From NCBI GenBank assembly GCA_038889235.1, contig JAWAHN010000001.1, forward strand, positions 240,001 to 272,000: a DNA stretch of 32,000 nucleotides, read 5' to 3'. The DNA is from Candidatus Jordarchaeales archaeon (GTDB lineage Archaea; Asgardarchaeota; Jordiarchaeia; Jordiarchaeales; Freyrarchaeaceae). Within the stretch, counting starts at the first letter, position 1; every line of letters begins with the position of its first letter. Of this stretch, positions 1 to 32,000 are shown piece by piece. Below the pieces are notes generated by a model. It searched no databases. It was not told the origin of the DNA and saw only the letters and a program-made list of their open reading frames with translations. Both the position numbers and the translations under genes were made by a program.

Positions 1-9
1 CTTTTATGG

Positions 10-110
10 AGAGGGGCATTTCCGTTGTCAGAAACATCGGCAACCGCGAATGATGGGGGCTCCCAAAATGGTTGCGGATAACGGATTCCACGCCTCTCTG
101 CAGCATTTTT
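10..110 (+). ncRNA. Putative structured RNA hairpin with a K-turn, followed by an oligo-T tract
   Basis: AGAGGGGC (10-17) pairs with GCCTCTCT (92-99). TCCGTTG (21-27) pairs with TAACGGA (79-85). A 3-nt bulge TCA (28-30) is followed by tandem G.A/A.G pairs (31-32 with 78-77). GCAACC (40-45) pairs with GGTTGC (70-75). T5 lies at 106-110. Folded by eye, at the window edge. Confidence 0.35.
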
Positions 111-150
111 AAAATAGATTAAATAGTCATAAATAATTTGTAATATCTTC

Positions 151-760
151 TTGATGGAGAAGCTTTACACTCTCAAAGAGGCTAAGAGACTTCTGGGCGT
201 TACAACTAGGACTATTCAAAGGTGGGATAAGGAGGGCAAGATTAGGTGTGTTAGGACTGTTGGAGGACGTAGGAGGATTCCTGAAAGTGAAATAAAACGA
301 ATTCTTGGTTTAAGAGAGAAAAGAATCATTGTAGGGTATGTAAGGGTTTCATCCTCAACCCAAAAAGATGATTTAGAGAGGCAAAGGCAGTTGATACTAA
401 CTTATGCCAAGGAAAAGGGTTACGGTGAAGTTCAGGTTCTTTCAGATGTGGGCTCTGGGCTTAATGAGAATAGGAAGAATTTTCTAAGACTTTTAGACAT
501 GGTCTTTGAGAGAAGGATCTCAAAGGTTATAGTTGCTTATGAGGATAGGCTTACAAGATTTGGGATTGAAACTCTGAGGAGAGTGTTCTCAGTTTTGGGA
601 CGGAGATAGAGGTAATAAACCATGGAGAGAAGACACCCAAGAAGAGCTTATTGAAGACTTAATCACTATAGTTTCTCACTTTGCTGGAAAGCTCTACGGT
701 ATGAGAAGCCACAAGTACAAGGAGGTTATTGAAGGTGTCAAGCAGCTTATATCAGGTTAG
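151..760 (+). pseudogene. tnpA: IS607 transposase TnpA, interrupted by two apparent single-base deletions
   Basis: The ORF stops at 609. The family C-terminus continues after a -1 shift at the T4 run (593-596; [13 protein letters not shown]) and after a second -1 shift at the C3 run (636-638; [40 protein letters not shown], stop at 760). Confidence 0.8.
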
Positions 761-1982
761 AGCGTATAACATTAAGCATGGCTATGAAGTTTCAGAGTTT
801 CTGGAAGCGTATAGGCTAATGCTTCAGAGGGCGATAGACGAAATATGGGCTAGGATTAGGTGGGTTGAGAAATTCAATAGATTTGGGAGGCGTAGGATCA
901 TCCCAATCATACCTAAAGATGGAGCGTTCAAGAACCATTACTTAAGGGATTTGTTGATGAAGGATTGGGCCTACTCAAAGCACTACGTCGATTCAGCTAT
1001 TAAGCAGGCATACAGCATCCTGAAGTCTTGGAGGAGAAATTATGTTAAAGGCGAGAAGAGTAGGCAGAAGCCAACCGTCAAGAAAAGGTTTGTTAGAATC
1101 AAGGAGACGTTGTATAGCTTTAGGGATGGAAAGATAAGAGTGAGTCTTAAACCTTATAGGGAGTACCTAGAGTTCGACATCTCAAAAGCGTGGTTTTTAA
1201 AGAAGGTAAGGGGAGAGTTAGGCGAGCTCATACTTGGAGAGAAGTATCTAACGGTCATGTTTAGGTTCAAAGAAAAGAAGGGAGACGCGAAAGGCAGGAT
1301 CGCATGGGACTGCAATGAGAGAAGCTTGGATGGATTTAATCCGAAGCTAGGCTGGGTTAGGGTTGATTTAACGGAGCTCTTCCACATTCACAGGGTCTAT
1401 GAATTGAAGAGGAGGCGGCTGCAGGAGAAAGCGTCTAAGAAGCCCTCGCTCAGAAGGGTTCTAGACAAATATTCGAGGAGGGAGAGAAACAGGGCTAGAG
1501 ACTTCATCCATAAGCTGACAACTTTCCTCTCCAGAGAATACGAAGGATACATACATGGCTTCGAAGACTTGGAGAAGAAGCGGATGTTTAACAGCTCAAA
1601 GAGACATAACAGGGAGGTTGCGAAGAGCAACTGGAAGACCATACAGTCCTTTATGGCATATAAGTCGAAGACAATGCCCATCAACCCGAAGAATACAAGC
1701 AAAAGATGCTCCAGATGTGGGATGATTAATGCCCCGAAAGGAGCGAGATACGAATGCAAGGGATGCGGGTTGAGGATCGATAGACAGCTAAACGCTGCCA
1801 TAAACCTATACCTTCAGATGAAGGGGCTTTCTCCAAGCAAAAGGCTCTTTAATGAGCTGATGAGGGCTTGGAGCGGGTTCACCCTGACAGGGGGAGAGGC
1901 CAATGAGGGCTCCTATGAACTCGTGAGGAGCCCTAGGCTAGTGAACCCCAAGAGCTACGCAAGTCTATCTAAGACTACGTAG
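729..1982 (+). CDS. tnpB: TnpB RNA-guided nuclease family protein (start may be GTG at 735)
   Basis: RuvC-I (IAWDCN), RuvC-II (GFEDL), zinc finger CxxC...CxxC (CSRC/CKGC) and an RuvC-III-like [10 protein letters not shown]. Confidence 0.93.
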
Positions 1983-1990
1983 CTCAGAAC
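1860..1990 (+). ncRNA. Putative TnpB omegaRNA (reRNA) scaffold overlapping the tnpB 3' end
   Basis: Nested stems: GGGTTCAC (1875-1882)/GTGAACCC (1941-1948); AGGGCTCCT (1906-1914)/AGGAGCCCT (1926-1934); GAGCTACG (1952-1959)/CGTAGCTC (1978-1985) enclosing AGTCT/AGACT. The position matches where TnpB guide scaffolds are known to lie. Confidence 0.7.
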
Positions 1991-2745
1991 CCTAAAACTC
2001 TAACACGGGGACAACTATGCCAACCATTTATATCACTTCCCTTTTTATCGCCTTCCGTACTCAAAGGTCTTAACGGGGAACTACTGCGAGAAAGTGGAAG
2101 CTGCTCTTCTCCAGCGTGCCTTAAGCGGCAACGTGCTTTGTGACGCTATCGTTCAAGCAGTTTTTAACTCTCCTATCTGCGGATGGAGTTTGATGGACTC
2201 AGATGTTCAAAGACCTAAGAAGTATCTTGAAGCCGCCAGGAAGGTTAAGAGTATGGTTTGCAAGCATAGATCCAAGGGTGGTTGCCCGTGTTGTTTGTTT
2301 GGGTTTGCTTGGTTGTTTTTGAATGTCTCGGGTTGGCAGGGGCTTCTCCCTCGGCTCATGCTCACTTGTCGCAGGGTCATCGGGAGCCACATCGGTGAGC
2401 ACCACAGAGCCCGCCTCAACGGATAGGTTTATCACCCCACCCCCTAATGGCCACCCCGCCGTCATCGAGATAGGACACCTAAGCAACTAAAACAACTTTA
2501 AAAACTTTACAGAGACACTGTCTACGTTTTCGGCTCAGTTGTTGGGAGAAGCAACAGCGATGAGCGACATGGACGTAGTGGGTCGCGGAAGTTGGCGGGC
2601 ACAAGTGCTAGATGATGGAAGGTTTACGAGAGCATAGAGGAGCTGGGTGGAGATTCGCGTGATCACCAGGAGGCGGCTGGAAAAATGGTATAGGAGGTTT
2701 ATACCGGAGGGGGCGTCGAAGTTTAGAGGAGCGTGGGGGGGCTGT

Positions 2746-2997
2746 TTAGTCTTCGCTTATCGAGCGGCAGTATCCGAGTATTTCGAAGTCTTCTTCGTCG
2801 AATTCGTCTTCGCTCCAGCTTTCGACTTCTGTAAGGAGCTCTGAGACCGCTGTGTCGCTTCCTGAAATTTCACCTTTCTCCACGCTTAGCCGCCTTGACC
2901 TAGCAGCCTCCTCTATGGCTATCCTGAGGAAGTTTTCAGCCTGCCGCTCGCTTATCCGAAACTTTCTTGCAATGGCAGGAATGATGTCTTTTTTCAT
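2746..2997 (-). CDS. Small hypothetical protein with an acidic C-terminus
   Basis: MKKDIIPAIARKFRISERQAENFLRIAIEE...; host-like codon usage. Start taken at the ATG at 2997; the ORF extends to 3054. Confidence 0.6.
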   Translation of the reverse strand: MKKDIIPAIARKFRISERQAENFLRIAIEEAARSRRLSVEKGEISGSDTAVSELLTEVESWSEDEFDEEDFEILGYCRSISED

Positions 2998-3183
2998 GCG
3001 CAAAAGATCGTTAACGTTAACCTTCAACCAGACCACCACGAAGAGTTTGTTCACTAGAAAGGTGGAACCTTTTTTAAGGGTTGTGAAGCCGGGGGAAGCT
3101 CCTGCGGCAACTAAGTGGAAAAGTTTATTATTAGTCCTGGTCTTCTGTTTATATTTTGCAAAAATAGGTTTTGAGGTGGAATT

Positions 3184-3582
3184 TTGAAGGTTGAAGACGT
3201 TGCGAGACGTAAACTGGTCACATGCAAGATTGACGACGACATCCCATCTGTCGCTAGATTGATGGTTGAGGAGGAGGTTGGGTCTGTTTTCGTCGAGGAT
3301 AAGAGCGGTAAGATCGTTGGCTTAATAACTGATGGACAGATATTCCGGCTTCTTGCCCAGCGCCGGGACACCGCTACCGTTAAGGCGGGAGACATTATGA
3401 CTAGGGAGGTTTACTCGATAGACAAGAACGCGTCGCTTGCAGATGCTTGGAAACTCTTCCAGTCGACAGGAGTCAAAAGACTCGCTGTGACCGACGAGGG
3501 GAGGATAATTGGGGTCTTGAGTAGGAAAGTGGTTCAGCGACTCATGAAGTTCGAGAAGGCGACTTCGCTCGCCCGCAGCTAG
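3184..3582 (+). CDS. CBS domain pair protein
   Basis: Two CBS repeats (VGSVFVEDKSGKIVGLITD; VKRLAVTDEGRIIGVLS). GAGGTGG RBS upstream of TTG. Confidence 0.9.
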   Translation: MKVEDVARRKLVTCKIDDDIPSVARLMVEEEVGSVFVEDKSGKIVGLITDGQIFRLLAQRRDTATVKAGDIMTREVYSIDKNASLADAWKLFQSTGVKRLAVTDEGRIIGVLSRKVVQRLMKFEKATSLARS

Positions 3583-3710
3583 AAGGACGACGCCTGGTTC
3601 TCAGATGGCTTGCTTACCTCTACGACAGCGTCCGTTCGGCTCCTTGCGCGAGGAACTCGTTCTAGCTTGCAGTTCCTCTTGTCCACCTGCGGGGTCGGTG
3701 TTTACATTGT

Positions 3711-3944
3711 TTACATGAATGGCATAGACGATTCTTTCAAATTCCTGATGAACGTGTCGAGCTCTTTTGCGCTCTTGAAAACGTGTATGGTGTTCATGTC
3801 TCTGATTTCTACTATGGCCATTTTTGGCTTGATAGTGACGTAGATGCCGCCTACATTGTCCCAGTGTGTTATGTATTGAAGTTCGTCGCTCCTCCTATTC
3901 CTTCGGAAACCATGCTTAAGGAGAACTTTCTTGAACATCAACAC
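3711..3944 (-). CDS. Small hypothetical protein
   Basis: 77-aa ORF with a plausible alpha/beta pattern and a purine-rich RBS upstream; no family recognised. Confidence 0.6.
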   Translation of the reverse strand: MLMFKKVLLKHGFRRNRRSDELQYITHWDNVGGIYVTIKPKMAIVEIRDMNTIHVFKSAKELDTFIRNLKESSMPFM

Positions 3945-4182
3945 TAACCAACCCCTTAACTCCGCCCTCCAGCAATATCTGGAATTGCCACCACTTGGGA
4001 TATGAGCTTATCTCTTTAAGAAACGCACAAGTAAATTTAAGTTGAAATATGTTTTCGAAAAGTGGGATAAAATAGTTGAGTGGAAAGCTAAAACATATGT
4101 TAAAGGTGTTTCCTGCTTTTTCAGAGTGTAATCAGGTAAACTATGGGTTTTTGTGGAAGAAAAAAACGTTTTTAGAGAAAAA

Positions 4183-4209
4183 TTACCTTTTTTCGTTGAA
4201 AAAAGGTAA
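4183..4209 (-). terminator. Perfect 12-bp inverted repeat just downstream of cbiO, followed by T-runs on the minus strand
   Basis: TTACCTTTTTTC-GTT-GAAAAAAGGTAA, 13 nt past the stop at 4222. Confidence 0.6.
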
Positions 4210-4221
4210 AAAACTACTTTT

Positions 4222-5055
4222 TTAGAAAGCTGGGGTTTTGTTTGTCTTCTTTAAGAGTTTCGAGATTAGTGAGACGGCTTCGTCTAAGGTTAAGGGTTTC
4301 TCCTCTAAATTTAAGGCTTCAGCTAGCCTTACGTATGGTGGGAGGTCGAGGCGCGCCTCTCTGAGAAGACGGGTGTTGGTTAGCGCGCTCCTCACGTCCC
4401 CTTGGTAAATGGTGCACCCGTTTTTGAGCACTACCACTTTGTCGGCGAGTAACGGTACTATTTCAACGTCAAAGGTGGAAAAAATCAGGGTTAGCTTGTA
4501 GCGCTCTTTAAGTAAAGATAGTGTCTGAATTATTCTGTCTCGAGCCTCCGAGTCTAATCCTACAGTTGGCTCGTCGAGGACGAGGATTTTGGGCTTCATC
4601 GCTATGACCCCTGCTATGGCGACAAGTCTCTTTTGTCCCTCGCTGAGAAAGTGGGGGACCCTGTCCTTTAACTCTGTGATGCCAAGCTCCTCCATTGCGG
4701 CTTCAGCTTCTATTAGAGCCTCCTCTCGGGGCATAGTGTTCAGAGGGCCGAAGGCCACGTCATCGAAAACTGTGGGCATGAAGAGCTGGTCGTCGGGGTT
4801 TTGAAACACTACGCCCACGGTCTTCCTAACCCAGTCGAGGTTTTTCTTAGATACTGGTTTCCCAAATATTTTGACGGCGCCCTCGCTTGGAAGAAGTGTT
4901 CCGTTCAGGTGGAGGATCAGGGTTGTCTTGCCGGAGCCGTTTGGCCCAAGTATTGCTACCGCTTCTCCTTCCTCAACGTCTAGGCGAGCACCGCACAGTG
5001 CCTTGGTTCCATCAGGGTAAGCGTGCTCGACACATACTACCTCAACGGCTTTCAA
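4222..5055 (-). CDS. cbiO: ECF/Cbi transporter ATP-binding subunit
   Basis: Walker A GPNGSGKT, Q-loop VFQNPDDQLF, signature LSEGQ, Walker B ILVLDEPT. Confidence 0.92.
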   Translation of the reverse strand: MKAVEVVCVEHAYPDGTKALCGARLDVEEGEAVAILGPNGSGKTTLILHLNGTLLPSEGAVKIFGKPVSKKNLDWVRKTVGVVFQNPDDQLFMPTVFDDVAFGPLNTMPREEALIEAEAAMEELGITELKDRVPHFLSEGQKRLVAIAGVIAMKPKILVLDEPTVGLDSEARDRIIQTLSLLKERYKLTLIFSTFDVEIVPLLADKVVVLKNGCTIYQGDVRSALTNTRLLREARLDLPPYVRLAEALNLEEKPLTLDEAVSLISKLLKKTNKTPAF

Positions 5056-5795
5056 AAAACGAACACCTCCAAGTAGACGAGTAGAGATGAGAAGGCGAGT
5101 GCCGCGGCGACGAAAAGAGCGTCTCGAAGTTTAAAGCGTTCATGGAACGTTGAAGGGATTTTTCCATTATACCCCCTGGAGACCATCGCTATATACACTT
5201 TCTCCGCTCTCTCGTAGCCTCTTACGAAAAGGTCGGCCATAATATTGGCGACGAGCGCCACTTTCCTGGTTAGCGGAGGGTTGCCCCTCGCATTCATGGC
5301 TTTAAACATCCTTTGAGCTTCGTCGAAGAACAGGAAGAAGTACCTTGAAACAAGCATCAGCATGTCAGCGAGCCACGGAGGAGAAATCTTCGAGACGACC
5401 CTTGAAAGACTGGTTATGGGCGTGGTTAACACCAGCAGCAACATGAACCACGCAGCTGTAACAGCTTTAATGACTAGTAGGGCGGCGCTGAGAGGAGGGT
5501 AGCCTATTAACGGCAGGAAAATACAGAAAGTTGCAGCGAAGAAAAGGGGTGCAAGGGACCACGATAAGACGTTTTTCATCGGGAGGCGGGCGAGCAGCAT
5601 GAATGAAACAGCCACTATGGAGGTTAAAGTAACCAGTAAAGCGGTCTTAAGGTAAACGGTGACGAGCACCATGGAGAGAGAGAATACGAGCTTAGAAATA
5701 GTGTGGAAAGTGTGGTAAAATGACTTACGCGTGGAGAAGTACTCGATCATAGGTGTGCTTGGAAGATAGCTTTCAACGACCAGCGGCAAGGCCAC
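5052..5795 (-). CDS. cbiQ: ECF transporter transmembrane T component (CbiQ/NikQ)
   Basis: Hydrophobic helices, RYFFLFFDEAQRMFKAMNARG and AMVSRGY (xRG motifs); overlaps cbiO and cbiM. Confidence 0.88.
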   Translation of the reverse strand: MALPLVVESYLPSTPMIEYFSTRKSFYHTFHTISKLVFSLSMVLVTVYLKTALLVTLTSIVAVSFMLLARLPMKNVLSWSLAPLFFAATFCIFLPLIGYPPLSAALLVIKAVTAAWFMLLLVLTTPITSLSRVVSKISPPWLADMLMLVSRYFFLFFDEAQRMFKAMNARGNPPLTRKVALVANIMADLFVRGYERAEKVYIAMVSRGYNGKIPSTFHERFKLRDALFVAAALAFSSLLVYLEVFVF

Positions 5796-6696
5796 CCTCC
5801 TCCGTTACACGCTGCTCCGCTGTGACAATGTCAGACCTTGACCTCACTATGCTTTGAACTATGACGCCTGTAACAATAGCTTCGATAATGGCTACGAAAA
5901 GGTTTACAGGTAACGTGGCAGCAGTGAAAACTACGAAAAACCGCGTCGGGGATGAAAGCTCAACGGCCCTCAGAACCAAGAACAAAAACTCCTCGAACTC
6001 GGGAGCCGCTGAAAACCAGAACCAGAGAATCAAGGGGTTAGACGACAATTCGTGGACAGTCTCGTGAAGCCAGACATTCCCCAAAACGTACTCGTGCACC
6101 AGTTCATGTACTAACAAGTTTCCCGCCAGCTCTTCAGGAACCAAACAATGCACCAGGATGCTTTCAGCCGCATACTTGCTGAAATAGTATGAAGGAGACC
6201 CAGATATCGAAACTGAAAGTATGCCGCTCGCTAGGAGAGTACTAAGAGAAAGAGGGATGAGCACTGCGGCAAACGCCGACACGTACACCCCAAAGCGTCC
6301 CCTCAAAGCCCTGTAAACCAAGTAGGCGGCAATACACTCAAAGTAGAGGACAAGCATGTTAGCTCCAAGAACAGTGACACCACCATGCCCAATCAGAGCT
6401 GCGAGAGCGCTGACAACCAAGACGACTAAAGCCGACGCGATGGGGCCAGCAACAATCCCCGCGAGAGGGGTCATGTTCATGTGAGTACCACCAAAAGGCG
6501 ACGGTACAGGAATAAGCATGGCTACGAAAACGATCACGGTAAGGAATGCCGCCGCCACCCTTTGTTTAAGCTCCAGCCGTCTGCCACCAAAAATCACAGC
6601 TAAGCCAACCAGTAGGCCGGCTGCTAAAAACCACAACACACACCACTCTAAAGGCATAATTCCGTCAGGGAGGTGAACGTGAGCCAATAAAACCAC
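5773..6696 (-). CDS. cbiM: Co/Ni ECF transporter S component (CbiM/NikM) with a long His-rich insertion
   Basis: N-terminal HLPDG, conserved His in GGTHMN, GHGG(V/I)TxLGAN motif and C-terminal IEAIVTG. Confidence 0.85.
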   Translation of the reverse strand: MVLLAHVHLPDGIMPLEWCVLWFLAAGLLVGLAVIFGGRRLELKQRVAAAFLTVIVFVAMLIPVPSPFGGTHMNMTPLAGIVAGPIASALVVLVVSALAALIGHGGVTVLGANMLVLYFECIAAYLVYRALRGRFGVYVSAFAAVLIPLSLSTLLASGILSVSISGSPSYYFSKYAAESILVHCLVPEELAGNLLVHELVHEYVLGNVWLHETVHELSSNPLILWFWFSAAPEFEEFLFLVLRAVELSSPTRFFVVFTAATLPVNLFVAIIEAIVTGVIVQSIVRSRSDIVTAEQRVTEEGGLAAGR

Positions 6697-6719
6697 CGTT
6701 AATAACTGAGAAGGAATAA

Positions 6720-6727
6720 TTAATAAA
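6720..6727 (-). promoter_or_regulatory. TATA-like box for the cbiMQO operon
   Basis: TTTATTAA on the minus strand about 24 nt upstream of the GTG at 6696, consistent with a leaderless or short-leader transcript. Confidence 0.4.
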
Positions 6728-6816
6728 TTTTACTAACTTTACTGAAAAAAATAATAAAGGGAATTAGGCACTAGACGGCTTAAGATGCAGGGAAAAAGGA
6801 GGAGGAAAAAGGGGTT

Positions 6817-7842
6817 TTACGCCCTTTTCTTCCATGCGAGGAATGCTGTTGTGGCTGCTGCTAGGGCCACTGCGAGGCCCCCTGCTGCGATGAAAAGTTT
6901 AAGCTGCTGGGAGGATTGCTGTAAGAAGTAGAGGAAGATAAGCATTTGCTGTTCTGGAGTGGTAAACACGAGACTATAATCCTGTAAGTCAGCTGTGTAT
7001 ATTAACTCTCCTTCTATCGAGAGGCCGAGTTTTGCGATGTTTTTAACTTCAGGCGAGTACCAGACAGTTAGCACGCCGGGGCATTCAGTGTACTCTATTT
7101 TCCAGCATTCAAAGGTTCCAGCTGAAACAGTTACCTCTTCTACTCCTGTGACATTGAGGGGAGGGAACAGTAAGAAGAGAAAGTCTGTGGACAAAGATAT
7201 TGTTGATGAGGGGGTCATATTGTTCCAACTGCCGTTGTAAACGTAGAGGTAGCCTTGAAACGTGCAATTTAGTTCACTCGTGTAGTTGCCGAATGTTGAG
7301 TTGACCGTTAGGGGGAACTTGAGAAGATATGGGTATGCTTCTTCGAAAAGTAGGGTGGCATTGAGATCAATTCCAGCGTTATTCGATTCGTCCAGGTAGT
7401 AGAAGTAGATGTGTATGCCGACTAGCTCATTGTTGGATTTTGTTAAGTAGAATTCGGAATAACTGCTGTTCTTGAGAATTTCTACAAATTCAGTTACACT
7501 TACATTTCCTGCAAACAAGTCTGAACATAAGAGGTATAGTAGGAAGAAAGTAGATGGATCTAGAGCAGGTTGGTGTCTGAAGACATAGCAGTCCTTAGGG
7601 GTTCCATTGAACGTTATTACGTTTTGGGTTCCGACGATGGAGTATGTGAGAGGAGTGCTCGTAGTAGTATTATTTGACGTGACCGTGATTGTCATGTTGT
7701 ATCTCCATGTATCTCCTACAGTGTATGCTGGTTGTTCTCCAGTTATCGCTAAGACAGGTTGGGGGACAAGTAGTACTTGCAGCAGAACGAGGGACAACAC
7801 TGAAGCAACTAAAATTGCTACCAGCAAACGAGAATTTCTCAT
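6817..7842 (-). CDS. Secreted, C-terminally anchored cell-surface glycoprotein (hypothetical)
   Basis: Signal peptide (MRNSRLLVAILVAS...VLA), C-terminal TM plus WKKRA, about 13 N-X-S/T sequons, beta-rich AGTFECWKIEY segment. Confidence 0.8.
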   Translation of the reverse strand: MRNSRLLVAILVASVLSLVLLQVLLVPQPVLAITGEQPAYTVGDTWRYNMTITVTSNNTTTSTPLTYSIVGTQNVITFNGTPKDCYVFRHQPALDPSTFFLLYLLCSDLFAGNVSVTEFVEILKNSSYSEFYLTKSNNELVGIHIYFYYLDESNNAGIDLNATLLFEEAYPYLLKFPLTVNSTFGNYTSELNCTFQGYLYVYNGSWNNMTPSSTISLSTDFLFLLFPPLNVTGVEEVTVSAGTFECWKIEYTECPGVLTVWYSPEVKNIAKLGLSIEGELIYTADLQDYSLVFTTPEQQMLIFLYFLQQSSQQLKLFIAAGGLAVALAAATTAFLAWKKRA

Positions 7843-8092
7843 TAACTCACTACCAGTTGTTTCGTAAATAATCCTGAAAGGTATTAATAAACTTTCTGGG
7901 AAAAGGTTTCCCCAGTGAGGGGGCTGCGAAGGCGCGAAACACGCGTTTTAGTAGCTGAACTAGGTGCTGACGTCTTTCATTGCGAAAGATTTAATATGCA
8001 AGTTCTGGTAGTTGTAGGTGGTGTTCGCTAGCTTCTTGTTTTAAATGGGTGTAGAGCACCTTTGTCGTTCAAATTTACAGGGGTGGTTGACT

Positions 8093-8281
8093 GTGGACGT
8101 CTTCGAGTTCGTGGAAAAAGAGGTGGAACGGTTGACCTTAGAGGAAGAAAAGGAACTTAGGAGGCTCAACCTCACTAGGGAAAGATTCGCCTTCATGCTG
8201 AAGGAGCTGCTGGAAGCTGCTAAGGAGAAGAAGGATAGGCAAAAAATCATAAGCGAAATACTGTCTAAGTACACGAATTGA
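8093..8281 (+). CDS. Small helical hypothetical protein
   Basis: MDVFEFVEKEVERLTLEEEKELRRL...; E/K-rich. GTG at 8093 follows a GGGGTGG RBS; the ORF extends to 8045. Confidence 0.55.
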   Translation: MDVFEFVEKEVERLTLEEEKELRRLNLTRERFAFMLKELLEAAKEKKDRQKIISEILSKYTN

Positions 8282-8444
8282 AACAAGTGGGGGAGGCTCA
8301 GTTTTCGGAGAACGCTGGTTAGGATGTTTTGCTTTTTGATCAAGCAGACTGGTTTGGCTCAGGATGCTTTCTTAGTTTTAGGAGGGCAATGGTTTTAAGC
8401 GTTGGTGGTTTTTAGTGATGGGGAACTGTGGAAGGTGATGGCGG

Positions 8445-8891
8445 TTGGTGGATGTCGTAGTGGTTTACTCGACTAGATCTGGAAACACCGGAAAGATGGC
8501 TAAAGCGGTAGCTGAAGGCGTTGCCGAGAAGGGGTTTGAAGTTAAAGTGTACGATCTTCGCAGGAGCATCTTTGAGGATTTTAGAGAGGAGCTTGAGAAG
8601 GCGAAAGGTATAGCGGTTGGTACACCCACTCACAACTATATGCCGGCGTATGAGGTCGGCATTTTCTTGTCTAAGATGAGGGAGCTGAACGTTAAGGGTA
8701 AAGCTGCAGCCGTGTTCGGCTCATACGGGTGGAGTGGGGAAGCAGTCTACGAGGTTCAACGGGTAATGAGGGAGCTGGGCTTCGACATTGTGGCTGAGCC
8801 TCTAAGGGTTATCGAAGAACCAGGCGAGGAAGAATTGAAGAAGTGCAAGGAGCTAGGTTTAGCGCTAGCTGAGAAAATTAAAGGGAAGTGA
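8445..8891 (+). CDS. Flavodoxin (FprA C-terminal-domain-like)
   Basis: STRSGNTGKMA FMN-phosphate loop, GTPT, FGSYGWSGEAV. Confidence 0.92.
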   Translation: MVDVVVVYSTRSGNTGKMAKAVAEGVAEKGFEVKVYDLRRSIFEDFREELEKAKGIAVGTPTHNYMPAYEVGIFLSKMRELNVKGKAAAVFGSYGWSGEAVYEVQRVMRELGFDIVAEPLRVIEEPGEEELKKCKELGLALAEKIKGK

Positions 8892-8897
8892 AGATGG

Positions 8898-9140
8898 CTA
8901 CCTTGAAAGCAGGGTTGCCCCCGTCTTAATGTTATATATCTTCTTTATCCTGTGCAGTGGTATAAATGCTCCCGACTTCAAGGCCACGAAGCCTCCTTCA
9001 ACGCGTTCAACATCAGCCAAACTGAACTCCTTGTAGGAGTTTTCGAACCGGTCCACGTAAACCGCCTTAAAATCCTCTGATCTTAGGGAAGGGTCCCACA
9101 AAATTTTGTTCACGACAGATTTGATGCTTCTGGGATCCAT
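8898..9140 (-). CDS. MJ1316/DUF504 family protein
   Basis: NKILWDP, YVDR and IPLHRI motifs; 80 aa. Confidence 0.85.
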   Translation of the reverse strand: MDPRSIKSVVNKILWDPSLRSEDFKAVYVDRFENSYKEFSLADVERVEGGFVALKSGAFIPLHRIKKIYNIKTGATLLSR

Positions 9141-9355
9141 TTGCCACTCCTCTAGGAAAATGTTTCAACACTTTTAAGTAACAATCAGAAAATCTAAACA
9201 TTTTCATGTTTCCACACATTAGTATTTACAAAATGTCTCGTTTGTTTTCAATTTTTTAAATAAATATGTAAAACAAAAAATATATTCTTTGAGGTATGAA
9301 GTTATTCATTTGGGGAAACAAATAAAGTTTCTCATGTTGGGAGGAAGAGGGGAGG

Positions 9356-10411
9356 TTGAGTGGGATTAATGAAGTCTATAGAGTCTCGCTTTTACTTGAA
9401 GAATTAAACGACTTGGTTAGAAGGGCTGCATCCATTGTTGAAGGGACTTTCTTCGAGTTTGTTTTAAAGTGGTACCTTTCTGGCTTCACGTCTGAGGCCG
9501 ACGAGGCTGTTTGGGAGATTAGGGAACTCGTGGTGCAGTACGGTAAACTTGCTTTGAGGCTGTTGCAATTTCTTCAGGACTTAAACTTGTTCGTTATTAC
9601 GGGGGGAAGGGAGGGAGAGAGGGCTGGTTTGCTGAGGACGGAACTAGAGGCGCTTACAAGTAGGATAAATGAAGCGTTTATAGTTGCAGCTCACAGGATT
9701 AATGAGTTTGAGGGCCTTTTAGAAGCCGTCGGGTTGCTTGAGAGGAGTAGGCGTGTGCTGGTGGAAGCTGTAAACGAGTGGGATGGGATTAAGAAGAGCG
9801 ACATTCTGGTTCTCTATTCAGTGCTTTTGGAGGGAGCCGACCTTAGGAGTGTTGTTTCCAGCATAAATGCTTGCAGGCGGTTTGTCTCTAAGTTTATAGG
9901 CGTATTCGACCTTCTAAATTTGAGAGAAAAGTACGAGGGGAGGGAGTTTGAGCTTCTAGAAGAAATGGGAAGGGTCGGTGAGCTCCTGTTTGACTTTCTA
10001 TGGATGGCGGCTATCGCGGGGTATCACGCTGCTAGAAGTATAAGAACGTTAGTGAGTGAGATTCAGGGGGAAATAGAGGCCGAAGAGGCCATGAAGAAGA
10101 TGCGAAACAACGAGAGCGTTTCACTGGTTATCCGCAACAGTACAAGCGTGGAGGAGATCGCTTTTACGTTGGTTCGTGTGCGACAAGAGATCGAAGACGC
10201 ACTCAGTGCAATTGATAGGGCGGTTGAACTGGGGGATAGGGTTAAAGCGCTGCTTGATGAACGCGATGAAAGCATAAGGAGCAGAGTGATTGACGCGTAC
10301 ATTAGACTTAGAGAGTGGAGGGAAAAGGCGAACCTAGTACTGGAGGATGTCTTAAACTTCCAGAACGTTATTGAAAAGAGGAGAAAGAGGAAGGTTCAGA
10401 AAGAGGCGTAA
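9356..10411 (+). CDS. Hypothetical all-helical protein
   Basis: 351-aa ORF with a strong RBS (GGGGAGG) and an AT-rich promoter region upstream; amphipathic helices; no family recognised. Confidence 0.75.
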   Translation: MSGINEVYRVSLLLEELNDLVRRAASIVEGTFFEFVLKWYLSGFTSEADEAVWEIRELVVQYGKLALRLLQFLQDLNLFVITGGREGERAGLLRTELEALTSRINEAFIVAAHRINEFEGLLEAVGLLERSRRVLVEAVNEWDGIKKSDILVLYSVLLEGADLRSVVSSINACRRFVSKFIGVFDLLNLREKYEGREFELLEEMGRVGELLFDFLWMAAIAGYHAARSIRTLVSEIQGEIEAEEAMKKMRNNESVSLVIRNSTSVEEIAFTLVRVRQEIEDALSAIDRAVELGDRVKALLDERDESIRSRVIDAYIRLREWREKANLVLEDVLNFQNVIEKRRKRKVQKEA

Positions 10412-10413
10412 CT

Positions 10414-10626
10414 CTATTTTTTGGTTTGTCGAAGCAGCTTGTTGAGTTCCTCTTCGAGCTTCCTGATCTTCTCTTCAAGGGCCGCGATGTAGCCTAAAAC
10501 GTAGTAATCCTGGTACTTACACCCGGAGCAGATTCTTATAGTCCTAACAGTCCCATCCGGGCACTCCACAGTTATTTGTTCGTATTGTTGAAAGCAGTTT
10601 TTGGGGCATCCTAAACTCCAATTCAA
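10414..10626 (-). CDS. Small Cys-rich (zinc-ribbon-like) protein with a C-terminal coiled coil
   Basis: A TTG start at 10626 follows GGTGA and overlaps the GH57 stop. CPKNC...CPDG...CSGC is followed by heptads LEEKIRKLEEELNKL. Confidence 0.6.
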   Translation of the reverse strand: MNWSLGCPKNCFQQYEQITVECPDGTVRTIRICSGCKYQDYYVLGYIAALEEKIRKLEEELNKLLRQTKK

Positions 10627-11801
10627 AATTTCACCTTCCTTGAAGCTTTTTCCAGAGCCTTCGCGAGAGCCTCCTCGCTTTTCTCTATGGATTCCAGGAG
10701 ATGGCGGTAGCAGAACCTCCTCCTCTCGGGGGCCGCATCCCAACCTCTTCCATCGCTCATTTCTCCGAGCATGAGGTTTCTAAGGGCCTCTTTGAGTGCT
10801 TGCTCCCCTTCATCTACCTTTAGACCCATGCCTTTAAGTGTTAGAATTATGCATCGCGAGAGCTCTAGTCTTCTTCTAGCTTCGCCTATCAGCATGTTTA
10901 TCACGTCGTTTTCGGGCCTGTTAAGCCAGACCGTGAAGCGAGCGTCGTGGCTCCAGCTCCCAGAGGGCATGTAGAAAGCTTTTTTGGGAACATTGTTTTT
11001 AAGGGCGGTTCTCACGCTGCACAGTTTCAGATTCGGAATGCTTTCAGCGAGGTCGTAGATGCGGCTTAGCGCGTCAAGCCCCTTCTTCCACCTGAGCCCT
11101 ATGAGTTCTGCGTCTGTTGAGACCACGAGGATAGGTTTGGTTGCCGCGTAGTGGTGGTAACGCTCCTTGAGGCGTTCCTCCATTAGCACATACTGCTCCA
11201 GTGCCGAAACGAAGTCCTCGACAGACTTCTTCCCTGCATACATCTCCCACAACATTTGACTCAAGCCGTAGTGCTGGAGGACACCCACTATATGCTTTCC
11301 TCTAGCTCCCTCAAGCCAGTATGGGAAGAATATTTCTTCTTCCGGGCATAATGGGTCAGCCATCCTAAAGACCTTGTCGCTGACCACAACCCACTTGAAC
11401 CCCAGCTTCCTGAGGATGTCGGTGAGGAAGGGGCTCCAGGCTAGTTCCGGTGGAAAGAAGCCTTCGGGTGTATAGCCTAAAGCGTCCTTGAAAGTGTCAA
11501 GCCCAAGTTTTATGTCCTCTTCTATCTCCCATGTTGGCGTCAGTGGTAGTATGAGGTGGTAGAAGCCGGATGCTGTTAAATCCACCACTCCTTTGGAAAC
11601 ACAGTCACAGAGGTATGGCACGAAATCCAAGGAGAGCTTCACAGCCTGGTCGATTGTCACCCCAGTCACGTTAAAGCTGACTTCTAGCCCGGACTCTAGG
11701 TGGAATTTGAGAAGGGGCTGGTACGACTTTGACGCTGCCTCCACGAGGTGGCGCTCGTTTCCAGGGGGTTGATGCACGTGCCACAGGAAACACACGAACA
11801 T
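10623..11801 (-). CDS. Glycoside hydrolase family 57 protein
   Basis: WHVHQP, FFPPELAW (nucleophile Glu), TDAELIG (acid/base Asp), GSWS. Confidence 0.88.
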   Translation of the reverse strand: MFVCFLWHVHQPPGNERHLVEAASKSYQPLLKFHLESGLEVSFNVTGVTIDQAVKLSLDFVPYLCDCVSKGVVDLTASGFYHLILPLTPTWEIEEDIKLGLDTFKDALGYTPEGFFPPELAWSPFLTDILRKLGFKWVVVSDKVFRMADPLCPEEEIFFPYWLEGARGKHIVGVLQHYGLSQMLWEMYAGKKSVEDFVSALEQYVLMEERLKERYHHYAATKPILVVSTDAELIGLRWKKGLDALSRIYDLAESIPNLKLCSVRTALKNNVPKKAFYMPSGSWSHDARFTVWLNRPENDVINMLIGEARRRLELSRCIILTLKGMGLKVDEGEQALKEALRNLMLGEMSDGRGWDAAPERRRFCYRHLLESIEKSEEALAKALEKASRKVKF

Positions 11802-11882
11802 TAGCTATGCCTCCTGCTTTTGCGCTTCTAGACAATAGGCTAAAAATTAAAGGTTTCCCTGAACGATTTTAAATGGTTCGGG

Positions 11883-12626
11883 GTGAAAGCCTTGGAGCTT
11901 AAGGGAAAGGTGGCGCTTGTAACTGGTGGTAGTGGCGGCATTGGGAGGAGCATTTGCATAAGCTTAGCTGCTAGGGGGTGCGATGTGGCGGTTAACTATC
12001 TTACTAGGCGTGACGAGGCACTGGAGGTTGTTAGTGAAGTGATGAGGCTTGGACGCAGGAGCATAGCTGTGAGGGCGGACGTTTCGAAGATGAGTGAGGT
12101 CGAAGAGATGGTTGAGACAGTTATACGTGAGCTTGGAGGGATAGACATACTTGTCAACTGCGCCGGAATACTAATAGTTAGACCGTCAATACTTGAGTTG
12201 ACGGAAGAGGAGTGGGATAGAACTATCGAGGTGAACTTGAAGGGGGTCTTCAACTGCTGCAAGGCTGTAGCTAAGCACATGATCGAGAAGAGAAGGGGTA
12301 AAATCGTCAATATTTCATCGATAGCAGGCAGGAATGGTGGGACTGTCGGGGTACACTACGCAGCTTCTAAGGCAGGAGTCATAGGGCTTACGATGAGCTT
12401 GGCATCCGAGCTGGCTCGCTTTGGCATAACTGTGAACGCGGTAGCCCCTGGACCAGTTGATACTAAGCTGCTGCCGGACGAGTTGAAGCAGAAGCTGGCG
12501 GCGCTGGTTCCACTGGGGAGGATAGCCCGGCCGGACGAGGTGGCGAGCGCAGTTATATTCCTACTGGAAAACGACCACGTGACAGGGATAACGATAGACG
12601 TTAACGGGGGGAGATGGTACTCCTGA
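11883..12626 (+). CDS. Short-chain dehydrogenase/reductase, FabG-like
   Basis: TGGSGGIG, VNCAG, YAASK, VNAVAPG. Confidence 0.92.
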   Translation: MKALELKGKVALVTGGSGGIGRSICISLAARGCDVAVNYLTRRDEALEVVSEVMRLGRRSIAVRADVSKMSEVEEMVETVIRELGGIDILVNCAGILIVRPSILELTEEEWDRTIEVNLKGVFNCCKAVAKHMIEKRRGKIVNISSIAGRNGGTVGVHYAASKAGVIGLTMSLASELARFGITVNAVAPGPVDTKLLPDELKQKLAALVPLGRIARPDEVASAVIFLLENDHVTGITIDVNGGRWYS

Positions 12627-12673
12627 AGAGAGACTGGCACGTGAACTACTAAACCTTGGCATAACGGTGATTG

Positions 12674-13492
12674 CTAATCTTTCCTAGCCTTGCGCAGCGA
12701 CTGGAGCAGTGGCTTTGGAACGGGGCTCCTCTTGTGCTCGCTTCTTGCGACCATTGAAACCACTTTCTTCACCGTCTCCAAAGGTATCCCGGTTTCTTCT
12801 GAGACCTTCTCCTGCGTGTAGCCGCACTCAACGAGACCATAGAGGACTAGGTCGAGAACCTCATACTTTATGCCCATTTCTTCCTCGTCTGTTTGCCCGG
12901 GCCACAACCCCGCTGTCGGAGGTTTCCAAATTATCCTTTTCGGGACTCCGAGCTCCTCCGCAAGCCACCTTACCTGCGTCTTGTAGAGGTCGCCTATAGG
13001 AAGTATGTCAACTCCACTGTCCCCGTACTTGGTGAAGTAGCCGACCATTATTTCGCTTTTGTTCCCCGTGCCTACGACGAGCATGTTTAAGGAGTTAGCA
13101 TAGTAGTAGAGCGTTGTCATTCTTAAGCGTGATTTGAGGTTCCCCGCGGCTAGCAGCTTTTCAGGGTTGTAACGTGGGCATGCTTTGGCGAAGGCTTCTT
13201 CGATGGGCTGTATGTTAACAACCTCAACTTCTATTCCTAGAAGGTCGGCAACGGCAAACGCGTCTTCGGTATCCTGCGCAGGGGTTGTCGAGGACGGCAT
13301 TATTAGTGCTAGCACTTTTTCCGGATTAAGGGCGTATGTAAGAAGGAAAGCAACAGTCGACGAGTCGACTCCACCGCTCAGCCCAAGAACGGCCCCGTTC
13401 GACCCAGACGTCTCCACCATCTCCCTAATGAAGGATGCTATTCGCTCCTTAACGAGGGCGAAGTCAAGCCTTAAGTCGTCGAGGCACAGCAA
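12674..13492 (-). CDS. nadE: NH3-dependent NAD+ synthetase
   Basis: LSGGVDS, GNLKSRLRM, TGNKSE, GYFTKYGD, PTAGLWPGQTDE. Confidence 0.96.
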   Translation of the reverse strand: MLCLDDLRLDFALVKERIASFIREMVETSGSNGAVLGLSGGVDSSTVAFLLTYALNPEKVLALIMPSSTTPAQDTEDAFAVADLLGIEVEVVNIQPIEEAFAKACPRYNPEKLLAAGNLKSRLRMTTLYYYANSLNMLVVGTGNKSEIMVGYFTKYGDSGVDILPIGDLYKTQVRWLAEELGVPKRIIWKPPTAGLWPGQTDEEEMGIKYEVLDLVLYGLVECGYTQEKVSEETGIPLETVKKVVSMVARSEHKRSPVPKPLLQSLRKARKD

Positions 13493-13604
13493 CCTGAACC
13501 CCCAAGCTGAAGAGCGGGAAAAAACCTAGATTTAACAGTTTTCATCCACACGGAAAAGTTAATATTAACCGTTAAGAAAATTCTTTCAAGCCCATCTGGA
13601 AGGG

Positions 13605-13826
13605 GTGAACCTAATGGGAATCAAGACGTTTAAGTCAGGTGACATAGTGATCAAAATAAACTTCGACAAGTGCAATGGAGATGGCGCCTGCGTCGACGCA
13701 TGCCCCTCAGAGGTGTTCGAGATAAGGGAAGGGAAATCTTACGCGGTAAGAGTTGAGGACTGTGTTGAGTGCTGCAGCTGTGTTGAAGCATGCCCCGAGG
13801 GAGCGATAGAGCACAGCTCCTGCTAA
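13605..13826 (+). CDS. Dicluster ferredoxin
   Basis: CNGDGACVDACP (Asp at the second ligand position) and CVECCSCVEACP. The real start may be the ATG at 13614. Confidence 0.9.
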   Translation: MNLMGIKTFKSGDIVIKINFDKCNGDGACVDACPSEVFEIREGKSYAVRVEDCVECCSCVEACPEGAIEHSSC

Positions 13827-13976
13827 CAGTGCACCAAAGGAAGGAAGATCTTCCCCGCTTCGACCCAAAACTTTTTCTATATTCTTTCCTTTTACCGCCT
13901 AACTCTCCACGGGTTGTCAGGGTCATGTTTTCTGATAGCCGCCCCCTGTATTGTTGCAAAGCCACCTGTCTTGAAT

Positions 13977-13983
13977 AAAAAAA
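13977..13983 (-). terminator. Oligo-T terminator after the SDR-CMD gene pair
   Basis: T7 on the minus strand 20 nt past the stop at 14003. Confidence 0.4.
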
Positions 13984-14002
13984 GAGTGTTGCATGTGGGC
14001 GT

Positions 14003-14320
14003 CTAAAGCTTTCCTTCTTCCTTGCACCACCTGAGCACTTGCAGGAATCTTGGTGCTCCAAGGTATATGAGGAGCAGTAGTAAGAAGTTTTTTAATTCCT
14101 CTTTTGTGAAGCCGCTCCTCATCAGCTCGTTGAGGTGGAACTTAAACTCGTTCTCGTAGCCCTTTGCAGCCAGTATTGTCGTAATTATTATTTCTCTTGT
14201 TTTTACGTCGAAGAAGCTGTATGGAGCCGACACGAGCGCGATGAACTTCTGGAATTCTTCGGGAAAATCTTCAGAGAACTTTTGAAGAGACTTCACTACT
14301 TCCTCTACCTTGGAGGACAT
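14003..14320 (-). CDS. Carboxymuconolactone decarboxylase/AhpD-like family protein
   Basis: DVKTREIIITTILAA...FHLNE...GFTKEEL...YLGAP pattern; ATG at 14320. Confidence 0.8.
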   Translation of the reverse strand: MSSKVEEVVKSLQKFSEDFPEEFQKFIALVSAPYSFFDVKTREIIITTILAAKGYENEFKFHLNELMRSGFTKEELKNFLLLLLIYLGAPRFLQVLRWCKEEGKL

Positions 14321-14336
14321 TTTCTCCCCTTCTCTC

Positions 14337-15128
14337 TTAGAGAAGTTTTTCTTCGCCCCTACGTCTTCCACCAGCTGCTAGTAGGCCGCCGTCCACGATT
14401 AATGTTGTGCCCGTCACGTATGAGGCTTCGTCGGATGCGAGGTACAAGGCGGCGTATGCCGTGTCCCAAGCTGTCCCTATCTTCCCTAGGGGGATTACTT
14501 GTTTCAGGAATTCACGCCTTGACTCGGTCATTATTGGAGCAACCATTGGGGTATCCAGGAAGCCGGGTGCTATGCAGTTAACCCTTATGTTGTATTTTGC
14601 TAGGTCGACGGCCATGCACTTCGTCATGTTTATGATTGCCGCCTTCGTCGTGCCGTAGCTTAGGCAGGGATGTGCAACGAAAGCAGCCGCCGATGAAATA
14701 TTTATTATCACTCCGCCGCCGGATTTGATCATTGCCGGTACAGCATGCTTCGACATGAGGAATATGCTTTTCAGATTTGTGGTGATTACTCTATCCCATT
14801 CCTCCTCGCTTGTTTCGAGGAGGCCTAAGCCGCTCGCTATTCCGACGACGTTGACGAGTATGTCTAGTTTTCCGAAGTTTTCGAGTGTTGTGTTAACGAT
14901 TCGTTTAGCATCCTCACTCTTTGTGGCGTCACCCTGGACAGCGATAGCCTTTCCACCTGTCTCGCGGATCATTCTCACAGTTTCTTCCGCCGAAGAGAGG
15001 TTTATGTCGGCGCATGCAACCTTAGCTCCTTCTTGCGCGAAAAGGATGGAAATAGCACGTCCATTCCCTATACCCGGACCGCTAGAACCGGCGCCAACGA
15101 CCAATGCCACCTTATCCTTCAGTCTCAA
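14337..15128 (-). CDS. Short-chain dehydrogenase/reductase
   Basis: VGAGSSGPGIGNG, NISS, YGTTK, VNCIAPG. Confidence 0.92.
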   Translation of the reverse strand: MRLKDKVALVVGAGSSGPGIGNGRAISILFAQEGAKVACADINLSSAEETVRMIRETGGKAIAVQGDATKSEDAKRIVNTTLENFGKLDILVNVVGIASGLGLLETSEEEWDRVITTNLKSIFLMSKHAVPAMIKSGGGVIINISSAAAFVAHPCLSYGTTKAAIINMTKCMAVDLAKYNIRVNCIAPGFLDTPMVAPIMTESRREFLKQVIPLGKIGTAWDTAYAALYLASDEASYVTGTTLIVDGGLLAAGGRRRGEEKLL

Positions 15129-15183
15129 ACTTCTTCAACCCCCTCCAACCTACAAAACAATCGACACGGAAACATACGTGTTT

Positions 15184-15966
15184 TTATTTTTTGTAGTGTG
15201 AAAGGTAGGCTTTTTTGTGCGCGCACGTTGAAAGCAGCTGCCTTGTCCCTCCCCCCTGGCTGACCACTCGGAGCATTTCCTTTGGGTCTGTTATAGTTAC
15301 CCCCATTACTGCTGTTGCTCCGCGGTCGAAGAGGACATCTGGAAGAATGCTTGCGGTCGGGCCTGCGACGGCAACTATCCTTGCTTTCAAGTCCATTTCG
15401 AGGAATTCATCTATAGTCTTGTTTACAAGTGTGCTTCCCGTTATCACAACTACGTCCGCTTTTTTTAGGTGGTTTTCAGCCTCGCTCGGAGGAACGACCG
15501 GCACCATGGCGTTATCTATCTTCGCTATTTCTGAAACGACAACCTTGCACTTCTTGTCCAGTAGCTTTCTAAGGACAGGCTCCATGTAACCGACCATAAC
15601 GACGCTTTCACCCTCATTGACTATGTCTGCGACGTCAAGCGTTACAGGCGTGTAGCTTGGGTCTCTTTCCATTATGACTTGAGAGAGAGCGTTGAGGGCG
15701 GCTACTCCAACGGATGCCTCAACCAAGTTTGCCGAGAGAGAAAGTGCTGCTAGGTCCAGTGGGTCTAGCTCATGGAGCGAGCCGGCGCCATCTATGGGGC
15801 TGCATAAGGAGCTTGCCCTGAAGACGTAAGCCACTCCACCGTGAACGCCGTGGCTGGTGCGCAGAGCCACCCCTGCGTAGAAGAGGCCAACTGCAACTCC
15901 TTCAACTTCTACCTTTAACTCTCCGAGGCGTTCTTTAACCAGTTCGAAGGTCTCTTCAACTATCAC
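15184..15966 (-). CDS. DUF364 family (Rossmann-like) protein
   Basis: ASVGVAALNAL, ADVVVITGSTLVNKT, GPTASILPDVLF, QGGG. Confidence 0.85.
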   Translation of the reverse strand: MIVEETFELVKERLGELKVEVEGVAVGLFYAGVALRTSHGVHGGVAYVFRASSLCSPIDGAGSLHELDPLDLAALSLSANLVEASVGVAALNALSQVIMERDPSYTPVTLDVADIVNEGESVVMVGYMEPVLRKLLDKKCKVVVSEIAKIDNAMVPVVPPSEAENHLKKADVVVITGSTLVNKTIDEFLEMDLKARIVAVAGPTASILPDVLFDRGATAVMGVTITDPKEMLRVVSQGGGTRQLLSTCAHKKAYLSHYKK

Positions 15967-15985
15967 CTTTTTCTCTCCCGCACTT

Positions 15986-17575
15986 TTACCCTAGTGCCCT
16001 TCTGATTCTTCCGCCGTGCAGGATTAGCTGCCTGGCGACCTCCTCCACCCCTCCGTCCCTAACGAACTCTTTGAGCTCGGAGTTTCTGAGGCTTCCTTCG
16101 TGCATCGATTTCAGCGCAGCATACTCTGAGAACATCATAGTGATAGCCCTATGTGGCAGTGAGCACTCTTCTTCCGGTGAGAGGAAGTCCTTTATGAATT
16201 TCACATCCTCAGCTATGTCTGAAATGAACTGTTCTGGGAAAACTTTCCTTGCAGCGTCGAGACACAGGTATCTCCAAGACGAGGATATGTCTGTCTCCAG
16301 TGACGGGTAGAAGTCGAGGAGATGTTCGATGGCGTTTTTCATCTTCTTCTCCAGTATGTTTATGGCGCGGCCGACGCCTATTAGTTCTGGGGGGACGCCG
16401 AGAGTGTACATTAAAGCCGTGTATTTTACTGGCGGAGGAATGCTGAACGGCTCTGGAGTTGAAGCTTTAGCCCCGAATTTTAGGCATTCTAACTCCTTCG
16501 AAGCCACTTCTACTGCTTTGTTAACTACTGCCTCCCTTCTGTCCGGTACTAGGGGGGCGAGCTTTTCAAGCACCTTCGAGGCCTTCGAAATTGTCTTAAT
16601 GTATTCGTGGGCGAAGACAGCCGTCATCTCTTTGATTTGGGTTTCTTCTTCCTCACTAAACTCTGGGAGGTTTCTCTTTCCGTGCAGCTCCTCTTTCAGA
16701 AGTTTGACTAGATTCGGTGTTCTTTTACCCTCTGAGTCGTAGACGACGCTCGGGGACAGGGCTACCGTGGAGATACCACTGTAGGTTTTAAGGATGAGGT
16801 CTTTTTGCCCGTGACCGATGTTCCCCCTCAGCGGGAGGGAACTAAACTCGAGTATAGGGTACACGGGTATGGAGGAGGACTCGGAGATTTCTCTTAGCTT
16901 GGAGAGGGCTAATCTGATGGTTAGGACGGAAGACACCATTCCAAATTTCGTCGAAATTAATTCTCTAGACAAGTATATTCTCAACTTCTCGATCTCGCCT
17001 TGGGAGTGCATTATTTCGTGTGCGCTGATGTAGCTGGAGGCTATCGCCGCAGCGTTTAGCATGAGGTTTAGCTCGTCAAGTAATGGTATAAGGCGAAGGT
17101 CTTCGACGTCGACAGTCCTTTGCATGTTCTCGTTCTCAACGATATAGTTTTTTATAATGTTGAAGTTGGTTTCAAGCCGAACCAAGCTTCTTACATCGCC
17201 GTTTACGACCGGGTATACAGCCTCCTCAACTATGTTGCTGCCGAAGTACTGGTGGGCGATGTAGTTCGCTTCGATAATGGAGTGAAGTATGGAGGTTCTT
17301 CTCAGTCCGGCGGCGTTTCCAGCCGGCATACGCGGAGTGACTTTTACCCTGGTGCTTTGGAGTACGCCTTTCTCCGCTAAGCGGGAGACTATGCTGACCA
17401 CCTGGTTGCAGGGGGTCATTTTTCCTTCGAAGTCCACCATTAGCTCGTCGAACCCATGCCCGCCCTCATCAGCGGGTGACAGAAACATAACAGCCTCATC
17501 GGGTTCTTCAGACAAGGGAACGTAGGTTGATGCGAAGTCAGGGTTTTGGGTAATCATGACGGCGGGAACTCTCAT
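15986..17575 (-). CDS. ppcA: Archaeal-type phosphoenolpyruvate carboxylase homologue with degenerate catalytic motifs
   Basis: MITQNPD, DFEGKMTP, VTPRMP, SLPLRG, MYTLGVPPELIGVGRA and C-terminal GRIRRALG are colinear with PepcA. Confidence 0.8.
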   Translation of the reverse strand: MRVPAVMITQNPDFASTYVPLSEEPDEAVMFLSPADEGGHGFDELMVDFEGKMTPCNQVVSIVSRLAEKGVLQSTRVKVTPRMPAGNAAGLRRTSILHSIIEANYIAHQYFGSNIVEEAVYPVVNGDVRSLVRLETNFNIIKNYIVENENMQRTVDVEDLRLIPLLDELNLMLNAAAIASSYISAHEIMHSQGEIEKLRIYLSRELISTKFGMVSSVLTIRLALSKLREISESSSIPVYPILEFSSLPLRGNIGHGQKDLILKTYSGISTVALSPSVVYDSEGKRTPNLVKLLKEELHGKRNLPEFSEEEETQIKEMTAVFAHEYIKTISKASKVLEKLAPLVPDRREAVVNKAVEVASKELECLKFGAKASTPEPFSIPPPVKYTALMYTLGVPPELIGVGRAINILEKKMKNAIEHLLDFYPSLETDISSSWRYLCLDAARKVFPEQFISDIAEDVKFIKDFLSPEEECSLPHRAITMMFSEYAALKSMHEGSLRNSELKEFVRDGGVEEVARQLILHGGRIRRALG

Positions 17576-17696
17576 AGATGACACCAACCCCTCCTTATGA
17601 ATAAAAGGGGCGTTGTCATGTAAAAAGTTATTCTCCGAAGACCACTTTTAAAAAGGGGTTTGCTTCTCTCTCTTTTCAAGAAGGGGCCTAAAGGAG

Positions 17697-18602
17697 TTGG
17701 AGCGATTGTCCAAGGAGAATTTAAGCCTTTTAGAACTTGGAGAAAGCCTTTTGGTTAGAGGAGAGGTTCGTAGAGCTGAGAAGGTCCTGAAAAAGTCTGT
17801 TAGGAAGCTGAGGGGTGACGAGCGAAAGCTAGCGGACGCCATGGTGAGCCTTGGAGTAGCTCTTTATAGAGGGGGCAAAGTTAAGGAAAGCCTGAAGACT
17901 TTCACTGTGGCGTTAAAGTTGTGTGAGCGAATAGGCTACGGTGCCGGCGTTGCTAGGAGCTACAGCGGGATCGGGATAGCTTACTCGTCTCTCGGGAAGC
18001 CTTTAGACGAGGCTTTAAGGTACCATGAGAAAGCCCTTGAAGCCGCCAAAAAAGCTGGGGATCTGAGTGTTGAGGCTAGAGTGTTGAGTAACATGGGGTT
18101 GACGTATTTGATGGGCGACAAGCCCGAGAAGGCGCTTAGCGTCTTCCGTGAGGCTGTGGAGAAAGCTAGGATGAGTGGGGAGAAGCACGTTGAAGCATTG
18201 GCGCTCACCAACCTGGCAACAGCAATGAGGATTATGGGCAGGTTGGAAGAGGAGGTGAGCGCTAGGAGGAGAGCTATAGAGCTTTTTGACGAGCTTGGAA
18301 ACGTGAGGGATGCTGCTGCGAACAGAGTGGAGCTTGCTTCTGCACTAAGGCAGCTGCGGAGAAGCGGTGAGGCGGTTGAGGTTGCCGAGAGGGCTAAGAG
18401 GGACTTCTTGCAGATCAAGGACAAGAGTATGGTGAAGGTTGTCGACGAGCTCATCAGAAAGATGAGAAGTAGGGAGAGGAAGTGTCCTTCTTGCGGTGCC
18501 GTGATACTGGTTGAAGATCTAGAGTACTGCCCGATATGTGAGGCTGTCCTTGTTGAGGAGAAGAAAGGGAGAAGAGCCTTGAAGCTTAAAGGGAAGCTTT
18601 AA
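17697..18602 (+). CDS. Tetratricopeptide repeat protein with a C-terminal zinc ribbon
   Basis: About 5-6 TPR-like repeats (ARSYSGIGIAY, ARVLSNMGLTY, ALALTNLATAM); CPSCG...CPIC. Confidence 0.85.
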   Translation: MERLSKENLSLLELGESLLVRGEVRRAEKVLKKSVRKLRGDERKLADAMVSLGVALYRGGKVKESLKTFTVALKLCERIGYGAGVARSYSGIGIAYSSLGKPLDEALRYHEKALEAAKKAGDLSVEARVLSNMGLTYLMGDKPEKALSVFREAVEKARMSGEKHVEALALTNLATAMRIMGRLEEEVSARRRAIELFDELGNVRDAAANRVELASALRQLRRSGEAVEVAERAKRDFLQIKDKSMVKVVDELIRKMRSRERKCPSCGAVILVEDLEYCPICEAVLVEEKKGRRALKLKGKL

Positions 18603-18639
18603 GTCTAGCCAAGAGGTTTTTGTTAACCCGGGTGGTAGA

Positions 18640-19065
18640 ATGCCTCCCCCTAGAACACCCCTATTAGCAGTTGACGCTGTGATAGTGGGTAAAGATGGGG
18701 AAAGCATTATCCTAGTTAAAAGGTCGAACCCTCCTTTCAAGGACTACTATGCTCTTCCCGGAGGCTTTGTCGAGGTCGGTGAAAAACTGGAGGAAGCGTT
18801 GAAAAGGGAAGTCATGGAAGAAACAGGGTTGGAGATTGAAGTTGAGAGGATGATTGGCGTTTACGACGACCCTAACAGGGATCCAAGAGGACACGTTGTT
18901 ACGGTGGCGTACTTGTGCAGGGAGGTCGGAGGCGAGCTGAGGGCAGCGACAGACGCCAAGGAAGCTAGAAAGTTCGCTTTCGACGAGGTTAAATGTCTCA
19001 AACTGGCGTTCGACCACGAGAAGATCTTGAGGGATGCGGGGGTTTTTGACGCGCGAAAGCGGTGA
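18640..19065 (+). CDS. NUDIX hydrolase (ADP-ribose pyrophosphatase-like)
   Basis: Nudix box GGFVEVGEKLEEALKREVMEETGL; RDPRGH; LAFDH. Confidence 0.93.
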   Translation: MPPPRTPLLAVDAVIVGKDGESIILVKRSNPPFKDYYALPGGFVEVGEKLEEALKREVMEETGLEIEVERMIGVYDDPNRDPRGHVVTVAYLCREVGGELRAATDAKEARKFAFDEVKCLKLAFDHEKILRDAGVFDARKR

Positions 19066-19723
19066 GAAGTTCTCGGCGGCTATACTCGCCGGGGGATCTT
19101 CGTCGAGAATGGGTGTGGAGAAGGGGCTAGTGAACTTAGCGGGGAAACCGATGATACTATATGTTATTGAGGCGTGTAAGGTTTTAACGGACAACGTGTT
19201 TGTTGTCGCCTGCTCTGACAACGTGAAAGCTTACTCAGAAAGGTTAGCTGGAGTGGTTGAGGTTGTGCAGGACGTTGATGTAGGGTTTAAGTCGCCTTTA
19301 GTTGGAGCTTACACCGCGTTCCTGCATCAGAGGAGAGGATATGTCTTCCTTTTACCTTGCGACGCGCCCCTAGTCAAACCTATAGTGCTCTCATTCCTTG
19401 GAAGCTTAGCCGACAGATGGGACGCCGTTATCCCAAGATGGCCAAATGGCTACATTGAGCCGCTTGTCGCGGTTTATAATGCAAGCAAAGCACTGCACTC
19501 CGCCGGGAAAGCTATCGAGGAGGGACGTAGGGACATGATGGCGCTTGTAGAGAGAATTAAGGCGCTCTATGTTTCAACCCTAGTTATAAGGGAGCTGGAC
19601 CCGGAGCTTGAAACCTTCTTTAACGTTAACACGCCTGACGATCTAAGATCTGCTGAGAGTAGGATTATGAAGAAGCGGGAGAATAGAGGAGAAGAGGTGA
19701 AAGTGGGGTTTGGAGGTCACTGA
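19034..19723 (+). CDS. mobA: Molybdenum cofactor guanylyltransferase (start may be TTG at 19046)
   Basis: ILAGGSSSRMG..KGL, PL.G, PCDAP, EPL.AVY, FFNVNTPDDL. Confidence 0.9.
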   Translation: MRGFLTRESGEKFSAAILAGGSSSRMGVEKGLVNLAGKPMILYVIEACKVLTDNVFVVACSDNVKAYSERLAGVVEVVQDVDVGFKSPLVGAYTAFLHQRRGYVFLLPCDAPLVKPIVLSFLGSLADRWDAVIPRWPNGYIEPLVAVYNASKALHSAGKAIEEGRRDMMALVERIKALYVSTLVIRELDPELETFFNVNTPDDLRSAESRIMKKRENRGEEVKVGFGGH

Positions 19724-20815
19724 GAAGTTTAGGAGCGCTGGCGTGGCAAAGGAAATAGTGGAGGAGATTAGGAGGCTGAAGCCGGACAGAAAAGTGAAGT
19801 TCATGCATGTTTGCGGGACAGCTTGAAGGCCCCGATACACGAGCAGACTGTAAGCCGGTTTGGCCTGAGGAGTCTCCTTCCCGAAGGAGTTGAGATAGTC
19901 GCTGGTCCAGGATGCCCTGTCTGCGTGACGCCAACGATGGCTATTGACAGGGCGGTAGAGCTGGCTCTTAGAGGGGTGACGGTTGCAGTTTTCGGGGACT
20001 TAGTGATGGTGCCGGCTACAAAGATGTCGCTCCTAGAGGCGAGGGCTAGAGGTGGGGACGTCAGGGTGGTTTACAGCGTCTCGGATGCTGTCGATATAGC
20101 TCGCAGGAACCCTGACAAAGAGGTGGTTTTCGTTTCTATAGGATTCGAAACCACTGCTCCAACCACGGCCAACGAGCTCTTGAAGGGTGTACCAGAGAAC
20201 TTTAGTGTGATGTGTTACCATAGGCTGATACCGCCGGTGATGGAGCTTCTTCTCGGCGTGGGTGACATTCAGATAGACGGGTTCATATGTCCGGGGCATG
20301 TGGCAGCCATAATAGGTGTGAAGGCTTTCAGGGTTTTCGCTGAGGCTTACAAGATGCCAACCGTCGTGGCGGGCTTCGAGCCCAACGACGTCTTGTTAGC
20401 TATTCTAATGCTTCTAAAACAGCTGCGTGACGGGGAGGCAAGGTGTGAGAACGAGTATAAGAGGGTGGTTAGGGAGGAGGGAAACTTGAAGGCGCAACAA
20501 CTTATAAGGGAGGTTTACGATGTGACGGGCGCTGTTTGGAGGGGTATTGGAAGAGTTCCCCAGTCTGGCCTAGTGTTGAATAAAGACTTCGAGCACTTGG
20601 ATGCAGAGAAAAGGTACGAGTTCTCTCAAATGGAGCACGTAGACATAAACCCCGGGTGTAACTGTCACTTGGTGATGATAGGAAAAATATATCCCCCTGA
20701 GTGTAAGCTTTTCGGCAAAGTTTGCACACCGCAGAAGCCTTACGGCCCCTGCATGGTTAGCTCGGAGGGGACTTGTAGGATATACTATAAGTATGGTAAG
20801 CAGCTGAAGCTATAA
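19710..20815 (+). CDS. hypD: Hydrogenase maturation protein HypD, split into exon 1 (19710-19819) and exon 2 (19837-20815); 362 aa when joined
   Basis: Exon 1 reads MEVTEKFRSAGVAKEIVEEIRRLKPDRKVKFMHVCG(T). Exon 2 reads HEQTVSRFGLRSLLP...GPGCPVCVT...GFETTAP...GFICPGHV...CNC...C..F...CTP..PYGPCMVSSEGTC. The track ORF 19811..20815 lacks the true N-terminus. Confidence 0.92.
19820..19836 (+). other. Candidate 17-nt bulge-helix-bulge (tRNA-type) intron in hypD mRNA
   Basis: CGGG helix (19814-17), ACA bulge, GCT-TGAA-GGC inner hairpin, CCCG helix (19831-34), ATA bulge, outer pairs G-C and T-A. Cutting after the second nucleotide of each bulge gives TGC GGG AC|A CAC GAG = CGTHE in frame. Confidence 0.8.
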
Positions 20816-20867
20816 AAGGGGTGATTGCCGTTTGACCGTTTTTCCCCAGACCGCTGAGGAGCACAAT

Positions 20868-21755
20868 TCACTTTGTCAGTATTGCTGAAAGGTATCCGAC
20901 TATGGCGTCTACCCCGCCTCTTATGTCGTAGCTTGTAGCATACTTCAGTATTTCAGCCTTTCTAGCTCCAAGCCCTCTGGCGGCTACTATCATGCTTGCG
21001 ACAGCGTTCACGCCGCACATCGTTAATCCTTCTTCGTGAACCGTGAAATATAGTCCTTCAGCGTCTAGCTTTTTGATCATCTCCAGTATCCTGCCGTCGG
21101 TGTTGTATATCCATTTTATGACTTTTTCTATGGGAGAGATTCCAGCTGGGGTATAGTCGTACATGGGGCCATAGTGGGTTAAATCGGTGCTCCCCAAAAC
21201 CACAACGTCTCTGCCCAGCTCCTTTGCGGCTTCAGCTACACCCTCCCCGACCTCAACACAAGTTTCGTAGTCCGTTGGTCCGAAGGCTATCGGAACAAAG
21301 CGCACCTCCCCGTAAAGATATTGGAGGAACGGGATTTGAACTTCAAGAGAATGCTCTCTGGCGTGAGCCCTAGGCTCGTCAAGCACTATTGTGGCGTGCT
21401 TCATTATGGCGTTGGCGAGCTCGGAGTCTATTACAGCCTTTCCGAACGGGAGAACCCATGAACCCTTCTTCATTATTGACACGCCCGGGTATCCCATGTG
21501 GCTTGGGCCCATCATGACGAAGCATTCTGGTCTGCCGTCTTCCGCTAGCGCTTTGTAGAGGTGGGCCGCGACCGGACCCGAGTAGTAGTAGCCAGCATGA
21601 GGGGACACACATCCAACTATTATTCTAGCTCCGTTGTCATTTACTTTAGGTATCACTCCGGGGCCATGTTTCTCTTTGAAGCACGACTCTATGGTGCGCC
21701 TTAGCTCGTTGGGGTTTCCGGGGTAGAATCCTACTGCTGCAGGCGCACGCTCCAA
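20868..21755 (-). CDS. MEMO1 family protein (AmmeMemoRadiSam system protein B)
   Basis: VSPHAGYYYSG, GPSH, EHSLEVQIPFLQ, STDLTHYG, TMCG. Confidence 0.93.
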   Translation of the reverse strand: MERAPAAVGFYPGNPNELRRTIESCFKEKHGPGVIPKVNDNGARIIVGCVSPHAGYYYSGPVAAHLYKALAEDGRPECFVMMGPSHMGYPGVSIMKKGSWVLPFGKAVIDSELANAIMKHATIVLDEPRAHAREHSLEVQIPFLQYLYGEVRFVPIAFGPTDYETCVEVGEGVAEAAKELGRDVVVLGSTDLTHYGPMYDYTPAGISPIEKVIKWIYNTDGRILEMIKKLDAEGLYFTVHEEGLTMCGVNAVASMIVAARGLGARKAEILKYATSYDIRGGVDAIVGYLSAILTK

Positions 21756-21776
21756 GAATCAAATCCTCCTCTACTT

Positions 21777-22358
21777 TCACTTCGCCTTCATCATCCTTTC
21801 TTTCCACTCGGAAACACTGAACATCAGTCTAGTCTTGTCGCCTGGCGATAGGCTGGGCCCACTGTACGACTTTAGCTTCCTAGACCACATATCTATGTGG
21901 TAGACTATTGGCAGGAAGGAGGGGTATTCCTCGTAGATCCATGACTTTATGCTTAAAAGCTCCTCAGCTATTTCGCCTGGCTTGTCACCTTCCTCAATTA
22001 GTTTTTCCAGTCTCTTGAAGCGGTCTTCTATTGGCTTGCGTAATCTTTCAGACACTTTGACGAGATGTTCTTCTCCGGCAACCTCAGCGGCCTCAACTGG
22101 CTTAACTTCGCTGACTGCGGCTACAGACCCGCTTTCCACAGCGCTGACTTTTTCAGCAGCTTCGGGCGCGGCTTCCTCTCTTTTTACCTCTGCAGCTGCT
22201 TCGGCTCCCCCGGTTACCAGCGGGAACTTTACGGACTCCAGCATGCCGACGACTGTTGAAAGAGTGTAGGATGCTTCGTTAACCTTAACAGATACATCCT
22301 TAAGTGCTGAGACAATGCGTTTTAAAAGAGAAATGGCTTCTTGGACGTCTCGAGACAA
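21777..22358 (-). CDS. Hypothetical protein: two helical domains joined by an A/E/V-rich linker
   Basis: TTG at 22358 follows a GGGGGAG RBS; the ORF extends to 22406; host-like composition. Confidence 0.7.
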   Translation of the reverse strand: MSRDVQEAISLLKRIVSALKDVSVKVNEASYTLSTVVGMLESVKFPLVTGGAEAAAEVKREEAAPEAAEKVSAVESGSVAAVSEVKPVEAAEVAGEEHLVKVSERLRKPIEDRFKRLEKLIEEGDKPGEIAEELLSIKSWIYEEYPSFLPIVYHIDMWSRKLKSYSGPSLSPGDKTRLMFSVSEWKERMMKAK

Positions 22359-22444
22359 AATAACTCCCCCTAACACCTTAAAGTATAAAGTAGAAGTAAT
22401 GCCCATAAAAGCTTTCGCTTAAAAAATAAAGAGAAGTTAGACAT

Positions 22445-22591
22445 ATGCTGGGTAAACGTGCATCAGTTATCGGTTGCGGGAAAGGTCGGCTGGCGCGGAA
22501 GCCGCTGGCCAGCATGTTTTGGACCGGCAACTGCATTGTAATCCGGCATTCAACCAAACTCGCCGAGAAAGTCCTTTCGACTTTGCTGTGA
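22445..22591 (+). CDS. Possible 48-aa small ORF or gene fragment
   Basis: MLGKRASVIGCGKGRLARKPLASMFWTGNCIVIRHSTKLAEKVLSTLL. It follows an A-rich promoter-like tract, fills most of the intergenic gap and is below the ORF-track cutoff. Confidence 0.25.
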   Translation: MLGKRASVIGCGKGRLARKPLASMFWTGNCIVIRHSTKLAEKVLSTLL

Positions 22592-22614
22592 AGTGAGGAG
22601 AGAAAGTGTTTATT

Positions 22615-24060
22615 CTAAGTCTGTTTTGCGGACTGTTGCTTTACGGTTAATTCTAGCACTCTGTTTTTCGCTGCTTTCAACAGTTGTCCTTTGAGGTATA
22701 GGGCCTTAACCATTTGAACTACTTCGGCAATGGTGTGGGCGACTGGAACACCGTTGTACTCGAAGCCTTCTACTATCATGCTGTACTTTGGCAGCCATGG
22801 AACGTGGGCTACCACGGGTTTGTCGTAGAGCAAGGCTATGTTTGAGAGGCGACGTCCGAGGGTGAGACTTAGTGCTGGCGGGTAGGGGAACGAGAGAATT
22901 ATTATTGCGTCTATGTCTTCTTTCTCTAAGAGGAATTTTAGCACGGCTTCCATGTCATCGTCCGTGGCGCTCCCTGTGAGGTCTATCGGGTTTTTCAGCG
23001 TGGCTACATAAGCAGCTGATGGTTGGAGACGTGACCTCAACTCCTTTTGTTCCTCCTCGCTCAGCTCTACGAGTTTTAGCCCGGCCTCAGCGCAGAGGTC
23101 TGAGCAGACCACGGCGTGTCCGCCAGATATGGTTATTATGGCTACGTTGCCTCGCTCTATCGGTTTAAGGTTGAATGAGAACACTTTTGCGAAGCTTATT
23201 ATCTCGTCTTCCGACTGGGCTTCTATTATGCCGTACTGCTTGAGAGCCGCCGAGAAGAGCTTGGGTGATGTCGCCATGAGCCCCGTATGGGAGGCAACGG
23301 TGCGCTTAGCGGTCTCAGTTTTCCCAGCCCTGAAAACGATTATAGTTTTCTTCTCGGCGCACGACCTGGCTGCTTCAAGGAACCTTCTTCCCTCTCCTTC
23401 CTTGAAGCCTTCTATGTATAGGGTTACGGTCTTTGTTCTGGGGTCTTTCTCTAGGTAGTTTAATAGCACTGCTTCATCGACAACCGCCTTGTTTCCCACA
23501 CCTACTGCGATGGACACACCGAGGTTCCTCTCGTAGAACCTTGAGAAGAAGTGGTCAACCATGAAGCCTCCCGACTGGCTTATTATCGCTATGTTTCCTG
23601 GTTGGAGTTTGACCATTCTCTCGCTTGGGAGGAAGAACGTGTCGACGTAAGGGGGACTATATATGCCGAAGCAGTTTGGTCCTATGACTGGTAGGTCGTA
23701 TTTGAGCGCTATTTTTGTGAGCTCCTTTTGCCTTTCGACGCCTTCTCCTCCCGCCTCGGCGAAGCCCCCTGATACTACGACCACTCCTCCGACGCCTAGC
23801 TGGCCGCACTCTTCAACCACAGGGTTTACGTATTCAGCCCTGATAGCTATTACTACTAGGTCTAGGTCGACCGGTATATCGCTCAGCTTCTTGTATATTT
23901 CGCGCCCGTCTAGGACTCCTCCTTTAGGGTTTACTCCGTAGACGTTAACATTCATTTCGTGGAGGTTTTTCCTGAATATGACTGTTGCGGGGTTCATAAA
24001 GTTGCTTGAAACACCAACCACCGCCATATTTTTGGGTTCAAACATTCTTTTAAGGTTCAT
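22615..24060 (-). CDS. NDP-forming acyl-CoA synthetase alpha-subunit-like (CoA-binding) protein
   Basis: MFEPKNMAVVG, VNPKGG, SGGFAE, IGPNCFG, SQSGG, VGNKA, phospho-His motif SHTG, NPIDLTG. Confidence 0.9.
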   Translation of the reverse strand: MNLKRMFEPKNMAVVGVSSNFMNPATVIFRKNLHEMNVNVYGVNPKGGVLDGREIYKKLSDIPVDLDLVVIAIRAEYVNPVVEECGQLGVGGVVVVSGGFAEAGGEGVERQKELTKIALKYDLPVIGPNCFGIYSPPYVDTFFLPSERMVKLQPGNIAIISQSGGFMVDHFFSRFYERNLGVSIAVGVGNKAVVDEAVLLNYLEKDPRTKTVTLYIEGFKEGEGRRFLEAARSCAEKKTIIVFRAGKTETAKRTVASHTGLMATSPKLFSAALKQYGIIEAQSEDEIISFAKVFSFNLKPIERGNVAIITISGGHAVVCSDLCAEAGLKLVELSEEEQKELRSRLQPSAAYVATLKNPIDLTGSATDDDMEAVLKFLLEKEDIDAIIILSFPYPPALSLTLGRRLSNIALLYDKPVVAHVPWLPKYSMIVEGFEYNGVPVAHTIAEVVQMVKALYLKGQLLKAAKNRVLELTVKQQSAKQT

Positions 24061-24151
24061 TCTTCAGTATACCTCAAGGACTGGTTGTTTCACAGAAGAG
24101 TTTTTAAAACTCAGCTAAAAATGTTTCCAGAAATCTCGTGGAGGTTTACCT

Positions 24152-25462
24152 TTGTTCTTGTACAATGAAAGTTTGAGTGTAAGTAGCGGGCATCTGTGTC
24201 TTGACGGCGTGGATCTCGTGGAGCTCGCGGACGAGTATGGGACGCCACTGTTCGTTTTCTCCGAGGAAACTATTAAGAGAAGGGCTGAGGAAGTTGCAGC
24301 GGCCTTTGGAAGGGAGAACGTCTACTATGCTAGCAAGGCGAACTCGAACTTAGCTGTGCTGAGCTTGATCAGGAAGCTTGGCTTGAACGTGGAGGTTAGC
24401 AGCGAGGGCGAGCTCTATGCAGCGTTAAAGGCTGGGTTTAAGCCAGAGCAAATAGTGTTCAACGGCGTCGCCAAGACGCTTAGAGAGCTACGGGTTGCAG
24501 CGGAGCTTGGACTGCACTGCGTCAACCTTGACTCTCTGTGCGAACTGGAGAGGCTGAAGCAGGTTGCTAGGGAGCTCGGTGTCGAGGTAAACGTGGCCTT
24601 TAGAGTCTCTTCGGGCGTCGTTGCCGGAACACACTTAAGTTTTGAGACGGCGGCACCGTTCTCTAAGTTCGGAGTTACGCCAGAGGAGGCTGAGGAAGCT
24701 TACAGGGAGGCGCTCAAAGGGGACGGGGTGAACCCCATAGGAGTCCACTGCCACATAGCTTCCCAAGTTCCAAGAGTTGAGATATTCGAGAAAGGGGTGT
24801 ACAATGTGAGCAGAGCGATTAAGAGGATTGAGGAAAGAACGGGGTTCAAGTTGCTGGAGTTCAACATGGGGGGCGGAATACCCGTACCTTACGCGAAGAA
24901 TTTCATAGAGGGGTTGCCAGAGTACTTCTACGCTAGAATTCCACCGAGAGAGGTTGCCTCAAAAGTTAGGAAGGTTTTGGACGAGGTGCTGGGCGGCGTA
25001 CGCTTAATAGCGGAGCCTGGGAGGTACGTGGTGGGAGAATCAGCGGTCCTAATAACACAGATACAAAACGTCAAGGTGAAAGGCGGGGAAGCATGGGTTA
25101 TTGTTGACGCGGGCTTTAACGTGCTCCTAGACGCGTTCAGCTACAAGTGGTACTTCCACATGGTCTCGGTGAACAGAGCGGGAGAGGAACATGACCAGCC
25201 TTACATGGTCGGAGGCCCCTTATGCGACGGCGGAGACACGTTATTAGCGGGAGTGAGGCATAGGATGCTCCCCCGCAACCTTAAAGTTGGAGAGTACCTG
25301 GCGTTGCTTGACACAGGAGCCTACACGCTCGAACAGATGTCACAGTACAATGGTCGACCCAGACCGGCAGCTTTAATGATTTCAGGGGGCAAAGTGAAGC
25401 TTATCAGGAGGAGAGAGACCCTGGAAGACATCGTAAGAAACGATTGCTACGAACAAGACTAG
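24152..25462 (+). CDS. PLP-dependent fold-III amino acid decarboxylase (diaminopimelate decarboxylase-like; substrate uncertain)
   Basis: GTPLFV, YASKAN (PLP Lys), SKFG, HIASQ, MGGG, EPGRY, GPLCD, GAY...YN.RPRP. Confidence 0.88.
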   Translation: MFLYNESLSVSSGHLCLDGVDLVELADEYGTPLFVFSEETIKRRAEEVAAAFGRENVYYASKANSNLAVLSLIRKLGLNVEVSSEGELYAALKAGFKPEQIVFNGVAKTLRELRVAAELGLHCVNLDSLCELERLKQVARELGVEVNVAFRVSSGVVAGTHLSFETAAPFSKFGVTPEEAEEAYREALKGDGVNPIGVHCHIASQVPRVEIFEKGVYNVSRAIKRIEERTGFKLLEFNMGGGIPVPYAKNFIEGLPEYFYARIPPREVASKVRKVLDEVLGGVRLIAEPGRYVVGESAVLITQIQNVKVKGGEAWVIVDAGFNVLLDAFSYKWYFHMVSVNRAGEEHDQPYMVGGPLCDGGDTLLAGVRHRMLPRNLKVGEYLALLDTGAYTLEQMSQYNGRPRPAALMISGGKVKLIRRRETLEDIVRNDCYEQD

Positions 25463-25642
25463 AAACACCACTTCACATTTTTCCTCAACAATTTCCTTCC
25501 CTTTAGCCCCTTCCTACCCCTTCTAGGCAAGGGAACACCCAGGGGACAGCTTAACCTTCTTTTAGGCTGGCCTGCGCTGAAAAATCCTTGTAGTGTCCAA
25601 AAATATGAAAAATGAAAGAGGAGTCTTTAGGTAGACTGTGGT

Positions 25643-26137
25643 TTAAACGAAGAGGGCTTCCACTTCCGGCTTCGTCATGTAAACTAGTACTAGTACACTG
25701 AACAACACTATGAGAAGGCCAATCGCTGTCCCGACGATGGGAAGGAAGATTAGCAAAACTCCAACTAGTATTGCAGCCACCGAGAAGAATAGGACAATTT
25801 TTCTCGCCCAGTTGAACATCTTCAGCAGGCCGCCTCCAACGAAAACCATCACAGTCCCTGGCAGTAGGAGGAACGAAAGGATTGCTGACAAGATTATTTC
25901 GGAAGCTAGTTGTGCTGTCAGCACATGCATTAAGAAAACTACTCTGAAAATAGGCACTAGCCCTTGCAAATCGAAGAAAATCTTTTCAATTAGAAGGAAT
26001 AGGACAGGTAGTGCAGACAGTTCTGAAGCACTCCCTATGACGGAGAGCACGCCAAGTACACCGAGGGCGGCGAACAACGCGCCCACGATCAAGTAGAGGA
26101 CACCTATTAGTGATACACCAAGAGGTCTTTCGGACAT
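25643..26137 (-). CDS. Hypothetical membrane protein (about 4 TM helices)
   Basis: MSERPLGVSLIGVL... GLLKMFNWAR... YM.KPEVEALF; strongly hydrophobic; GGGGGA RBS. Confidence 0.8.
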   Translation of the reverse strand: MSERPLGVSLIGVLYLIVGALFAALGVLGVLSVIGSASELSALPVLFLLIEKIFFDLQGLVPIFRVVFLMHVLTAQLASEIILSAILSFLLLPGTVMVFVGGGLLKMFNWARKIVLFFSVAAILVGVLLIFLPIVGTAIGLLIVLFSVLVLVYMTKPEVEALFV

Positions 26138-26269
26138 TCAAAATCCCCCTTTGTACTTTCTTTATTTTCTTCTAGATTTAAGAAGTTGTCGTTCCTGGTA
26201 AACGCACAGTTGGGAGGCAATGTTTTTAATAATTGGGGGCATTGTTGCTTTCAAGTGGCGTAGAGGAGG

Positions 26270-27142
26270 GTGCTTTTGGTGGTTGAGGACACGCTAGGTA
26301 AGATATTGGATGTTCAGAGAGGGGAGATTACGGAGCATTTGATTTACAAGAGACTTGCCGAGCGGGCGAAGGGGGTTAATAGAGAGGTTTTGAAGCGCAT
26401 TTCTGAGGACGAGCTTAAGCATTACGAGTTCTGGAAAAGCTACACTTCTAGAAGCGTGAAGCCGGACATGTTGAAAGTTTTCTTCTACCTCTTAGTAGCG
26501 AGGCTTTTCGGGTTGACGTTTGCTGTGAAGCTCATGGAGAGAGGGGAGGGCAGAGCTGAGGAGAGGTACAAGGAGATGATGGGTCGTATTGTGGGGGTAG
26601 AGGGGCTTGTGAAGGAGGAAGGGGAGCATGAAAGCGCGCTTATAAGGCTGATTGACGAGGAAAGGCTTAAGTATGTTAGCTCGATGGTTTTAGGCTTGAA
26701 CGATGCGCTCGTCGAGCTCACCGGGGCCCTCGCGGGATTCACTTTTGCCCTTCAAGATGCGCATACGGTCGCGATGGCGGGCTTAATTACGGGCATTGCT
26801 GCAGCACTATCGATGGCAGCGTCGGAGTATCTTTCAACCAAGTCTGAGGGAGGTGGGAGAAGTCCGCTTAAAGCTGCCAGCTACACGGGTGCCACGTACA
26901 TCGTCACGGTTTTCCTGCTGGTTTTCCCGTTCATCGTTATAACAAACGTCTACTTGTGCCTGTGCGTGACTATAATGAACGCTGTAGCCGCCATATTCGT
27001 CTTCACGTTTTACATATCGGTTGCAAAAGACTTACCTTTCAAGAAGAGGTTTCTCGAAATGCTATTGGTAGGGCTCGGAGTAGCCGTCCTAAGCTTTGCC
27101 CTAGGCTTCCTAGTGAGAACGCTTTTCGGCGTGGAAACGTAA
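26270..27142 (+). CDS. VIT1/CCC1 metal transporter with an N-terminal rubrerythrin/ferritin-like domain
   Basis: E..E...Y..LA, DELKH and EEGEH (ferritin-like); VLGLNDALVELTG and ALSMAASEYLS (VIT1). Confidence 0.9.
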   Translation: MLLVVEDTLGKILDVQRGEITEHLIYKRLAERAKGVNREVLKRISEDELKHYEFWKSYTSRSVKPDMLKVFFYLLVARLFGLTFAVKLMERGEGRAEERYKEMMGRIVGVEGLVKEEGEHESALIRLIDEERLKYVSSMVLGLNDALVELTGALAGFTFALQDAHTVAMAGLITGIAAALSMAASEYLSTKSEGGGRSPLKAASYTGATYIVTVFLLVFPFIVITNVYLCLCVTIMNAVAAIFVFTFYISVAKDLPFKKRFLEMLLVGLGVAVLSFALGFLVRTLFGVET

Positions 27143-27166
27143 TTAGAGACGACCACTAAGTGATTT

Positions 27167-27973
27167 CTAGTGAGACATTGCCCTACGCTTCACCTCCTCC
27201 TTGAGGAGCTCTATGGCCCTCTTGGCCTTCGCCTCTGCTTCTTCCCTGCTACCCCCTCTCGTCGAGGCGATAACCTTCATTTGCACCTTGCTCCCGAACC
27301 CAGAGGGGTAGGTTTTTATCGACACGTCTGGAAGTTTTCTCATGACTTCTTGCAAAGCGTGGGCGACCAGCGATTCATCTCCCTCATCGATAAAGTCTTC
27401 AACACTCCAGTACACGGTTTTAGGCTTCTCGAGAAGCGGGATGACTTTTTCAAGAAGGTACATCATTTCTGAGGGGACTCCTGGAAGGGCTATGATAAAC
27501 TTGCCCTCTTCCTCAACCACCACTCCGGGTGCCACGCCTACCTCGTTGAAGATGGGCCTCCCTCCCTCTGGTAGGAGGGCCATCTTGGCTCTCTCGCCGC
27601 TTGCTCCGGGTTTCTTCACGTGTCCAAGTTCGTGGAGTTCGGCGTAGCGTTTTTCAATCATTTTAAGCGCCTCTTCGCTCAGGGTGAGTTTTCGGTTTAA
27701 CGCCTCTGCTACGGCTTCAAGTGTAAGGTCTCCGGGTGTGGGGCCTAGTCCACCGGTCGTAACGACCACATCTGCTTTGGACAGTGCTCGCCTCACGGCC
27801 TCAATTATCTCGTTTTTGTCGTCTGGAACTATGGATGCGCCCACCATAGTGAACCCTATGCCGGAGAGGCGCTTAGCTATCCAGTGAGTGTTGTAGTCTA
27901 GAGTGCGGCCGGAGAGTAGCTCATCGCCTACAGCGACAATGTAAACTCTCAAAAACACACCACCGTTTTTCAA
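27167..27973 (-). CDS. CinA N-terminal-like / molybdopterin-binding domain protein
   Basis: VGDELLSG..LDYN, VVTTGGLGPTPGDLT, LPGVPSEM. Confidence 0.88.
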   Translation of the reverse strand: MKNGGVFLRVYIVAVGDELLSGRTLDYNTHWIAKRLSGIGFTMVGASIVPDDKNEIIEAVRRALSKADVVVTTGGLGPTPGDLTLEAVAEALNRKLTLSEEALKMIEKRYAELHELGHVKKPGASGERAKMALLPEGGRPIFNEVGVAPGVVVEEEGKFIIALPGVPSEMMYLLEKVIPLLEKPKTVYWSVEDFIDEGDESLVAHALQEVMRKLPDVSIKTYPSGFGSKVQMKVIASTRGGSREEAEAKAKRAIELLKEEVKRRAMSH

Positions 27974-27986
27974 ACAGAAAAAGGGA

Positions 27987-29291
27987 TTATTTCTTCTTGT
28001 CGACCAAGTTTACGAACTCGAGCAGGACCTCTAGCGCTTCTCTCATTTTTCCTGCATCCACGTTTTCGGGCGTGTCTTTTGGTGTGTGCCAGAGCGACTC
28101 AGCTTCCTTTCCTATCCTGAGGAGGGCGCTTGCTAAAAGCCCTCTACGTGAAAAGTTCGCAGAGTCTGTGCCTCCGAAGGGTATGGCACCTACTTTGACT
28201 GGTATTCCTGCTGCTTTACCTGCTTCGGCTAGCAGCGTGTAGACTTCGGGAGAGTGCTTCGTGAGGTACATCGGTTCGGCTGTGGAGGCGACGAGCGGAC
28301 TACCGCACCCCACCATTTCCACGTTCACCGTGTACGCCCTTCTCTCAGCCAGCTCCTTGTAGTGCTTCTCGACGAACCTCTTCGACCCTCTCATGCTCTC
28401 CTCGTTCCCGAAGGCGACAATCCAAACCTCAGTTCTCTCAGGCCTGTTTTGGGATAGGTATTTTGCCGCGCCTATTATCGTTGCAACCCCTGCCAGGTCG
28501 TCGTTTGCCCCAATGACTATTCTTCTAGTATTGACGAAGAAGTAGGAGGCTAGGAAAACGAAAACGGCTCCGATCAGCCATAGGAAAAGCTGAGTGTCCA
28601 GTCTACCGAGCATTACTTTGAGCAGGGATAAAAAGTAGTATAGTGCGAAGTTTAGCGTGGGGATTGTAATCGGCCAGAACGTCAGGTGACCCATTAATAG
28701 GATGCGTGCGAATTTCAGCGCTGATGCCACCATGAGGTTTGTTAATGCCATAAATGCTATAGCCAATATGACATATGAGAAGCGTCCGACCTTGCTTGAA
28801 AGTGTGAATTCGTATGCTGAGTCGACGTGAGCGCCCAGTATCACGAGGCGCTCGGCGCTACCTTTGGGTTTCAACTTGCCAATGACGTTCAGAGAACGCT
28901 TCTTGGGGAAGACGGGGTCTACGAACTCAGCCAAGTACATTAACTGGAGGAAAAGAACGATGAACGCGAACGCTATTATTGCAGCTCCTATTATAGACAG
29001 GGGCCAGAGGGATGCAGGGTTCACGCCGAAAAACCACGCCCAGTCGGTCCAGTAGAGGAGTAAGGCGACGGCGTAGAACCATATAAACCACCTAAAGTAG
29101 CCCAGGAAACCTTTAGGATGGCACTCGTATTCCTCGAGTTCTACAGAGTCGCAGTACTTCTCTAAGATTTCGCCTGTCTTTTTTAGAGCCTCGACCTCGG
29201 CTTGGGAGCAGGATTCACGTGGACCAAACTCTTCGCAGATGCTTTTAACGTAGTCCAGCATCAGCTTCTCGTAACTCTCATCCGTCCTCAA
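27987..29291 (-). CDS. M28 family zinc peptidase with inserted transmembrane segments
   Basis: GAHVDS, GANDDLAG, NEES..GS, NVEMVG, GGTDS, WHT..DT. The start is likely TTG at 29291 after GGGGGTGA; the track ORF extension to 29609 looks non-coding. Confidence 0.88.
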   Translation of the reverse strand: MRTDESYEKLMLDYVKSICEEFGPRESCSQAEVEALKKTGEILEKYCDSVELEEYECHPKGFLGYFRWFIWFYAVALLLYWTDWAWFFGVNPASLWPLSIIGAAIIAFAFIVLFLQLMYLAEFVDPVFPKKRSLNVIGKLKPKGSAERLVILGAHVDSAYEFTLSSKVGRFSYVILAIAFMALTNLMVASALKFARILLMGHLTFWPITIPTLNFALYYFLSLLKVMLGRLDTQLFLWLIGAVFVFLASYFFVNTRRIVIGANDDLAGVATIIGAAKYLSQNRPERTEVWIVAFGNEESMRGSKRFVEKHYKELAERRAYTVNVEMVGCGSPLVASTAEPMYLTKHSPEVYTLLAEAGKAAGIPVKVGAIPFGGTDSANFSRRGLLASALLRIGKEAESLWHTPKDTPENVDAGKMREALEVLLEFVNLVDKKK

Positions 29292-29934
29292 CCCTTCACC
29301 CCCTAAGTCGAATTGAGGGAGTGTGTGGTTCTTTAAACTTATAGTCTTTACGCAGCGAATAGAAGAACGCGGGTGGAAAGCACGGGGAATTGTGGCGGTT
29401 AAACCGAGGGTGAAGTCCTTCATTCCCTTTAACGCAGAAAACTGCTGGATTTTGCCACTTTTTAGCTTATTGGAGCACGTTTCAACGAGTAGTATTGACT
29501 TGAGGGGTGCCGTCTTCGACTGGCTTTTTAAAGTACCCTGGTTTATCTTGCGGGTGTGTGTTCCAGTAGGAGAAGATGTATCTGGTTGAAACAACCAGTT
29601 TTTGAGCACTTCGTGTTCAGAAGAGGTGGAGGTAGCTCAGTGGAATGTTGGCGGGCGGTTTTTGACGGCGCATCGAGGAAAGTTTGACAGTGATAGAGTG
29701 CTGTGGCGGCGTGGAGAAATACGCCGGTTTTGACAGCTATTCCCAGAAGTTCCTCTTTTCTAAGTTAATATTACTCAAGCCGTGTTCGTGTGAAATGACT
29801 ACTTAGTAGAGAGTGACTGGCGGTGATGTGTAGAGTGCGATCCTTAGTGGTTGGTGTTCATGTTTGGTGGTAGTCTAGATGTTTTTCGAGAAATTTATTA
29901 GAGACTTACTTGGTTTACTTTTCTGGTGTTGGGG

Positions 29935-30228
29935 ATGGTTGTCCTTGAAGTATCAGAGGAGAGTTACCGTAGGCTTAAGGCTCTCAAGAAGATAGTTGAC
30001 GCTGTTCTGGGAGACACTTTCAAGGACGAGTCAGAGTATGCCGAGTTTGTGCTGCTTGCAGGCATAGAGAAGATGTTGGTTGACCCCCTTCCCGACGATG
30101 AACTGTTAAGGAAAACTATCGTTGCAATGTTCAGGGAAAACCCGGAGTTCATTGCTGAGTTTATAGCAAGAACTATAAAGAGTGGGAGCGCTGCGAGGGA
30201 GGAGAAAAGGGAAAGTTACACTACGTGA
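29935..30228 (+). CDS. Hypothetical protein (N-terminus resembles a ribbon-helix DNA-binding or antitoxin segment)
   Basis: MVVLEVSEESYRRLKALKK...; host-like codon usage. The fold assignment is inference only. Confidence 0.7.
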   Translation: MVVLEVSEESYRRLKALKKIVDAVLGDTFKDESEYAEFVLLAGIEKMLVDPLPDDELLRKTIVAMFRENPEFIAEFIARTIKSGSAAREEKRESYTT

Positions 30229-30405
30229 CCTAAGCCTTGAATAGTAGCTTTCGTCGCTACACGGCTTCCCCGACGGTTACGAGGGGGTCTTGAACAGGGG
30301 TTGCACTGCTTCGCGTGCGCGCTCGGCCATGTTGTTTCTGATCAGGCAGCTGACCGACGCACCGATAGGTGGCTTTTCACGGGTTGGTGTGGGCGAAGTT
30401 TAGGT

Positions 30406-31632
30406 TCACTTGTTGGGTTCCGTCAGCTTCATTCTTTTTAGCTCCTCTACGGCTTTGTATATCTTGAAGTTGGCGTCCTTGGCCAGTCCTAGTGCCTGGT
30501 TAATTGAGCGCGTTGCGTGATCTATTAGCTCGCGCTCATTTCTGCAAAAGTCCCTTATAAAGGGGGCATTGAAGAAGACTGAGAAAAACGAAACCTTTTC
30601 CAGCATAAGTTTGAAATGCGGTAGTTCCCTTGCGGAGTCTTCAAGGTTTGCCCGCGCGATTATGAAGCCTACTCTGAGCTCTTCCAGGCTTATTTTTTCT
30701 GGCATTTTCAGAGGCGGTTTCCCGCCTCGCGACAGCCCATATAGAGCTCGGTTTAGGAGTTTAGATGCCTCATCGTACCCGTACAGTGCTCTTAGCATGT
30801 GGAAAAGCGTGTTCACCCAGTAGTTGTAAACCGTGGAGCAGGCTTTAAGCCCCCTTAGGACGACGGGGGCTGCTGCTTTCGCGGACTGCACCAATTCGGA
30901 GAGGTTCTCGAGTGGGTGGGATGCAGGGTCGAAGCCAGCGGCGAAAGTTGACGCTATCCTTTTCAGCCCGTCTAAGAGAAGTTTTGGGCCAGACATCAAG
31001 TTCAAAACTTCTTTCACAAATGACTCCTCACAGTCAGCTTTAAGCGCCCTATTATACGCGTCTATCACAGCACTCCCTTCCCCAATCCACCTACTAATCT
31101 CCCCTTCAGCTAAACCCCTCAGCCTTTCAGCCGTATCCCTGTCGAGTGGAGTCACCATGTTCGAAAGCCTAAGCATGCGCCCCCAAACCACGTGCACTTG
31201 TTCGTCAAACTTGGGAAATCCTTCTTCGAAAAGCTTTTTTAGAAAAAGCTTGGCAGAGTTGAAAGTGACGGCTAGGTGGGGGGAACAACTACCTAGTGAC
31301 GGTGAGAAGTTCAGGATAGACAGTAGCTGCGATATGAAGACACGCGTCTCGTAAACAACTTGAAGATAGTCCCTTACGAAGAGAAAAGCCTCATAAACTG
31401 CGTTGTGCCAGAGTTCTAGGCAAGCAGTAAATTCGTTAAAACTCGCGCACCTATACTTCGAGGAGACGGCTTCTATAAAATCAACTACCACTGCGAAAAA
31501 ATCCCTCACAATGCCTCTCAAATGCTCTAAGAGCTCAACGAGTCCCCCACTGGACAGGAGATGGCCCCCCAAAAATCCTTTACAGAAAATAACATGGAAG
31601 CAGATATAAATTGTGGGGATTAAGTAGCGCAT
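30406..31632 (-). CDS. Hypothetical helical protein (true start probably near 31572 or just downstream)
   Basis: ORF of about 390-400 codons with amphipathic helices; no family recognised. Confidence 0.75.
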   Translation of the reverse strand: MRYLIPTIYICFHVIFCKGFLGGHLLSSGGLVELLEHLRGIVRDFFAVVVDFIEAVSSKYRCASFNEFTACLELWHNAVYEAFLFVRDYLQVVYETRVFISQLLSILNFSPSLGSCSPHLAVTFNSAKLFLKKLFEEGFPKFDEQVHVVWGRMLRLSNMVTPLDRDTAERLRGLAEGEISRWIGEGSAVIDAYNRALKADCEESFVKEVLNLMSGPKLLLDGLKRIASTFAAGFDPASHPLENLSELVQSAKAAAPVVLRGLKACSTVYNYWVNTLFHMLRALYGYDEASKLLNRALYGLSRGGKPPLKMPEKISLEELRVGFIIARANLEDSARELPHFKLMLEKVSFFSVFFNAPFIRDFCRNERELIDHATRSINQALGLAKDANFKIYKAVEELKRMKLTEPNK

Positions 31633-31650
31633 GAAAAAGGAAAAACGCGG

Positions 31651-32000
31651 TTAAGGTTCAGAGTTGGATGGTTGCTGCTGTTCTTCTCCTTCTTCCTCTC
31701 TTTCTTCCTTTTCCTTTCTTTCCTCTTCTTTTCTCGTTTCTTCTTTTTCGAGCTCGCTTAGTATTATGGTGCTTATGTCTGGTGGCACGCCTACGGAGGC
31801 GAGCAAGCGCTCCCTTTCTGCCGGCGGGTTAGCCTTCAGCTCCTTTAGGAGGGTGACCGCGACGTCCTCGCTCAGCCCTATCTCCGTTAGTAGTGGAAGA
31901 AGCTTGTCAAAAACTTCGGCTGGCACGTAGGCTTCAATTCTTGGCTCGACACCTACTATGGCAAGCTCCTCCATGAGGAGAGACTTTATCAGATCTATTC
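31651..32000 (-). CDS. 3' end of a gene entering from beyond the window; E/K/R-rich tail
   Basis: The frame is open to the window edge (IDLIKSLLMEELAIVGVEPRIEAY...). Confidence 0.7.
   Translation of the reverse strand, partial: IDLIKSLLMEELAIVGVEPRIEAYVPAEVFDKLLPLLTEIGLSEDVAVTLLKELKANPPAERERLLASVGVPPDISTIILSELEKEETRKEEERKEKEEREEEGEEQQQPSNSEP

Follow-up and report, generated by a model that had tools for sequence, protein, structure and literature searches.

A predicted bulge-helix-bulge intron within the CGxH motif of the hypD gene of Jordarchaeia

A bulge-helix-bulge (BHB) intron in the crenarchaeal cbf5 pre-mRNA was reportedly described by Watanabe et al. in 2002, and non-canonical tRNA introns are said to have been treated by Marck and Grosjean in 2003. 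Splicing of the crenarchaeal cbf5 intron has been shown experimentally. For other archaeal protein genes, introns had been predicted as of 2009, but none of these predictions had been confirmed (Yokobori et al., 2009, PMC2738675). A paper from 2020 names cbf5 as the only case located in an archaeal coding sequence, alongside the 5' UTR of HVO_1309 (Schwarz et al., PMC7714728). In the literature examined, cbf5 is the only archaeal gene whose coding sequence is confirmed to undergo splicing by the endonuclease (PMC2738675, PMC7714728), and our literature search found no paper linking hypD to a BHB intron, in agreement with the preliminary description of the present sequence, which knew of no such case. 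Here, we analyze a window of 32,000 nt from contig C1 of a 2.14-Mb, eight-contig genome of an Asgard archaeon, whose closest named relatives are the Candidatus Jordarchaeum and Jordarchaeales MAGs from hot springs. The sole hypD copy of this genome is interrupted by 17 nt (positions 19820-19836 of the window) that very probably represent a BHB intron of the hypD pre-mRNA, predicted to be spliced by EndA and RtcB and to belong to the same class as the cbf5 intron. If this reading is correct, hypD would be the second gene family with splicing in its coding sequence, conserved across a whole Asgard class, and a lineage closely related to eukaryotes would regularly splice protein genes by means of EndA and RtcB.

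The hypD locus shares several properties with crenarchaeal cbf5. Both carry a small, non-self-splicing BHB insert within the coding sequence, which breaks the reading frame and is miscalled as a frameshift, both have kept the intron in some lineages and lack it in others, and both reside in hosts with a two-subunit EndA, as predicted here for the Jordarchaeia. However, hypD encodes a metabolic maturation factor rather than an RNA-modification enzyme, its insert lies in the catalytic CGxH motif, and the lineages concerned are the Asgard Jordarchaeia and, by a separate insertion, Bathyarchaeia. Moreover, splicing has been shown experimentally for cbf5, whereas for hypD it is predicted from sequence. 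The HVO_1309 transcript of Haloferax volcanii likewise represents an mRNA substrate of the tRNA-splicing endonuclease, as predicted for hypD, and releases a short piece, in this case of 46 nt; in contrast to hypD, it is cut in the 5' UTR, with no protein interrupted, its host is a euryarchaeon, and its processing has been confirmed in vivo and in vitro (PMC7714728). Finally, the non-canonical tRNA introns of Asgard archaea and Thermoproteales have the hBHBh' architecture, the cut rule and the lineage context in common with the hypD insert (PMC11291895). In hypD, by contrast, the host RNA is an mRNA and the exon helix is composed of codons (UGC GGG ... CAY), so that synonymous sites would be constrained by RNA structure. 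The observed codon usage is consistent with such a constraint, as the Cys-Gly pair is encoded by TGC GGG in every intron-bearing gene but mostly by TGT GGA or GGT in intronless homologs, with GC content acting as a confounder in this comparison.

The two parts of hypD lie in different reading frames. The N-terminal part is an open reading frame that starts at TTG 19710 and terminates at TGA 19824-19826, with its C-terminus reading ...KVKFMHVCGTA*, and the C-terminal part extends from CAC 19838, reading HEQTVSRFGLR..., to a stop at 20815. The C-terminal part alone covers positions 29-351 of the 351 positions in the Pfam HypD profile (E = 4.7e-134), and the break falls inside the CGxH motif, whose Cys is essential. 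Excision of positions 19820-19836 in silico yields 1089 nt, corresponding to 362 codons and a stop, with the motif reading CGTHE. Exon 1 (19710-19819, plus strand) would thereby begin with the TTG start codon, include two of the three bases of a Thr codon at its 3' end and encode LEVTEKFRSAGVAKEIVEEIRRLKPDRKVKFMHVCG(T), in a frame that is kept in relatives. The predicted intron (19820-19836, plus strand) includes the in-frame TGA, and exon 2 (19837-20815, plus strand) would provide the third base of the Thr codon and the remainder of the HypD domain, which aligns without gaps to intronless HypD. The predicted joint reads ...UGC GGG AC|A CAC GAG... (GCGGGAC-ACACGAG in DNA), the corresponding peptide would span FMHVCGTHEQTVSR, and the protein spliced in silico is colinear with nine intronless HypD proteins, showing no gap through KFMHVCGTHEQTITRFGLRSLLP (FMHVCGTHEQT). 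Upstream of hypD, an open reading frame for a MobA-like NTP transferase (PF12804; 19034-19723) shares its last 14 nt with the beginning of hypD, and the gene order MobA-like, hypD, Memo-like (20868-21755, minus strand) is kept in Freya-type relatives (L060-L063).

In a BHB motif, archaeal EndA cleaves each bulge on the 3' side of its second nucleotide, and the sequence around the hypD break (all features on the plus strand) offers two such bulges. The UG of the Cys codon (19812-19813) pairs with CA (19838-19839) to form the outer helix h, which in this genome comprises just two Watson-Crick pairs; beyond a U/C mismatch, U19810 and G19841 can add a wobble pair. The third base of the Cys codon together with the Gly codon (CGGG, 19814-19817) forms the 4-bp central helix H with CCCG (19831-19834). 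Both strands of this helix are evident from the sequence and the alignment of relatives, and RNAfold predicts the helix as well. RNAfold further places an inner hairpin h' at 19821-19830, consisting of GCU (19821-19823), a UGAA loop (19824-19827) and GGC (19828-19830). The two bulges, ACA (19818-19820) and AUA (19835-19837), have predicted EndA cuts at C19819|A19820 and U19836|A19837, respectively. The locus displays the elements of the hBHBh' architecture, with two 3-nt bulges on opposite strands, a 4-bp helix between them, and flanking helices h and h' of at least 2 bp (UG/CA plus the U-G wobble, and GCU/GGC). Cutting and joining in silico restores a functional reading frame, and the host has genes for both the splicing endonuclease and a ligase of the RtcB type. 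The preliminary description had reported the frame break at TGA 19824 with HEQT resuming in another frame, a BHB with a CGGG/CCCG helix, 3-nt bulges and an inner hairpin, and the restoration of CGTHE and a 362-aa HypD upon excision; each of these sequence statements holds on reanalysis.

The RNAfold prediction, which contains both the central helix and the hairpin inside it, has an energy z-score of -0.4; such an unremarkable value is expected for a motif this small (28 nt), and the fold alone proves nothing. An Rfam search of positions 19650-19950 returned no family. Under a strict hBHBh' definition, the genome contains 58,448 instances among ~5.9e8 combinations of position and length, corresponding to a frequency of ~1e-4 per combination. 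Just two combinations yield a frame-restoring hypD product, and they give the same product because A19820 and A19837 are interchangeable. The preliminary description had judged a chance coincidence of frame repair, motif repair and BHB geometry to be very unlikely.

To place the insert in a broader context, 41 relatives were compared, followed by the whole class and phylum, and the sequence of the joint was read in 31 loci. The hypD open frame is too short in all 11 genomes of the class Jordarchaeia (Freya-type included), and each of them contains an insert between TGCGGGAC and N-CAY-GAR. This insert has a length of 16 or 17 nt within the family, that is, in the genus itself and its sister genus, and of 28 nt in the sister family. 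Three more public assemblies carry the 28-nt form with new loop sequences, and a scan of metagenome contigs revealed three additional intron-bearing hypD loci. Neither the metagenome contigs nor a protein database search revealed a highly identical hypD that lacked the intron or had already been spliced, and the protein search and cluster listing contained no full-length HypD at >66% identity, which is not evidence against splicing. Beyond the class, the same hypD site is occupied in a more distantly related Asgard genome (G016) by an insert of 24 nt, which is in frame but contains a TGA and shows a G/A mismatch within the central helix. In addition, two Bathyarchaeia contigs, from Bathyarchaeota BA1 and a JGI data set (LIHJ01000083.1 (L045), 1470-1510; L046, 1470-1510), possess a stop-bearing insert of 33 nt that is located 1-2 nt upstream of the Jordarchaeia site and has its own helix (UGUG/CACA) and a 7-bp inner stem. 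In a run across the phylum (400 genomes), a short hypD frame was seen only in the Jordarchaeia genomes, G016 and G334 among the ~150 best matches listed, beyond which there were 221 further matches, and the short frame of G334 was rejected as an intron candidate, as it reflects a contig end. As a separate observation, many of the listed hypD matches from one large Asgard family (f9) contain a single TAA or TAG within the alignment. This codon probably represents the regular stop near the C-terminus, past which the alignment has continued (in one case, L018, the HSP ends at residue ~316).

The BHB structure of the insert is conserved among relatives. In an alignment of 11 sequences, 94.3% of the cells in the named structure are paired, compared with 22-50% when the partners are slid by 1-3 columns; the central helix is 97.7% paired, and the BHB is kept in all 11 relatives. 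Three pairs have changed on both sides. Neither alignment pair 13-51 nor pair 14-50 varies, and all 11 sequences have U-G at pair 11-53. The 3' strand of the central helix occurs only as CCCG, CCUG or CUCG, all of which pair with CGGG, using G-U where a base has changed. Within the short forms, the inner stem alternates between GCU/GGC, GCC/GGC and GCU/AGC. Some Freya-type sequences have a C/A mismatch in the inner stem, where one lineage has restored pairing with U-A and another with C-G. The 28-nt forms have an inner stem h' of 6-8 bp. The loops and lengths of the inserts vary while the bulge-helix-bulge is retained, and all 14 intron-bearing sequences tested have some BHB register whose cuts restore CGTHE in frame. 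The preliminary description had raised the question of whether the BHB recurs in relatives, and it does so with compensatory and wobble-preserving changes.

Based on these findings, we propose that the hypD transcript folds such that the UG.CGGG of the exon pairs with CCCG.CA across the insert, a fold in which ACA and AUA would protrude as 3-nt bulges, one from each strand of the 4-bp helix. A two-subunit EndA, made up of a catalytic alpha-like paralog and a paralog without the catalytic His, would then cut after the second base of each bulge, and RtcB would join the exons to yield CGTHE and a 362-aa HypD with its Cys-Gly-x-His motif. We infer that cleavage and ligation of the hypD mRNA take place in vivo. 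The genome encodes two EndA paralogs (PF01974) of ~195 aa each, at C1:1056164-1056754 (plus strand) and C3:444282-444869 (minus strand), as well as one RtcB. According to its sequence, one paralog has the catalytic residues Tyr/His/Lys; among PDB chains, it best matches 3P1Z_B and 3AJV_B, which we take to represent the catalytic subunit in the heterotetrameric enzyme of Aeropyrum pernix. The other paralog lacks the catalytic His and best matches 5X89 and 1A79. This pair of proteins suggests a two-subunit enzyme, the kind of EndA that has been associated with a broad substrate range (PMC5829648). Although the genome is 95% complete, ARAGORN recognized no more than 14 tRNA genes, of which 10 contain introns, and presumably most tRNA genes are too interrupted for recognition by this program. 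The low count fits the finding that introns interrupt 92-95% of tRNA genes in Freyarchaeia and Atabeyarchaeia (Valentin-Alvarado et al., 2024, PMC11291895). One of the ARAGORN calls, a tRNA-Thr on contig C3 (113954-115379), includes an "intron" of 1333 nt.

Instead of being removed from the RNA, the insert could be overcome during translation, through a programmed frameshift or a gene-60-like bypass over the hairpin. The stop codon shortly after the break (TGA 19824) and the small hairpin indeed give the site a superficial likeness to a take-off site. However, a frameshift would leave 5-6 extra residues in the invariant CGxH motif, at a position where homologs have no gap, and the inserts of G016 and the BA1-type genes are in frame with stops, so that frameshifting would not rescue them. 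A bypass is at odds with the lack of matched take-off and landing codons, as the base after the joint is A, G or U among relatives, and with the differing lengths of the inserts (16, 17, 24, 28 or 33 nt), in which the BHB geometry is conserved but the spacing is not. Slippery or matched sites and tolerated residues, the hallmarks of programmed frameshifting and bypassing, are not found in hypD, and we consider translational recoding improbable.

Even less probable is a scenario in which the insertion has inactivated hypD, leaving a pseudogene or only the truncated C-terminal open reading frame that is publicly annotated. Gene callers do annotate nothing but a 5'-truncated HypD, of 292-340 aa, in every member of the clade; taken together, the ~60 public HypD calls (from Jordarchaeales, Freyarchaeota and "Sigynarchaeota") have lengths of 124-340 aa, none of them is full length, they are devoid of the CGxH cysteine, and they are not flagged as interrupted. 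A truncated product would, however, lack precisely this essential residue. Moreover, in some relatives the C-terminal frame opens just 2-3 codons before the His, without a start codon there (open frame of 327 aa), so that a separately translated C-terminal fragment is not a general solution. The selective regime also argues against decay. Exon 1 has kept its frame and sequence across two families, with dN/dS values of 0.06-0.15 at saturated synonymous sites, indicating purifying selection, and both exons are open in all relatives, with no other lesion in either of them. The preliminary description had named a second intact hypD or further lesions as possible signs of decay; our searches of the genome and its relatives revealed neither, nor did they reveal relaxed selection on exon 1 or a loss of the hydrogenase, as the single hypD coexists with genes for HypC and the large subunit of a [NiFe] hydrogenase. 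Finally, interruption of the same site across the whole class is unlike decay, and the relaxed selection and additional lesions typical of pseudogenes were not seen in hypD.

An assembly or sequencing artefact, implying that the 17 nt are absent from the DNA, is a negligible possibility: even though the genome is a MAG in eight contigs, inserts that differ and covary are present at the same site in many independent MAG assemblies and metagenome contigs (NCBI, JGI, ENA, Logan), and four DNA runs from three studies contain 83-100% of the sampled words of the stretch, a word-matching result that adds weak support.

If hypD is indeed spliced, its intron has been overlooked by all public annotation of the clade, which gives a truncated HypD. 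Given that these calls lack the cysteine, both metabolic reconstructions and gene finders would be systematically wrong at such sites.

The phylogeny of HypD provides information on the origin of the inserts. The ten rows from Jordarchaeia form a clade with a support of 99/98. G016 falls into an unresolved group together with intronless Asgard sequences, a placement compatible with either a shared or a separate origin of its insert and the Jordarchaeia intron. The BA1-type genes, on the other hand, are nested among intronless Bathyarchaeia, which makes at least two gains at this hypD site likely on phylogenetic grounds. It is tempting to speculate that the self-complementary exon flanks (CAUGUGUG...CACAUG) may make the site receptive to insertion. 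In a wider view, BHB introns could be recurrently inserting, quasi-mobile elements of archaeal protein genes that have colonized the CG|THE position at least twice independently, once in Jordarchaeia and once, 1-2 nt away, in Bathyarchaeia, and the splicing of mRNAs by the tRNA machinery (hypD, cbf5, kae1, ppsA and others) could be routine throughout the genomes of Jordarchaeia. We regard this broader view as being about as likely to be right as wrong.

A loose genome-wide scan for BHB motifs that fuse open reading frames produced 2257 matches, compared with 2196 and 2118 matches in frame-shifted controls, and thus no enrichment; a tightened version produced 234 matches, compared with 218 and 203 in the controls. 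The BHB motif alone is therefore weak evidence and cannot serve to count mRNA introns, and the case for hypD rests on position and conservation. Within the window, a GC-rich and seemingly strong BHB-like motif (GGCG/CGCC) at 3558-3600, which directly follows an open reading frame for a CBS-domain protein and spans its TAG, was rejected. The frame downstream of it matches no family, and this TAG is probably just the normal end of the CBS protein. The output of the genome-wide scan includes hypD, ppsA, kae1 and cbf5, and hypD is one of several protein genes in this genome that are predicted to be split by BHB inserts. The suggestion in the preliminary description that this lineage may splice ordinary mRNAs thereby gains support in silico, with cbf5, kae1 and ppsA split at consecutive Pfam positions. 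In cbf5 (C1:835640-836700; L049, 1238-2298), a BHB-shaped insert of 14 nt with the helix GUGA/UUAC separates matches to positions 5-72 and then 66-322 of the CBF5 profile, which lie in different frames. The kae1 gene (C1:845359-846548, minus strand; L047) also carries a 14-nt BHB insert, with the predicted joint FSQGPG|LGPCLR and matches to positions 2-61 and then 64-264 of the TsaD profile. In ppsA (C1:711005-713464, plus strand; L048), the BHB insert is 18 nt long, in frame and begins with TGA; its predicted joint reads RSSASAED|LPGASFAGQQ, and the flanking parts match positions 2-113 and then 115-315 of PPDK_N.
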